From NCBI GenBank assembly GCA_965248055.1, contig CBDFIJ010000004.1, positions 2,656,001 to 2,720,000 of the forward strand: a DNA stretch of 64,000 nt. Reading direction: 5' to 3'. The stretch comes from Candidatus Multivoradales bacterium. Lineage in GTDB: Bacteria; Acidobacteriota; Thermoanaerobaculia; Multivoradales; JAHEKO01. Made by a program: the position numbers and the translations under genes. Below the pieces are notes generated by a model, which worked only from the letters and a program-made list of their open reading frames with translations, did not search any database and had not been told where the DNA came from. Positions 1 to 64,000 of this stretch are shown here, piece by piece (position 1 is the stretch's first letter; each line of letters starts with the position of its first letter).

Positions 1-1559
1 CCGGTGGGCATTTTGACTGCCCGCGAAACCGATCCTCCGGTCTGCCAGATTTTTGAGAGCTTGACCAGTAGGCCAGCAGAGGCGCTCAAACCACTGAACT
101 TGCGTCCGGCTTTCAACGCCGGAGTTTGCGTGTCTTGGGATTCGTAGCGGGCACCGAATTCGTAGATCAGGCGATTCTTGGTCCATTGTTCGACGGCGAA
201 TACCGCCAGATTGGTGCTTTCGATGCGGGGAACGAAAGCCTCTTCGCCGACCGCTCGGAAGTCTCGGTCCCGTGCCTGGATACCGATTGACCCGGTGAGG
301 TTTCCGCGCGTCTGCTGTACCAATTCGACGCGCGCTTCCCAGGCGTCGTTGAAAAACTGAGTGCCGACCTCACTGCCTTCCAATTCTTGGTGTTGGTAGT
401 TGACCCAACCAGCCCGAATTTTGGCGCTGGCGAAGCGGCCGAACGGGTTGCGAAGTTCGCTCTTGAGGTCGAATCTCCTTTGTTCTAGATCGATGCGCAG
501 TGCTTCTTCATGATCTCCGCCGGGAATCCCGTAGAACGAATCGATCCCTGATACCGAGAGTCCGACCCAGCCCTTGTCGCTGAAGAAACGGGTGACGCCT
601 AGTCGGCCAGAGTCTGATTGCAGATCACTGTTGCCGACAGTTTCCTCTCCAGTGAGGGTTGCTCCCCGGGGGACTTCGTAGGGTGAAGTGTGGCGGTGTA
701 GGCCACCTACGCTCCAAGCCCAGTCTCCAGCGCCGCCGGTGAGCCCCACAGACCCGGTGATTTCCTCGGCGACCGACCCGAGTCTCAAGTCGGCGGTTCC
801 GGACAGCGGTTTGGCTGCTCGATAGCGAGGGATGCGGTCATCAATGACGTTGACTACACCCCCGATGGCGCTCGAGCCGTAGAGCAGGGTGGCGGGCCCG
901 CGCAGCACCTCGATGCGTTCTGCTTGTCCCGGTTCGATCGATACCGCATGGTCAGGACTGGAAGTGGAAGCGTCCAGCGAGCCGATGCCATCTTCCAAGG
1001 TGCGCACTCGGCTGCCACCCAGGCCTCGGATCACCGGGCGACTGGAGCCGGGGCCGAAAAACGACGCGGTGACCCCAGGCTCTTGCTCGAGAGTCTCACC
1101 CAGCGAGGCCTGCAGGACTTCCAACAACTCGTCGCCAGAGAGAACGTTGATCGGCTGAGCTATTTCTGACTCGCCGCGTGGTTGACCCCCGGCACTGACC
1201 ACGATCTCGTCGGAGTGGGCGTGGGAGGAGACCGTGAGCTCCACCTCTTGAGAACCGGATTGAATTCGGTGCAGTGACCGCGATCCGCCGTAGTCAAGTT
1301 CGATGCGCAGCTCACCGGCCGGGAGTTGGTTGAAGTGAAACGATCCATCCGGGCTGGAGCGGGTTTCCCGCTGCGGTTGCAAGACGCGAACGATTGCGTC
1401 CGCTACTGGCTCGCCGCGGCTGTCTACCACCCTTCCGGAGATCGAGCCTTCTTGAGCTGTGGCGGGTGCCAAGTTAGCGACCATCGCCAGCATCAAGGCG
1501 GCGGTGCGTAGAGGAACCGGATTGGGTTTTTGGGTTATCCAATAAAACTGCAAATTCAT
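1..1559 (-). CDS. TonB-dependent receptor, ZnuD-like (runs off the window's left edge)
   Basis: Not in the ORF track. Manual translation from ATG 1559 (GGAAGG SD) gives a signal-like N-terminus and the plug motif DHAVSIEPGQAERIEVLRGPATLLYGSSAIGGVVNVIDDRIP. Confidence 0.9.
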   Translation of the reverse strand, partial: MNLQFYWITQKPNPVPLRTAALMLAMVANLAPATAQEGSISGRVVDSRGEPVADAIVRVLQPQRETRSSPDGSFHFNQLPAGELRIELDYGGSRSLHRIQSGSQEVELTVSSHAHSDEIVVSAGGQPRGESEIAQPINVLSGDELLEVLQASLGETLEQEPGVTASFFGPGSSRPVIRGLGGSRVRTLEDGIGSLDASTSSPDHAVSIEPGQAERIEVLRGPATLLYGSSAIGGVVNVIDDRIPRYRAAKPLSGTADLRLGSVAEEITGSVGLTGGAGDWAWSVGGLHRHTSPYEVPRGATLTGEETVGNSDLQSDSGRLGVTRFFSDKGWVGLSVSGIDSFYGIPGGDHEEALRIDLEQRRFDLKSELRNPFGRFASAKIRAGWVNYQHQELEGSEVGTQFFNDAWEARVELVQQTRGNLTGSIGIQARDRDFRAVGEEAFVPRIESTNLAVFAVEQWTKNRLIYEFGARYESQDTQTPALKAGRKFSGLSASAGLLVKLSKIWQTGGSVSRAVKMPT

Positions 1560-1648
1560 GAGTCCTTCCAGTTGACAAGTTCCTTCCAAGATTTCGAGTC
1601 GAGCGATCAAAGATCGATCGCTCAGATTGCCCGAGAAGACGGGCTTGG

Positions 1649-2044
1649 TTAGGAACGAACTGGAGGAGCGCGACCTTGAGCGGTCGAATAGGGTTGGATT
1701 GAAGTGGGTCGGGGAGGCGCGACGAACAGGCTCGATGAAATCTGAGCCAAAGGTTTGTGGGTCGAATCGAGAGCTAGGTTAGCTTGGCCAAGGTTGGCAA
1801 TACAGAAAAGGCACTCAATGGTCTCGCGCCCGATATCGCAATCCCAATGGAGGTCGGCAATCTGATTGGCGTGTGGACTAATCTGCCGCAGTTCATGATC
1901 TCGATGGTCGAGGTCGGTATGTGCTGCTGCATCATTGCCAACGGTACTGCTGACGGTTGTCGCCAAACCGGCTGATCCAGCGAAGATCGCTAGGAGTAAC
2001 AACCAGATGACGCTCTTGCACCGGTAGCGGGTCATGCTCCTCAT
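1649..2044 (-). CDS. DUF2946/CruR-like leader protein with CxxC and C-terminal RAPP motif
   Basis: Hydrophobic N-terminus, His-rich stretch, CLFC, Pro-rich linker, ends GRAPPVRS; ~90 nt upstream of the receptor. Start 2044 or 2035. Confidence 0.75.
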   Translation of the reverse strand: MRSMTRYRCKSVIWLLLLAIFAGSAGLATTVSSTVGNDAAAHTDLDHRDHELRQISPHANQIADLHWDCDIGRETIECLFCIANLGQANLALDSTHKPLAQISSSLFVAPPRPTSIQPYSTAQGRAPPVRS

Positions 2045-2128
2045 AACGTGCTTGGATTCTGGGCTATTCCCGCGATGCGAGAAGCGGCAGCAGCCGCTCA
2101 TGCTTCGAGAGGGCTGGTCGTCCGGCTG

Positions 2129-2965
2129 CTAGGCGCTAGCAGCGATCGACTGTGCGGCAGATTCCGGCAGTGGCGCTCGCGCTCCAATGCGTTGCTTACC
2201 CAGGAAGGCCGCGCCGATTGCGGCAGCGAACTGCACCATATCCCCCTGTGGAACGTTGACCTCATCGCCGAGTTGCTTACGGATCTCCTTTGCCAGCGAC
2301 TCAAAACGAAGAATGCCTCCCACCAGGGTGTATTCGGGCTCCATGCGCACTCGCTTCATCAGTTGCACCGAACGTCCGATCAGCGACACCATCGCTCCCA
2401 GCATGATATCCGCGGGCGGCCGGCCCAGCGACAGGTGGTTGATGACTTCCGACTCGGCAAACACGGCGCACACGCCGGAGATCGGAGCCGGTTGTTTGGA
2501 TGTGGCGGCCAAGGGCCCGATTTCCTCAGTGGAGTAGCCCATGTACTTGGCGGTCTTTTCAATGAAAGCGCCGGTGCCAGCGGCACACTTGTCGTTGAGA
2601 CGAAAGGACTTGACCTTGGCATCATCGTCCAACCTCGATGCCTTCATGGTCTGTCCGCCAATGTCGAGCACCGTCTTGGTGTTGGGAAACAGCAGGCAAG
2701 CGGCGCGGGCGGTGGCGGTCATGTCGGTTATTTGGGTGTCACGGAAGGCAACTTGGTGCCGACCGAAACCCGTGGCGATGACATAGCTAATTTCGTCTTC
2801 TTGCAATCCAGCGGTCTCCAAGCACTGCTCGAAAAGGCGGCGTGAAACCTCGGGCAGCCGAAAACCGGTGCGGGCTATCGCTTTGGCGACCACTTGATTG
2901 TCGCCATCGAGAATCACCGATTTAGCGTAAGTGGATCCAACGTCGAGTCCAGCGGTATAGCTCAT
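2129..2965 (-). CDS. Benzoyl-CoA reductase ATPase/activase subunit (BcrD/BadG-like)
   Basis: ASKHA motifs [34 protein letters not shown]; last gene of the bcr operon. Confidence 0.85.
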
Positions 2966-3795
2966 GATGCCTCCACGAGATCTTGGGTTGCACTCTTGCG
3001 CCCTGGCTGACGACCGGCTCGGATACGGTCCATGGCAAATAGCGCCGCGCCCAGAGCCCCCATGAAATGGGAATCGTCACTGACGTTGAGCTTGAACCCG
3101 AGTTGTTTCTCCAGCGTTGCGATCATGCCGATATTTTTCGCCACGCCACCGGTGAACGTCACTTCCGGTTCGATACCAACTCGACGCAGCAGGCCGAGAG
3201 AACGGGAAGCGATCGAATCGTGGACCCCTTTGAGGATGTCCTCGATCTTCTTGCCTCGACCCAACCAGGAGAGAATCTCAGACTCAGCAAACACCGTGCA
3301 GGTGGTTGAGATGCGAACCGCTTTGGTCGCTTGCAGGGCAGTCGGCCCCAGCTCTTCGAGAGGAATTTCTAAAGCGGTTGAAGCCGCCCCCAAGAAGCGC
3401 CCGGTTCCGGCGGCGCACTTGTCGTTCATGCAGAAGTCATCCACCATGCCTTCTTTGCCGATACGGATTGCCTTGGTGTCTTGACCGCCCATATCGATCA
3501 CCGTTTTGGTGTTGGGGAACATGTGCACCGCCCCGCGGCCATGGCAGGAAATTTCCGTGACCTGATCGTTGCCAAAGGTAATCTGGTAACGCCCGTAGCC
3601 GGTCCCGATCACGTACTCCACCTCGGTTTCCCGGATGTCTGCATCGCGTAGGGCTTGCTCATAGGCGTTTTCGGCTGCGGTGACCACATTGGCGCCAGTG
3701 TCGGTCAGACAGCGACCGACGATTTCCTCGCGTTCATTGATGACCACGGCTTTGGTTTGTGTGGAGCCCACGTCGACTCCGGCTGCATGCGCCAT
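2962..3795 (-). CDS. Benzoyl-CoA reductase ATPase/activase subunit (short BcrA/BzdQ-like)
   Basis: [47 protein letters not shown]. Confidence 0.85.
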
Positions 3796-5096
3796 TAGAA
3801 CCCTCCCGTTTTGGCTTCGCTGTCGCGAAGGCGTCGAGTTCCCAATCCTTCAAAAAAGGCGTCAACTCTGTTTTTCATTTGTGCTTCGGAGATCACCCTG
3901 CGATCCATCATGTCGGACTCGATGAACAGCGTCGCTACGTCATGTTGTTCCATCAACGCTCGACGTCCATCGGCCAGACCTGTTGAGACCGTCCTGCAGC
4001 TCTTGATCGGGTGATAGACGACGCCATCGATGCCGAAGTCTTCGATCATCGATCCGACCACCCGGTCGTTGTAGAACATCGAGTCCATGGCGTCACGGGT
4101 GGACAACAGGACGCCTTCCGCCAAACTCTCGATCGGTCGGTCCAGGTCGTATTGGAATCCGAGATTACCGCCACCGGAGGCGAACCACAGGTAGGTGGAG
4201 TTGACGAACACGCCACCCCAGTCGCTGAACATCTCGTTGAAACGGCGAAAGATCGGGTAACACGGCACACCAACGAAAGACAGCCGGTAGGTCTCTTCAT
4301 CCAGAGTGCCGATGCCCTCGGCGACTTTGAGTTCCATTTCGTCAACCAAATCCGAGAAATAACCTGCGGCCTCGGGTGTCCCTCGCAGGCCGTTGGCAAC
4401 CCCAAGATAGATGGTGCCATCGGTAAGCGCGTTGAACACTGCTGGCCGAGTTTGGTTGAGTTCGATAATCCTCTTCCAGGAAGCGGAGACGGTATTGCAG
4501 TGGCCCAGCACCTCGCGTAGATGATCGATGTCAAAGCGCTTTTTAGTTAGTAGTTCACAGGCGGTGATCAACTCGCGAATCTGGGCTTCGACGTAGCGTC
4601 GATCGCGCTCCAGATCATCATGTCCCAGGGTGGTCAGTGAGTGGGCGCTGCGGGAGCCCGGGACATCGAGGGTGAAGACTTGGGTGTCGTAAAGTCGCTC
4701 CCAGATTTCTGCCCACTTGACGTAGGTGTTGCAAGCGTTGGTCAGCACCGCTATCGATGGCCGCGGGATCTTTCCGGCTGGGTGCTTGCCGCCACCCAGT
4801 TGCACTGCCACGTCGGCTTTGACATAACCGCAAATGTCCGGGGAGTAGCCATAGTCCTCTGCCTCATCCAAGTACTCGTGGGCGACGTGGCGCACTGCCG
4901 TCTGTAGGGAGTTGATCTCGGGGAACACCACTGGTAGGTCGAAGCTGCGCAGGATCTCAACCAAGCTTCCCATGACGAAAACATAGGCGGCGGAACCTTC
5001 GTCATCTGCGATTTTGGTGAGGTCCGAGAACCAGTTGCTGAATAACTCTGCTCCCTCAGTGTTCCCGCGTCCGATGATTTCTGGCGTTTGATTCAT
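3795..5096 (-). CDS. bcrB: Benzoyl-CoA reductase subunit B (HGD-D family)
   Basis: [28 protein letters not shown]...KNR motifs resemble BcrB/BadE; operon context. Confidence 0.85.
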
Positions 5097-5114
5097 GATG
5101 AGCTCTCAGTCGGA

Positions 5115-6281
5115 TCAGGTGAACATCAGGTTCTCGACAAAGGTCTCAAGCTGCAGTTGCAAGTGCTCAAAACTCCACATCGACTCCTGAAATTCGCTGA
5201 CAAAATAGGGTACGCCTTGGTCATCGAGGGCGCGGGTATAGGCCACTTGTTCTTCAAGGCCGGGTTCGCACATTTTGGCTGCGGTGATGATCGCAGCCTC
5301 GGCTCCGGAGCGTTGGATGCGCTCCAGGAGCATCTTCTCCTTGGGCTTGCGCAGATCGTGCTGCACCGGGCTGTACGAAGACTGTTCCAGGTAGGCGGAT
5401 GCCAACGCTGCCAGCGGGCTACCGTTGACTTCGATGTCCTCCAAGATCCAACGTAGGCCAATCAGCAAATCGTCATCGACGATGTAGCAGGAGTGGCCAA
5501 TGGTGCGGATTAGATCGATCGGTGGCTGCTCGCAGAATCCTCCTTCAAATACCACTCGGATGCGGTCTTGCTGCTTGCTATTGCGCTGGCGTAGCTGGGG
5601 CAGTATCCACTGCAGGAACTGGTTATGTTCTTCGCGCGGAAGGATGCCCGCCAGCGCTACCAGTACGTAGGCTTCGACCGCCGTGACTACCCAAGGTTGG
5701 TCGCGTTTGATTGCGTAGAGTTCGCGCATTAGCTGCCGGTTCTCATTGAATACCGCGATCGAGGCTGTCAGATCGGCTTCGGTGACCTGGTGGCCGGAGA
5801 TTTCGCTCATCTCTGTGAGCACCCGTTGGTATTCCTGCTCCAAGTAGGTGGGTGCGTATGCTGAGTTGGCGTTTTGAGGAAGGTAGAGAATCTGCGATGG
5901 ATAGTCGACGTTGCGTTCCCACACCGCGGCCAGATTGCGCGCGGCGTCACAGATTGGGTGACTGACGAATAGATCCAGCTCTAGATTGCCGGATAGGGCC
6001 AGTTCGAGTGAAGTCTTGAGGATGGAGCAGAGGTAGGAGCCGAACCTCGACTCGGCCTGGGTCGCCTGTAAGTTACTGCCGCGAATCTTGACCGGCAGCA
6101 TGCCTGCAGCGTGGGCCAGTTCCTCAGGGAAGTAGACCTGAAAGTGACCGACGACTTTGCCACCTTGTTCGCGCCAAGCTCGAACCGTTGGATATTCAGC
6201 ATCCTCGACCAAATCGGTCGCCAGATCCAAAGCTTGATCCAGGGTGCAGTCTTGCCACTCGGTAAAAACGGGTTGCTTCAT
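5115..6281 (-). CDS. bcrC: Benzoyl-CoA reductase subunit C
   Basis: VYFPEELAHAAGMLP, SYLCS, HPICDAARNL, GGFCEQPP, KMCEPGL. Confidence 0.85.
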   Translation of the reverse strand: MKQPVFTEWQDCTLDQALDLATDLVEDAEYPTVRAWREQGGKVVGHFQVYFPEELAHAAGMLPVKIRGSNLQATQAESRFGSYLCSILKTSLELALSGNLELDLFVSHPICDAARNLAAVWERNVDYPSQILYLPQNANSAYAPTYLEQEYQRVLTEMSEISGHQVTEADLTASIAVFNENRQLMRELYAIKRDQPWVVTAVEAYVLVALAGILPREEHNQFLQWILPQLRQRNSKQQDRIRVVFEGGFCEQPPIDLIRTIGHSCYIVDDDLLIGLRWILEDIEVNGSPLAALASAYLEQSSYSPVQHDLRKPKEKMLLERIQRSGAEAAIITAAKMCEPGLEEQVAYTRALDDQGVPYFVSEFQESMWSFEHLQLQLETFVENLMFT

Positions 6282-7387
6282 CAGGCGTCCTCATCTTTGC
6301 GGCGGTGAGGTGAAATGGCCGCAATCAAGTTGTCGTCCCAGGGCTCACCGCGAGCGATGCGTCGTCGCGCATCCAGAAAGTCCACTTCGCGTTCTCCACG
6401 CTCACCAAAGTGGAAGGCGGGGAAGCCGGCCTTGGCTTCGGTGGTCATGTTGAGTGCCAGCCAGGCGCGGTTGGATTCTCGGTTACGGTGCCAGTGTTGC
6501 AGCTTGTGCTTGCGTACCGATTCAATGGTTTTGGTGGTGCAATCTGGCAGCGTCAAGGCGAGCTTCCAAGCTAGCAGCTCGACTGCCGTATCGAGGCGGG
6601 AAAAATTAACCTGACAGTTGCGAGCGCGAGTCTTGGCGGCAGCGAAGTCTTCGCCTTGGACAAACGCCCCGTGGATGATGCGACCGTACTCGTCCAGCCA
6701 ACGATCGGTGACCACCTGTGGGTTGGCGATGAACTCGCCGTTTTCTGTGAGCACCGGTTCCAGACCGTTGATCAGTCCGTAGCGCAGCGCCTGATGAGCA
6801 CTCCACAACTCGCACAAAGTGCAGGATTCCATCGCCCTGGCGAAGCCGACGTAGCCGGGTAGAAAATCGGTCGATCCACCGTCAGGGGCGGAGCCGTGCT
6901 TGGGTCCGGCTTGACCGAACACCGCGGTGTCAGCAGCGAGGGAGAAATCACAAGCCATACCGATTTCCTGGCCGCCAGCGACGCGCATGCCGTTGACTCG
7001 GTTGAGCACCGGCTTGTCGCATTCCAGGATTGCGGTCACCATGTCGTTGAACAGCCGCATGTACTGGCGGTACTCCTGCGGGCGCCCGGAGTAGTACTCG
7101 GCGTACTCGGCGGTGTTGCCACCGGTACAGAATGCCCGTTCTCCGACTGCGGTAAACACAACACAGACAACATCTCGCTCGGACGAGGCACGGCGCAACG
7201 CGAGAATCGCCTCCTTGACCATGGCAGTGGTGTAGGAGTTGAGTTGTTTCGGATTGTCGAAAATGATCCAGGCATTAAATAAGTCGGGTACCGGTTTGCC
7301 GGCAGCGTCCAGCAGAGGCCGGCGCTGATAGAGGATGTCGGAAAACTCGACTTCGGCCAGTAGTTCGTGGTTCTTCAAGTTAGTCAT
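6281..7387 (-). CDS. oah: 6-oxocyclohex-1-ene-1-carbonyl-CoA hydrolase
   Basis: Crotonase fold: NPKQLNSYTT, FCTGGNT, GGQEIGMACD, QAGPKHGSAPDGGSTDFL, NRESNRAWLALNM. Confidence 0.92.
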   Translation of the reverse strand: MTNLKNHELLAEVEFSDILYQRRPLLDAAGKPVPDLFNAWIIFDNPKQLNSYTTAMVKEAILALRRASSERDVVCVVFTAVGERAFCTGGNTAEYAEYYSGRPQEYRQYMRLFNDMVTAILECDKPVLNRVNGMRVAGGQEIGMACDFSLAADTAVFGQAGPKHGSAPDGGSTDFLPGYVGFARAMESCTLCELWSAHQALRYGLINGLEPVLTENGEFIANPQVVTDRWLDEYGRIIHGAFVQGEDFAAAKTRARNCQVNFSRLDTAVELLAWKLALTLPDCTTKTIESVRKHKLQHWHRNRESNRAWLALNMTTEAKAGFPAFHFGERGEREVDFLDARRRIARGEPWDDNLIAAISPHRRKDEDA

Positions 7388-7409
7388 AGTTTTCTACCCA
7401 GCAGCCGTA

Positions 7410-8456
7410 TTAGAAATCAGGAATGAGGACAGGGCGACGGGTATGGTGCTCCTGTTGCAGTAGCTGGTTGAGCTCACTCATCGGGCGGTGCTCAACGAAT
7501 GGGCTCAGTGCCAACGATCCTTGCGCTACTAGGTCCAGAATGGCGGGGTAGTGTTCCGGTAGGCAGCCCCAATTGCCCTGCGCTGTGGCATCGAAGGCCA
7601 TCAGGTTGGAAAGCCGTAGCGGGGTCTTGTCCATGGTGAAGCCGACCACCATTAGCTTGGCGTTGTGGGTCAACAAAGACCAAGCGGTTTGTTGGCCCGC
7701 CGCTGATCCGGAGCACTCCAAAATCTTGCGTCGGTGGGAAGCAAGCCCGTGCTCTCTTTGATAGTCGGTGATCGCGGTACGTACGGCACGCGCATCCAGG
7801 TTCGAGCTATTGAGCGGTAGGTCAAGGTAGTCGCTCAGGGCATCGAGCCGAGAATCGTCGATGTCGATCGCGACCACGTGCGCTGCCAGGTGCTTAGCGA
7901 CCTGAGCGGCGAAGGTGCCGACGCCGCCAGCCCCCACCACCACCACCAGGTCCTGGGCCTCTACCTCAGCCCGCACCACCGCTTGGTAGGCAGTTGAAAC
8001 CGCGTCGGCGACTACCGAGTAGTCCTCGATCGAGGTGGCGGTATCGGGTAACGGGCAGAGAAACTGCGCCGGAGTCAGGAAATGGCTGGCAAAGCCACCT
8101 GGGAAATCATTGCCGGGCATTTTCTGTGAGCGGCAGACATTGCCGCGCCCACAATCACATAGATCACAGTCTCCGCAGGGAAGTACCGCCGGGACCACGT
8201 AGTCGCGTCCGAGCATGTCGCTGTGCGAATCTCCAGCGGCCACCACCTTGCCGACGATCTCGTGCCCGAGAGTGAGAGGTAGGTCAGCATTAGGTCGTAC
8301 CCCGCCGTAGAGAAAAGCAACGTCGGTGTGGCACAGACCACAAGCGCGAACCTTTAGCAGTACTTCGTGGTCCGCTGGAGAGGGTAGCGGACGGCGGTTG
8401 AGGACCAACGGCTGCCCCGGTTCGACCATCTGCCAAGAGAATAATTCAGCACTCAT
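7410..8456 (-). CDS. had: 6-hydroxycyclohex-1-ene-1-carbonyl-CoA dehydrogenase
   Basis: Zn-dependent MDR: CGLCHTD, GHE, structural Zn cysteines, MPGND, RLSNLMAFDA, GNWGC. Confidence 0.9.
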   Translation of the reverse strand: MSAELFSWQMVEPGQPLVLNRRPLPSPADHEVLLKVRACGLCHTDVAFLYGGVRPNADLPLTLGHEIVGKVVAAGDSHSDMLGRDYVVPAVLPCGDCDLCDCGRGNVCRSQKMPGNDFPGGFASHFLTPAQFLCPLPDTATSIEDYSVVADAVSTAYQAVVRAEVEAQDLVVVVGAGGVGTFAAQVAKHLAAHVVAIDIDDSRLDALSDYLDLPLNSSNLDARAVRTAITDYQREHGLASHRRKILECSGSAAGQQTAWSLLTHNAKLMVVGFTMDKTPLRLSNLMAFDATAQGNWGCLPEHYPAILDLVAQGSLALSPFVEHRPMSELNQLLQQEHHTRRPVLIPDF

Positions 8457-9184
8457 GACGAACTTTTGCTGACTCCCTGCGCGGTGTCCTGGTTGCCAAG
8501 CAGCGGAGGCAGGCTGGGTGTGTCGAGGGTCAGTTCGATCTCGGCTACCAGATCCTGCTCAGGACAGCGGGTGACAGCGCCGCACAGGAACAATCGATGA
8601 ACGGTGCGTGCGAGTTCTGGTAGATCACCGTGGCGCTTTGGCTGGTACCAACCGTAGCTCCAGTTGAGCATGCCGAACAGACAGTAGGTCAGCCGCTCGA
8701 CTTCCATCTCGTTTGCTGGATGACCGGCAGCTCCTACCCGACCACAACCTTGGTTGATCACCTGCGATGTCACCTGGCACCCGAGATCGAAATAGCGATT
8801 CTTGAGATTGCGAATCTGACTGCGTTCTTTCGCCGGCAGGGAACCCGCTTCATGCACCAAGATGCGCATGACATCGGTATTCTGAGAGAAGTAGGTAAGG
8901 TGGTTGAGGATTAGAATATTGAGTTGGCCGTTTGCCGACTCGATATCCTTGAGCGATCTCTCGGTGGTGGTGATTAGGTTTTGAAACGCCTCTTTCTGCA
9001 GTACAAAGAGGATCTCTTCCTTGGAGGAAAAGTAGTTGTAGGCGGAGGCCAGGCTGCGCCCGGTCGCTTTCGCCAGCCCGCGCATGGTCATCCCGTGGTA
9101 ACCCTGGCTGGCGATGAACTGCGCTGCCGCGGCGAGGATTTTTTGCCGCTGGGCCTCTCGATGGCGAGTATGGGGGTTGTCCAT
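8453..9184 (-). CDS. TetR/AcrR family regulator (PaaR/KstR2-like), first gene of the bcr operon
   Basis: N-terminal HTH (GYHGMTMRGLAK...YNYFSSKEEIL); C-terminal FGMLNWSYGWY. Confidence 0.9.
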   Translation of the reverse strand: MDNPHTRHREAQRQKILAAAAQFIASQGYHGMTMRGLAKATGRSLASAYNYFSSKEEILFVLQKEAFQNLITTTERSLKDIESANGQLNILILNHLTYFSQNTDVMRILVHEAGSLPAKERSQIRNLKNRYFDLGCQVTSQVINQGCGRVGAAGHPANEMEVERLTYCLFGMLNWSYGWYQPKRHGDLPELARTVHRLFLCGAVTRCPEQDLVAEIELTLDTPSLPPLLGNQDTAQGVSKSSS

Positions 9185-9190
9185 GAGGAT

Positions 9191-9220
9191 ATGTTAAGTT
9201 AACGAACGTTCGTTCGTCAA
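9191..9220 (-). promoter_or_regulatory. Sigma70 promoter (TTGACG-18-TAACAT) with a palindromic operator in the spacer
   Basis: Perfect palindrome AACGAACGTTCGTT at 9201-9214; the -10 is 6 nt from the tetR ATG. Confidence 0.7.
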
Positions 9221-9245
9221 CAAGTCATGCATCAGGAGAGACGCG

Positions 9246-9812
9246 ATGTCCAATCAAACAAATGCCACCGCCGAGCTCAAGGCCGAACATCGAGTGATCA
9301 AAAGAGTTCTGAGAGTGCTGGACCTGTTGGTGAAGGAGATGGACGAAGGGAAGCAACCACGGTTGGAACTCCTGGGCTCATCCGTAGAGTTCTTCCGCCT
9401 CTATGCCGATGCTTGCCACCATGCCAAGGAAGAAGACTTGCTATTCCCGGTGTTGGAGAACAAGGGAATTCCGCGCGAGGGCGGCCCCATTGGGGTGATG
9501 CTCGAAGAGCACCGCATCGCGCGTTGCTATGTTGCGCGCATGGCGGCAGCGCTCAAGGCGATGAATGGCGGCGGCGAGAGTGGGGCTGCTGCCGGGGAGT
9601 TTTGTGGTGTGGCGCGAGAGTATCTTCAGCTCCTCACTCAACACATATACAAAGAAGACAACATTCTCTTCGAGATCGGCGACCAGGTAATGGACGATGG
9701 TGATCGCGCGCAACTGTCGGCTGGCTTTTGCGATGTGGCGTGCCGGGATTTCGACGGCAAGACGCGGGAACAGTTGGAGTTATTGGCTGATCAATTGGAG
9801 CAACAAGTCTAG
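9246..9812 (+). CDS. Hemerythrin (HHE) domain protein
   Basis: EH, HHAKEE, EEH, HIYKED iron-ligand pattern; AGGAG SD. Confidence 0.88.
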   Translation: MSNQTNATAELKAEHRVIKRVLRVLDLLVKEMDEGKQPRLELLGSSVEFFRLYADACHHAKEEDLLFPVLENKGIPREGGPIGVMLEEHRIARCYVARMAAALKAMNGGGESGAAAGEFCGVAREYLQLLTQHIYKEDNILFEIGDQVMDDGDRAQLSAGFCDVACRDFDGKTREQLELLADQLEQQV

Positions 9813-9842
9813 GCAGCAAGACCTCCTGGATCGGAGCGCTGC

Positions 9843-10694
9843 TTAGCTAGAAAGCGTCCGCCAGGAATCTTCGATTGCTTCTCGCAGTCGTCGTGCCTCA
9901 GCAACCATCGCCACGAGGGCTGCTGATATCGCCGGATCCTGAAGGCTGGCAGATCTTTTTGTTTTGAGGTTGCCTGAGCTACCGGCACGATTGAGGTCAC
10001 CCAAGCCAGCATCCTGATTTCCTGCTTGTAGGCGTCGGATGCGATTTTTCAATGGCTCGACGTCTTCGATCCCACGGAATCGACCCATGCGCGCCGTGTG
10101 AGGGTCCTTCTTCTTTCCACCTGGTCGGGAACCACCGCCGCCCCCGGCGGTTTGCACTTCGAGATCGGCGATGCCGAACAGCCGCTGTAGCGGACCCTGG
10201 TGAGTCCGTAGGTTCTGGATCTTGGCGATGGTCAAGGTTTGTTCCCGGGTGCGAAACAGTCCTTCACGGATGCGGATGGCTTTGTCGGTAACGACATACC
10301 AGCGCATCTCCCAGGCTAGGCGCAGTAGCAGTCCGCTGACCACCAACTGAACCAGGAAGCCAAATACCGCTAGGACCTCGACCCAGTTTGCCAGATTACC
10401 GATCTCGATCCCGGTATCGAAGCCGAGCAGGCTAAGTCGGGTAGCGAGAAAGCGGTCGGGAAGTCGGTTGATTCCGCTGAGCCGCATATTAAACACTCGA
10501 TCCACGACTCCCAAGGGAATCAACAAACCGAACAGAGCACCGGCTTGTTTGACTCCCCAATTCAGGGCTGAATACCCAAAGTACTTGGGCGAAGCGCGGA
10601 ACATTGACACCGAGTCCGACGAACCCTCGGGTGGCTCCGGTCGCTCCCTGATGCGGAGAAACTTCAGTAACCTCTGTCGCAGCCGGTTGGTCAT
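9843..10694 (-). CDS. Membrane protein with bacterial PH domain (bPH_2/DUF304)
   Basis: TM helices, then IREGLF...IQNL...QGPLQRLFGIADLEVQTAGG. Confidence 0.8.
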   Translation of the reverse strand: MTNRLRQRLLKFLRIRERPEPPEGSSDSVSMFRASPKYFGYSALNWGVKQAGALFGLLIPLGVVDRVFNMRLSGINRLPDRFLATRLSLLGFDTGIEIGNLANWVEVLAVFGFLVQLVVSGLLLRLAWEMRWYVVTDKAIRIREGLFRTREQTLTIAKIQNLRTHQGPLQRLFGIADLEVQTAGGGGGSRPGGKKKDPHTARMGRFRGIEDVEPLKNRIRRLQAGNQDAGLGDLNRAGSSGNLKTKRSASLQDPAISAALVAMVAEARRLREAIEDSWRTLSS

Positions 10695-11215
10695 CAGGAC
10701 GGGCCGATCTTGGCCGCCAACAGGGTCCGGATCGCTGCCAATTCGCGCGTCACTTGACTCAAAGCATCCACCAAGACCTGACCTCCATCTGATGCCGGAG
10801 AGGTACCTTCGTCCATGCCAGTCGTCTCCCCGTGCATCCTTTGATAGAGAAAATCGCGCACTAGTTCGTATTCCTGAATCCCCTCCAGCGTCATTTCTGG
10901 CTTGGCAGATCCACTTGCAGTTTGCAGCTCTACTTTCGCCAAACCGAACCGACGCTCCACCACATTGCTCGACAGATGAATGTCCTGCAGACGCGGGTAA
11001 TTCAGCCGCACCTCACGTCGGAATAACGCTCCCCAACCCATGGTCACGCCTTCTTCGTCGAATGAGTAGTGCAGCGTCCGATACTTAAAGTACAGGGGTA
11101 GCAGAATGACAAAGAAGAAGGGCCCAGCGATTAACGACAGTAGACCGTAGTACTTCAGCAGGTTGGGATGAGGTCGACGGATCGATTCAATTGCCGAAAA
11201 TTCCGGGGCATTCAT
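10694..11215 (-). CDS. Bacterial PH domain protein (bPH_2)
   Basis: TM, then RLQDIHL...VERRFGLAKVELQTASGS; coupled to the next gene. Confidence 0.8.
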   Translation of the reverse strand: MNAPEFSAIESIRRPHPNLLKYYGLLSLIAGPFFFVILLPLYFKYRTLHYSFDEEGVTMGWGALFRREVRLNYPRLQDIHLSSNVVERRFGLAKVELQTASGSAKPEMTLEGIQEYELVRDFLYQRMHGETTGMDEGTSPASDGGQVLVDALSQVTRELAAIRTLLAAKIGPS

Positions 11216-11276
11216 TGTGAAGTCATCATAGCGGGAACGCGATGCAGTATTACGTCACCAGGGGATTTGGGGGAAT

Positions 11277-12842
11277 CTAGCCTGCAAGTTCAACCATCAT
11301 TGCCGTGTACATACGTAAATTAAGTAGGAATTGATCGTGGGTCATCAGTTCGTGTTCAGTGTGGCCGGTGTACGTAGAGTCGGGCATTGCGGGCCCAAAA
11401 CTCACACCGTTTGGCAATAGACGGGCATTGGTTCCACCGCCGATTGCGATCGGTTCGGCGTCACGAACTCCGCTGTAGTGCCGAAAAACATCGAGCAAGA
11501 CGGGCACATGAGGTGCTTCTTCCAGTAAGTATGGCTCCTCTACTCGGGTGCGGAGAGTCAACGTCGAGATACCGGTCTCAGCCTTCCAAGTTTCGACCGC
11601 GAGCTCGATCTTCGCTTCGATTTCCTCAACCGTATGTCCTACTGGTCGGCGAAAGCTGATTGCGGCTTCGTAGCCGAGTTCGGTCGGAGTCAGTTTTGCC
11701 AAGGTTAGAGTTAATGGCCCCATGAAGGCGTGGGAATGAGCCAGGTCCCCGAAGTGGGAGCCAAAGTCACCGGTTCCGACTAGGTCGTTGACCATTCGTA
11801 CCATCCGCGCGGCGCCAGTATCGGGCCACGCGACGCTTCCCAAGGTGGCCGCTAGATGGGTGATTGCATTTCGTCCGTTCGACGGTTCCATAGAGTGCGC
11901 TGACTTTCCCCGCGCTTTGATAGAGAGTTGATCGCCACTGTTGGTCACGGTGTAGGTAACGTCGGTGTCCAACTCAATTGCTGTTCTCAGTTGCCGCTCG
12001 ACCTCGATAGTTGGACCCTGAATCACCGCCTCTGCGTCCTCTGGGACCTGGGACAGAAAGGCGCCGCCGGTCAACGAGTGAAGGTAAGGTATGTTTGTGG
12101 TTTCTGAGGGTCCACCAAGGGTCAGATGGATCTCTCCCCAGCCCTTCTCGGCGACCACCACGGGATAGTTCGCGTCAAGGGAAAGGTTTAGACTCGGTTC
12201 ATCGTATTGTTCGAGAAAAGAGCGAAACGGATCCCAGTCGGATTCTTCGGTATACGACACGATCAGTTCTATCCGCCGCTTCCGCGGTAGCCCGCGATCT
12301 TTGAGCGACTTCATTGCATAGAGCGCCAGCGCCAGGGGCCCTTTGTCGTCTTCCGCGCCACGTGCGATGAGGTTTCCGGGTTCAGAGAGTGTGTCAAGTG
12401 AAAAAGGATCCTGGTGCCACTTTGTCGGATCGGCCGGTTGCACATCGGCGTGTGTAACGATGCCAAGTCGATCACTCGAATCGCCGAGGCCGACTATCAC
12501 GACTGAACCGAAGTCGGTGAAATCCAGCCCCAGCTCAGCGGTTTTTGCTTCCAGGTACCTGGTGAAATTCTTAAACTCGGGGTTGTCGACGTTTTCGAGT
12601 CCGTCCTGCTTGACAGTCCGAAAGGTCACGAGGTCTTGGAGGGTGGCAAGTGATGCATCAGCGTAGGTCGCGACGGCGTAGTTGGCAATGGCAACACTTC
12701 GTTCTGAGGGCACTGTTTCGGTTTTGTTTCGGCAACTAGCTATCAGCAAAAAAAACACAAAAATCGCAAACAACAGTTGATAGCCCGCGTTCCATGCGGG
12801 GAACCAAGTCCATTGCTGGGGTGTCTTTCGCTGGTCGACCAT
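11277..12842 (-). CDS. M20 family dipeptidase (PepV/Sapep-like), possibly a lipoprotein
   Basis: HADV, RGAEDDKGP, TEES, AEKG, GKSAH, IGGGT, GH; LIASC lipobox-like. Start uncertain. Confidence 0.85.
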   Translation of the reverse strand: MVDQRKTPQQWTWFPAWNAGYQLLFAIFVFFLLIASCRNKTETVPSERSVAIANYAVATYADASLATLQDLVTFRTVKQDGLENVDNPEFKNFTRYLEAKTAELGLDFTDFGSVVIVGLGDSSDRLGIVTHADVQPADPTKWHQDPFSLDTLSEPGNLIARGAEDDKGPLALALYAMKSLKDRGLPRKRRIELIVSYTEESDWDPFRSFLEQYDEPSLNLSLDANYPVVVAEKGWGEIHLTLGGPSETTNIPYLHSLTGGAFLSQVPEDAEAVIQGPTIEVERQLRTAIELDTDVTYTVTNSGDQLSIKARGKSAHSMEPSNGRNAITHLAATLGSVAWPDTGAARMVRMVNDLVGTGDFGSHFGDLAHSHAFMGPLTLTLAKLTPTELGYEAAISFRRPVGHTVEEIEAKIELAVETWKAETGISTLTLRTRVEEPYLLEEAPHVPVLLDVFRHYSGVRDAEPIAIGGGTNARLLPNGVSFGPAMPDSTYTGHTEHELMTHDQFLLNLRMYTAMMVELAG

Positions 12843-12849
12843 CAACTGT

Positions 12850-14382
12850 CTAGTTCGAACAGGTTGGTTTACATGGGGCATCTTGAGTCGGTTCCTTTCT
12901 TCCTTGTTGCTTCCAGAGGTACATGGCTGCGTAGGCTCGCCAAGGTCGCCAAGCTTCGGCTCTTCGCCTTAGATCTTTTGAAGTGACCTTGTCCTTGGGG
13001 ATAGTGGCGTCTTTTGAGTCGGCGGCAATGGACCGCAGCAGCCATAAGTCAGAAGCGGGAAAAGCGTTCGGTTCGCCGAGCGCACGCATAGCTATGTATT
13101 CCGCCGTCCAGTCGCCAATCCCAGGCAGAGCGGTTAGCGTAGCGACGAAAGTTTTTCGATCAGTTGTCGGATCGAAAGACATTCGACCATCGCGCACCGC
13201 GCAGGACAACCCCCGGATGGTACGCGCACGGGTCGCGGGCAGCCCACAATTAGCTAGATCGGCATCCGCTAGCACTCTGGCGGTGGGGAAAACTTTGGTC
13301 AGGCCATTCGGGTCACCTGCTGGGATTGACTGGCCATAGTGACGAACCAAGCGGCCAGCTAGCGTGGCTCCTCCACGCACTGTTACCTGTTGACCAAGTA
13401 CCGCCCGCACAGCGAGTTCAAACCCGTCCCAAGCGCCGGGTACCCTCATACCGGGATCAAACGCGACCAATGGGGCCAGTGTTGGATCGCGGCTCAGGTG
13501 GCGTGAGATCTGCTCGGGGTCGGCGCGAAGATCGAAAATATTCCGCACTCGTTCGACCGTCGGCATCAAAGCCTTGGGATCGGGGAAGTCAACTTTCAGT
13601 GTTAGGCATTGGCGGCCCAATGTTGGTGTAACACTGATCGTTCCCACCGATGAGTTAAGTGCGATAGTCCGTCGGTATAAGCTCGTTTGGCTGTACTCGA
13701 TTTCAGGTATTGCGCGATGAGAGAGGTATTCAAGGATTGACTGCCACTCAAAAGGGGGTCGATAGGAGAGTTCGAGGCGAAACAACTGCGGATGAGTCGA
13801 ACCGTGTTTCTGTCTAGCAGTTCGCCGCAATTCGGTCGGTGACCGCTGGTAGGTTTCACGAAACGTTGCGTTGAAACGTCGAATGCTGCCGAAGCCAGCA
13901 GTAAACGCTATTTCTGCCATCGGCAAACTCGTCTCGTCTATGAGTTTCTTGGCGAAGTGCAAACGGCGAGTTTGTGCCACCTTCGACGGTGATGCGCCCA
14001 AGTGTTTGCGAAAGAGTCGACGTAAGTGCCCTGTGCTGATGTCGAGACTGCTAGCCAGTTCGCTCATGCCACCGGTCTCAAACGTGCCACTGTCGATCAG
14101 GCGTAGAGCACGTGAAACGGTGGCCGAGGTACCGAGCCAGGCCGGTGTTCCGGGTGACGATTCAGGTCTGCATCGCAGACATGGCCGAAATCCGGCGACT
14201 GCGGCCCCGGCAGCAGAAGCAAAGAAATGCATATTTTTCTTATGTGCCGGTGGGACCGGACAAACAGGCCGACAATAGATTCCCGTTGTCTTGACACCGG
14301 CGAAAAATCGGCCATCGAAACGCGGATCTCGGGAAATCATCGCGCGGTAACAGACGGTTGGATCGAGGTCGGGACTTGGCAT
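12850..14382 (-). CDS. alkA: Ada-AlkA fusion (Ada Zn domain, AraC HTH, DNA-3-methyladenine glycosylase II)
   Basis: TTGIYCRPVC, GFRPCLRCRP, AraC HTH, LPGIGDWTA HhH, WRPWRAYA. Confidence 0.92.
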   Translation of the reverse strand: MPSPDLDPTVCYRAMISRDPRFDGRFFAGVKTTGIYCRPVCPVPPAHKKNMHFFASAAGAAVAGFRPCLRCRPESSPGTPAWLGTSATVSRALRLIDSGTFETGGMSELASSLDISTGHLRRLFRKHLGASPSKVAQTRRLHFAKKLIDETSLPMAEIAFTAGFGSIRRFNATFRETYQRSPTELRRTARQKHGSTHPQLFRLELSYRPPFEWQSILEYLSHRAIPEIEYSQTSLYRRTIALNSSVGTISVTPTLGRQCLTLKVDFPDPKALMPTVERVRNIFDLRADPEQISRHLSRDPTLAPLVAFDPGMRVPGAWDGFELAVRAVLGQQVTVRGGATLAGRLVRHYGQSIPAGDPNGLTKVFPTARVLADADLANCGLPATRARTIRGLSCAVRDGRMSFDPTTDRKTFVATLTALPGIGDWTAEYIAMRALGEPNAFPASDLWLLRSIAADSKDATIPKDKVTSKDLRRRAEAWRPWRAYAAMYLWKQQGRKEPTQDAPCKPTCSN

Positions 14383-14664
14383 GATTTGCGGTTTCGAGCT
14401 TGGGTTGTGCAGTGTATGCAACCTCGGATGTTCGAGTCTGGCCGTTTTCGGACCTCAATGAAAAATGAATACGGGCCGTGTGCTAATCTCGCATTTGATT
14501 ATTGGAGAGAGAAAGCAGCAATTGCGATGACTCAGGGTGTTGTTCGCAACCGATCCATCGCATCGTCTTTTTGTTCCGAGAGCCTTTGGTCTTTTTCCCA
14601 GTTTGCAGTTCGGAACCTGGACGCTTTTGCTACCGTGTCCTCTCGATGTTGGTCGCGGTCGTTT

Positions 14665-17037
14665 TTACTCGTCGATCCAGTCTGGGTTTACTTGACCGGA
14701 GTCGCGCAGCATGGCGGCGGTCTTAACCAGATCACGGAACTCAGCCACCTTTGGATCTCGGGTTTCGCGGGCTAGTTCTCGGGCACCCGCGGCGACTCGT
14801 TTAAGGTCACCGTCTTTGGCCCAAAAGCTTCCTTTCAAGATCTCTCCGAACTCGGCGACCAAGGCGGCCAATCTGAGGGATGGAGCGCTCGATCTGAGTC
14901 GCGCGTCAAACTCGTTGAAATGAACCGGCTGCTTCTGTTCGATCACCCGGCCACGCTCTTTGGAGTGATAGCGCACCCGTAGGGTAGCGACCTCAGTGTT
15001 TCGCGGTGTGTCCTCATGGAGCTTGATCTCGTAGAGGGCTGTGATGTGGTGACCAGCACCGATCTCGCCAGCATCGACTTTGTCGTTGCGAAAGTCTCGG
15101 TCTGCGACATCTCGGTTTTCGTAGCCGATCAAGCGGTAGCGACTGACTACCTGAGGATCGAATTCCACCTGAATCTTGGCCTCGGAGGCGATGGTTTGCA
15201 GGGTGCCGGTGAGTTGCTCGACAAACAGCCGACGCGCTTCAGAGATGTCGTCGACGTAGGAATACCGACCATCGCCCTTGTCGGCGAGTTGCTCCATCAG
15301 CACATCGTTGTAGTTGCCCATACCAAATCCGACGGTGGTGAGTTCGACACCAGCATCAGCTTCACGCCCAATGCGATTCAGGATTGAGTCTGGACCAGTG
15401 CGACCGACATTGGCCACACCGTCGGAGCACAGGATGACGCGGTTGATCGCGCCCTCACGGTAGTACTCTCGAGCTAGGTCGTAGGCGAGAACCAGCCCCT
15501 CTTCGGCGTTGGTCGATCCGTTGGCTACTAAGCGGTTGATCGCTCGTTCAATGCGTTGGTGGTTGGAGGTAGGCTGCAGAAGAACCTGGCCGCGATTACC
15601 ATAGACCACCAGGCCGACACGATCACTAGGAGTGAGTTCGCCGAGCAGCAAGCGCAACGACTCCTTGACTAAGCCGAGTCGGTTTTCACGATCCATCGAT
15701 CCGGAAACGTCGACCACGAAGATCAAAGTCGCCGGATCACGATCCTCGGCGTGGATTTCTCGACCTTGGATGCCGAAGCGGAGCAGATACTGGCGCTCAC
15801 CGCTGGCAAAGGGTGATGGGGCTCCTTCAGCGCTCAGGGCGAAATCACCATGTCGCGGGGCTTGGTCGTTGTAGTTGAAGTAGTTCAAGAATTCCTCAAC
15901 CCGAATCGCGTCCTGGGGCGGCAGATGGCCGCGGTCCAGGTAGCTACGAGCTACGGTGTAGGAACCGGTATCCACGTCCATGGCGAAAGTCGACTGATGA
16001 TCGTCCTCGGTGTCGATGAACGGGTTGGTGCCGTACGAGTCGAAGAACATGTCGTCGTAGGGCCGGTCATTGGGTTCGGCGGTGCCGCCGACGGATGAAT
16101 GGGATTTCTTTGGTAGCAGGATCATGTCGGCCCTTGGAGGCTCTTGCCGACTTGACCGGCCGTGAGTGCCAGATTGGAGTGCTTCGAGCTCTTCTCGAAG
16201 GCGCCGCTCTTCACGCTGAAGAACCGTCAGGATCGTACTTCTATCCGTCCCTGGTTCATTGTCGACTAAGTAGTTTATCGACGTTGGTTCATGGCGGTGT
16301 CTTACAGGTTCCTGAGGGTCCAAGTTGTTGCTTTCCAGCACCGAAAACGCCTGATTCTCCAGGGTTGGGTCGCCAGAGATCTGAGCAGGTGAGGAAAACG
16401 TTTCTACTTGAAGCTGAGCTGAAGGAGAGTTGGCGCCTGTTACCGAAGCAGGTCCGGAGGAAGAAGATTCCGTAGGGAGCTCCAGTTCCTGCCTTTCCAA
16501 TAAGTGCTCTCTCATTGATTGGGCGCGTGTATCAAACGTGCTGTCGCCAAATCTGTCAGCGACTCGACCTTCGGTGGGAGGGGTGGGGTTTACGTCCGCC
16601 TTTAGGTCGTCGGTTTGTTCACCCTCTAGGTCCTCTCGATCGCGAGTTACCGCACCTGAGATTTCGACGGACTTCGCTTCTTGGGTGTCGCCTGAAACAT
16701 CCATTGGGTTGTTTCGATTGGTTTGTTCACGTGTAGCGGTAGTACCGGGAGAAACACGGTCTGCATCTGAGAGGGAGGGAGTAATCCGCCAATGGTTCGT
16801 TTCTCCAAGGCGATACGCAAGAAAGCCCCCGAAAGCCACGGTCGCCAAAGTAGCAGCCAGCAACCAAGTTTGCGGTCGCGGCCCCTTGCCTCGCGGCGGC
16901 TCATTGCTCACTTCAAGGTCGGATGGGATCTCACTCTTAAGGTCTTCCAGCAGGTGCATCGGAGGCGTCGGCGTTGGGGTACTGCTGAGCAGTCCTTCGA
17001 CGTCTTCAGGGGTAATTCTTTCTTTTGGGGTATTCAT
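14665..17037 (-). CDS. Membrane-anchored YfbK-like vWA protein (vWF_A, VWA, DUF3520) with anti-sigma-like N-terminus
   Basis: MIDAS DVSGSM, STFAMDVDTGSY, SDGVANVG, YRLIGYENR, DAGEIGAGH; ATG 17037 overlaps the sigma stop (ATGA); one TM near the N-terminus. Confidence 0.85.
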   Translation of the reverse strand: MNTPKERITPEDVEGLLSSTPTPTPPMHLLEDLKSEIPSDLEVSNEPPRGKGPRPQTWLLAATLATVAFGGFLAYRLGETNHWRITPSLSDADRVSPGTTATREQTNRNNPMDVSGDTQEAKSVEISGAVTRDREDLEGEQTDDLKADVNPTPPTEGRVADRFGDSTFDTRAQSMREHLLERQELELPTESSSSGPASVTGANSPSAQLQVETFSSPAQISGDPTLENQAFSVLESNNLDPQEPVRHRHEPTSINYLVDNEPGTDRSTILTVLQREERRLREELEALQSGTHGRSSRQEPPRADMILLPKKSHSSVGGTAEPNDRPYDDMFFDSYGTNPFIDTEDDHQSTFAMDVDTGSYTVARSYLDRGHLPPQDAIRVEEFLNYFNYNDQAPRHGDFALSAEGAPSPFASGERQYLLRFGIQGREIHAEDRDPATLIFVVDVSGSMDRENRLGLVKESLRLLLGELTPSDRVGLVVYGNRGQVLLQPTSNHQRIERAINRLVANGSTNAEEGLVLAYDLAREYYREGAINRVILCSDGVANVGRTGPDSILNRIGREADAGVELTTVGFGMGNYNDVLMEQLADKGDGRYSYVDDISEARRLFVEQLTGTLQTIASEAKIQVEFDPQVVSRYRLIGYENRDVADRDFRNDKVDAGEIGAGHHITALYEIKLHEDTPRNTEVATLRVRYHSKERGRVIEQKQPVHFNEFDARLRSSAPSLRLAALVAEFGEILKGSFWAKDGDLKRVAAGARELARETRDPKVAEFRDLVKTAAMLRDSGQVNPDWIDE

Positions 17038-17642
17038 GAGTAGCTCTCCTCTTGGCTGGAGGATGGTTGGTTGAGAATTGCGGCGATCTGTTGATGAGCG
17101 CGTTTCAAGCGCTTGCGTACGGCGACTTCTGAAATCCTTTGTATCGATGCGATCTCGCGCACCGGCGTTTCGTGCCAATAGCGCGCTGTGATCGCGAACT
17201 GCAGGTCGTCAGGAAGTTGTGCCACCGCTCGCCGCAACTGGATCGACGTTTCTTCGACTTCGAGTCTTTCGCCAGCCGGAGGAGCGTGATCGGGCAACCG
17301 GTCAGGTTCTTCGAGAGAGGTGATCCTCTTGGGTCGCCGAATGTGGCTCAGGAACGTGGTGTGGGCGATGCGATAGAGCCAACTGGAAAAAGCACAGTCG
17401 CCGCGGAAGCGACTCAAGGAAGCCCAAGCCTTGCGGTAGGTCTCCTGGGTTAGATCCGCGGCCAGATCCTGATCGCCGTTGCACAAGCGAAAAAGGGCGC
17501 CGTAAATTCGACAGTAGGTGACCTCTACCAGTTGTTCAGCCGCACTGCGATCTCCGTCTACGAGGGCTTGCCAGAGAGTGGACTCGTCTGGGAGATCGGT
17601 TGGGATGGCGGGTTTCATCAGGGTTAAAGTTTGCGCCGTCAT
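17034..17642 (-). CDS. ECF RNA polymerase sigma factor
   Basis: AADLTQETYRKAW, FSSWLYRIA, region 4 HTH. Confidence 0.92.
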   Translation of the reverse strand: MTAQTLTLMKPAIPTDLPDESTLWQALVDGDRSAAEQLVEVTYCRIYGALFRLCNGDQDLAADLTQETYRKAWASLSRFRGDCAFSSWLYRIAHTTFLSHIRRPKRITSLEEPDRLPDHAPPAGERLEVEETSIQLRRAVAQLPDDLQFAITARYWHETPVREIASIQRISEVAVRKRLKRAHQQIAAILNQPSSSQEESYS

Positions 17643-18037
17643 ATTCCTTTAGACGCAGTGAGATGCCAAAACATAACCGAGAGGGGCCTGCTTCGCTGAA
17701 AGTCCCCGGCTGTGCCCCCCCTCGGGATGACCCCGGCTCCCAACCCGCGCCCCCGTCCCCGCCGGGGCAGGCTCGCAGGCTGTGTGTCCTCTTGTTGGGG
17801 GGAACCCCGCACCTGCCGGTCCCGGAGGCGTCTTTGCAAGCGCTTGGCACGATGTGGGGAGGCCATCTACATTCCGGCGCGATGCGAAGCCGAGGCGCAT
17901 GCCACCCTTCAGAGTCCGAAAAGCATGCGCCGTCCTCCCGGGTGGCAGGTGCAAAGAAAACTGAGGTGAGCGCCGTCCTACAGAGTCCGAGATGCGCTCA
18001 CTGTCTTCAGGACGGCGGGTGCAAAAGAATCCCGCCG

Positions 18038-21000
18038 CTACCTGACGACGCGTCCCGGGGTCCACGGCACCCCGGCAGCCTTCAGCTTGGCCTCAAGCGC
18101 GGGTAGCTCTTCGGTCTGGATCTTGGCCAGTGCCGATTCCACTGTACTCAACTCTTTTTCGACAATGGCGGCTGTCTCTTGCAGTGCTGGGGTTGGCCCG
18201 TAGGTGGAGTAGGTCACACCGTAGACCAAGAAGGTGACCCGATCGTTGATCGAGGTGATGTCGAACTCGTTGAGTTGCACGCGCCGCTGGTCATTTTCGA
18301 GGTTCTTCTTGTGATCCTGGAGCTGGTTCCAGATTGCGCGGGTGGTCGACAGCAGGTCCAGATCGACGCTCGCTGAGCGCAGGTTCAAGGTGTCGCGGAT
18401 CTTCTCGATCCGGGCGATGAGTTCGGCGGTTGCTGAGCGAGCTCCCTCGACGCGGCCGTTGAGTTGGCCAACCTGTCGCTGAAAAGCCACCACTTGATCG
18501 GGCGTCGCCGAACTCAAGCTGTTGCTGCGCAACGGGACGACGTTGAAGCTCTGCGACTGGCCGAGGTCGGTGATTGCGCCGTTGGCGCGGATACCGAGGT
18601 ACACCGTGTATTGCCCCGGAGCAGCCAGAAAACCGCTGTGCGGATTCTGATTGGCATCCTCAAGCGTTGCCAGATCGGGGAGCGGTGTAGTTGCAGGCTC
18701 GCGCAGATCCCAGGCGACACGGTGGATCCCTGCAGCCGCGGGGCCGTCGACGACCCGCACCACGGATCCGCTTGCGTTGCGTACGGTGAGCACTACCACC
18801 GGCTCGGTGTCGCGATTCTCTGAGTCGATAGCCTCCCACCCTGGGAACGACATATCGTCGCCGGCTTCCATTTCTTTTTCCGCTTCCAGCCGCGTGTCCT
18901 TGGCGGACTTGTAGCCGTCCTTGAGGTGGTAGGTAAACACCGCTCCGAATGGGGGGTTGGGAGCAATAAAGAAGCTATCTCCTTGCGAGGCTTTGGGGTT
19001 GCCGAAGTCGAGGGTGTTCTTAGGCAGATACCAATCGGCATCAGCGACTGGGAACAGCGTCGCCTCTTGCTCCACGGATTCGGCACTCAAAGCGCGCAGA
19101 GGAGAGTAGTCATCGAGGATGTAGAAGCCGCGTCCGAAGGTTGCACCCACAAGATCGTTCTCACGTCTTTGGATGACTAGATCGCGAAACGGGATGGTTG
19201 GTGCCCCCCCGGTCAGCTTGAGCCAGTACCCGCCACCGTCGACGCTGGTGAAGACACCGAATTCGGTGCCAACAAACAGCAACTGGGGATTGACGTGATC
19301 CTGGACCAGTCGCCAGATCACGTGCCGCTCGGGCAGATTACTGACGATGCTGCGCCAACTGATACCGCGATCGGTGGACTTGTAGACGTAGGGCGAGAAA
19401 TCACCCCCCTTGTGGTCGTCAAACACCGCGTACACGCTATCGACATCGTGCAGGTCTGCCTTGATGTCATTGACAAAGGCCGTCTTGGGCAAGCCCGGCA
19501 GGGAGCCGGCCTCCACTTTGCGCCAGTTGGCCCCGCCATCCTCAGTGACTTGGATCAAGCCGTCATCGGTGCCCGCATAGAGCAAATTTTCATCGTGCGG
19601 GGATTCCCCTAGCGAGGTGATGGTGTTGTACATCGACATCGCGTAGAGATCCCAAACCGCGTCAAAGCTGCGCGTGCGTCCACCAATCGGAAGCTCCAAG
19701 CGATTTTGATTGCGGGTGAGATCGTCAGAAACGGCGGTCCAACTGTCGCCATGGTTGTCGCTACGCCACACCCGTTGGCTGGCGTAGTAGAGGCGCGCCG
19801 GGTCATGGGCTGAGATGAGAATCGGGGAATCCCAGTTGTGGCGCTCCAGCGGGGCGCCCTTGGCTGGCTGCGGTTTGATGTAGGTGACTTCGCCAGTGGG
19901 TCGGTCGATGCGGGTCAGGTTTCCCTCTTGCCACTCGGAGTAGATGATGTCGGGGTTGGTCGGATCGATGGCTGGCTGATGACCATCGGCAAACAAGGTG
20001 ATCGACCAATCAGAGTTGCGGATGCCGTGAATATTGTCGGTCGCTGAAGGGCCGTACTGGGTGTTGTTGTCCTGGGTGCCACCGACCACATGGTAGAAGG
20101 GTTCATCGTAGTCCACCGCCACCTTGTAGAACTGGGTCAGCGGCAGGTTGGAGACAAACCTCCAGGTCTTGCCCAGATCCCAGGTCTCATAGAGGCCGCC
20201 GTCACAGCCAGCCAGCAGGTAGTTGGGGTCGTCAGGATCAAAGGCCAAGGCATGATTGTCGACGTGCTTGGAGTCGGTACCAATGTTGCCAAACGAAGTC
20301 CCACCATCTTCGGTCACCAGCAACTTGTAGTCGGAATAGTAGACGCGGTCGAATTTGTGAGGACTGGCCCAAATTTCTTGGTAGTAGTGAGGCCCCGTGC
20401 CACCAGCGATCTGGGTGCCCATTTCGGTCCAAGTCTCGCCGAAATCGGTTGAACGCACGAAGCTGCCCTTGCGATGGGCTAACTCAATGGTGGCGTAGAC
20501 CACATCTGGGTCTTGCGGGGAAACGGTCAGGCCGATGCGGCCCATGTCGGTCTCTGGCAAGCCTTGGGTCACTTCGCGCCAGGTAGCGCCCCCGTCGGTG
20601 GACTTGTGAATGCCCGATTCCGGTCCACCGTTGACCAGCGCCGCCACCGTGCGGTGGTGCTCGTGGGTGGTCGCCAGCAGGATGTCTGGGTTGCTTGGGC
20701 TCATCACCACATCATTGACCCCTGTGTACTGGCCACCGGTTGAGTCGCCTCCGCCGAGCACCTTGTCCCAGTTAACCCCGCTATCAGTGGACTTGAACAA
20801 CCCGCGGTTGCCTCCGGGTGACCACAACGGTCCCTGCGAGGCAACAAAGATGGTGTTCGGATCGTCCGGATGAATGATGATGCGGCCGATATGTTGTGAA
20901 TCTTTGAGCCCAAGGTTCTCCCAGGTCTTGCCACCGTCGCGGCTGCGGTAGACCCCGTCTCCGTAACCGACATGCCGTCCGTTGACGTTTTCGCCGGAAC

Positions 21001-21370
21001 CCACCCAAATGGTGGAGAAATTGTGGGGGTCGACCACTACCGTACCGATTGAATAGGAACCCTGACCATCGAACACTGACTCCCAAGTCGTCCCAGCATT
21101 GACCGTCTTCCACACCCCGCCTGAACCAACTCCGACGTACCAGGTGGATTGATCGGTAGGGTCAATGGCGATATCAGCGATGCGCCCAGACATTAGCGCT
21201 GGGCCAATGCCTCTGAGCTCCAGGCCAGCCAGAGCTTCTTCCGTCAGCCAGTATTTGGAGTCCGTTTCTGGGGGTTCTGCTCGGCCTCCAGTTGCAGCTA
21301 CTAGCCCAAGGCAGCAAAAAGCGAGGATTGCGCGCGGTAACTCAAATCTTCGAATCTGGTATCTATACAT
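18038..21370 (-). CDS. Secreted VPS10/BNR-repeat beta-propeller glycosyl hydrolase-like protein
   Basis: Signal peptide, GPALMSGRIADI, many S/T-x-D-G-G-x-T-W Asp-boxes, C-terminal coiled coil. Confidence 0.88.
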   Translation of the reverse strand: MYRYQIRRFELPRAILAFCCLGLVAATGGRAEPPETDSKYWLTEEALAGLELRGIGPALMSGRIADIAIDPTDQSTWYVGVGSGGVWKTVNAGTTWESVFDGQGSYSIGTVVVDPHNFSTIWVGSGENVNGRHVGYGDGVYRSRDGGKTWENLGLKDSQHIGRIIIHPDDPNTIFVASQGPLWSPGGNRGLFKSTDSGVNWDKVLGGGDSTGGQYTGVNDVVMSPSNPDILLATTHEHHRTVAALVNGGPESGIHKSTDGGATWREVTQGLPETDMGRIGLTVSPQDPDVVYATIELAHRKGSFVRSTDFGETWTEMGTQIAGGTGPHYYQEIWASPHKFDRVYYSDYKLLVTEDGGTSFGNIGTDSKHVDNHALAFDPDDPNYLLAGCDGGLYETWDLGKTWRFVSNLPLTQFYKVAVDYDEPFYHVVGGTQDNNTQYGPSATDNIHGIRNSDWSITLFADGHQPAIDPTNPDIIYSEWQEGNLTRIDRPTGEVTYIKPQPAKGAPLERHNWDSPILISAHDPARLYYASQRVWRSDNHGDSWTAVSDDLTRNQNRLELPIGGRTRSFDAVWDLYAMSMYNTITSLGESPHDENLLYAGTDDGLIQVTEDGGANWRKVEAGSLPGLPKTAFVNDIKADLHDVDSVYAVFDDHKGGDFSPYVYKSTDRGISWRSIVSNLPERHVIWRLVQDHVNPQLLFVGTEFGVFTSVDGGGYWLKLTGGAPTIPFRDLVIQRRENDLVGATFGRGFYILDDYSPLRALSAESVEQEATLFPVADADWYLPKNTLDFGNPKASQGDSFFIAPNPPFGAVFTYHLKDGYKSAKDTRLEAEKEMEAGDDMSFPGWEAIDSENRDTEPVVVLTVRNASGSVVRVVDGPAAAGIHRVAWDLREPATTPLPDLATLEDANQNPHSGFLAAPGQYTVYLGIRANGAITDLGQSQSFNVVPLRSNSLSSATPDQVVAFQRQVGQLNGRVEGARSATAELIARIEKIRDTLNLRSASVDLDLLSTTRAIWNQLQDHKKNLENDQRRVQLNEFDITSINDRVTFLVYGVTYSTYGPTPALQETAAIVEKELSTVESALAKIQTEELPALEAKLKAAGVPWTPGRVVR

Positions 21371-21542
21371 GGGTTTTCTCCTGGTCGGCCTCCACGAGCG
21401 GCAGGCTATCAGGAGGAGTAGTGGCTTGTTTGCACCTTTAAGGTTGCTCGGCTCTCAGCTAATCAAAATTGCGAATGTTAGGATCTTGCCAGTCTAGGTG
21501 GATATGTATAGGAGTCGGCGATAGCGGCGAAGGAGACAGAGC

Positions 21543-22628
21543 ATGGCTTTTTTCGATCTGAGTGGTGTCCGGTTTTTTCGAACGGTATTTGTTTGGATCC
21601 TAGTGATCTTGATTGGGGCTGGCTTGGCGACCGCTCAGGAGAAGTGCAAACGCAAGAACAAGCATATGGACCGCGACAGTTGCCCCACTTTTGCCGGGCA
21701 TTGGGAAAATGACACTATCGGCGGCCATACAGATCGTTACTACACCAATGGAATTCAGTGGAGCAAAGAGTTCAAGACCACCGGGGAAATTGAAGATTCT
21801 CCGTTTTGGGCACGGCGGGTTCACGATAAGTTGAAACGAAAAGCGGACGTATCAGGAGGAGAGCTCGACGTCTATCGCGGGATCTTGTTTTCCAGCACGT
21901 TCTACACCCCGGTAGATATCGAAGACCCTGACTTGATTACGACTGACCGACCGTACGCTGGATGGACTCGGGTTTCGTCTCTCTTCAGCGTGCACTCTAC
22001 TAAGGTCCAACATCGGCTCGAAGCCAGCGTAGGAGTAGTGGGGGAACTGGCGCTAGGGGAACGGCAACAGAAGTTTGCTCACAAGCACTTGAGCCCAAGT
22101 TCGCCGACTCCTCTAGGTTGGGACCATCAGCTTGCCAACGAGCCAGCACTTCAGTTTCTCTATACCTTTCGTCGACGTGTTTCGCCAATCAAAGTGCAGC
22201 ATTACTTCGACTTGACCCCCTATCTCACAGCGGCAGCCGGAAACGTGATGGTCTCCGGTGGCGCCGGTTTTACCGCTCGACTTGGCTACAACCTTCCGCT
22301 GGGGTTTGCTACGGTCATTCCGTCGGCGGGTCCAGATTATGGAATCACGGGACGGTTTTCGATCTACCTCTTTGTCGAAAGCGAAGGTCGGGCGGTAGCT
22401 CGATACATGTTTCTCGATGGTAATAGCTTGGCCAACAGCCATAGTGTCGACAAGAAATCTGCAATAGCCGAACTGAAGGCTGGGCTTGCGATGCGTTGTG
22501 GTCGTTGGACGTTCACTTACCAAGAACTTACCCGCTCAGAGGAATTTGACTTGCAAGACGGGCGGCAGAAATGGGGGTCGGTAAGTTTGGCGGTGTCACC
22601 GCGTGGCTCGACACCTTCCTGCTTCTGA
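21543..22628 (+). CDS. Lipid A deacylase LpxR family (DUF2219) outer-membrane protein
   Basis: END...DRYYTNG, YTP, DRPYAGW, Q..H, GWDHQL, FLDGN; signal peptide. Confidence 0.85.
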   Translation: MAFFDLSGVRFFRTVFVWILVILIGAGLATAQEKCKRKNKHMDRDSCPTFAGHWENDTIGGHTDRYYTNGIQWSKEFKTTGEIEDSPFWARRVHDKLKRKADVSGGELDVYRGILFSSTFYTPVDIEDPDLITTDRPYAGWTRVSSLFSVHSTKVQHRLEASVGVVGELALGERQQKFAHKHLSPSSPTPLGWDHQLANEPALQFLYTFRRRVSPIKVQHYFDLTPYLTAAAGNVMVSGGAGFTARLGYNLPLGFATVIPSAGPDYGITGRFSIYLFVESEGRAVARYMFLDGNSLANSHSVDKKSAIAELKAGLAMRCGRWTFTYQELTRSEEFDLQDGRQKWGSVSLAVSPRGSTPSCF

Positions 22629-22638
22629 GGCGACGAGA

Positions 22639-24600
22639 ATGCCGACAGTCCAACAGTACGGAGTTGAGGTTGATCCATTTCAGGCCGAGAACCGACGCGG
22701 CGAATCAGCACACGAGCTACGCTATATATTGATCCAATCCAGCGAACGTTGGCGAGAGGAGCATAGGCGTGAACTCGCTTCGCTCGGACTAGAGTGCCGT
22801 GAGCGGGTTGAACGAGAAGTCTATTTGTGTGCGGGTCGAGAAGTCGATCTCCAAGAGGTTCGGGCGCTTTGGTTTGTTGAAGATGCGGCCGACTACGCGC
22901 ACCGGTATAAGCTCTCCGAGGAGCTGGCAGAGCCTAGGATGGGGCTTCTAGGAGCTGTCGAGAGAGAGGTTCGGATTGATCTGGCTTTGCAGGGTGATAT
23001 CGCCCCCCAAGCATTTGTCGCCAAGCTCAATTCTGGTGCATGGAGAACCGCAAACGTCGAGCTGGGGCGATCCAAAGTGCGTTGCACGGTCAATGTTGAA
23101 GACCTGAAGTCATTGGCGTTGGTAGACGGCGTACGGCGCATCGAGCCGGTTCCGCAGTATGAGTATTGCGCCAATATTGCTTGTGGGGTGATTGGTGCCT
23201 CCGAGGTTCACAGTGCGGCCCAATTGCGCGGCGAGGGTGAGGTGATCGGTATCTGCGATTCGGGACTAGATCAAGGGAAGATAGGGGATGTTCATCCGGC
23301 GTTCGCCGGTCGGGTTGCCAAACTCATACCGCTCGGACGATCGTCGAAGACGAATGACCCGACCGGTCACGGAACTCACGTCGCGGGTCTCGCTGTTGGC
23401 GATAGCCAATCGAATGAGGCTGCTGGATCGATTACCGGTGCTGCGCCTGGTGCAGAGCTGGTGGTTCAATCGGTGTATCACCGATCTGACCCTTTGCTCG
23501 GCATTCCTACTGATCTTCACGATCTTTTCTCGGACGTCTACACAGACCACAAAGTGCGAATTCACAGCAACTCTTGGGTTGAGCGGAAACGGGGGGGATT
23601 CTACTCCTTCCATTCGCGGGAGATCGACGATTTTGTCCACCGGAATCGTGATTTGGTTGTGGTCTGTGCGGCTGGCAATGAAGGCCGACCCGACTCGACG
23701 ACGGGCACTCTGCAAGACCGTACAATTCGTCCGCCTGGAACAGCTAAGAACTGCATATCGGTAGGTGCTAGTGAGAACTTGCGGCCGGCGAAGGACCAAG
23801 CTTGGAAGGACCAGGATGTGTTCCCTGGTCGTTTCGATCAAGACCCAATGATTTCTCTCGATGGTTGGGCCGATGATGCGTCAGAGGTTGCGCCGTTCAG
23901 CGGTCGTGGCCCGACCGATCACGGACGTATCAAGCCCGACCTCGTGGCTCCGGGAACGGTGGTGCTCGGGCCTCGATCTCGTTCCCTTGGTTCGCCGGGG
24001 GCTCATTGGGGCACCTCAATAGACGACCAGTATTTCTACCTCGGAGGCACCAGCATGGCCACACCGCTGGTCGCGGGCTGTGCTGCGGTGACGCGTCAAT
24101 TTCTCCGCCGTGAACTCGGTGGGAGTCCTTCGGCGGCTCTCGTTAAGGCCGTTTTGATCAATTCTGCTGACGACCTGTCTGGTGCCCCCAATTTTTCGGA
24201 GGGCTGGGGGAGAGTTAACTTGGCGCGCGCAGTCCATACCGAGGCTCCCGAGAGAGTACGCTATTTCGATGAAGGCCCTAGTCTTTCGACCGGGGAGGTC
24301 GCTACCTTCGATTTACAGTGTTTCGAAGCTGGCCTTCCGCTGAAGGTGACATTGGTTTGGACAGATCCTCCGGGTGAATTCTTGCAATCGGATCTCGATT
24401 TGGTGGTTGAGCGAGCTCCCGATGATGTGCGGAATGGAAATCAGGTCCCCGGTTCCCGCGAGTTTGATCGGACTAACAATGTTGAGCAAGTAACGTGGGA
24501 GGATTTTCCTAGAGGTTTGTTTAGAGTTCGTGTTCGGGCTTTCGTGACGACACTGACTCCTAGGCAATCTTTTGCCCTAGTGATTCGGGGGGGTATCTAG
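22639..24600 (+). CDS. S8 subtilase (KP-43-like) with C-terminal beta domain
   Basis: Triad ICDSG / GHGTHVAG / GGTSMATP; AAGNEG, IKPDLVAPG, LKVTLVWTD. Confidence 0.9.
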   Translation: MPTVQQYGVEVDPFQAENRRGESAHELRYILIQSSERWREEHRRELASLGLECRERVEREVYLCAGREVDLQEVRALWFVEDAADYAHRYKLSEELAEPRMGLLGAVEREVRIDLALQGDIAPQAFVAKLNSGAWRTANVELGRSKVRCTVNVEDLKSLALVDGVRRIEPVPQYEYCANIACGVIGASEVHSAAQLRGEGEVIGICDSGLDQGKIGDVHPAFAGRVAKLIPLGRSSKTNDPTGHGTHVAGLAVGDSQSNEAAGSITGAAPGAELVVQSVYHRSDPLLGIPTDLHDLFSDVYTDHKVRIHSNSWVERKRGGFYSFHSREIDDFVHRNRDLVVVCAAGNEGRPDSTTGTLQDRTIRPPGTAKNCISVGASENLRPAKDQAWKDQDVFPGRFDQDPMISLDGWADDASEVAPFSGRGPTDHGRIKPDLVAPGTVVLGPRSRSLGSPGAHWGTSIDDQYFYLGGTSMATPLVAGCAAVTRQFLRRELGGSPSAALVKAVLINSADDLSGAPNFSEGWGRVNLARAVHTEAPERVRYFDEGPSLSTGEVATFDLQCFEAGLPLKVTLVWTDPPGEFLQSDLDLVVERAPDDVRNGNQVPGSREFDRTNNVEQVTWEDFPRGLFRVRVRAFVTTLTPRQSFALVIRGGI

Positions 24601-24954
24601 ACCGCGTCCCAGGCATTCACGACCCTAGAGATCTGTTAGTTCGGTCAACACCGCACTGGGCGGATGGGCTCTGTTGAGGAAACTCGAGTTGATGCTGGCG
24701 GTCCTACCCGCAGCTGAATCATGCAGAAGAAGGCTGTCTGCAACAACTTCAAAACAACACCAAGGGCATGCGATTCAGCACTATTGCGTGCACCCACTTT
24801 TTTCTTGCGGATATCGGCGCATGCGACCGATTGAGGCACGGTTGCCATTGGGGCCAGAGTACGGTGACAGGAACTCCCAAACCGTTTCGCCCGATTGGGT
24901 TACCTCGAGGGCTCGACCACGGTGGGACTCGAGACTCACAGTGTTGTCGTAGTG

Positions 24955-26802
24955 TCACAGCCAGGGTTTGTGAATCCGCGGCGAGAAGCTAGGTTGGTAT
25001 TCCAAGGAGTGAGCGGTACTCAGGTTGGGGTTGTAATACGGGTCGTCGTTGAGATCGGCCCATCGCGCCAGTAGATACGCTTTTTCCTTTTGCAGGGTGT
25101 CAGCCCGGGATTTGGAGTTGGGGTTACCGAGAGTTGCCGATTCAGCGTGCATCAACTGAACTTGGGCGTTCCATAGGATTCGGTAGCCCATGGTGCGTAG
25201 CCTCAGGCACAGATCGACGTCGTTGTAGGACACTGCGAGGGATTCGTCGAATCCACCGACCTGCTGAAAGACTTCAGCGCGCATTGCCAGACAAGCCCCG
25301 GTGACTGCCGAGTAGTTTTGGATCAGCTGTGCGCGGCCGAAGTGTCTGCGGGTCTGGTTGCGACGACCATTGAGAATCGGGACAGCGGTTTTCCGTCCAC
25401 CAAGGCGAATCCCAGCGTGTTGAATTCTCCAGGATGGATACAGAAGCTTGGCGCCGACCGCGCCAATTTCAGGCCGGATCGCATGAACTACGAGTTCTCT
25501 CAGCCAATCTTTCTGGATCACGGTGGTGTCATTGTTGAGAAACACCAATAGATCGCCCTTGGCATGCTGAGCCGCCCGGTTACAGATGGCCGAGTAATTG
25601 AACTGCTGGGGATCGCTCAGTACGGTGACACCGGACTGTTTGAGTGACTCCAAGTACTCGAGCGCGCGACTCTCTCTTGAGTCGTTGTCAACCACGATCA
25701 GCTCGACAGCGGAGTAGTCCGTAACGGTCTGTAGACTGCGGATGCACTGTTGCAGGAGCTCCGTCTGATCTCGAGTGGGGATGATGATGCTGACCAGCGG
25801 GATCTGTTCGGGCAGCGGGTAATGTACCCGGTTGTAGAAAGGGATCTCTGCAGGCATTACGCGACCTTTGCTCGGAGTGCGGTCCAAGTAAGACTGCACC
25901 GCCCGTCGGCCAGCATCCGTTGCATAGGGTTTGGCGGCGGAATCGACGGAGGTCGACTTTGCATGACTACGCCAGTGGTAGAGCACAAAAGGAATATGTC
26001 GAATTCGCTCGGCAGAGGTCACTTCACTGACGCGCAGGGCGAGATCCCAATCTTGACTTCCTTCATAGCCGAGGCGAAACCCCCCGAGTGCTTGCACTAG
26101 TTCCGTTCTGTAAACGCCAAGATGGCTAACGCAGTTTTGCGCTAGCAGCAGATCTGGGTTCCAATCGGTTTTGAAGTAGGGAGTATGTCGTCTTCCCGAC
26201 TCATCGAATTTATCTTCGTCGGAGAACAGAAGATCGGCATCCCGGGACCGGTTCAGTTCTTCAACAACCAAGTAGAGCGCGTGGGGTGCGAGTTGGTCGT
26301 CGTGATCGAGCAAGGCGATGAAATCACCGGTCGCACTTTCCAGAGCACTGTTGGATGCGGCACTGATTCCGCCGTTGGCTTTCCGTTCAACCAGCACGAT
26401 GCGCGGGTCTTGATCAGCGAAGCGGCGGAGCAATTCCACCACCTGGGGATTGGTCGAGGCATCGTCAGCGACACTAAGCTGCCAGTTTCCATAGAGTTGC
26501 CCCAGGACCGATTCGATCGACTCCCGCAGCCAAGCGAGTGGAGGATCAAAAACCGTTAGCAGTACGGAGATCTTCGGTTGATAGGAAAAGCCACCGATGT
26601 GGGATCGAATCGCCTGCTGGTCGGCTCTGGACAAGTCGTCAAAGCGAGCGATCCAACCTTGGTATCTCCGGTCAGACGAGGTGCCAATCCCAGCCCGGTC
26701 AACGAGTCCTCCGATGCCCTCAGTTCGCAGGATTCTGCGGCCGCTCTCGAGAGCACGGGCCAAGCGACGGAGCCCGGTGGGTAGAGAACGCAGGGAATAC
26801 AT
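24955..26802 (-). CDS. Two-domain GT2 glycosyltransferase
   Basis: DDAS, LLDHDD, EGSQDWD; second domain VSIIIPTRD, FLNND, AVTGACL, YNDVDLCL. Confidence 0.9.
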   Translation of the reverse strand: MYSLRSLPTGLRRLARALESGRRILRTEGIGGLVDRAGIGTSSDRRYQGWIARFDDLSRADQQAIRSHIGGFSYQPKISVLLTVFDPPLAWLRESIESVLGQLYGNWQLSVADDASTNPQVVELLRRFADQDPRIVLVERKANGGISAASNSALESATGDFIALLDHDDQLAPHALYLVVEELNRSRDADLLFSDEDKFDESGRRHTPYFKTDWNPDLLLAQNCVSHLGVYRTELVQALGGFRLGYEGSQDWDLALRVSEVTSAERIRHIPFVLYHWRSHAKSTSVDSAAKPYATDAGRRAVQSYLDRTPSKGRVMPAEIPFYNRVHYPLPEQIPLVSIIIPTRDQTELLQQCIRSLQTVTDYSAVELIVVDNDSRESRALEYLESLKQSGVTVLSDPQQFNYSAICNRAAQHAKGDLLVFLNNDTTVIQKDWLRELVVHAIRPEIGAVGAKLLYPSWRIQHAGIRLGGRKTAVPILNGRRNQTRRHFGRAQLIQNYSAVTGACLAMRAEVFQQVGGFDESLAVSYNDVDLCLRLRTMGYRILWNAQVQLMHAESATLGNPNSKSRADTLQKEKAYLLARWADLNDDPYYNPNLSTAHSLEYQPSFSPRIHKPWL

Positions 26803-26826
26803 CGATTTGATCGAATTGAACCCCGC

Positions 26827-27888
26827 CTATGCCAACAAGGGCTGCCACCATCCAGGGTTTCCCAGGTACCAGTCGATCGTCTTGTGTAGGCCGCACTCGA
26901 AATTCACTCGTGGCGTATAGGAGAGCTCGGTGCGCGCTCGTTGGGCGTCAATCGCATAGCGTCGATCGTGCCCTGGGCGATCAACCACAGCCTGAATCGC
27001 TTCCTGACATCGCGCGCCGTAACTGGGCCAAGAGTCTGGATATTGCTCTGCCAGCGTCGATCGATCGGCAAATACCTGGTCGAGGTAGGTGCAGATTGCC
27101 TCTAACACTTCGACGTTGGTTCGCTCGCAGTTGCCACCAAAGCAGTAGGTCCTGCCAATTTTCCCGCGGTCCAGGGTCAGTTCTAGGCCCCGGCAATGGT
27201 CGTCGACATAGAGCCAATCGCGGACATTCAAGCCGTCTCCGTAAAGTGGGATTTCTCGCCCCCTGAGCAAGTTTGTGATGCTCAGCGGGATCAGCTTCTC
27301 TGGGTGCTGGTAGGGACCGTAATTGTTGGAGCAGTTGCTGATGGTGGTTTGAAGACCGTAAGTCTCTCCGTAAGCGCGGACCAGATGGTCTGCCGCAGCC
27401 TTGCTGGCCGCATAGGGTGAATTTGGCGCATAACGACTGGTCTCATCAAACGGAGGGTCGGTGGTTGTTAGAGATCCGAAGACTTCATCCGTCGAGACGT
27501 GGTGGAAGCGGTGACCGGGTAATTCACCAGCTTCCAGCCACACTTTTCTTGCTGCCTTTAGGAGCACATGGGTGCCGACGACGTTGACATCGATAAATAT
27601 GTCAGGAGCATCAATCGAGCGATCGACGTGGGACTCGGCGGCGAAATGGACCACCGTGTCGATTTGCTGGGAGGACAAGAGATCTTCAACTAGGTCTTGG
27701 TCCCGAATATCCCCTTCAATAAACTGCAGATTCGATGAATATATGAGCGGCTCTAGGCTCTGGAAATTGCCGGCATAGTTCAATGAATCCAGGACAGTGA
27801 GGAGATCTTCGGGGTGCTGGGACGACCAGTAGCGAACAAAGTTGGCACCGATAAATCCTGCGCCACCGGTGACTAGGAGCCTGCGCAT
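26827..27888 (-). CDS. rfbB: dTDP-glucose 4,6-dehydratase
   Basis: VTGGAGFIG, HFAAESHVDRSI, STDEV, YAASK, DRPGHDRRY. Confidence 0.96.
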   Translation of the reverse strand: MRRLLVTGGAGFIGANFVRYWSSQHPEDLLTVLDSLNYAGNFQSLEPLIYSSNLQFIEGDIRDQDLVEDLLSSQQIDTVVHFAAESHVDRSIDAPDIFIDVNVVGTHVLLKAARKVWLEAGELPGHRFHHVSTDEVFGSLTTTDPPFDETSRYAPNSPYAASKAAADHLVRAYGETYGLQTTISNCSNNYGPYQHPEKLIPLSITNLLRGREIPLYGDGLNVRDWLYVDDHCRGLELTLDRGKIGRTYCFGGNCERTNVEVLEAICTYLDQVFADRSTLAEQYPDSWPSYGARCQEAIQAVVDRPGHDRRYAIDAQRARTELSYTPRVNFECGLHKTIDWYLGNPGWWQPLLA

Positions 27889-27889
27889 T

Positions 27890-28762
27890 TCATCCTCTCG
27901 GTGCCTGGGCGCGCAAAACAGCGCGCAGTGCTTGCCGCCAATGAACTGCATCCATGGTCAGTTCTTTCCGGCTTTCACGGCCATCCAGGATGCTCATTTT
28001 GGGCCGGGTCGCTGGGGTTGGATACTCCTCAGTCGGGATCGGTTCGATGCGGCCGGGTTGTTCCAAGATCTCCATGGCTTCAGCCTCTTCAGAGATCGCC
28101 ATTGCGAAGTCGTACCAACTGGCGATCCCACAGTCAGACCAATGCCGAATTCCGCTTGCATCCGGCTGTTCGACCCACGCCCAAACTGCCTTCGCCAGTC
28201 CCGCCGTAGAGGTTGGGCAGCCGATCTGGTCGTTGACCACCCGTACCGCGCCGTTGGCGGCCAACAGCCTAAGCATGGTGTTAAGGAAATTTGCTCCAGT
28301 CGGACCGTACAACCAGGAGGTCCGGACGATCAGAGCCCGATTCGCAAGGATATCTTGAGCCGCATCTTCTCCCGCTAACTTGCTGCGTCCATAGACGGAG
28401 ATCGGCTTGGGTCGATCTGAGGGACGGTAGGCCCGATTGAGGCTGCCGTCAAAGACAAAGTCGGTCGAAATCTGGATCAAGCGTGCATGGTGTTGGGCCA
28501 CGATTTGAGCCAGATTCTTGACCCCTTCCGCATTCACCGCAAAAGCTTCCTCAGCTTCCGTTTCGGCCAAATCAACTTGGGTATAGGCGGCTGCATTGAC
28601 GATGACGTCAGGTTTTGCGTCGGCACAGAACTTGGCTGTCGATCCTGCGTCAGTGAGATCTAGTTCCTGCCGGGTGGGGGAAAAACAGGGGGTTCCTTTG
28701 GGAGCATGCAGGCGCAACGCTTGTCCCAGTTGCCCGGAACCACCGGTGACGACGACTCGCAT
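27890..28762 (-). CDS. rfbD: dTDP-4-dehydrorhamnose reductase
   Basis: GSGQLG, NAAAYTQVD, STDFVFDG, YGRSK, DQIGCPT. Confidence 0.96.
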   Translation of the reverse strand: MRVVVTGGSGQLGQALRLHAPKGTPCFSPTRQELDLTDAGSTAKFCADAKPDVIVNAAAYTQVDLAETEAEEAFAVNAEGVKNLAQIVAQHHARLIQISTDFVFDGSLNRAYRPSDRPKPISVYGRSKLAGEDAAQDILANRALIVRTSWLYGPTGANFLNTMLRLLAANGAVRVVNDQIGCPTSTAGLAKAVWAWVEQPDASGIRHWSDCGIASWYDFAMAISEEAEAMEILEQPGRIEPIPTEEYPTPATRPKMSILDGRESRKELTMDAVHWRQALRAVLRAQAPRG

Positions 28763-29304
28763 CAGAAGGTCTCCGCTTCGCAGAATCGAACCGCGCCTCG
28801 GTCTTGGTCTGAAAGCAGGGGTTCATTGTTGGCGACTGGCCACTTAATAGCCAAGTCAGAATCATTCCAGAGAATGCTTCTTTGATCCTCTCTGAAGTAC
28901 CTCTCCGTACACTTGTACACCACATCAGCGACTGCTGAAAGGACAAAAAACCCGTGTGCAAACGTGGGAGGTATCCACAACATGTGATGGTTGCTGTCGG
29001 AGAGCTTGAAGCCTTGCCATTGACCGAACGTGGGGGAGTCGCGCTCTAAATCAAGTGCGACATCGAAAATCGAACCGGTGGCGGCGCGAACCAGTTTCCC
29101 TTGTAGGTGGCTAACTTGGTAATGGAGTCCACGCAATACGCCACGTAGTGAGCGCGAATGATTGTCTTGGACAAATTCGTTGTGTAGGTCGAGCTGATCA
29201 GCGAGTTGTGGGTTCCAGGTCTCGGCAAAAAAGCCACGACTATCGCCGTGAACTTTCGGCGTAATGAGCTTGACGCCCCGGAGTTGGGTGGGTTGAACGT
29301 CCAT
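28762..29304 (-). CDS. rfbC: dTDP-4-dehydrorhamnose 3,5-epimerase
   Basis: DSRGFF, QDNHSRS, LRGLHYQ, FAHGF. Confidence 0.96.
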   Translation of the reverse strand: MDVQPTQLRGVKLITPKVHGDSRGFFAETWNPQLADQLDLHNEFVQDNHSRSLRGVLRGLHYQVSHLQGKLVRAATGSIFDVALDLERDSPTFGQWQGFKLSDSNHHMLWIPPTFAHGFFVLSAVADVVYKCTERYFREDQRSILWNDSDLAIKWPVANNEPLLSDQDRGAVRFCEAETF

Positions 29305-29318
29305 GAACGACTCAGTGC

Positions 29319-30218
29319 TTAGGAAGTCGATGCAGCGCTTACCAAGTTTAGGAGGTACTCGCCGTAGCTCGTGTCCGCGTAGCTTTCGGCCGCTCTTTGG
29401 AGCTCGGAGCGATCGATAAACCCCATGGTAAAAGCGACCTCTTCCGGGCAGGCGATCTTCATTCCTTGGCGTGCTTCAATGACTTTGACGAAGTTGGCCG
29501 CATCGAGCAAAGACTCGTGGGTCCCCATATCCAGCCAGGCGGTTCCGCGTGGCAGCAGTTCAACTTTGAGTCGATCTTGTTTGAGATAGGCTCGGTTGAC
29601 ATCGGTGATCTCCAGTTCGCCTCGCGCAGAAGGTAGCACCGAGCGCGCAATCCCGGCTGCGTCTCCGTCATAGAAGTAGAGCCCGGGGATCGCCCAAGGA
29701 GACTTCGGTTTATTAGGTTTTTCGACCAGGGCGAGAGGTTGTCCAGCAGCGTTGAGTTCAACCACGCCATAACGAGATGGGTCGCGAACACGGTAGCCAA
29801 AAATCGTTGCTCCATTGTTATTCAGTGTCGCGGATCGTAGGGTCTTGGACAAGCCCGCAGCGTAGAGAATGTTGTCGCCGAGAATCAGGGCGACCGGTTG
29901 CTGCTGGCAAAACTCCTCTCCAATTAAGAGAGCTTGAGCGATCCCTTGCGGTTCCGGTTGAACTGCGTAGCTGATGTCAAGGCCCCATTGGGAGCCGTCT
30001 TTCAGCAGCGATTGGTAGAGCTGCTGGTCGTGAGGGCCGGTGATCACCAAGATGGAACGAATCCCCGAAAGCATGAGGGTGGTCAGCGGGTAGTAGACCA
30101 TCGGTTTGTCGTAGACCGGTAGCAACTGTTTGCTAATCGTTTCTGTCAGTGGACGCAAGCGAGTCCCCGAACCCCCACTGAGCAGGATGCCGCGGTAATC
30201 GGCGTGCCGATTGTTCAT
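29319..30218 (-). CDS. rfbA: Glucose-1-phosphate thymidylyltransferase
   Basis: GGSGTRL, SKQLLPVYDKP, LGDN, EKP, RGELEITD. Confidence 0.96.
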   Translation of the reverse strand: MNNRHADYRGILLSGGSGTRLRPLTETISKQLLPVYDKPMVYYPLTTLMLSGIRSILVITGPHDQQLYQSLLKDGSQWGLDISYAVQPEPQGIAQALLIGEEFCQQQPVALILGDNILYAAGLSKTLRSATLNNNGATIFGYRVRDPSRYGVVELNAAGQPLALVEKPNKPKSPWAIPGLYFYDGDAAGIARSVLPSARGELEITDVNRAYLKQDRLKVELLPRGTAWLDMGTHESLLDAANFVKVIEARQGMKIACPEEVAFTMGFIDRSELQRAAESYADTSYGEYLLNLVSAASTS

Positions 30219-31195
30219 CAGTAGGCTCCTTTTGCGGTTAGGACTGCGGGCAGTGTCTCCAACAGGATTTTAGTGTCGAGCCAAAACGACCAGCGATCGA
30301 TGTAGGAGAAATCCATGTCGATGCAAGCTTCAAACCCAATGTCACTGCTTCCGGATACCTGCCACAGCCCGGTCATTCCGGAGCGCATCGCAAGCCGCCG
30401 CCGTGTTCGAGGTTCATAGTGCTCGACCTCGGCGGGGATCGGCGGCCGTGGCCCCACCAGACTCATGCTGCCAGTCAACACATTCCAGAGTTGCGGCAGC
30501 TCGTCGATACTGAAGTGTCGTAGAAATCCACCGATCTTGGTCACCCTGGGATCGTGGTGGGCCTTGAAGACCGGTCCATCGACTGAATCTCGAACCGCCA
30601 GATCGATCTTGCGCTGTTGAGAGTCAATCACCATGGTGCGGAACTTGTACAGGGTAAAGGGACGTCCATTGAGGCCCATCCGAGTCTGTCTGAAGAGGAA
30701 TGGTCTTCCCGAGTGAACCAAAATGAGCCCGGCAACGAACAGCAGCGCTGGGCTGAGGACCACCAAGAGCCCAAAGAAACGGGTCGCTGGCCTCTGGGCG
30801 ATTAGCAGTAACGCCCCAGTGACGACCCATATTCCCAGCAACTTCCGGCTTAGCCCGTTGCGAGCGAGGAATACTCGATCGATTCGGGTTATGAATAGCA
30901 AGCCAGAGGCGAGAACAGCGGCGGTCACAGTGGAAAATAGAAGCTCTCCAGCTTCCGACAGAAGTGATCGTCTCCGGTGCGAATTGGTTGATCCGGCTGT
31001 GATCAGCCCGATCAACCAAGGTATGAGCACCAGGGGCAAGAGAAACCAGTAGGCGAAGAGCGGAGCCAGCTCGGAGTTGCTGCCGAAGTGGAACCTAGTA
31101 CGTAGTCGGTAGGTAATTGGGAGAGCTAGCGCGATCGCCACCAGATCCGACATTGCCAGGCCGAAAGCGACCAGTCGCGCCGCTCCTTTGAGCAT
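30218..31195 (-). CDS. Polyprenyl-phosphate sugar phosphotransferase (WcaJ/WbaP-like), apparently internally deleted
   Basis: N-terminal TMs joined directly to the catalytic domain [35 protein letters not shown]. Confidence 0.8.
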
Positions 31196-32308
31196 TATGA
31201 AATGTCCTGCGAGACGTTTGTCGACAAGTCTTGGGGCGCTAGCCGATGAAATATCTGCGTCAGCGTATCTGCGGTGCGCTCCCAAGAAAACTGCTCCCGA
31301 GTTCGCAATTCCACTTGTCGTCCCTGATCTGCCACCGCCGATGGATTCGCCAGCAGCGCATTGATGGCCTGGGTCAGTGTCTCAGGGTTGTCGGCTTGAA
31401 AGTAGATCGCTTGGTCGCCGGCTGTCTCGCGATTTTCTGGGGTGTCATTGACCAGAACGCGGTTGTCGAAACCCATAGCTTCCACCAGAGCGGGATGGGT
31501 CCCCCCGATTTTAGTGGCTTGGATGTAAGCAAAAGCGTTCGCAAGCAGTTCTAGATATTGCATTCCATACCTCGGCCCAAGAAACCTGACACGGTGGTCC
31601 TTTGCCTCGCGTAACTTTCTCACGAATCGGTCGGCGTAGGGCGCCCAGCCAACCATCACCAGTGACAAGTCTCCATTGGCTTGGGCGTAGACTTCGATCA
31701 CTCGATGGGGTTGTTCCCCGGTTCAAATCTGCTGACATAGAGAAAGTAGCGTTGCGGCTTAAGCCCCAATTCGTCGAGGGTCCGCCCAGTTTCGAGGGCA
31801 TAGATGCGACCCCGTAGGGTACAACGTCGGAGTCCATCCGGTACTTGTCTAAGTAATATTCCGGGATAACCCCTGAGTCAGTTACCAGGGCGTTGGGAAG
31901 CTTGACCGACAATCGCTCTGATATCGCGTATGCGGATCTGGTTAGTGGACCCCACTTCGCGCGATGTTTTTCGATTCCATCAACATGCAGCGCGGTCTTG
32001 GTGCCACCTAAGCGAAGGAGTGGGACGAACGCAGCGTCGAATCGTCCAGCCGCGTGCAGGCAGGAAAGCAATGTGTGGATCGGAGTGTCCTAATGCTTAG
32101 TTCGGATTGTCGGCAGGACTACCAATTTGACTCCTGTGAATGAGTCCGTGCCCTTGGGCGTAAAGTGAGATCGACAGTAGACGGTAACGTCAAATCCTTT
32201 GTCCACCAACTGTGGAGCGACTTGCTCCATCATTGTTTCAAAGCCACCGTATCGAGCTGGAATGCCGCGGCTGCCGATGAGAGCGATGCGTATACGGTGG
32301 CCAGTCAT
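31195..32308 (-). pseudogene. GT4 glycosyltransferase (DUF1972-type), disrupted
   Basis: GSRGIPARYGGFET start; in-frame TAG at 32090-32092; frameshift near 31700-31790; C-terminal GGTHPALVEAMG in another frame. Confidence 0.85.
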
Positions 32309-33240
32309 AGGGCAACGACTTGCGAAGGAACCACATCGCTGTCGAAAGAGCGGACACGGTACGTCGTGCTTGAATCGCTCTGCGTCGCGCGAGATTGAAT
32401 TTGCGATGGCGCCATAGCCAAGAAAAAGCGGAGAGCGAACGCCTTTCCCGCGATAAGACCCAAAAAACAATGCCCAAATCGCATACCAGAGATGGAACCA
32501 AGGTGACGATCAGAGATCCTCAGCTCTCGTGGTAAGCGCGCAGCAAATAGTGGTTTTTCAGGGAATGGTAGTTGACGGATGGTGTCATCTCGGTGCGTCT
32601 TGAGGGTATGTTGGTGCGAAAATGGATGCATCGGGCGCTTGGGCAGTACACTGTATTCCAGCCACGCTCTTGCAAACGGAAGGCGAGTTCCGCATCTTCT
32701 CGGTAGGTATGGAACTCCTCGAGAAATATTTGTCCGTCAATATTTGCATCGTCCAAGGCTTGGCGCACGAACAGGGTCCCCGCAGCGGTACCACCAAACA
32801 CGTACTACCGCTGGTGGTACTGGCCGGAATCGACCACCCCGGACCCTCGGTCCAAGTGACGCCATGAGGTTTTGAGATGTATGCCCGTGGCATCGAGGAT
32901 GGTGTCGGGAGATCTTCGTTTGCGCGTGAGGCGTGCAGTCGCGCCAACCCTTTTTGAACTCTCAGAATCAAGGCAGGCGATGAGCTGAAGCAAGAAACCT
33001 GAAGATGGTTGGGTACCTGGATTCAGACATAGAATGAACTCTGCTGAGGTTTCTGCGATTGCCCGATTTATGCCACCTGAGAACCCGGAGTTCACATCGA
33101 GTTTGACCGGACGCACCGAGAAAGCCGATTTTGTTTCTTCGACCAACCTACAAGAATTGTCCTCGCTTGCCGTATCGATTGATCACTTCCTGAAGTCGCG
33201 CGGGAGAGAGTATAACTTGGTGATCGCCAGTCGATGTGTG
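32305..33240 (-). pseudogene. GT2 glycosyltransferase, disrupted and probably 5'-truncated at the IS
   Basis: Fragments NSGFSGGIN, LCLNP, stop at 32805, GGTAAG, YREDAELAFRL, KNHY in several frames. Confidence 0.75.
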
Positions 33241-33322
33241 CATGATCCGAGCGACCTTTTCTTTGAGTCTCGGTTGTCCATTCGGAACCTGTCAACAACT
33301 TTGAGACAGTTGGCAGAATTAA

Positions 33323-34336
33323 TTAGTGAATCGGGACAACCTCCTTGGTGCGCTGATGTTTGGGTGGGTTGATCCAGACGGCCCTCGGTAATAGCTGAAC
33401 GGTCGGTCTTCCACGGACAAATCGCTGTGGGTTGTTTCGCCAAGCTTGGTCAAGGGCCAGTTGACGGATCTTGAGCTTGTGGTCGGCCTTGCCGTAGTGG
33501 ACATCTTCGGGTGTCAGCATGGCGATGCCGGCGTGACGGTGCTGGGTGTTGTACCAGCGGAAAAACGAGCGGCAGAAGGCGATAGCGTCCTCGATCGAGC
33601 CGAACCGATCGGGAAAGCTCGGGTGATACTTGAGGGTCTTGAATTGGGCTTCGGAGAAGGGATTATCGTTGGAGATGCGAGGCCGCGAGAACGACTGAGA
33701 GATACCAAGCCGTACGAGGAGTCGTCCGGTGTCCTTGGCGGTCATCGGCGAGCCCCGATCACTGTGTAGGGTTAGCTGATTCTTGGGAATGCCTTGCTTG
33801 GTTGAGGTCTCCTTGAGAAGCCTTTGGGCTAAGGCCTCGCGTTCGTGCTCGGCGAGCATCCAGCCGACCACATAGCGGCTGAAGATATCGAGGACAACGT
33901 AGAGATAGAACCACCATCCCGGCTGAGGACCTCGCAGCCGGGTGATATCCCAGCTCCAGTCTTGGTTTGCCGCTGTGGCGAGTAGCTCTGGCTTGGTATA
34001 GACCGGATGGCGGCGTTGGCGCCGTCTCTCCTGCAGCGTCTTCTCAGCTGCCAGGAGTCGGTACATGGTGCGCTCCGAGCACAGATAGCGTTCTTCGTCG
34101 AGAAGGGTGGCCACCACGGCCGCCGGTGCAGCGTCGACAAAGCGCGGCCCGTTGAGTAGGTCAAGGACCTGTTGTTTTTCGCTGACTGTCAGTGCCCGAG
34201 CTGGAGTCGGTCGAGGCTGCTGAGGCTCGGTTGATCTCGGCCGAAGCCGACGATAGAACGTTGCACGACTGACGCTCAGGCTCCGGCAGGCCGGTGCGAT
34301 ACCGACCCACGGAGCCAGCGTCCTGGCCGCTTTCAC
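33323..34336 (-). CDS. IS3-family transposase OrfB (rve DDE)
   Basis: WSWDIT, LDIFSRY, HSDRGS, DNPFSE, YNTQHRH. Confidence 0.93.
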   Translation of the reverse strand: MKAARTLAPWVGIAPACRSLSVSRATFYRRLRPRSTEPQQPRPTPARALTVSEKQQVLDLLNGPRFVDAAPAAVVATLLDEERYLCSERTMYRLLAAEKTLQERRRQRRHPVYTKPELLATAANQDWSWDITRLRGPQPGWWFYLYVVLDIFSRYVVGWMLAEHEREALAQRLLKETSTKQGIPKNQLTLHSDRGSPMTAKDTGRLLVRLGISQSFSRPRISNDNPFSEAQFKTLKYHPSFPDRFGSIEDAIAFCRSFFRWYNTQHRHAGIAMLTPEDVHYGKADHKLKIRQLALDQAWRNNPQRFVRGRPTVQLLPRAVWINPPKHQRTKEVVPIH

Positions 34337-34812
34337 GAGTTCTTCTCGCCCTCTGAGGGGATACCCAGCAGCCCGGCTACTTTTCTTTGCACATCGATGA
34401 TCAGCTGTGCCCTGTGCAATTCGTTCTCAAGCCGAGTCTTCTCCCGCTCTAGTCGAGCAACCTTGCTTTCCAACGGGTGCCTTTTGGGTTTGCGTCCGCG
34501 CCTCTTGCCGAGCGCGGCAAGCGATCCCCGTCGCCGAGCTAGGCGCCAGTTAGATAGATGAGATGAGTAGAGACCCTCCCGGCGCAACAGGGACCCGACC
34601 TCCTCTCGGCTGGAGCAAGCGTCGGCCTGCTCCAAGATCGCCAGTTTGTACTTTGCCGTAAACCGCCGTCTGGCGGGTCGAGCCTCGATCTCAGGGTCGG
34701 GTACCGATTCGGGGGTCGAGGGCAACTGCGCCGTCTCCCCTCCGGATCCCTCGTCGCTACGCTCCTCGGTCGCCTTCGGCGAGACGGGCAATATGGGCTG
34801 ATTCTGAAACAT
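34333..34812 (-). CDS. IS3-family transposase OrfA
   Basis: RRRFTAKYK, LLRREGLYSSHLSNWR HTH plus coiled coil; GTGA overlap with orfB. Confidence 0.9.
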   Translation of the reverse strand: MFQNQPILPVSPKATEERSDEGSGGETAQLPSTPESVPDPEIEARPARRRFTAKYKLAILEQADACSSREEVGSLLRREGLYSSHLSNWRLARRRGSLAALGKRRGRKPKRHPLESKVARLEREKTRLENELHRAQLIIDVQRKVAGLLGIPSEGEKNS

Positions 34813-34872
34813 ACTGAAACCTCCTTCCGCCCTCTAATTATCAGGGGGCCAAGTGTCTCAGCTACGTTGGCA

Positions 34873-35200
34873 GATAGGGATTGCGCCGATACGCTTTGGA
34901 GCTGGGATCAAAGGGAAGGTAAATCACAGCCTTGCTTGGGGTTTGCCCTGCGTGGCCACTTCAGTTGCTTGTGAAGGAATGAAATTGGTCCACGATCGAC
35001 ATATTTTGATTGCCGACCAAGCTGAGAAATTTGCTCGCGAGGTGGTCTGTGCTCATCGCGACGACGCCCTGTGGCAAAGTCTCTCGACGGCCGGTCGCGA
35101 ATTCATGGAAACGCACTATTCGCTGCGCGCTGGTCGCGCAGCGGTTATTGAAGCGCTGGGTCGCCTGGTACCGGGTGTGCCGAGGACTACCGAACAGTGA
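34873..35200 (+). pseudogene. C-terminal remnant of a GT4 glycosyltransferase
   Basis: APIRFGAGIKGKV...GLPCVATSVACEG begins right at the IS end. Confidence 0.8.
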
Positions 35201-35217
35201 ATTGCGGACGGTGGCGG

Positions 35218-35838
35218 CTATGAACTGGGGGACATCCCTAGCAGTTCCCTCACGGTCAACTCCAATCGAGTTAGGCCGCCGTTGAGTCCTATCTCTAGCG
35301 CTTCCTCGGGTTCGACGTGGTCAACCCAAGCGGACTTAAGAGCGAGCAAAGCTCCGACGCGATTGCCACTGCGGCAGTGAATGGCAACTGGACCCTGCGC
35401 TGATTCCATCGCCTCAGACAGCCAAAGCACGTTCTCCATGGTCAGGTCTTCGGCGCTACCGATCGGAATCTGGACGTAGGTGAGTCCCAGGGCGGCGGCC
35501 TCGGCGATCTCTGCTGAGAAATCTTCTTCGTCGGGGCGTCGAGTATTGATGATGGTGGTGTATCCGCTTTCGGCCAATGCGCGCAGTTGCTGGCTGGTCG
35601 GTTGGCCGCCGGTGAGCACGCCGGGTAGAGGCGCCATGGCGTTGGGTAACAAGTCCGGTGGGTGGGCGGGGTTAACCGGGGCCTGGACGGTTTGTTCAAC
35701 CACCACCTGTGGAGCCACAGATTCCTTAATCGGAGCCTCGACTCCAATGCAACCAAAAAGTAGAACCAAAGCGAAAAGCAAATTGCCGAGCGATGTTCCC
35801 GGGCGGGCGAAGCTTATTCTCTTACGCATTTTGGACAT
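35218..35838 (-). CDS. DUF442/BLH phosphatase-like (sulfur transferase) domain protein, probable lipoprotein
   Basis: GGQPT, INTR, P-loop HCRSGNR; LFGC lipobox-like. Confidence 0.78.
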   Translation of the reverse strand: MSKMRKRISFARPGTSLGNLLFALVLLFGCIGVEAPIKESVAPQVVVEQTVQAPVNPAHPPDLLPNAMAPLPGVLTGGQPTSQQLRALAESGYTTIINTRRPDEEDFSAEIAEAAALGLTYVQIPIGSAEDLTMENVLWLSEAMESAQGPVAIHCRSGNRVGALLALKSAWVDHVEPEEALEIGLNGGLTRLELTVRELLGMSPSS

Positions 35839-35943
35839 GGAGTTTCCCCTGGGTGCTGTCGAGGTGACGTTCAGTAAGTTCCGGTCGCATTTCGTTGGTC
35901 TTGAGTCTCGGCCCGGCCGAAAAATCTCCCAAGACACGTGGAG

Positions 35944-36852
35944 CTAGTTCTCGGTCAGGCCACGATGGAGCAAACTCAGGTACGCCTCAGCGTTGATGAA
36001 GGTGCTCCAAGCCTCATCATAGGCGGCGGTTGGCTGAGCCGCGACGATTTCTTGCAACGAGTTACCTGCGGCGACTAAGGCGGCGACCGCATCCCGCGTG
36101 GTGGTGAGCATTTCCACATAGCCTTCCATTTCCGCTTTGCCAATCAATGGTCCGTGGCCAGGGATGATCTGCGTCTCCTCGTTACACATAGCCAAGAGGC
36201 GCTGGTTTGCGGCAACAAAACCGTCCACCGAGCCGCCGTTATCGAGGTCGATAAACGGGTAGGTGCCATAGAAAACTAAGTCTCCGCCGTGAATGACGTT
36301 GGCATTTTCAAAGTGAACGATGGCGTCTCCGTCGGTGTGCGAAACGCCGACGTAGGAGACGTCGATGTCTTCACCGTTGAGATGCAGGGCAACATCGTTG
36401 GAGAAAGTGACCACCGGCAGACCTTCTGGTTCCAAGGCCGGGCTGCGCATGTTGAAAAAAGGCACGACCTGTTCAACAGTGAGTCGTTGGCGCACGTTCT
36501 CGTGGGCGACGATGATTGAACCGGTTTCGCCAAACAGTTCATTGCCACCCGTGTGGTCTCCGTGAAAGTGGGTGTTCAGCAGAAATACCCGGTCTGATGC
36601 GCCTTCTGGGACCAAAGAGGCGATCTCGGCGGCGATAGATTCATGCACTGGTGCCATTTGATCATCGATCAGCACGGTCGCGTCTGGGCCCACCAAGACA
36701 CCGATGTTCCCGCCCTGGCCACTGATCATGTAGAGGTTGTCGGCAACTTGCTGGGTTTGCAGCGCTGGTATCTCGGCGGGCTCCTGCGCACCCACTGGCA
36801 TATTGAAGGCGGTGATTGCGACAGCAATCGTTGAAAGGTGAGTCAATCGCAT
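35944..36852 (-). CDS. Secreted MBL-fold metallohydrolase (cyclase-like)
   Basis: GGNIG, NTHFHGDHTGGN, HTDGD, GD, IPGHG; signal peptide. Confidence 0.88.
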   Translation of the reverse strand: MRLTHLSTIAVAITAFNMPVGAQEPAEIPALQTQQVADNLYMISGQGGNIGVLVGPDATVLIDDQMAPVHESIAAEIASLVPEGASDRVFLLNTHFHGDHTGGNELFGETGSIIVAHENVRQRLTVEQVVPFFNMRSPALEPEGLPVVTFSNDVALHLNGEDIDVSYVGVSHTDGDAIVHFENANVIHGGDLVFYGTYPFIDLDNGGSVDGFVAANQRLLAMCNEETQIIPGHGPLIGKAEMEGYVEMLTTTRDAVAALVAAGNSLQEIVAAQPTAAYDEAWSTFINAEAYLSLLHRGLTEN

Positions 36853-36972
36853 AAGTCCTCCGAGAGCTTGGGTGAAGATCCGTCGTCCGGTCCGCGGTGA
36901 AAACCTAGCACACAGAGATTGATGATTTGTGAGGGGCTTGTGTCCCGGCGCAGCTATTGATCGCGCACTTCA

Positions 36973-39900
36973 CTAAACCGAGAGCAGTATTGAGCGCACC
37001 GGCGACTGGGTGATGGTTCCGACTGCAATCTCGTACCAAGCCATCTGCACCCGATAGCGATCAGGAATTTCTCCGGTTGACAGGTCAGTTTTGAAATCGA
37101 CCAAAGTGGCAGTGCCTTCGGTGACAAAGAACATATCGACCACTCCGTCGAGAATAGTGCCGTCTTGGCAACGATGGAGAAATGGATACTCGCGTTCGAG
37201 CCGCTCGGCTGTGCGGGCGGAAGCGATCAGCGGGTGTTGCAGTGCGTTCGTACAAGCCCTGATTGCAGCCTCCGCTTCGGCGTCGGTTGCTTGGTGAATT
37301 CGCCGGTAGTAGTCGGCCAAGATGGTGAGTTGATCCGGACCGGCGTCGAGCGGCGTATCGCGCAGAATGGAATGAACCAGCGTGCCAAAGCGAGCACCAT
37401 GAGGCCGCTTCTCTGGCCCTCGCGAAGTCATCACTTCAATCTGGTTTTTTCGGCGATTCCTCGGTAGCTCGGAAAGATTATCGAGATCTGAAATCGCCAC
37501 CACCCGCCTAGATGGCACTGAACCTTGCTGCACCTGCTTACGGCGATTTTTTCGCCACGCTTGGTAGTCGAGTAAACCACCGTCTCCGGTTTCCGGAGGG
37601 GAAAGAAGGCTCGCTTGCGCGACGCCGAAGTGACTCTCTACCTCCAAGTCCAACACGGCTGGGTCCCACCACAGAACTTTGTGAGAGCCTAGTTGCGGCT
37701 GATGGATTCCGGGATGAACCGAACCGTCTTGCTCGCCGTCTTGAGAACTAGGACGCTTTGGAACACTGGTTGAGCCGAAGGGCGGGCACGCGTTGGCGAC
37801 CACTGACAGAGAAAACCGTTCGCGATTCGGGTAGAGCGCTGGTGCCAGCGGCGCCAGCCAACTGGTGGCCGGATAGACGTTGCCGCGAGCGTCCAGATCG
37901 CCGACAACCGGAACCACCATCAGGTCTCGTGCCCGGGTGGCGGCGACGTAGGTGACTCGCACCGCCTCCGCTTGATCGCGAGCCAACTCGTCTTTCTGCC
38001 TATCCAAGAGATCCGGTGGCGCTAGGTCGAGAATCCTCTGAGCGCAGAGTTTGTGTTCGGGGTCGACCGTGATCGAGGCCGGTCTGGTGGCGTTGGTGGT
38101 GGGATCAGCGAGGATGACGATCGGGAACTCCAAGCCTTTGGCGGCATGCACCGTCATCAAGCGCACGCCTTCATCAGTTTCCTCAAAGACTGCCGGCTGG
38201 CGTGTCGCCAGACTTTCCGATTCATGCACCAAGTACTCGACGAACGCCCTGAATGAACTCCCGCCTCGGCGTTCCCAGGCGCGGGAGAGGCTGCGCAGAT
38301 GGTCGAGGTTGGCAAGTGCTTGGCGCCCTGCCGGTCGCAGTAGAAAACCGGCGTGCGCGCGGGTGGCGCTGAGGAGGCGTTCGAGCGTCGAGGCAATCGC
38401 CACTTGGTTGCGTTGATGATGAAATCCAGCCAGCATGTCGAGGGCTTGTCGAACTTCATTATGGCCGTCACCCGCAATGCGTTTTGCCAGAGGATCGAGT
38501 TTTCCGCCCTCCATACGATAGAGAAATAACTTCTCGTCCAAGATGGAAAACAACGATCCTTTGAGGGTTGCGTAAACCGCCAGTTCGTCTTCTGGCCACT
38601 CAATGGCGGTCAGGGCGACGCGCAGCGTATCGACCTCTTCTCGATGATGCAGAGAGCGCCCCCCGACCAGTACGTGGGGCAGTCCCCGCACCTCGAGGGC
38701 ACGGACATAGCCGTTGGTGACGTCGGTCTTCCAGCCAAGAAACCTACGAAACAGCAGACAGATGTGATGCGGTTGAATGGCTATTTTTTGCTGGTTCTCT
38801 GGATTTTCGATTTGCCAACCTGAATCCTCCACTAACCATTGGATGAAGGCTCCGGTGGCATTGGGCAAGGACGCCTCGACCGCTGCCTTGGATAGCGAGT
38901 AGACACCATACGGACTGGGCACTGGTAGAGCGATCAGCGAGGGATGCTCCGCGTCACTGTCGCGCACCGGGAGCAAAGGTACGTAGGCGGCTTGCCCGGC
39001 ATCCCGATCTTCGGTCATGGGAGCCGCGAAGGCAGCGTTGACCGCTTCTTGCAGAGGAGCGACGGCGCGAAAGCTGCGGGCTAGATAAAGCAACTCGACC
39101 CCAGAGCTGATCAGATGGTCCTGGACTCTTTGGTAGAAGCGCACGTCGGCACGGCGAAATCGGTAGATGGATTGCTTAGGGTCGCCAACCAAGAATAGTT
39201 TTCCCGGTCGAGGTCGTACTTGGTTCCAACGGGTGGCTTGCGGATTTTCGGCAGCCAGTAGGAGCAGGATCTCAGCTTGAATTGGGTCGGTATCCTGAAA
39301 TTCATCGACAAAAAGGTGGGTGTACCGGTTTTGAAAATAGGCGCGAATCTCGCCTTCGTTGACCAACAGATCGCGGGTCAATAACAGCAGGTCCAGAAAG
39401 TCGAGGGCCCCTCGGTCGCGTTTGGCTTGATCATAGGCCGAGGTCACCGGTTGTAGTTCCTGGTACAGCGCCACTGCGAGGTCCCCATCTGCTCCTTTGA
39501 CGAACTCCTCAACCAGGTCCAGTAGGTCGATTTTTGCCGTCAGCATGTCGGCGCGGGTCAAATCGGTCGCGTAGTTGGCTCCACGACCTCGTCCTTTGGC
39601 GTCACCCAACTGGTGAGCCAAGGAATGGATCCGCGCTTCAAGGGTTGGATAGTCCCGGGGGCCCTCGCTCTCACTCCGCTCGATCCACTCGGCCAGGTCG
39701 CGCACCGACTGCAGAGAACGAAAGAGTGGATCGGATGGCCCCCCTCCGAGTGACAGGGTTGCGACCTCGTCGACACGGATTGCGATTTGGTTGATCTGCG
39801 TCATCAGATCGATCGGTCTTGCGGTCCACGGGTGGTCGAAGTCTCGCCAGTCGAGCAAGGAAAGGGCTGCACGCCGCAAGCGCTCCAGCGGTGGTTCGGT

Positions 39901-40428
39901 AATCCATGTACGAGGATGGGCCAAGCGCGCGAGTGCCCTCTGGAGAGTGGTGGTGGGGCTATCCAAGCGGCGTTGAATCCACGAACGAAAGGCTTGCTGG
40001 TGCAAGGATTCCGCTTGTTCGGCGTCGTACTCGGAAAAGCCAGGGTCGATGCCGGCTGCAATCGGACGCTCGTGGAGGATCTCAGCGCAAAACGAGTGAA
40101 TCGTGCCGATGGTCGCTTCTTCCAGCCTGGAAAGTGCCTCTTCGATGCGGCCACGACGTAGGTCATCGAGGTCCGGCTGCACTCGCGCCTGTTCCAATTC
40201 GATGCGCAACCGTAGCTTGAGTTCGCCAGCGGCTTTGCGGGTGAAAGTGACCGCCACGACCTGATCGATATTGGTGACGCCTTCGGCCAGAACGGCGACC
40301 AGCCTGCCGACCAGGGCCGTAGTCTTGCCAGTACCCGCAGCCGCCTCAACCAAGAACGAGGTATTCAGGTCGGAGGCAATGCGCTCTCTCGCCTCGATGT
40401 CCATCGCTAGCAGATCGCTCGACTTCAC
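36973..40428 (-). CDS. addA: AddA-like UvrD helicase/nuclease
   Basis: AAAGTGKT, VDEFQD, GDPKQSIYRFR, MTVHAAKGLEF, C-terminal nuclease GVVD...VDFKT; GTG 40428 with GGAG SD. Confidence 0.88.
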   Translation of the reverse strand: MKSSDLLAMDIEARERIASDLNTSFLVEAAAGTGKTTALVGRLVAVLAEGVTNIDQVVAVTFTRKAAGELKLRLRIELEQARVQPDLDDLRRGRIEEALSRLEEATIGTIHSFCAEILHERPIAAGIDPGFSEYDAEQAESLHQQAFRSWIQRRLDSPTTTLQRALARLAHPRTWITEPPLERLRRAALSLLDWRDFDHPWTARPIDLMTQINQIAIRVDEVATLSLGGGPSDPLFRSLQSVRDLAEWIERSESEGPRDYPTLEARIHSLAHQLGDAKGRGRGANYATDLTRADMLTAKIDLLDLVEEFVKGADGDLAVALYQELQPVTSAYDQAKRDRGALDFLDLLLLTRDLLVNEGEIRAYFQNRYTHLFVDEFQDTDPIQAEILLLLAAENPQATRWNQVRPRPGKLFLVGDPKQSIYRFRRADVRFYQRVQDHLISSGVELLYLARSFRAVAPLQEAVNAAFAAPMTEDRDAGQAAYVPLLPVRDSDAEHPSLIALPVPSPYGVYSLSKAAVEASLPNATGAFIQWLVEDSGWQIENPENQQKIAIQPHHICLLFRRFLGWKTDVTNGYVRALEVRGLPHVLVGGRSLHHREEVDTLRVALTAIEWPEDELAVYATLKGSLFSILDEKLFLYRMEGGKLDPLAKRIAGDGHNEVRQALDMLAGFHHQRNQVAIASTLERLLSATRAHAGFLLRPAGRQALANLDHLRSLSRAWERRGGSSFRAFVEYLVHESESLATRQPAVFEETDEGVRLMTVHAAKGLEFPIVILADPTTNATRPASITVDPEHKLCAQRILDLAPPDLLDRQKDELARDQAEAVRVTYVAATRARDLMVVPVVGDLDARGNVYPATSWLAPLAPALYPNRERFSLSVVANACPPFGSTSVPKRPSSQDGEQDGSVHPGIHQPQLGSHKVLWWDPAVLDLEVESHFGVAQASLLSPPETGDGGLLDYQAWRKNRRKQVQQGSVPSRRVVAISDLDNLSELPRNRRKNQIEVMTSRGPEKRPHGARFGTLVHSILRDTPLDAGPDQLTILADYYRRIHQATDAEAEAAIRACTNALQHPLIASARTAERLEREYPFLHRCQDGTILDGVVDMFFVTEGTATLVDFKTDLSTGEIPDRYRVQMAWYEIAVGTITQSPVRSILLSV

Positions 40429-40432
40429 CGAA

Positions 40433-43400
40433 TCACTCCATTTTCCTGACGTGGGTGAGATCGGACAACTGCTCGCGAGTGGCTTTGGTGCGCATCTTGA
40501 TCGCGATGCGGAGTTCCTCATGCGGACCACATACCGACCGATAGTCGCAATACTGGCAAGCTCGCTCCCGTGGTGCGGCTGGAAAAAATCCAGTAGCCAT
40601 CGACTGATCGATGGTCTGGAAGACTGTAGTGAGGGACTGTTGCTGGTACTGCCCGGTGGCAACCGTGAGGCTTTGGAATCGCCCTTTCCGGGTCGCGTAC
40701 CACAGGCGGCCCTCACCGACTTCTGCGTCCAGGAGTTGCTCTGCGGCGTAGGCGTAGATCAGCGGTTGTAGCGCCTCACCTCCACCCACCACCAGGGAGC
40801 GGGTGTCGCGGGGTTTGCCGGTCTTGTGGTCGGTCACCCGATAGACGCCATCGACGGCTTTCTCCACCATGTCGATCGAGCCCTTGACTTGGAACCCGTC
40901 CAAGATCTCGGCCGGGTCTTTGGAGCTGGCTGGGTCGTGTTCCAAGTCTCTGGGGAGGCCAAAGGAAAGTTCAAAATAGGCGGGAGCGAACTCGGGGTGG
41001 GCGAGTAATTGCCGCAGCCAACCTCTGAGGTCGGTGCGGATGGACTCGACCTCACCTTGGAACACCACCGGGAGGGCTGGCCTTAGACGATCGGCGTACT
41101 CCGCTGCTACCTCTTCAATCACTTGATCCAACTGTGTGAGTAGGTTGTCCTCGTCCCGCTCCCCTAGCTCCAGCGACCCTTGCTCCTGCAGCTGGTGCAG
41201 GAAGCGAAACTGAATCGCGTGATAGAGGCTGCCGCGAGTCAAAGGGTCGATTTGCTCTAACGCGTGTGCATCATCGCGCGGTCGCAAACGCAGGATGCCT
41301 TGAAGGTAAAAACGATATGGACAGGCGGCGAAGTGCTGTAGGGCAGTTGGCGAATAAGCACGTTCTCGCAAGCTGTAGGAGGCTAGCTTCTCGAGTACTT
41401 GTTCACTCTCTGAGGTCTCACTATCCAGGGTCACCAGCCCATCGACCGCTGAGAGGAAATTGAGCCACCGTCGGCCGCGAACGCGCAGCGAGCGAGCGAG
41501 GTGAGGATTGGTCCTCAACAGATAGTTGGCCTGTCCGGGAGATCGATTGGCCCGCGAGCGAAGCAGCGGCAACAGTCGGACGATGTCGTACTCAGCGTCG
41601 TCCAGCGCAAGGTTGGGATTTTCTTGCAGTGGAGAAGTAGAACTGATCCCAGTCAAAACGCTGATGTCTCCGTAGGCAGCGGCGACCGCGTCGAAGGCGT
41701 AGAACGAGGGCACTCTGGCGCGTCCGGTTAGACCATCCCAACTGGGGTAGGAGATGATCAGTTTTGCCTCGGCTGAAGCTGCGGACACTTGGAGTCGCAA
41801 TCGCTCTTCAGAGATGCGGTCTTCGTTGGTGACCAGATAGGAGTCTAGATCGTGTCTGGTTGTATCGAGAAGAAGTGGGTCTTCGCGAACTTTGCTGGGA
41901 AAGATTCCTTCAGCCATTCCGGGGACCAGGACGGTGTCGAAGGTCAGGCCACGAAAGTCCTCGGCAGTGCCCAGGTAGACCTTTCCAAATGAAGTGCCGT
42001 CAGGTTCGACTCGGAGCAATCCCAGTCGTTCCTCCAGCAGATGGCGAAGTTCCGAAAAGCGAATCGCCCCGACACCAGCCATCGGTCGCAGGTCCGCGAG
42101 CAGCGTTAGTACTCTGCGGGGCTGGCGCAGCGACGCCCTGGCAAGTTGCTCTAGATCGGGAACCCAGTCACCGACGTCGGCCTCCTGGGGGAGGTCGTCG
42201 AGCTTCTTGATCAAGGGGAGTGCAAACGCCTTGAGGTTCTCTACTTGATCCAGTGCCGCACGAATCGCACGATGTTGAGCTTCTTGATCGAAAGCGAGCC
42301 GTTGCAGCCGGTAGCCAAGCTCGTGTTCCAAGCCCTCCAAACGTCGCTGCCAACGATCTGAACCACCAATGACCGACGCCTCGACCAGTAAGTCTTCCCA
42401 CCTACGGGGGAAGCGTGCCGATCGTGGGGAGCCGTTGTTTGCCGACTCTTGAATGGAGGTTGTGGCGTCCTCAAGGGAAAATAGACTGAGCTGCATCTCT
42501 TGTTCATCGTTGGCAATGGCGCGAGCGGCATCGTCTTGTGAAGCCACCCAAGGCAGAGCTGTCGGTGGTGATGCTTCTGAGTCTGGTTTCTGAGAGGGGG
42601 CTTGCGGAACCAAGGCTGGGACTTGGCCCAGCGAAAGATATTCTGCGAATCGATTCGCTGACAAACCCTCGGCCTTGCAAGAGAGCAATGCCAAGAATGC
42701 GCGGCCAGAGGGGTCAGGGCGCAACACCCCACGGCTGAAATACGCCGGAATTTCAGCACGCACGAAGGCTTCTTCCAGAACCGGCTGGTAGCCCTCAGGG
42801 CTTCGTAGCATGATGCCGATGCGATCGTAGGGGACGCCTTGCTTTGCTCGCGCTTGGATCGCTCGCGCCATTTCCAACGCCTCTCGCTCTTCGCCGGCAG
42901 CGGCGACAATCTGCACGGTTTGATCGTTTGCTTGGGGTTCGCCGTTTGGTTTCAAAGAGAACAGTCGTTGGCGCAGTCGACCGAGCCCGGTGCTTGGGTC
43001 GTTGTGGCTGATTGGTTCGACCCCTTGGCAATCCGGCCAGGCCTGCAAGTATCGATTGATGCTCTTTTGATCCCTGGCCTGGATAGCCGCGACGCAAATG
43101 ATTCCAGCCGCCGCCAGCGCACAGGCAAACTCGACCTCGGCCCTAGAGCGCAGCGGGTGATCGAGGGCCAGCAGGCCGTCCAGCGGCGGGTTCTGTGCTT
43201 CCTTCAAGGCCTTAATAGCGTGTTGATAGACCGAAGCGGTATCGGCGATCTTGGCTTGGTCCAGAGCCTCCCTGTAGCAGACGATGATCTGATTCAAATC
43301 CTTGCCGATGCGTGGAGGTGTCTGTAGCAGGTCAGGGTCGACACCCGCTTCTCGAAGCTCTCGAATCGTGGCTGAAAGGCGTCCTGGCAGGCCCGGCGAA

Positions 43401-43768
43401 TCAGCTACTTCTTGCAGCGCGGTCAGTGGTCGGGCCAAGCTGCGCAGAGCGCGAAATATTGCGGCTTCGAGGCCCAGCTTGGTTGCCGGAACCAGTCCCT
43501 GAGCAGACAGGGAGGGGGTCGCTAGGCGTACTGCCAGTTGCCACAGGGACCCCCGCTCAGTGCCGTCCAACAGGTTCGTCTCACCTGATTGGCTGGTTGC
43601 GCTGAGTACAAAATGTAATAGCTGGTTTGCCGACTGCCGCTGGGGCGCGGCGACCCACACTCTACGATTCCCCAGAGCTTGGATCGACTGTGCTGCGACT
43701 CGCAGCAGCTCAGCGTTGGTCACGGCTGTGAGCAAACGTGGTGGTGAGGCGGGGTTCGATGAGGGCAT
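40433..43768 (-). CDS. addB: AddB-like inactive helicase / PD-(D/E)XK nuclease with Fe-S staple
   Basis: SPTAL..FAACPY, RGSLYH, GSID...DHKTG, CQYCDYRSVC; directly upstream of addA. Confidence 0.85.
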   Translation of the reverse strand: MPSSNPASPPRLLTAVTNAELLRVAAQSIQALGNRRVWVAAPQRQSANQLLHFVLSATSQSGETNLLDGTERGSLWQLAVRLATPSLSAQGLVPATKLGLEAAIFRALRSLARPLTALQEVADSPGLPGRLSATIRELREAGVDPDLLQTPPRIGKDLNQIIVCYREALDQAKIADTASVYQHAIKALKEAQNPPLDGLLALDHPLRSRAEVEFACALAAAGIICVAAIQARDQKSINRYLQAWPDCQGVEPISHNDPSTGLGRLRQRLFSLKPNGEPQANDQTVQIVAAAGEEREALEMARAIQARAKQGVPYDRIGIMLRSPEGYQPVLEEAFVRAEIPAYFSRGVLRPDPSGRAFLALLSCKAEGLSANRFAEYLSLGQVPALVPQAPSQKPDSEASPPTALPWVASQDDAARAIANDEQEMQLSLFSLEDATTSIQESANNGSPRSARFPRRWEDLLVEASVIGGSDRWQRRLEGLEHELGYRLQRLAFDQEAQHRAIRAALDQVENLKAFALPLIKKLDDLPQEADVGDWVPDLEQLARASLRQPRRVLTLLADLRPMAGVGAIRFSELRHLLEERLGLLRVEPDGTSFGKVYLGTAEDFRGLTFDTVLVPGMAEGIFPSKVREDPLLLDTTRHDLDSYLVTNEDRISEERLRLQVSAASAEAKLIISYPSWDGLTGRARVPSFYAFDAVAAAYGDISVLTGISSTSPLQENPNLALDDAEYDIVRLLPLLRSRANRSPGQANYLLRTNPHLARSLRVRGRRWLNFLSAVDGLVTLDSETSESEQVLEKLASYSLRERAYSPTALQHFAACPYRFYLQGILRLRPRDDAHALEQIDPLTRGSLYHAIQFRFLHQLQEQGSLELGERDEDNLLTQLDQVIEEVAAEYADRLRPALPVVFQGEVESIRTDLRGWLRQLLAHPEFAPAYFELSFGLPRDLEHDPASSKDPAEILDGFQVKGSIDMVEKAVDGVYRVTDHKTGKPRDTRSLVVGGGEALQPLIYAYAAEQLLDAEVGEGRLWYATRKGRFQSLTVATGQYQQQSLTTVFQTIDQSMATGFFPAAPRERACQYCDYRSVCGPHEELRIAIKMRTKATREQLSDLTHVRKME

Positions 43769-43852
43769 CGGCGGCTAGAATAGCGCTAGGGGGCCACAGA
43801 GTCGGTCAATTCCGGTTATTCGCCCCGGACGATCTACTCGGCCGCTTTGTCT

Positions 43853-45328
43853 ATGACGATCAGGATTCACCACCGCCCCGAGGACCTAGAGGGTCTACAC
43901 CGGCTGGCTTTGCGGTTGATCAACGCCGATAGTCACGAGGACCTTCTCAACGCGGTTGCTGAAGAAGCGATGCGGATCCTGGTTGCCGATCGGGGTCTGC
44001 TACTGCTATCGCGCTCGGAGGGCGAAGATCCCCAGGTCGTTCGTTCGTGGGGGAAGCAATCCGGCAACCACGATGTCAGTAAAGCGGTCTTGGACCGGGT
44101 GATGAGTCACGGTGAACCGTTGTTGATCGAAGACGCGCTGGCGGACGAAAAACTTGCGATCCGCGAGAGTGTGCAGCGTTTGGAGATTCGTTCCGTTCTG
44201 GCGGCTCCGCTGCGTTTTGGTGGCGAGATCTGCGGTGCACTGTATCTGGAAACCACCCCTGATCTACGCATCTACGCTGATGAAGAGTTCGACATCTTTA
44301 ACCGCATTCTTGAACTGTCTTCCCGTGCTTTGGAGGCCAACACCAAGAAGTTATTGTTGGAACAAAGGAGCTCTCTTCTGGAGCGAGATCTTCGAGCCCG
44401 CTACCGGTTCCCCGGGATTGTCACCTCGCATGGCGCCATGCTCGCGGTATTGGAGACGCTGGGTAGCGTCGCAGCCACCAATCTGGCGATCCTGATTCAG
44501 GGCGAGAGCGGCACCGGCAAAGAACTGTTGGCGCGAGCGGTGTACGTCAACAGCCGCCGCAACGAATTGCCTTTCCAGGTCATCAACTGCGCTGCGATCG
44601 CCCCGACATTGATTGAGAGTGAGCTGTTCGGCCATGTCAAAGGGGCTTTTACCGGCGCCACCCAAGACAAGAAAGGTCTAATTGCCGAGGTCGACGGGGG
44701 AACTGTGTTTCTGGATGAGGTCGGCGAATTGCCGATCGAGTTGCAAAGCAAATTGTTGCGGACGTTACAGTTTGGCGAAGTGCAGAGGGTGGGCTCGGCG
44801 CGCGCAGAAACGGTAGACATTCGTTTCGTCGCGGCGACCAACAAGCGTCTAGATCAAGAGGTCGAGGCAAAACGTTTTCGCGAAGATTTGTATTTTCGCC
44901 TGAATGCCGTGGTGTTAGAAATCCCCCCTTTGCGTGATCGCCGCGAGGATATCTTGCTGTTATTCCAACATTTCCTGCGGCGCGAGTGCGAGGTGCAGGA
45001 GCGCGAGTTGCCCGAAGTGGCTGAACAAGTAAGAGTTGCATTGGCGGAGTTTTCTTGGCCGGGGAATGTCCGGCAATTGGAGAATGAGACTTTTCGCGCC
45101 TTGGCAATGGCCGGGCAAGAACGTCGGATCGAATTTCGCCATCTGTCGCGGCAACTCAGAGGTCATCGGGTTGAAGTAACTGCGCTGGAACCATTAGCCG
45201 AAGTCGAGCGCAAAGTGGTGCGAGAACATCTGCGTCGCGCGAACGGAAACAAATCACTGGCGGCCAGAACACTGGGTTTAAGTCGTGAAGGGTTGAGAAA
45301 GAAGCTAAACCGTTGGGAAAAGGTTTAG
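43853..45328 (+). CDS. GAF-AAA+-Fis HTH sigma54 enhancer-binding protein
   Basis: GAF domain, GESGTGKE, ESELFGHVKGAFTGA, FLDEVGE, FREDLYFRL, WPGNVRQL, HTH. Confidence 0.93.
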   Translation: MTIRIHHRPEDLEGLHRLALRLINADSHEDLLNAVAEEAMRILVADRGLLLLSRSEGEDPQVVRSWGKQSGNHDVSKAVLDRVMSHGEPLLIEDALADEKLAIRESVQRLEIRSVLAAPLRFGGEICGALYLETTPDLRIYADEEFDIFNRILELSSRALEANTKKLLLEQRSSLLERDLRARYRFPGIVTSHGAMLAVLETLGSVAATNLAILIQGESGTGKELLARAVYVNSRRNELPFQVINCAAIAPTLIESELFGHVKGAFTGATQDKKGLIAEVDGGTVFLDEVGELPIELQSKLLRTLQFGEVQRVGSARAETVDIRFVAATNKRLDQEVEAKRFREDLYFRLNAVVLEIPPLRDRREDILLLFQHFLRRECEVQERELPEVAEQVRVALAEFSWPGNVRQLENETFRALAMAGQERRIEFRHLSRQLRGHRVEVTALEPLAEVERKVVREHLRRANGNKSLAARTLGLSREGLRKKLNRWEKV

Positions 45329-45340
45329 GAGCGCCCAATG

Positions 45341-45441
45341 TGCCTCTAAAGTGGGCGAGTCAGGGTGCCAACAATACGGACACTGCAGCTGAGAAGGGAT
45401 TCTTTGGTGACCACTTAGTTGGCATCCACGGTCTGTTGGCA
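45341..45441. repeat. Four degenerate 17-bp palindromes (TGCCAAC-N3-GTTGGCA), candidate enhancer
   Basis: Copies at 45341, 45366, 45408 and 45425; three have one perfect half-site. Confidence 0.6.
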
Positions 45442-45528
45442 ACTGCGGATTGGATCATTTGAGGTTGCAGTTCGTGTTTAAGTGCTTGTTGTACAGCGGT
45501 TTACCAATAGTCCAGGTTCGACTAGAAG

Positions 45529-45545
45529 TTGGCACAGCTAGTGCT
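45529..45545 (+). promoter_or_regulatory. Sigma54 -24/-12 promoter TTGGCACAGCTAGTGCT
   Basis: GG at 45531-45532 and GC at 45543-45544 with canonical 10-nt spacing; IHF-like site at ~45478-45490. Confidence 0.8.
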
Positions 45546-45555
45546 CTTACAGAAG

Positions 45556-45688
45556 GGTGAAGATAACCGTCCTCGTGTTCGGCTGAGACGGTAGGAACTT
45601 CACGGTTAGTCTGGTTCCCCCCGCAATACAACTAGATTTTCCGTCCACTCCCCAAGAGACCCGGCTCCACGCCGGGTCTCTTTCTTTT
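45556..45688 (+). ncRNA. Candidate sigma54-dependent small RNA (~130 nt, three hairpins, C-rich loops)
   Basis: Lies between the sigma54 promoter and an intrinsic terminator; stems pair by eye; no credible ORF. Confidence 0.7.
45654..45688 (+). terminator. Rho-independent terminator
   Basis: 12-bp perfect stem AAGAGACCCGGC/GCCGGGTCTCTT, loop TCCAC, T-rich tail. Confidence 0.88.
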
Positions 45689-45759
45689 ATGGCTTTCGCG
45701 AAGGGGTGTTTTCTTTCCCTGAGCAAGCCGCTACCGTTGATTTCAGGATCTAGCCCCAG

Positions 45760-46977
45760 TCAGCAAGATAATCCCAGGATCCGGATGGATGACACCGAAG
45801 TGCCTATGTCCATGGCTGTCTCACCTGGGGGGATTTCTAGCAAGCACGGAGCACTAGCGAACGCGGCCAAGTGATGCGAGCCGATCGGCACAGTGACACG
45901 GCTGCGTCCTCGATCATCGCTATGGGCTGGCAAGTAGCGGGTTTTCTCGCGGTGCGGGTAGATCGGGCTAGAGAGTTGCTGTTGTATGCGTACCTGGTCC
46001 CAGACGTCGTTATCGCCCTCCAGAGCTTTCAGCAGCGGCAGGACAAACACATGAAAACCGACGAGGACCGCTGCCGGGTTGCCAGGTAGGCCGATGGCCC
46101 ATTGCCGCTGACGCCGGGCAATCAAGATCGGTTTGCCGGGCTGCATCGCTACTTTGTGGTGGCTGATTGTGAAGCCGACTGAGGTCAACGCTTCCGGAAT
46201 CAGGTCGTAGCGACCCGCGGAGACGCCGCCGGTCGTGATCACTAAGTCCAAATCAGCGGTCTGGTCCAGCGAGCTGCGCAGAGTTTTCATTTGATCACCA
46301 ACCACGCCGAGGGCGACGGGTTCGATTCCCAGGCCATCAAGCATGCCGTGGAGCAGGGGAGTGTGGGAGTCAGCGATGGTGCCGGCTGTAAGTTCGATCG
46401 GAGCTGAACCGCTGGCTGTTACAACTTCGTTTCCGGTAATCAGTGTTCCGACTTTGGGTTTGGAAAATGCGCGAACTGTGGTCCGCCCTTCGCCGGCAGC
46501 CATGCTCAGATGAATCGGGTTCAGTCGGGTAGGTGAAGCAACCAGTGATTGCCCAGCGCTGTGGACTTCGGCTTGGCGACGAATGTGAGCGCCGCGAACG
46601 GTTGGCACTTGGATTGTCACTGTGGAATCATTGAGGAGAGTGGTCTGCTCTACGGGTACCACACGATCCGTGCCTTCGGGGAGCCAAGCTCCGGTCATGA
46701 TCGCCACCGCGCAACCGGACTCAACCACTTCTGCAAACGGAGCTCCGGCGGCAACTTCCCCGATGACCTTCAATTGCGCCCCTGGTTGGTGATCGCCGCG
46801 ATAGGCGTATCCATCCATTGCCGACACATCGGCTCTCGGGTAGTCCCAGTGCGCCTCAATTGGCGCCGCTAGGACCCTACCCAGGGCATCTTGAAGGGCA
46901 ACCTGATGGCATTCGGTTGCTGCAATATGCGGTTGGATTTGCGACCACACAAGGTGCGGTGTTGGAAGAGGTTCCAT
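45760..46977 (-). CDS. moeA: Molybdopterin molybdotransferase
   Basis: ALGRVLA, SAMDGYA, IMTGA, TGNEV, TTGGVSAG, QPGKP, GLPGNP. Confidence 0.92.
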   Translation of the reverse strand: MEPLPTPHLVWSQIQPHIAATECHQVALQDALGRVLAAPIEAHWDYPRADVSAMDGYAYRGDHQPGAQLKVIGEVAAGAPFAEVVESGCAVAIMTGAWLPEGTDRVVPVEQTTLLNDSTVTIQVPTVRGAHIRRQAEVHSAGQSLVASPTRLNPIHLSMAAGEGRTTVRAFSKPKVGTLITGNEVVTASGSAPIELTAGTIADSHTPLLHGMLDGLGIEPVALGVVGDQMKTLRSSLDQTADLDLVITTGGVSAGRYDLIPEALTSVGFTISHHKVAMQPGKPILIARRQRQWAIGLPGNPAAVLVGFHVFVLPLLKALEGDNDVWDQVRIQQQLSSPIYPHREKTRYLPAHSDDRGRSRVTVPIGSHHLAAFASAPCLLEIPPGETAMDIGTSVSSIRILGLSC

Positions 46978-47027
46978 TGAGCACAGTCTGGTTTATTGCG
47001 ATGGTAGGATCAACCACTTTTTTCGCT

Positions 47028-47855
47028 ATGACTGCAGACCCCAATCGAAGTTCAACCGCCCATGCGATTCGTTTTGAATCGGAGCCAGAATTCAGGGTGT
47101 CTCTCGGACAAAGTGGACCACCTGAGATCCTCAGCGCGATCGAACGCATGGGCTTGACCGGAGTCCTGTCGGTGAGTCGTGGTGTGACGGTGAAAGAACT
47201 GACGGTCGAGGGCGGTGAATTGCTAAATGCTGCCTCGACCGATCTCCGTGACAGTTTGGGTTCTCACCTTGAAGACTCAGGGATTCTTGATGTTGAGACG
47301 TTGGAGAGTTTTGCCGACCCGGGCAAGGCAAGGTTGAAGCTCGGTGAGAGGTTGGTTGCGGCCGACGTACTGACCCCAAGCCAGATGCGGCGCGCGATTT
47401 GTGGCCAAATGGAATCGATCGTTCTCAGTCTATTTTCGTGGCCTGATGGAGAGGCCAGTTTTCGACCTGGGCCAGTCGAGAGCCGTTCGGGAGTCGGAGA
47501 TTTGGAGTTACGGCCCTTGATCTACCAAGGGATTCTCTCGATGACAGATCCAGGGCGGATCTTGGCCATTCTGGGTGGTCCCGAACGAATCCTACGACCG
47601 GTCCATCGACCGGAGGATTCGATTCGACTCAAACTGGAGACTGACGACTGGGAGTTCTTACGTTCGGTCAACGGCGATTTAACCATTGAAGAATTGGCTG
47701 CCTCGGGACCTTACATGTACCCCGACAACTTACGTCGGTTGTATGCTTTCGCGCTTTTGGGACTGTTGGAGGTGGGCGACAAGCCTGCGGCCAGCGGTGG
47801 TGGCTCCTTCAAGGTCAAAATTAGCCGTCCGGCTTCAGAGTCCTCGGTTGACTAG
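47028..47855 (+). CDS. DUF4388 domain protein
   Basis: TGVL, LG..L, LGERLV, LFSWPDGEASF pattern; start uncertain (47001 or 47028). Confidence 0.75.
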   Translation: MTADPNRSSTAHAIRFESEPEFRVSLGQSGPPEILSAIERMGLTGVLSVSRGVTVKELTVEGGELLNAASTDLRDSLGSHLEDSGILDVETLESFADPGKARLKLGERLVAADVLTPSQMRRAICGQMESIVLSLFSWPDGEASFRPGPVESRSGVGDLELRPLIYQGILSMTDPGRILAILGGPERILRPVHRPEDSIRLKLETDDWEFLRSVNGDLTIEELAASGPYMYPDNLRRLYAFALLGLLEVGDKPAASGGGSFKVKISRPASESSVD

Positions 47856-47881
47856 GCCGCGAAAAGACATCTAGGAAAACA

Positions 47882-48214
47882 ATGCCAATTTACGAATACC
47901 GGTGTACCAAGTGTGCGCAAACGACAGAACTCATTCAGGGAATCAACGACCCTGCCGCCAGCAAATGTCCAGAATGCGGTGGAACCCTAGCAAAACTATT
48001 CTCGGCTCCTTCCTTTCAATTCAAGGGCAGTGGCTGGTATGTCACGGACTATGCTGACAAAGGCCAAGGAAATAAGGTGCAAGGAAGCCAAGAGCAAGGG
48101 ACCGAGTCGGGCGAGGGAAAGGGCGACAATTCGACCGATTCTGAGAGTTCGGCGAAATCGGAGAAAGTAGAGAAGAAAGAAAAACCCAAGACAGTGACCA
48201 CTGCCTCCGAGTGA
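47882..48214 (+). CDS. FmdB family zinc-ribbon protein
   Basis: MPIYEYRCTKC...CPECGG...FKGSGWYVTDY; low-complexity tail. Confidence 0.92.
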   Translation: MPIYEYRCTKCAQTTELIQGINDPAASKCPECGGTLAKLFSAPSFQFKGSGWYVTDYADKGQGNKVQGSQEQGTESGEGKGDNSTDSESSAKSEKVEKKEKPKTVTTASE

Positions 48215-48295
48215 GACGCAGCAAGCTAGCCTCGACTCAAGCCAAAAAATTTTCGCACGCCACCCCGGTAGCTGTGCCTGAGGGGCGAAGCGAGC

Positions 48296-49159
48296 GTGGG
48301 TAAGACGACCGTCGAAGCACGCGGTAGTGGGACACGCGGTAGCGATGCGACCGAGGTACTGCACCAAGCTCTGCACCAAATCGAGGCTGGGCGTAAGGTA
48401 GCGATTTGCCATATTCTGGAGATTCAAGGGTCGGTTCCCTGCCGACCTGGGTGGAAGAAGCTGATCACTGATGACGAAACGACATTCGGCAATTTGGGGG
48501 GCGGAGCTTTCGAAGCCCAAGTTATCGCTGATGCCCTGCAACAGCTGCAGGGCACTTCGACCGGGATTCGCGATCGTTACTACTTCACCGAGAAGGCGAA
48601 ACAGGGTTTGGCGACTGGAATGTCCTGTGGCGGTTACGCTGAGGTTTGGATCGAAGTAATGTGCGCTAGCCCGGTTTTGGTGGTCTGCGGCGGTGGCCCG
48701 GTTGGTCAGGCGCTGGCGGTGCATGGATCCTTGTGTGGGTTTGAGGTGTTGGTGGCCGACGACCGAGCTGAGTTTGCCGATCCTGAGCTTCACCCCAATG
48801 CTCAGGTTGTCGTTGTTCAGTCGGATTACCAGAATCTAAAGCTAGATCGTTTCGAGTCGCGAGATCTTTACGTTTGCGTGGTCAGTCGCGCTTGGGATGT
48901 GGATGCTGCGGCACTTCGCAGCGTGCTGGAACAAGAACGAAAGAACTTGAGATACCTGGGGCTGATGGGCAGCCGCCGAAAGATTGCCAAAGTCAAAGAA
49001 CACCTAGCTGACCTGGGGCCCGGGGTGGAGTCGATTCGAGCTCCCATCGGTCTCGCCATCGGCGGTCAGACTCCGGCAGAGATAGCAGTATCGATTGTCG
49101 CTGAGTTGATCCAGGTTCGTTATCAACCGACAGATTCTGAACCGCAGCCGTCGCCTTAG
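48296..49159 (+). CDS. XdhC/CoxI family Mo-enzyme maturation factor
   Basis: GSVP, GNLGGGAFE, GMSCGG, YLGLMGSRRK, APIGLAIGGQTPAEIAVSI. Confidence 0.9.
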   Translation: MGKTTVEARGSGTRGSDATEVLHQALHQIEAGRKVAICHILEIQGSVPCRPGWKKLITDDETTFGNLGGGAFEAQVIADALQQLQGTSTGIRDRYYFTEKAKQGLATGMSCGGYAEVWIEVMCASPVLVVCGGGPVGQALAVHGSLCGFEVLVADDRAEFADPELHPNAQVVVVQSDYQNLKLDRFESRDLYVCVVSRAWDVDAAALRSVLEQERKNLRYLGLMGSRRKIAKVKEHLADLGPGVESIRAPIGLAIGGQTPAEIAVSIVAELIQVRYQPTDSEPQPSP

Positions 49160-50502
49160 GAGGCGAGACCGAGTTTCTTCGCGTAGTAGCGGAAGGATCT
49201 GAAAGACACCCCCAGCAGTTCCGCAGCCTTGGTCTGCACACCGCCGGAGTTCTCTAGCGCTTGGCGCATCAGTTCTCGTCGCACGGAGTCGACGTAATTT
49301 TCAAGATCTAGTCCGTCTACGGGTAGTGTCAGATCACCGGAGAAAAAGGTCTCCTCGGGAGCGCGAATCTCTGTTGGCAGGTCCTCAAGAGTGATTACTT
49401 TGGTCTTCGCCATGGTAGCCGCGCGTTCGATGGCATTTTCGAGTTCGCGGACATTGCCCGGCCAGTCGTATTGCTTGAGCCTATCGAGGGCCTGGATGTT
49501 GATCTCTGCTGCGCCCCCGGAGGCCGCCAGCTTGGCCAGAAAGTGTCGGGACAGCACCTCGATGTCGTCTCGACGCTGGCGCAACGGAGGTACTTGGATG
49601 GGGAGAACGTTGACCCGGTAGTAGAGGTCTTCGCGAAAAGAACTGTCGGCGACTTTGCCCGCGAGGTCCTGGTTAGTGGCGGTGATAATGCGGGCATGAA
49701 ATGGCTCCTCGCGGTTCCCCCCCACCCGTCTTACTGTTCGCTCCTGGAGTGCGCGCAGTAGCTTGACCTGCATCGCTTGGGTCATGTCCCCGATTTCGTC
49801 CAAGAATAGAGTGCCGCGACCGGCTTCACGAAATAGACCCCGTCTTTCCTGTACCGCGCCGGTAAAGGCACCGCGGACGTGGCCGAACATCTCACTTTCT
49901 AGAAGCCCTTCCGGTAGCGCACCACAATTGATCGACAAGAAGGGTCCCTCAGAATTGGCACTCAGACGGTGGACTTCCCTTGCCACCAATTCTTTGCCGG
50001 TACCGCTTTCGCCTTGGATCAACACCGTAGAAGACGATTTCGCCACCCGGGTGATCAAGTCAAAAACGGTTGCCATGGCTGGGCTTTGGCCCACGATCGA
50101 GGACCGAGTGTCCACTCGGCGACCGACTAGAGAGATCTGTCGATCCAACACGTTGCGGACCACCGATCGAAATTCATCAATATCAAACGGCTTTGAGACA
50201 TAGTCTTCGGCGCCTAGCTTCATCGCTTCGATTGCTGAGTCGGTCGAGGTGTAGGCGGTCATCACGATCACTGGAACTTTTCGCTGGTCTTCGCGCAGTT
50301 GCCGCAATAGATCGAAGCCGTGCCCGTCACCAAGCTGCAGATCACAGATCACCAGCTGAAAGGTGTCGTTCTCCAAGAATTCCTGCGCCGCGCTGAGCGA
50401 GTCCGCAGCAGCAGTGGAGTAGCCGTCTTGCTCAAGCAGGACACCAACCATGTCCAGCAAGCTGGCTTCGTCGTCAACGATCAGAATTTTCGGTGCTGCC
50501 AT
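49156..50502 (-). CDS. pilR: Sigma54 response regulator, PilR-like
   Basis: REC domain, GAFTGA AAA+, HTH SFRSFRY; follows pilS and pilC. Confidence 0.85.
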   Translation of the reverse strand: MAAPKILIVDDEASLLDMVGVLLEQDGYSTAAADSLSAAQEFLENDTFQLVICDLQLGDGHGFDLLRQLREDQRKVPVIVMTAYTSTDSAIEAMKLGAEDYVSKPFDIDEFRSVVRNVLDRQISLVGRRVDTRSSIVGQSPAMATVFDLITRVAKSSSTVLIQGESGTGKELVAREVHRLSANSEGPFLSINCGALPEGLLESEMFGHVRGAFTGAVQERRGLFREAGRGTLFLDEIGDMTQAMQVKLLRALQERTVRRVGGNREEPFHARIITATNQDLAGKVADSSFREDLYYRVNVLPIQVPPLRQRRDDIEVLSRHFLAKLAASGGAAEINIQALDRLKQYDWPGNVRELENAIERAATMAKTKVITLEDLPTEIRAPEETFFSGDLTLPVDGLDLENYVDSVRRELMRQALENSGGVQTKAAELLGVSFRSFRYYAKKLGLAS

Positions 50503-50504
50503 GT

Positions 50505-52154
50505 CTAGGTCTGGGATTCTCTGGGACTAGCTTCCTCGGGACCAGTTTCTTCAAGATTAGGGAACTCTACTGTAGCCAGGGTGCCGCCGCCTTTGGCGGG
50601 GCCGATTCGCAGATGCCCTCGGTGTGCTTCGGCGATTCGATAAACGATTGCCAACCCGATTCCGGCACCCGCACGGAATTGAGATTGAAAAGGACTCACC
50701 AGGTTCGCCAGTTGTTTCGAGTCGATGCCCACTCCGTGATCTCGGACGGCAAGGGTCACCCAGGAATCATTGGCTTCGACCGAAATTTCCATTGTGCCGC
50801 CGTCGGGCATGGCGCGCAGAGCATTTTGCGTGAGGTTCCAAAAGATTTGCGTGACTTGATCGCAATCGGCAGCCAATATCTGTGGTTGGTCCAGGTTGTT
50901 CAGCTGGACTTGATGCTGGGTGCCGAAGTCAACACTATGGGTCAATAGCTCGGAGCACTCGCGTACCAGGGCGGTGAGATCAAAAGTAGTTCTGTCTACT
51001 TCTGGTCTGCGGGCGAACGACAGGAAATCCTTGACTGTGCGATCCAGACGCTGACTTTCTCGCCCAATAACTTGGAGCAGCCGTAGTTCTGACGGACTGG
51101 ATTCTGTTTCGCGCAGCAATTGCGCCGAACCGGCGATCGCGGCCAACGGGTTACCGATCTCGTGGGCTAGGCCAGCAGCCAATTCGCCGGCGGTCGCCAT
51201 ACGTTCCTGCAGCTGCAGTTCAGAAGCCAGGCGACGCTCCTCGGTGACATCGACAATCGTCATGCAACGGCCGATCTCTTGGTTTTGTGAAGTCAAAGGT
51301 CGGATGATGATGTCTAAAGCAAAGTGTCGGCCGCCTATCTCGACCTCGATTTCCTCACGCTCGCTGTTTCGACTAGCGAGCAGAGCGCTTACTTGCGATG
51401 GAAAACGATCACTGAAGGAGCGGCTGGGAGCGGCTACCGGATTGGGTATTGCAAACAGAGCACAGGCCGCCCGGTTGACGCTGGTCACGCCACCTTGCAG
51501 GTCGGTAGTGATGACCCCAGAATCGATCGATTCGAACACATTACGATAGAGGTTTTCCAGCCGCTGATAGCGTCTTTCAGAGTGTGCTAATTGACTGGCA
51601 ACGGCCTCGGTTCGGCCGATCAGATTGGACGCCAGAAGCGCGACCGCGTAAAGACCCAAGCAATGGGTCAAGATTTTGTAGACGACCAGAAAAACTAGGC
51701 TGTCCGGGTTGCTGTCAGGGGTCTGTGAAATCCACCAACCCTTGTACAAACCGGTAACGGCAACCGCGTAGCTGGCCCAGGCAAAGGTCGCGAGGTGGAA
51801 AGCAGCCCGCCGAGAGACCATCCAAGCAGCGGCGACCACGATCGGGAAATACAGCACGGAGAACGCCGTCCGCACTCCGTAATGGACCACCAACATGGTG
51901 ACTAGCCCCGTGTCGAACGCCAGTTGTACGTACGCCTGATTGCCCAGTCGATCGCTATTTCGAGCCCACCACCAGTAGAAGAAGGAGAGTAGATAACCCG
52001 CGGCGAGCATTCCCCAGAGGAACCATCCTGCGCTTGGGACGAACGGTTGTTGTTGATCGGAAAGAGCGCCTACGAGAACAATCGATGCGGCGCCGGTTGC
52101 GGCGACCAACCGAACCCAGATCAGGCGCTGGAGATTCGCTCTGATATTTTCCAT
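50505..52154 (-). CDS. pilS: Membrane PAS sensor histidine kinase, PilS-like
   Basis: Multiple TMs, PAS, LAHEIGNPL H-box, N and G boxes. Confidence 0.82.
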   Translation of the reverse strand: MENIRANLQRLIWVRLVAATGAASIVLVGALSDQQQPFVPSAGWFLWGMLAAGYLLSFFYWWWARNSDRLGNQAYVQLAFDTGLVTMLVVHYGVRTAFSVLYFPIVVAAAWMVSRRAAFHLATFAWASYAVAVTGLYKGWWISQTPDSNPDSLVFLVVYKILTHCLGLYAVALLASNLIGRTEAVASQLAHSERRYQRLENLYRNVFESIDSGVITTDLQGGVTSVNRAACALFAIPNPVAAPSRSFSDRFPSQVSALLASRNSEREEIEVEIGGRHFALDIIIRPLTSQNQEIGRCMTIVDVTEERRLASELQLQERMATAGELAAGLAHEIGNPLAAIAGSAQLLRETESSPSELRLLQVIGRESQRLDRTVKDFLSFARRPEVDRTTFDLTALVRECSELLTHSVDFGTQHQVQLNNLDQPQILAADCDQVTQIFWNLTQNALRAMPDGGTMEISVEANDSWVTLAVRDHGVGIDSKQLANLVSPFQSQFRAGAGIGLAIVYRIAEAHRGHLRIGPAKGGGTLATVEFPNLEETGPEEASPRESQT

Positions 52155-52196
52155 CCGTTGCTGATCCTACGACGGACGATCGCTGTTTACAGATGC

Positions 52197-53402
52197 CTAG
52201 TTGATCTGGGACAGCATCGAATACAGAGGCAGATACATCGCTGTAACGATAAACCCAATGACAATACCCAGAAAAACGATTAGCAGGGGCTCGATCAGTT
52301 TCATCAATCCTTCGACTGCAATGTCAACTTCTTCTTCGTAGAAATCGGCGACTTTGGAGAGCAACTGGTCGATGGCGCCGGTTTGCTCACCAACCGCAAC
52401 CATCTGCACCGCCATCGCCGGAAAGCGCTTGGTTTCCGCCAACGGTCCAGCCAAGGAGCGACCCTGTTCGACGTCCGCACGCACTTGGTAGACCGCATCT
52501 TCAATGACGGCATTACCCGCGGTGCGAGCAGTAATGTCGAGCGCCTCCAGAATTGGAACACCAGAGACGGTTAAGGTGGCCAAGGTTCTGCCGAACCGCG
52601 CCACCGCGATCTTGAGCAGCAGATCGCCGAGCACCGGAATCTTTAGCAACAACCGGTCAACCATCCTTCGACCGGAGTCGGTCCGGTAGTAGACACGAAT
52701 CCCGAGTACCAGCACGATCAAACCAGCGAAAATCCACGGTGACCAGCGACCCAGGAAATTGGAAATACCAACGATGACCTGGGTTAGGTATGGCAGCTCG
52801 CCGCCGAGCCCAGAGTAGAGTTGTTGGAAGACCGGGATGACTTTCCACAGAATGACGTAGACCACGGCGATGGCGACAAAGGTCACGGTTGCCGGGTAGA
52901 GCATTGCTGCTCGAACTTGCGCTGTGAGTCGGACGATTTTGTCTAGGTACTCCGCCAGCCTGCGCAGGACAACGTCCAAGACACCGCCGCTTTCGCCCGC
53001 CTCAATCATCGCGGTCATCAGGTCGTCAAAGGCTTTGGGCTGCTTGTGCATCGAGTCGGCCAACGACGAACCGCCCTCGATGTCCGCACGCACCTCTTCA
53101 ACGATTTCTCTGAACTTCTTCTTCTCGTGCTGACTGCCCAAGATTTCGAGACATTGCACTAGGGGTAGCCCGGCTTCCAGCATCACCGAAAACTGGCGCA
53201 TGAAAACCGCCAGAATCTTTTTTGGGATCGAGAAATCGAGGCCGAGGCGAGACCGCCAACCGGTCTGCCGCTCGCGAATACTGGCAACCGTGATCTGTTG
53301 CCGTCGCAACATGACCATTGCTGCAGCTCGATTGTCCGCCGCAATCACTCCACTCTGAGATTCTCCGTTGCGACTCCGTCCCCGCCACTGATAGTTCGGC
53401 AT
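52197..53402 (-). CDS. pilC: Type IV pilus platform protein
   Basis: T2SSF repeats, AGESGGVL, AMLYP, VGEQTG, EPLLIV. Confidence 0.92.
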   Translation of the reverse strand: MPNYQWRGRSRNGESQSGVIAADNRAAAMVMLRRQQITVASIRERQTGWRSRLGLDFSIPKKILAVFMRQFSVMLEAGLPLVQCLEILGSQHEKKKFREIVEEVRADIEGGSSLADSMHKQPKAFDDLMTAMIEAGESGGVLDVVLRRLAEYLDKIVRLTAQVRAAMLYPATVTFVAIAVVYVILWKVIPVFQQLYSGLGGELPYLTQVIVGISNFLGRWSPWIFAGLIVLVLGIRVYYRTDSGRRMVDRLLLKIPVLGDLLLKIAVARFGRTLATLTVSGVPILEALDITARTAGNAVIEDAVYQVRADVEQGRSLAGPLAETKRFPAMAVQMVAVGEQTGAIDQLLSKVADFYEEEVDIAVEGLMKLIEPLLIVFLGIVIGFIVTAMYLPLYSMLSQIN

Positions 53403-53435
53403 TCAGTATTACCCTGCTTGATTACCTTCTGTTGG

Positions 53436-54542
53436 CTATCTTGTGTTCACCATGACCTGGGTCAGAGCTTCTGGACCCCGATCCAAGATTTCTTCCAACT
53501 CTTCGACTCGAGAGGAACGAGAAAGCGCGAGCTGCTTGGTAATCGATCTCTTGAAGTAGAGGGCTGCCAAGGATTGGTTGAAAGTCTGCATTTCGTGTTT
53601 TGCTTGTCCAGCTTGCATCATGCCGTAGACCTGATGCACTTTGTCTTCGCGGATTAGATTTCGGATCGCAGAAGTTGGCACCAGTACCTCCATCGCCAGG
53701 GCGCGGCCCTCCCCAGAGGCCTTCGGAAGAAGTGCTTGGCACAGGATCCCCTCCAGAACCAGGGAAAGCTGGGCACGAATCTGGCCCTGCTGGTGAGCAG
53801 GGAAGATATCAACGATTCGGTTGATTGTCTGAGCTGCAGAATTGGTGTGCAGCGTGGCAAAGGTGAGATGTCCCGTTTCGGCGACGCGCAATGCCGCTTC
53901 AACCGTGGTGTGGTCGCGCATTTCGCCGATCAGCGCGACATCTGGGTCCTGGCGCAAGATGGAACGCATCGCGGCTTCCCAAGACAAGGTGTCTTGATCG
54001 AGTTCCCGTTGATTGATGATGCAACTTTTGTGATTGTGGAGATACTCGATGGGGTCCTCGATGGTGACAATGTGTGCGGTGCGTTCGGCATTGATCTTGT
54101 CGATCATCGCTGCCAAGGTTGTGCTCTTTCCCGAACCGGTGGGGCCGGTGACCAACACCAGTCCACGAGGTTTGTCACATAGCGACTCGACGATCCCAGG
54201 GAGGCCTAGCTCCCGGAAGGAACGAATTTCAAAAGGGATCTGGCGAAATGCCGCCGCTAACGATCCGCGTTGATGAAATACATTGGCGCGAAATCGAGCC
54301 AAACCGCGAATACCAAAGGAAAAGTCGATCTCAAGATCTTCTTCCAATCGATGCTTTTGATTGTCGGTAAGAATTGAGTAGATCAAACGCTTGGTTTCAG
54401 ACGGCTGAAGGTCATCGTGGTTGAGCCTGACAAGTTCTCCGTCGATACGGATTTGCGGCGCTGAGTAAACCGTGATGTGAAGATCCGAAGCCCCCCGCTC
54501 CACAGCTTCGGTGAGAAAGTCCTTGAGCGTTTTTGTCAGCAC
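53436..54542 (-). CDS. pilT: Type IV pilus retraction ATPase
   Basis: ASDLH, GPTGSGKSTT, EDPIE, LRQDPD, GEMRD, TLHT, AIRNLIRE. Confidence 0.95.
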   Translation of the reverse strand: MLTKTLKDFLTEAVERGASDLHITVYSAPQIRIDGELVRLNHDDLQPSETKRLIYSILTDNQKHRLEEDLEIDFSFGIRGLARFRANVFHQRGSLAAAFRQIPFEIRSFRELGLPGIVESLCDKPRGLVLVTGPTGSGKSTTLAAMIDKINAERTAHIVTIEDPIEYLHNHKSCIINQRELDQDTLSWEAAMRSILRQDPDVALIGEMRDHTTVEAALRVAETGHLTFATLHTNSAAQTINRIVDIFPAHQQGQIRAQLSLVLEGILCQALLPKASGEGRALAMEVLVPTSAIRNLIREDKVHQVYGMMQAGQAKHEMQTFNQSLAALYFKRSITKQLALSRSSRVEELEEILDRGPEALTQVMVNTR

Positions 54543-54637
54543 ACCGATTTCCCCATTTTGGACCGTAGTCCAGAATTTTCGGCAGTGTAACCCAACCAAC
54601 GAGCTGGAGGTAGAGGTGTTGGTCACAGCCTATTGAT

Positions 54638-56521
54638 ATGGTCCCGCCCGCGATGTTTGATGACACTAATGAAGCAGCGGTTGGCAATATCTTCGACCGG
54701 GAGTTGTTTTTTCGGCTTCTGGGGTATCTCAAGCCCTACCAGGGGCGTGTGGTTTTTGCCGTCGCCCTGATTATCGGATCTTCAGTCCTGCAACTCGCCG
54801 GCCCGCTGTTGACCGCCACCGCGCTCGACGCGTTGGTGCGTTCGGATGCTGCTCCCACCGCCACCGGCGCGTGGCTGAGAGAGCAAATTAGCTCGGGCCA
54901 GTGGACCGCCGATGGTGCCCTGGCGGTGATTGGCCTCCTTTACGTGGTTTCGCTGGTGCTGTCGTTTGTCGTGCTGTTTGGTCAGGGTTGGCTGATGCAG
55001 AACCTGGGACAGCGAGTTTTGGCCGACTTGCGGGGCCAGATCTTTGCGCACCTGCAGCGGCTGGAAATCGCCTTCTTTGACCGCAATCCGGTGGGCCGCC
55101 TGGTGACTCGAGTGACCAATGATGTCGACGCCCTGAACGAGTTGTTCACCTCTGGTGTGGTGGCGATCTTTGGAGATTTGGCTCTGCTGACCGGAATCAT
55201 CGCCGTACTGGCATGGATGGATTGGCGTCTTGCCCTGACGACGTTGGCGGTTTTGCCAGCCCTGGCGGTATTGACGGTGTGGTTTCGTCTTCGAGCGCGC
55301 CAAAGCTATCGGGATGTGCGCACGCGACTGGCGAAGATCAATGCCTTTCTTCAGGAGCACATTACCGGCATTTCTGTCATCCAGTTGTTCACCGCTGAGC
55401 GTTCAACCATAGACCAGTTTTCCGCGATCAACGATCAGCACCGCAGCGCCAACGTCAAGGCGATCTTCTACTACGCGGTCTACTACCCGGCAGTGGAACT
55501 TCTCACCGCGATCGGCGTGGGATTGATTTTGTGGTTTGGAGGTCGACTCTCCACCAGCGGGGCGATCTCAATCGGTGCCTTGGTGGCCTTTCTGCAATAT
55601 GCTCAGCGCTTCTATCGTCCGCTCTCCGACTTGGCGGAGAAATACAACATTTTGCAGGCGGCGATGGCTGCTTCGGAAAGGATTTTTGCGCTTCTCGATC
55701 GCAATCCCGAGATCGAGTCGCCGGTCGAAGGCAGAGTCGACGCAGTGCGTGGCACGATCGAGTTTCGAGATGTCAACTTTTCTTACCTGGTAGGGGAGCC
55801 GGTACTTGAGGGCATCTCGTTTCGTGTCGAGGCGGGTGAGACGGTGGCGATTGTTGGCCACACCGGCGCGGGCAAGACCACTCTGTCCAATCTCATATTG
55901 CGTTTCTACGATGTCGACTCGGGGTCAGTCGAGATCGATGGCGTCGATGTCCGTCAATGGAACTTGGATGCGTTGCGGGGCGGCTGCGGCATGGTCCTAC
56001 AAGACGTCTTCTTGTTCTCCCGTTCGGTCGCGGAGAACATTCTGTTGGGGCGGGGCAGTGATCCCAATATCGATGCCCTGCAGTTGCTCCGTAGCGCCGC
56101 TTCGGACGCTCAGATTCTGGACACCATCAACGAGTTGCCGCAGGGGTTTGAGGATCCTGTGCGGGAACGGGGTGCCGGGTTCTCGGTCGGTCAAAAGCAA
56201 CTCTTGAGTTTTGCCCGGGCACTGTCTGCTGATCCTCGCATCTTAATTCTGGACGAAGCCACGTCTTCGGTGGATCCAACCACCGAAGAGGCGATTCAAG
56301 TTGCCTTAGATCGTCTGCTGGCCGGCCGCACCAGCTTGGTGATCGCTCATCGGCTGTCGACCATTCAGCGCGCGGATCGGGTTCTGGTGTTTCACCACGG
56401 TCGTTTGCGCGAGCAGGGCACCCACCAAGAATTGTTGGCTCAAGATGGGATCTACGCCCGGCTCTATCAGCTTCAATACGCTGATGGCAGTCGGATTTCC
56501 AGCGCAGTAGACAACCTGTAG
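54638..56521 (+). CDS. ABC exporter, fused TMD-NBD (MdlB-like)
   Basis: TMD, GHTGAGKT, FSVGQKQ, LDEATS, IAHRLST. Confidence 0.93.
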   Translation: MVPPAMFDDTNEAAVGNIFDRELFFRLLGYLKPYQGRVVFAVALIIGSSVLQLAGPLLTATALDALVRSDAAPTATGAWLREQISSGQWTADGALAVIGLLYVVSLVLSFVVLFGQGWLMQNLGQRVLADLRGQIFAHLQRLEIAFFDRNPVGRLVTRVTNDVDALNELFTSGVVAIFGDLALLTGIIAVLAWMDWRLALTTLAVLPALAVLTVWFRLRARQSYRDVRTRLAKINAFLQEHITGISVIQLFTAERSTIDQFSAINDQHRSANVKAIFYYAVYYPAVELLTAIGVGLILWFGGRLSTSGAISIGALVAFLQYAQRFYRPLSDLAEKYNILQAAMAASERIFALLDRNPEIESPVEGRVDAVRGTIEFRDVNFSYLVGEPVLEGISFRVEAGETVAIVGHTGAGKTTLSNLILRFYDVDSGSVEIDGVDVRQWNLDALRGGCGMVLQDVFLFSRSVAENILLGRGSDPNIDALQLLRSAASDAQILDTINELPQGFEDPVRERGAGFSVGQKQLLSFARALSADPRILILDEATSSVDPTTEEAIQVALDRLLAGRTSLVIAHRLSTIQRADRVLVFHHGRLREQGTHQELLAQDGIYARLYQLQYADGSRISSAVDNL

Positions 56522-56673
56522 GTATGCGAGCCTGAGATCTCTCGGAATCTGTTTCGAGTCTTGCAACGGTGTGTGGTCTTTTTTCTCCAAGTTGTCAGGA
56601 ACTCGGCCCGTCAGTCAGAGTATGCCGATAGTGGGTTTCAACAACCTCAGGGCCTGCAGGAGAGGTGCGGCAA

Positions 56674-57324
56674 TTACCAACTCACCGAGTCTAACTTCCA
56701 CCCATCATCGTAGAGCGCGAATGTTGCGATGCCACTATTATCCCTGTCGTCAACTAGCCTCTTTGAGCAGACGTTCGCAAGAAGGGTGAAGTCTTCATAT
56801 CCCCAGACAAAGTTCACGTGGGAAACAGTCAGCCCAAGTGCTGGTGTTGGCTCTGAAATACTTGCTATTCTTCGGATTCTTCGTTTGCCAGCAAGTACCT
56901 CGACGCCTTCTCTCACCTCATTGAAGTGTCTGGAAATGGTTTTTCTTCTTACCAGCAGTAGCGCTTCGTCCGTCAGGTCTACTCTCCAATCCGATGTGTA
57001 TTTGTTATGCGGATTAGCCCGAGTAAATGTCCTCAAGTCGGTGGCCAAACCCAGCTCTAGCAGTTTCACGAAACACGTGTTGTCTTCGAGGAGCCTAGCT
57101 TTGTGCTTTTCGAGCCCGCCCTCCTCAAACACATAGTCCTCGATCATAATTGTGTGAGTGAGCTCTTCGCCAGCAGAGTTGTGAATTTCTAGTAACCCCA
57201 AAGCGCGAGAGCGAGAGAGATTCTTGTTGCTACAGGCACCACTGTTCGCGATGGTAACCAAGGAAATAGCAAGACCAATAGCCAAGCGGATAGGTCGCTG
57301 GATAGGGAGGTTGTGTTTCAACAT
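56674..57324 (-). CDS. Hypothetical protein, possible lipoprotein
   Basis: Hydrophobic stretch then SGAC; ends F..YDDGWK; no family recognised. Confidence 0.55.
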   Translation of the reverse strand: MLKHNLPIQRPIRLAIGLAISLVTIANSGACSNKNLSRSRALGLLEIHNSAGEELTHTIMIEDYVFEEGGLEKHKARLLEDNTCFVKLLELGLATDLRTFTRANPHNKYTSDWRVDLTDEALLLVRRKTISRHFNEVREGVEVLAGKRRIRRIASISEPTPALGLTVSHVNFVWGYEDFTLLANVCSKRLVDDRDNSGIATFALYDDGWKLDSVSW

Positions 57325-57451
57325 GCAGCATTTCCTTGTGGCCTGACGGCACAGCATTGGGCCGATGCCAACATTATATTCCTACCCTTTCTGCTACAAA
57401 ACGCAAGAAGAACTCTTGCGTGAGTATGGCCCTAGGCTTGGAGTCTCGGAG

Positions 57452-57988
57452 CTATGAGGGCTCTGTCGCCAGTTCCAGAGATTCCAAAAGTGTGAGCAAA
57501 TTGTGCCCGCGTAGGTTTGCGTCACTGTTGCCAGGATAGGCATAACGAATAACCAATAGTCTGCCACCTTTGGGATGGACAGTATAGCCCCAAAGTTCGC
57601 CCACGCTATTCCGTTCAGTATCTGGATAGCGACCCCGGGCGGTGTAGATTAAACCAATTGGCGCTTTCAACTGGCGATTGCCGAAACTCTCTCCTCCATC
57701 GAGGGCGTCGAACTCTGCGAGTTTATTGCGCGCGGCCTGCTCGATATTGATGACGTCGTCTTCGCCGTTGACCAGAGTCAGAGTTCCCTGCGAGCCATCA
57801 CTCAGAATCCATTGGTCAGAGTCCTGAGCGACCACGGACCAGGGATCGCTGAGATCCACGACACGAATCCCCAGCGATTGGTGGTCGATGGTTGTCGATT
57901 CGTGAGTCGGCCGAGCAGATGGAGTACAGTTGAGCGCTAGCGTTAGCAACAAAACCGTTGGCAGAGAAGAGTGATATTGGCAGTACAT
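57452..57988 (-). CDS. Hypothetical exported protein or lipoprotein
   Basis: LLLTLALNC signal-like N-terminus; 178-aa ORF. Confidence 0.6.
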   Translation of the reverse strand: MYCQYHSSLPTVLLLTLALNCTPSARPTHESTTIDHQSLGIRVVDLSDPWSVVAQDSDQWILSDGSQGTLTLVNGEDDVINIEQAARNKLAEFDALDGGESFGNRQLKAPIGLIYTARGRYPDTERNSVGELWGYTVHPKGGRLLVIRYAYPGNSDANLRGHNLLTLLESLELATEPS

Positions 57989-58075
57989 TTGAAGTTGACT
58001 CCTTACTCTTGATTTGAACCGAGTTGGACTGTTGATTCCATCATCCGTAATCCTGCTGTCCGGAGCTTAAAGAGA

Positions 58076-59488
58076 TCAACCCGTCAGGTCTTTGAATTCG
58101 GTGATCATTTCCTGCACCGCCGCTTTGGCATCGGCGAACACCATCATGGTGTTGTCGCGTTCAAACAGCGGATTCTTGATCCCGGCGAAGCCAGGGCTAA
58201 GGCTGCGTTTGATCACCACCACCAAGCGGGCGTGAGACACCTCGAGGATCGGCATGCCGTAAATCGGGCTTCCTGGGTCTTCCGCGGTTGGGTTGACGAC
58301 ATCGTTGGCGCCGACGACGATCGCGACATCGGTCTGAGGGAATTCCGGGTTGATATGCGCCATCTCGATCAGCTGCTCGTAGGGTACGTCGGCTTCAGCC
58401 AACAGCACGTTCATATGTCCCGGCATGCGACCGGCGACCGGGTGAATCGCATAGGAAACCTTAGTGCCGCGCGCTTCCAGCAAGGCGGCCAGTTCATGCA
58501 CCGCGTGTTGGGCCTGGGCCACCGCTAGGCCGTAGCCCGGCACGAACACCACGCTCTCAGCATTCTCCAGCACTAGAGCGACGTCTTCCGCGCCATAGGA
58601 GCGAACATTTTCGTACTCTTGATCCCCCGCCGACGAGTCGACCGCGCCGAAGCCACCGACCAGGACACTGAGCAAAGATCGATTCATCGCTTTGCACATG
58701 ATCTGAGTCAGGATCAGTCCCGACGCTCCGACCAGTGCTCCAGCGATCACCAACAGCAGGTTATTGACCACGAAGCCGGTGGCCGCAGCGGCGACTCCAG
58801 ACAGCGAGTTGAGCAGCGAGATCACCACCGGCATATCGGCGCCACCGATCGGTAGCACTAGGAGAGCGCCGAGCACTAGGCCGATTGCCACCAATCCCCA
58901 AATCCATAGCGACGCCGCTTCGGCACCGACTTGGTTTGCCAGCACTAGGCCAATTCCAATCGCACTTAGTGCGAGCAACCCATGCAGCACATGGCGGCCC
59001 GGAAGCAAGGTCGGTTTGCCGGATATTTTGCCCGAGAGCTTGCCAAACGCCACCGCGCTGCCGCCCATGGTCAAGGTGCCGATGATCATCGATGCCATGC
59101 CACTGACGACCGCTGCAGCACCCAAGTGATCCACCATCAACTGTTGGGAGCCGGGTTCAATCCAGTTGAGAAAAAAGAAAGAGGCGGCAACCAGTGCCGA
59201 AGCCAATCCACCGAATCCGTTCAAAATGGCAACCATCTCCGGCATCGCCGTCATCTCGACCTTGAGAGCCAAGATCGCACCCACGGCTGCGCCCAGCACC
59301 AGCCCTAGGACGATCCAAGTCGGATGGATGGCTTCTAGCTCTAAGACGGTAGTGGCAATTGCCAGCAGCATGGCGAATGCTGCCAGCGCATTCCCGCGCC
59401 GCGCCGTGCGCACTCGTGTCAGGTTTTTGATTCCGACAACGAACAGAATTGCCGAGACCAAATAGAGAAGAGGAATCAAGAAAGTCAT
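58076..59488 (-). CDS. pntB: NAD(P) transhydrogenase beta subunit
   Basis: MPEMVA, IGGADMPVVIS, PGYGLAVAQAQ, HPVAGRMPGHMNVLLAEA, GANDVVNP. Confidence 0.97.
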   Translation of the reverse strand: MTFLIPLLYLVSAILFVVGIKNLTRVRTARRGNALAAFAMLLAIATTVLELEAIHPTWIVLGLVLGAAVGAILALKVEMTAMPEMVAILNGFGGLASALVAASFFFLNWIEPGSQQLMVDHLGAAAVVSGMASMIIGTLTMGGSAVAFGKLSGKISGKPTLLPGRHVLHGLLALSAIGIGLVLANQVGAEAASLWIWGLVAIGLVLGALLVLPIGGADMPVVISLLNSLSGVAAAATGFVVNNLLLVIAGALVGASGLILTQIMCKAMNRSLLSVLVGGFGAVDSSAGDQEYENVRSYGAEDVALVLENAESVVFVPGYGLAVAQAQHAVHELAALLEARGTKVSYAIHPVAGRMPGHMNVLLAEADVPYEQLIEMAHINPEFPQTDVAIVVGANDVVNPTAEDPGSPIYGMPILEVSHARLVVVIKRSLSPGFAGIKNPLFERDNTMMVFADAKAAVQEMITEFKDLTG

Positions 59489-59796
59489 TGGGCGGTCTTT
59501 TTTCGTGATTTCTTGTCTTTGCCGCGAAACATTCCGAGCATTCGGTCGGTCACTAGAAAGCCGCCAACCACATTGAGGGTGGCCAACGCAACGGCAGCGG
59601 TTCCCAGCCAGGTGCTCAGTTGCGGGTCGCCGTTGTTGGCGCTATACAAGGCTCCAAGCACGGTAATTCCTGAGATCGCGTTGGCGCCAGACATCAAAGG
59701 TGTATGCAGGGTTGGTGGCACCTTGGTGATCAATTCAAAACCGAGGAAGGAGGACAGCACCAGGACGTAGACGGCGATCAATACCGGGCCGATCAT
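59485..59796 (-). CDS. pntAB: NAD(P) transhydrogenase alpha subunit, membrane part
   Basis: VPPTLHTPLMSGANAISG, NVVGGFLVTDRML. Confidence 0.95.
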   Translation of the reverse strand: MIGPVLIAVYVLVLSSFLGFELITKVPPTLHTPLMSGANAISGITVLGALYSANNGDPQLSTWLGTAAVALATLNVVGGFLVTDRMLGMFRGKDKKSRKKTAQ

Positions 59797-60962
59797 TGAG
59801 AGTCTCCTTGGCTCGAATCCGGTTGGACAATGTCGGGACGCACGATGGCCCCGGCGTGGGTCACCAGAACCTGGCTGGTGATTTCATCGTCTAGGTCCAT
59901 GGCAAGTGGCTGTACCGTGTTTTCTTGAGTCAAGTGGAGGACGAGCGCCTCCAAGTTGCGCGCATAAAGGCGGCTGGCGTCATGGCCGACATCGGCGGCC
60001 AGATTGGAGGGCCCGATAATCGTCACTCCGTTGTGGACTGTGGTCTGTCCGGACACCGTAAGCTCGCAGTTGCCGCCTTGGGCTGCAGCGAGGTCGACAA
60101 TGACCCCACCAGGGCGCATCGACTCGACCATCTCACGGGTAATCAACAACGGGGCCCGCTTGCCCGGGACTTGTGCGGTGGCGATCACGACATCGGCCTG
60201 CGCCACCCGTTGGGCGACGATCTTGCGTTGCTCGGCGAGAAACTCAGGGGTCATTTCTTTTGCATAGCCCCCTGCGCCTTCGCCGCTTGATTCCAACTCG
60301 GGTAGATCGATAAAGCGACCGCCTAAGGATTCGACTTGCTCGCGCACCGCTTCGCGAATATCCGACACTTCAACCACTGAGCCCAACCGTTTCGCCGTAG
60401 CCAGTGCTTGCAACCCAGCAACCCCACCGCCCATAACCACAACCCGGGCAGGGGAAACTGTCCCGGCGGCGGTCATCATCAAGGGGAAGTATTGGGCCAA
60501 GGTGTTCGCTGCCAAGACTGCAGCTTTGTATCCAGCGACGCTCGCCTGGGACGAAAGAGCGTCCATAGTCTGAGCGCGGGTAATCCGTGGCACCAACTCA
60601 ACGGAAGCTGTGCTCACTCCGTCTGCGGCGAGTTGCACCAATTCTTGTTGGTGCAGGTAAGGATCCAAGAAGCCGACTAGAAGAGCACCTTGTGAAATTT
60701 TTGGCAGTACCCCATCTTTGGACCACGGCGATACCGTCAAGATGACGTCGTAGTCGAGCCACGACCCTGGGGTGACGATCTCGGCGCCAGCAGAGCGATA
60801 TTCCTGGTCTGGGTAGAAAGAGCGTTCGCCCGCCCCGGCCTCGACGTTGAGGAGGAATCCCTTCTTACGGAAACCAGCAACCGTATCCGGGGTCGCTGCG
60901 ACCCGGTTTTCGCCGTCGGTCGGAGTGGCAACTAGGATGGAGAGTGGCGATTCCGACGTCAT
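59793..60962 (-). CDS. pntAA: NAD(P) transhydrogenase alpha subunit, NAD-binding part
   Basis: RVAATP, PRITRAQTMDALSS, GGGVAGL, GGYAK, GGNC. Confidence 0.95.
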   Translation of the reverse strand: MTSESPLSILVATPTDGENRVAATPDTVAGFRKKGFLLNVEAGAGERSFYPDQEYRSAGAEIVTPGSWLDYDVILTVSPWSKDGVLPKISQGALLVGFLDPYLHQQELVQLAADGVSTASVELVPRITRAQTMDALSSQASVAGYKAAVLAANTLAQYFPLMMTAAGTVSPARVVVMGGGVAGLQALATAKRLGSVVEVSDIREAVREQVESLGGRFIDLPELESSGEGAGGYAKEMTPEFLAEQRKIVAQRVAQADVVIATAQVPGKRAPLLITREMVESMRPGGVIVDLAAAQGGNCELTVSGQTTVHNGVTIIGPSNLAADVGHDASRLYARNLEALVLHLTQENTVQPLAMDLDDEITSQVLVTHAGAIVRPDIVQPDSSQGDSQ

Positions 60963-61076
60963 ATGCTTCTTTCGTCAAGGTCATCCTGCTTTGCTCGGGA
61001 GCTAGTGTCAAGTTTGCAGATTCGGGATTGTTTTGGCGGCTGATTGGCGCCGTTGGCGCGTGCTAAGTTGGGGGCC

Positions 61077-61811
61077 ATGACGGAAAAGGTCATCACCGCA
61101 GGCCCGGGAGTATTTGTCACCCTTGAGGGAACCGACGGCAGTGGCAAGTCGACCCAAATCAAGAGACTGCGGGAGTGGTTGGAGCAGGCGGGGATCGCTC
61201 ATACGACAACCCATGAGCCCGGTGGGACTGCGCTCGGTGAGCGCATTCGGCAGTGCTTTCTGGATGTGCCGATGGATGCGGTGGATGGCAAGTTGGAAGC
61301 GATGTTGGTATTTGCCGCCCGTCGTCATCATTTGCGACAAGTGATCCAACCGGCAGTTGCAGCAGGCCATTTGGTGCTGTGTGATCGGTTTACCGACTCG
61401 ACATTCGCCTACCAAGGATTTGGTCGAGGGGTGGTGCTCGACGAATTAATGAGCCTCGATCGGTGGGCGACCGGAAACGCCCGCCCCGACCTGACGTTGT
61501 TGTTTGACATTGGTCCAGAGGACGCTGCTGCTCGCACCCAACGGGCGGGGGCCGAACGCTCCAATAATCGCCTCGACCGAGAACACGGGGAGTTCTATCG
61601 CCGCGTTCGCGACGGCTATCGACACTTGGTGGAGGAGGATCCAGAGCGGTTTCGGGTGATTGACGCATCGGGCTCAGTTGACGAAACCAGTGAGGTGGCG
61701 ATCACGGTGTTGTCCGATTGGTTGATCGAGCGTGAATGGTCGGGGATCGACGACGTCTCGGCAGAGAGCTGGGCAAGTAGCCCCAGGGCCGATCAATCTC
61801 TCGTGGATTGA
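61077..61811 (+). CDS. tmk: Thymidylate kinase
   Basis: EGTDGSGKSTQ, EPGGT, CDRFTDSTFAYQG, PDLT. Confidence 0.95.
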   Translation: MTEKVITAGPGVFVTLEGTDGSGKSTQIKRLREWLEQAGIAHTTTHEPGGTALGERIRQCFLDVPMDAVDGKLEAMLVFAARRHHLRQVIQPAVAAGHLVLCDRFTDSTFAYQGFGRGVVLDELMSLDRWATGNARPDLTLLFDIGPEDAAARTQRAGAERSNNRLDREHGEFYRRVRDGYRHLVEEDPERFRVIDASGSVDETSEVAITVLSDWLIEREWSGIDDVSAESWASSPRADQSLVD

Positions 61812-62649
61812 CAGAACCGAGTACCGGACAGTGGAGAATCTGAAGAACACCTTGGTTCCGCTCGAAAGCCTGATCGCTAGCGGCAAGCTCTATCCTTCGG
61901 TGGTCCTGCACGGCAGTACTTTGGCCGGGAGGATCGAGGCCGCGGTTCATTTGTCGCGGATGATCTTGTGCGAACATCCGAGCGAACAACGGCCCTGTGG
62001 GCTTTGCAATACCTGTACGCGGATCGCGATTGATGACAGTGAATCTTTCCACCCGGACTTTCGACCCTTAGCCCGGGATCGCCCTACGGTGACCTCAACC
62101 GCTGCGGTTCGCACTTGGATCCAAGAGGCACACCTGACGCCGTTTGAGGCTCGGGCGAAAGTGTTCGTACTGATGGAAGCGGAAACTTTGGGGGCGGATG
62201 GCGCCGACGCCTTGCTCAAAGTCCTAGAAGAGCCTCCCGGGCGAGCAGCGCGTCAATTCTTCTTACTCAGCGGCAACGACCGTGAATTGTCGGCGACGGT
62301 GCGCAGTCGTTCGATGTCGTTCTATCTGGGTGCAGACCATGGCGAGAACGACCTTGGTGAAATCAGCGAGCGGATCGAATCGGCGCTGCTTGCTTCAGGC
62401 CCAGACCTGTCAGCGAGGCTAAGCGCTGCAATACTTGCCAGCGACGATTGGAAAGATGCCCGTTCCGGGGTCGCTTGGGGCAAAGTTGCCGACGCACTGG
62501 TGCGGGTAGGTACCCAGCACGACCGCCGATGGTTGTTCGACTTGGCGGCTGATTTAGTGGAAGCTCCGCGGCTACGCATCCGCGGCATTCCCGCCCACCG
62601 TATTGTCGAGGGCAGGGTGATCGAACACATCCAAAAATGTAGTAGATGA
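61732..62649 (+). CDS. holB: DNA polymerase III delta-prime-like subunit
   Basis: Zn module C...PCGLCNTC, HPD, ALLKVLEEPP, TVRSR; follows tmk. Confidence 0.8.
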   Translation: MNGRGSTTSRQRAGQVAPGPINLSWIDRTEYRTVENLKNTLVPLESLIASGKLYPSVVLHGSTLAGRIEAAVHLSRMILCEHPSEQRPCGLCNTCTRIAIDDSESFHPDFRPLARDRPTVTSTAAVRTWIQEAHLTPFEARAKVFVLMEAETLGADGADALLKVLEEPPGRAARQFFLLSGNDRELSATVRSRSMSFYLGADHGENDLGEISERIESALLASGPDLSARLSAAILASDDWKDARSGVAWGKVADALVRVGTQHDRRWLFDLAADLVEAPRLRIRGIPAHRIVEGRVIEHIQKCSR

Positions 62650-62732
62650 CGTAAGCTATGTGACCTGCGTGCCTGACTTTGGTTGGAGCAGAAACCATCT
62701 ACGTGTTGTTGTGGAAAAAGGGAGATAGAAGA

Positions 62733-63761
62733 ATGACCAAGAAATATGCCTGGGCAATCGCCCCGCTGATATTTTTGACTGCGATCGTGGCCTGTGCGGC
62801 TGAGGCGGCTCAGGAGGGTTCTGATAGCAACTTGGAGGTCTTGGCCAGCGTTGCAGGCACCGACATTTTGCGCTCCGAAGTTGAAGAGTCCGTCAAGGGT
62901 CAACTGATGGACCTGGATCGTCAACGCCATCAACTCCTTGAGGGTGCGCTCAAGGGCCGCATTGATCAAGCACTGATCGATGCCGAGGCCGCCGCCCGAG
63001 AAGTTTCGGTGGCGGAACTGTTGAAAGCTGAGGTCACCGACAATGTCGTGGCGGCCACGGATGAAGAAATCGACGCCTTCTACGAGCAGCGCAAGCAGCA
63101 GATGAACCAACCCAAAGAGGCGATGGTCGGTCGCATTCGCCAGCACATAGATGGCCAGAAAGCACAGCAATTGCGTGGCACTTTCTTGCGCACACTGCGC
63201 GCCAATCACTCGGTGGAGTCGTTCTTGGGCCCAATGCGTGTCGAGGTGGCTGATGCGCCCGCTCCTTCCTTTGGACCAGCCGACGCCCTGGTTACTCTGA
63301 TCGAGTTTTCTGACTTCCAGTGCCCCTACTGCAATCGTCTGGTTCCGACCATTGATCAGGTCAAGGCAGAGTACGGCGACAAAGTTCGTGTGATCTTTCG
63401 TCAGTTCCCCTTGGAGGCAATTCACGCCAACGCGCGCGGTGCCGCCGAGGCCTCTTTGTGCGCCGACGATGAAGGCAAGTTTTGGGAGTTGCATGACGCG
63501 ATGTTCGAAGACTTTCGCAACTTGTCACGAGACCGCATTATTGAGATGGGCGCAGAGTTTGGCCTCGGTGAAGCCTTCGTCGCTTGTCTCGACGACAGTC
63601 GCCATGCCGAGCGCGTAACCGCGGATATTGCGGCAGGTCGAGAAGCCGGCGTGTCCGGAACTCCGGCGATATTTGTCAACGGTCGCTTTGTTTCGGGTGC
63701 AGTGCCTTTCGAGCGTCTGGCGGCGATGATCGACGAAGAGCTCGACGCCGCCGGTGGTTGA
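62733..63761 (+). CDS. DsbA/thioredoxin-like protein with SurA-like N-terminal helical region
   Basis: EFSDFQCPYC, FPL, GVSGTP; signal peptide or lipobox. Confidence 0.9.
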   Translation: MTKKYAWAIAPLIFLTAIVACAAEAAQEGSDSNLEVLASVAGTDILRSEVEESVKGQLMDLDRQRHQLLEGALKGRIDQALIDAEAAAREVSVAELLKAEVTDNVVAATDEEIDAFYEQRKQQMNQPKEAMVGRIRQHIDGQKAQQLRGTFLRTLRANHSVESFLGPMRVEVADAPAPSFGPADALVTLIEFSDFQCPYCNRLVPTIDQVKAEYGDKVRVIFRQFPLEAIHANARGAAEASLCADDEGKFWELHDAMFEDFRNLSRDRIIEMGAEFGLGEAFVACLDDSRHAERVTADIAAGREAGVSGTPAIFVNGRFVSGAVPFERLAAMIDEELDAAGG

Positions 63762-64000
63762 TCGGCCTTCGACAAGGTGTTCTGAAGGCAGCTGGCAATC
63801 AGACGCTTGGGATGCGGAAGAGTATCGACGAATACTCCACGAAGCTGCAGACCTAGTCGCTGACTATCATCAGCAAGTAGCGCAACGACCGGTTCTCTCG
63901 GAGTCGGTTCCGGGAGAGGTGTCTGCTTTGCTGACAGAGGAAGCGCCCGAACTGCCGGTTGCTTGGGATCAACTGCGCGAGCAAATCCCTGAATTGGTCT

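Follow-up and report, generated by a model that had tools for sequence, protein, structure and literature searches.

What does a sigma54-dependent activator control when its gene is followed by a sigma54-type promoter, and this promoter only by a short stretch of DNA and a terminator? This question is raised by a locus of Candidatus Multivoradales bacterium, which was analysed within a window of 64,000 nucleotides (the whole stretch of DNA examined). An initial annotation had read the locus as a self-contained module, in which a ligand-sensing activator produces a small RNA directed against Shine-Dalgarno sequences; "self-contained" is a plausible description. The genome of the window is referred to as G000, and that of the sister species, the only other species of the genus, as G001. 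Judged from the sequence, the locus is fairly likely to be a one-component unit in which a GAF-domain sigma54 activator drives a discrete, trans-acting non-coding RNA of ~130 nt. The product would probably be a genuine sigma54-dependent sRNA, undescribed and restricted to the genus. The features of the locus are collected in Table 1.

Table 1. Features of the activator–RNA locus (positions in the window).
Feature	Position	Strand	Remarks
sigma54 enhancer-binding protein gene	43853..45328	+	GAF, AAA+ sigma54-interaction domain with GAFTGA, lid, Fis-type HTH (Pfam)
Candidate activator site 1, GTTGGC	45367..45372	-	163 nt before TGGCAC
Candidate activator site 2, GTTGGCA	45418..45424	+	112 nt before TGGCAC
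Candidate activator site 3, GTTGGCA	45435..45441	+	95 nt before TGGCAC
sigma54-type promoter, TGGCAC-N5-GTGCT	45530..45545	+	GG 45531-32, GC 45543-44; predicted +1 near 45556
Predicted non-coding RNA, ~130 nt	45556..45690	+	Ends inferred; fold, no conserved ORF, covariance model
SL1 outer helix, GTGAAG / CTTCAC	45557 / 45598	+	Present in G000
SL1 inner helix, ACCGTC / GACGGT	45566 / 45587	+	Present in G000
Conserved 26-nt core, CGTGTTCGGCTGAGACGGTAGGAACT	45574..45599	+	Inner SL1 helix takes its 3' arm from the 3' part
SL2 hairpin	45602..45644	+	Stability against shuffles; pairing in both species
C-rich apical loop, CCCCCCGCAAUAC	45617..45629	+	G001: CCCCCGCACACACA
C-rich linker, CCACUCCCC	45645..45653	+	G001: CCCCCAAC
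Intrinsic terminator	45654..45690	+	12-bp stem, loop UCCAC, U-rich tail
moeA (context)	45760..46977	-	Convergent; Pfam; same synteny in G001

The activator gene lies in an open reading frame that extends from 43847 to 45328. Its first codon in the list of reading frames is a TTG at 43847, and the ATG at 43853 agrees with the activator start in G001. The assignment of a GAF-sigma54 activator to this position was confirmed by the Pfam domains, namely GAF, Sigma54_activat (PF00158, AAA+, E 2.6e-64), AAA_lid_14 and HTH_8 (PF02954, C-terminal Fis-type helix-turn-helix, residues 450-490, E 1.8e-11). GAFTGA and Walker A are intact in the alignment with orthologues, where GESGTGKE, GAFTGA and FLDEVGE are seen. 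With an AAA+ domain carrying GAFTGA and Walker A/B and with a Fis-type helix-turn-helix, the protein can be classed by sequence as a bacterial enhancer-binding protein. It is of the one-component type, without a receiver domain in Pfam. The best NCBIfam model is NifA, with a score of 316.7 bits that lies below the cut-off of 528.85. Scores for NorR (302.1, cut-off 476) and for the formate hydrogenlyase activator FhlA, printed as "FlhA" by NCBIfam (219.2, cut-off 830), are also below the cut-offs. The protein is therefore best regarded as a generic GAF enhancer-binding protein whose ligand cannot be deduced from these families. The AlphaFold model has a mean pLDDT of 84.9, and its best fold matches in the PDB are the sigma54 AAA+ activators ZraR, FlrC, LuxO, FleQ and NtrC1 (TM up to 0.94 for the AAA+ domain, normalised by target length). 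Since the AAA+ domain dominated this search, the structure gives no hint of the ligand; no PDB entry is related in sequence to the GAF part. That the activator may be ligand-sensing, as the initial annotation proposed, is suggested by the presence of the GAF domain.

The next gene, moeA, is convergent according to Pfam, so a downstream protein-coding target is ruled out, as had been argued from the first reading of the DNA. An XdhC-family maturation factor is found near the locus, which gives the neighbourhood a molybdenum-cofactor theme. The promoter, TGGCACagctaGTGCT at 45530-45545, begins 201 nt after the activator stop codon. It has GG and GC 10 nt apart in a TGGCAC-N5-TTGC-like context and matches 10 of the 11 specified sigma54 consensus positions by our own scoring. 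The consensus has TTGC as its -12 element, and GTGC stands there in G000. The promoter was indeed found where it had been placed and is kept in G001. The motif alone is not rare (one match in the window versus 0.81 expected by chance); the support for the promoter comes from its conservation. In G001, the equivalent TGGCACcactcATGCA stands 45 nt before the conserved core, compared with 44 nt in G000. Across the chromosome, TGGCAY-N6-TGC sites are enriched between genes: 19 of 55 fall in intergenic DNA, which makes up ~9.5% of the sequence by crude gene calls. This indicates that the organism uses such promoters. The genome also has two matches to rpoN and one to hfq.

The DNA preceding the promoter had been said to hold enhancer-like repeats and an IHF-like site, and the two claims fared differently. 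GTTGGC occurs three times in the preceding 197 nt, compared with 0.11 times in shuffles, and none of 2000 shuffles reached three. The second of these sites coincides with a direct repeat, D1 (14 nt, 79% identity, spacing 17). Three GTTGGC sites likewise precede the promoter of G001, a count that 0 of 2000 shuffles matched. These hexamers are candidate binding sites of the activator. The IHF consensus WATCAANNNNTTR is absent with up to one mismatch, and with two mismatches it gives one match against 1.59 expected. What the spacer does contain is a mildly A+T-rich stretch at 45454-45503.

The predicted RNA is single copy in the genome. As a 135-nt sequence, it folds at -51 kcal/mol (z -4.57), and none of 200 shuffles was as good. 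Every helix and loop that had been read by eye as part of three hairpins is present at its position. SL2 consists of the arms AGTCTGGTT (45608) and AACTAGATT (45630) around the loop CCCCCCGCAATAC (45617-45629), and TCCACTCCCC follows at 45644. The stability of this hairpin exceeded that of every one of 500 shuffles in each species (z -3.76 and -4.51). Its C-rich loop has an unpaired probability of 1.00 and 0.99 in the two species; as the most accessible conserved segment in the models, it is the best candidate seed. The linker is less uniformly open (0.62 in G000, 0.27 in G001). The terminator stem (45654-45682) comprises 12 pairs, including 8 G-C pairs, with TCCAC at 45666 as its loop, and is followed by TCTTTTAT. 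This agrees with the strong terminator expected after ~130 nt. The 5' part is less convincing, since in G000 it folds no better than shuffles (z -0.08), and the 5' structures of the two species differ. Of SL1, both helices exist in G000, and the outer GTGAAG/CTTCAC helix has no counterpart in G001. The mean unpaired probability of the 26-nt core is 0.41 in G000 and 0.44 in G001. It is the most conserved part of the RNA and is only half accessible, and its role may be one other than pairing. As a separate observation, the stretch is found without changes in four DNA runs, all from one sample; these runs may be the window's own source.

The comparative support comes from two species only, G000 and G001. 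The activators are 70% identical, and the order of activator gene, promoter, core, C-rich loop, terminator and convergent moeA is common to both. The intergenic DNA is otherwise unalignable, with the promoter, the core and the loop kept. A BLAST-level search with the whole 371-nt region gave no match in G001, which means that the flanks have diverged. The best ungapped 25-mer in the core is identical at 22 of 25 positions, and 60 shuffles gave 18 at most. The base of SL2, ACGG/CCGU, is conserved; its upper stem differs from that of G001 in sequence and is paired in both. With G000 as its only input, a covariance model retrieves G001 at 38 bits (E 2e-9). In an alignment of the two species fitted to the G000-derived structure, 10 of 31 pairs are altered on both sides; for the terminator stem, the count is 5 of 12. 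In the same alignment, 96.5% of cells are paired, and controls in which it was slid give 0-3 such pairs. A MAFFT alignment of SL2 (A4) was inconsistent with the structure and was excluded from the pair counts. The module thus recurs, with compensatory changes, at the one orthologous locus in the genus.

The conservation has to be weighed against readings in which no trans-acting RNA is made. On the plus strand, the sole terminator beyond the end of the activator gene is that at 45654-45682, and G001 has a strong counterpart and likewise none earlier. Transcripts of the activator gene must therefore cross the region, and the activator mRNA probably ends at the same terminator, which would place the RNA in the activator 3' UTR, with its own promoter. 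It is conceivable on this basis that the conserved block acts in cis, as the 3' UTR and terminator region of the activator mRNA, in stability or autoregulation, and that the promoter match is incidental or a non-productive sigma54 site; a pattern expected 0.81 times per window would fit this. We regard this reading as improbable, because the promoter is kept in G001 at a similar distance from the core (44 versus 45 nt) within a spacer that cannot be aligned, and because GTTGGC clusters just upstream in both species. Moreover, the 3' UTR and an RNA with its own promoter are compatible, and CrcZ is made in both ways (PMC8871633).

The RNA could instead be sigma54-dependent but bind or sequester a protein, like CrcZ or 6S RNA, with the invariant 26-nt core as the protein site. 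This would account for a core that is the most conserved part yet half structured, and for the lack of an outstanding pairing target. Its probability is low in our estimate. Known sponges carry far more GGA motifs, whereas the core has one GGA and repeated motifs are absent. Exposed conserved C-rich loops, such as the one found here, are typical of pairing seeds. A sponge for CsrA was rejected, since the genome gave no csrA in a search that was positive in three control genomes.

Transcription from the promoter could also enter moeA as conditional antisense RNA, with the structured leader and terminator as an attenuator. The convergent moeA of both species and the molybdenum-cofactor theme would suit such a role. 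It is nevertheless very unlikely, given the strong terminator (12 bp and a U-run) in both species, folds without an alternative anti-terminator pairing, no match to a riboswitch family, and pairing between the RNA and the moeA start that is no better than with shuffles. Least probable of all is that the locus is a chance or decaying remnant, such as the promoter of a gene recently lost before the terminator, or that it encodes a tiny protein: the module is confined to one genus and orthologous activators in other families precede other DNA, but the 22/25 block, the loop and the paired stems are kept at 70% activator identity, unlike in a remnant, and the RNA has no conserved ORF (longest ATG/GTG/TTG frame in G000 of 9 codons, unshared with G001) and no Shine-Dalgarno sequence before any frame.

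The RNA appears to be confined to the genus. None of the Rfam families, Pxr, Qrr and other sRNA families included, attained its gathering score in the window, and the best sub-threshold matches (E 0.3-7) were driven by the terminator. Among 45 genomes of the family and 151 sampled genomes of the order, the covariance model found the RNA in G000 and G001 only; weak matches of the model R2 in G122, G022 (two) and G044 were terminator-only. A pattern of the core, with up to three mismatches allowed, had exact matches only in G000 and G001 among 45 family and 300 order genomes. Four matches with three mismatches sit within long ORFs and were discarded, reversed-pattern controls being equally frequent. 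These genome counts include G002, which is flagged as unpublished and gives only no-match and paralogue rows. A BLAST-level DNA search of 40 relatives gave 0 matches and missed G001 as well. Metagenomes yielded 0 stretches with the core pattern and, with the 200-aa GAF part, 185 pattern matches and 0 relatives. Genome contigs scanned with generic AAA+ patterns (alignment A3) yielded only paralogues of up to 43% identity.

The activator is more widespread. Six closer homologues (P0002-P0007) are 64-80% identical in the N-terminal 200 aa, and P0007 is probably the activator of G001. Named homologues of ~45% identity are labelled as Acidobacteriota or Deltaproteobacteria MAGs. Orthologous activators (47-53% identical) occur in 22 of 24 genomes of one other family (f6) and in 5 of 6 of a second (f2), and the DNA that follows them differs. 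Downstream DNA of 390 nt or more was available for 25 such loci, and it contains a sigma54-like site at one of them (G073).

The proposed anti-Shine-Dalgarno function is not supported. CUCC is confined to the linker of G000; G001 lacks it. The Shine-Dalgarno motifs of the organism are GGAG/AGGA/GAGG at about -12 to -8. The RNA conserves a run of C residues, whose pairing with GGAGG would contain an A·C mismatch. Complements of the conserved RNA segments are not enriched at translation start regions, loop duplexes with these regions are no better than those of five shuffled loops, and perfect complements of at least 11 nt occur in chance numbers. The RNA pairs with the start regions of the activator and moeA no better than with shuffles, and blastn-short found neither an antisense partner nor a second RNA copy. 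No enriched or conserved target emerged. Neither of the two top loop-target candidates has an orthologue in G001 at E 1e-20. A 13-nt match in the 5' UTR of a Wzy_C gene is not kept in G001; compared with shuffles, the pairing there lies in the 0.6% tail for G000, and for G001 it reaches only 30%. A "hit" of TGCGGGGG was the 3' end of a repeated Fe-S-subunit-like coding sequence.

The architecture has precedents. In Myxococcus xanthus and its relatives, the Pxr sRNA gene lies directly downstream of nla19, which encodes a sigma54-dependent activator. Nla19 is a two-component response regulator, in contrast to the GAF protein without a receiver described here; the downstream neighbour is an NADH dehydrogenase gene instead of moeA, and the RNA has no Rfam match even at E 10. 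CrcZ is much longer, with repeated A-rich motifs that are absent from the RNA studied here, and CbrB is a response regulator. In Pseudomonadaceae, crcZ lies downstream of cbrB as a separate unit, transcribed from a sigmaN promoter activated by CbrB and by read-through that starts at the cbrB promoter; the RNA exerts its effect by binding Hfq/Crc (PMC8871633). Similar read-through is likely in G000 and G001, because no terminator intervenes. For Desulfovibrio vulgaris, ncRNAs downstream of DVU0653 and DVU0679 are tabulated, and DVU2359 is given as a single-component regulator with an ncRNA as its target (Table 1, PMC4641369); expression of Dv_sRNA2 (DVU0679) was reported (PMC3333781). Both the adjacency of an enhancer-binding protein and an ncRNA and a one-component activator with an ncRNA output are thus already in print. 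These ncRNAs belong to another lineage, most of their regulators are response regulators, and the likeness noted here concerns the published arrangement. Qrr/LuxO of Vibrio and GlmY/GlrR of Enterobacteria also link sigma54 and its activators to Hfq-dependent or decoy sRNAs (PMC4878744, PMC4152352); their activators are response regulators, and their RNA families are unmatched here. The expectation of something undescribed can therefore be kept for the RNA itself and not for the architecture, which is known from Pxr/nla19, CrcZ/cbrB and the Desulfovibrio ncRNAs.

In the preferred reading, the activator would respond to some signal and bind the GTTGGC sites 95-165 nt upstream of the -24/-12 promoter. 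It would thereby drive sigma54-RNA polymerase to produce a discrete, terminator-ended ncRNA of ~130 nt. The long hairpin would present a fully exposed C-rich loop, CCCCCGCA, beside the conserved 26-nt core. The RNA would most likely act in trans by base-pairing with G-rich mRNA stretches, probably assisted by the Hfq encoded in the genome. A more specific version, which we regard as tentative and rather unlikely, is a circuit specific to the genus, with an sRNA in the activator's own 3' UTR as the only direct output of the ligand-sensing (GAF) activator and with the core as a new RNA motif. If this were true, sensor, promoter and riboregulator would be united in one locus, and the core would be a protein-binding or second pairing site acting together with the C-rich loop.

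No general concept is altered by these findings, as the same wiring exists in Pxr, CrcZ and Desulfovibrio. A narrow search found no sRNA literature for this poorly studied, largely uncultured lineage. The locus measures ~1.9 kb and can be moved whole into a reporter host, so that the signal of the activator and the targets of the RNA are directly testable. If the RNA is transcribed as predicted, it would add an undescribed sRNA family. The locus would also be a compact case of a GAF-sensing, one-component sigma54 activator for which a riboregulator is the nearest output and possibly the only one.

The locus under study consists of one gene and a 430-nt spacer 3' of it, in an assembly of 3.41 Mb whose main contig (C4) has 3.35 Mb and 57% G+C. 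The window covers C4:2656001-2720000. The gene encodes a sigma54 activator, or enhancer-binding protein (EBP), and its ATG at 43853 is the same start as in the sister species (genome G001). The Walker A, GAFTGA and Walker B motifs are all intact in the alignment with orthologues, and the structural matches of the AlphaFold model (mean pLDDT 84.9) are solved sigma54 AAA+ activators. The protein has no receiver domain and is thus of the one-component type. Its scores did not reach the cut-off for any of the named EBP equivalogs, with 316.7 bits for NifA-like against the 528.85 required.

Features of the locus and its downstream neighbourhood, in window positions
Feature	Position	Strand	Remarks
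Activator ORF	43847-45328	+	GAF, Sigma54_activat, AAA_lid_14 and HTH_8 domains
GTTGGC sites, three	45367-72 (minus strand), 45418, 45435		3' of the activator stop codon
Sigma54-type promoter motif	45530-45545		TGGCACagctaGTGCT; after the three GTTGGC sites
Terminator	45654-45682		12-bp stem, U-run
moeA stop codon	45760		convergent to the predicted RNA
moeA	45760-46977	-	
DUF4388 protein	46818-47855		between moeA and the XdhC-family gene
XdhC-family maturation factor	48296-49159		near moeA

The initial annotation placed a sigma54 promoter, a terminator and a convergent moeA behind the activator gene; the promoter motif, the predicted terminator and moeA are all present. The promoter motif alone is not rare (0.81 expected per window). 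Three GTTGGC sites occur in the 197 nt before it, against 0.11 in shuffles, and none of 2000 shuffles reaches three. The proposed IHF-like site found no such backing, with zero matches at up to one mismatch and one at two mismatches against 1.59 expected. The window's own genome (G000) has two rpoN matches. Contig C2 carries a second Sigma54_DBD match; contigs C1-C3 (15-28 kb) have 39-43% G+C versus 57% for the chromosome, and could be plasmids or foreign sequence that entered the assembly. Beyond the spacer, moeA and the XdhC-family gene give the region next to the predicted sRNA (45760-49159) a molybdenum-cofactor theme.

Counted from the predicted +1, the RNA has 135 nt and a folding energy of -51 kcal/mol (z -4.57), and every helix listed in the initial annotation was found in its sequence. 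No ORF from ATG, GTG or TTG exceeds nine codons, and the RNA is single-copy in the genome. Since no terminator was found between the activator stop codon and the terminator of the RNA in either species, the activator mRNA probably carries the RNA as its 3' end. The stretch is unchanged in DNA contigs of four runs, all from one sample, which is a sign of consistent assembly only. The 12-mer GCGTGGAGCCGG, the complement of the terminator loop region (45663-45674), recurs at at least 15 other places on C4, on both strands, which points to a hairpin or terminator motif common to these places.

The sister species is the sole other species of the genus. Its activator orthologue is 70% identical and the only close one among 40 relatives; three homologues with 50-52% identity, from other families, come next, and all others reach at most 41%. 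Three GTTGGC/GCCAAC sites again lie 3' of the gene (0/2000 shuffles reach three), followed by TGGCACcactcATGCA, an ORF-less predicted transcript of ~130 nt, a terminator and a convergent moeA. A BLAST-level search with the 371-nt spacer missed even this genome; the spacer has diverged so far that the conserved parts stand out. These include the -24/-12 elements and a 26-nt core that begins 44 or 45 nt after TGGCAC in the two species, with a best 25-mer identical at 22 of 25 positions (maximum 18 in 60 shuffles). The second hairpin (SL2) shares its base ACGG...CYGU and the loop start CCCCCGCA; the sequences of its upper stem are unrelated and still form nine and eight pairs, and its stability beats all 500 shuffles in each species. 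A covariance model from G000 alone, with its own structure, matched the G001 RNA at 38 bits (E 2e-9), and 96.5% of cells pair in the model-based alignment. Both-sided differences occur in 10 of 31 pairs, versus 0-3 with slid partners, in a comparison of only two sequences whose alignment was fitted to the structure derived from one of them. The outer helix that had been drawn for the first hairpin is not kept between the species, and in the 5' third of the RNA an inner CCGU/ACGG helix is the only common fold.

The RNA was found in these two genomes only, both by the core pattern (up to three mismatches; all 45 family and 300 order genomes) and by the covariance model R2 (all 45 family and 151 order genomes). 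Other matches to either were rejected as intragenic chance matches or bare terminators. Two metagenome scans, one with the core pattern and one with the GAF part of the activator, gave no relative, and the Rfam check gave no gathering-score match in the whole window, with only terminator-driven fragments at E ≤10. Five more close activator homologues (P0002-P0006) are in the protein database. Same-clade activators (47-53% identical) occur in 22/24 and 5/6 genomes of two other families and in 1/44 of the window's own family. Enough DNA downstream of the gene was available at 25 of these loci, and one of the 25 has a sigma54-like site 3' of the activator. At this locus (L147, 0-450 nt past the stop, in genome G073 of another family of the order), two GTTGGCGG sites lie upstream of TGGCACgctttCTGCA, which is 233 nt past the stop codon, so that the arrangement matches that of the window; its predicted transcript is unrelated to the RNA and has a possible small ORF inside.

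The anatomy of the locus agrees with an sRNA that depends on sigma54 and an EBP. G000 has hfq, and csrA was not found there. The C-rich SL2 loop is predicted to be entirely single-stranded in each species (unpaired probability 1.00 and 0.99) and the core about half paired, so the loop is taken as the most likely seed, which would pair with G-rich sequence. The proposed anti-Shine-Dalgarno role is weak: the Shine-Dalgarno sequence of the organism is the usual GGAG/AGGA/GAGG, and CUCC is confined to the G000 linker. Start regions show no enrichment for complements of the conserved segments, and the loop pairs there no better than shuffled loops. The best single target candidates were rejected as not conserved.

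Across the chromosome, TGGCAY-N6-TGC occurs at 55 sites, 19 of them within the ~9.5% left non-coding by crude gene calls and mostly a short distance upstream of a co-oriented gene. Seven other intergenic sites were viewed by eye; the next called gene is convergent in five, two are far from a co-oriented gene, and none combines a strong terminator with no downstream gene. At the neighbouring site C4:2726229, what comes next is a small ORF whose start resembles a signal peptide. An intergenic TGGCATgggttATGCA at C4:3211102 has a hairpin and T-run within ~50 nt downstream of it; this could be a further sigma54-type transcript of very short length, or the terminator of the upstream gene. Elsewhere on this contig, the 3' end of an Fe-S-subunit-like coding sequence (...CPKGISLE.IARMNRDWVRG*) occurs in three copies within 2 kb (C4:3284540, 3285532 and 3286188) with an identical 20-mer in common.

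The GTTGGC triplet with a sigma54-like site is a one-off among the intergenic regions of the genome, so the RNA may be the main or only target of the activator. A second intergenic triplet, at C4:2125665, stands 200 nt ahead of a weaker TGGCAC motif. The surrounding ~900 nt without called genes (L154, C4:2125633-2126530) hold an inverted pair GCCAAC...GTTGGC with one more GTTGGC and, 200-350 nt beyond, three TGGCAC motifs; no Rfam match, terminator or BLAST match in G001 was found for L154, a possible second target for this activator.

The wiring of activator gene, sigma54 promoter and sRNA is already in print. PMC5568312 places pxr downstream of nla19, a sigma54-dependent response regulator gene, with a 262-nt spacer, a sigma54 promoter and a 108-nt RNA of three stem-loops. 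PMC8871633 describes crcZ downstream of cbrB with a sigmaN promoter, and read-through from cbrB that resembles the probable inclusion of the RNA in the activator mRNA here. For Desulfovibrio vulgaris, PMC4641369 and PMC3333781 report ncRNAs that lie downstream of two EBP genes, DVU0653 and DVU0679, and assign an ncRNA to DVU2359, a single-component EBP. A narrow word search of the literature returned nothing pertinent on a GAF-type EBP controlling an sRNA, or on sigma54 sRNAs in Acidobacteria or Planctomycetes. The initial observation was largely right and the core of its interpretation probably so: the locus is probably a conserved, undescribed and genus-restricted sigma54-type predicted sRNA gene, linked to an activator of the GAF type.
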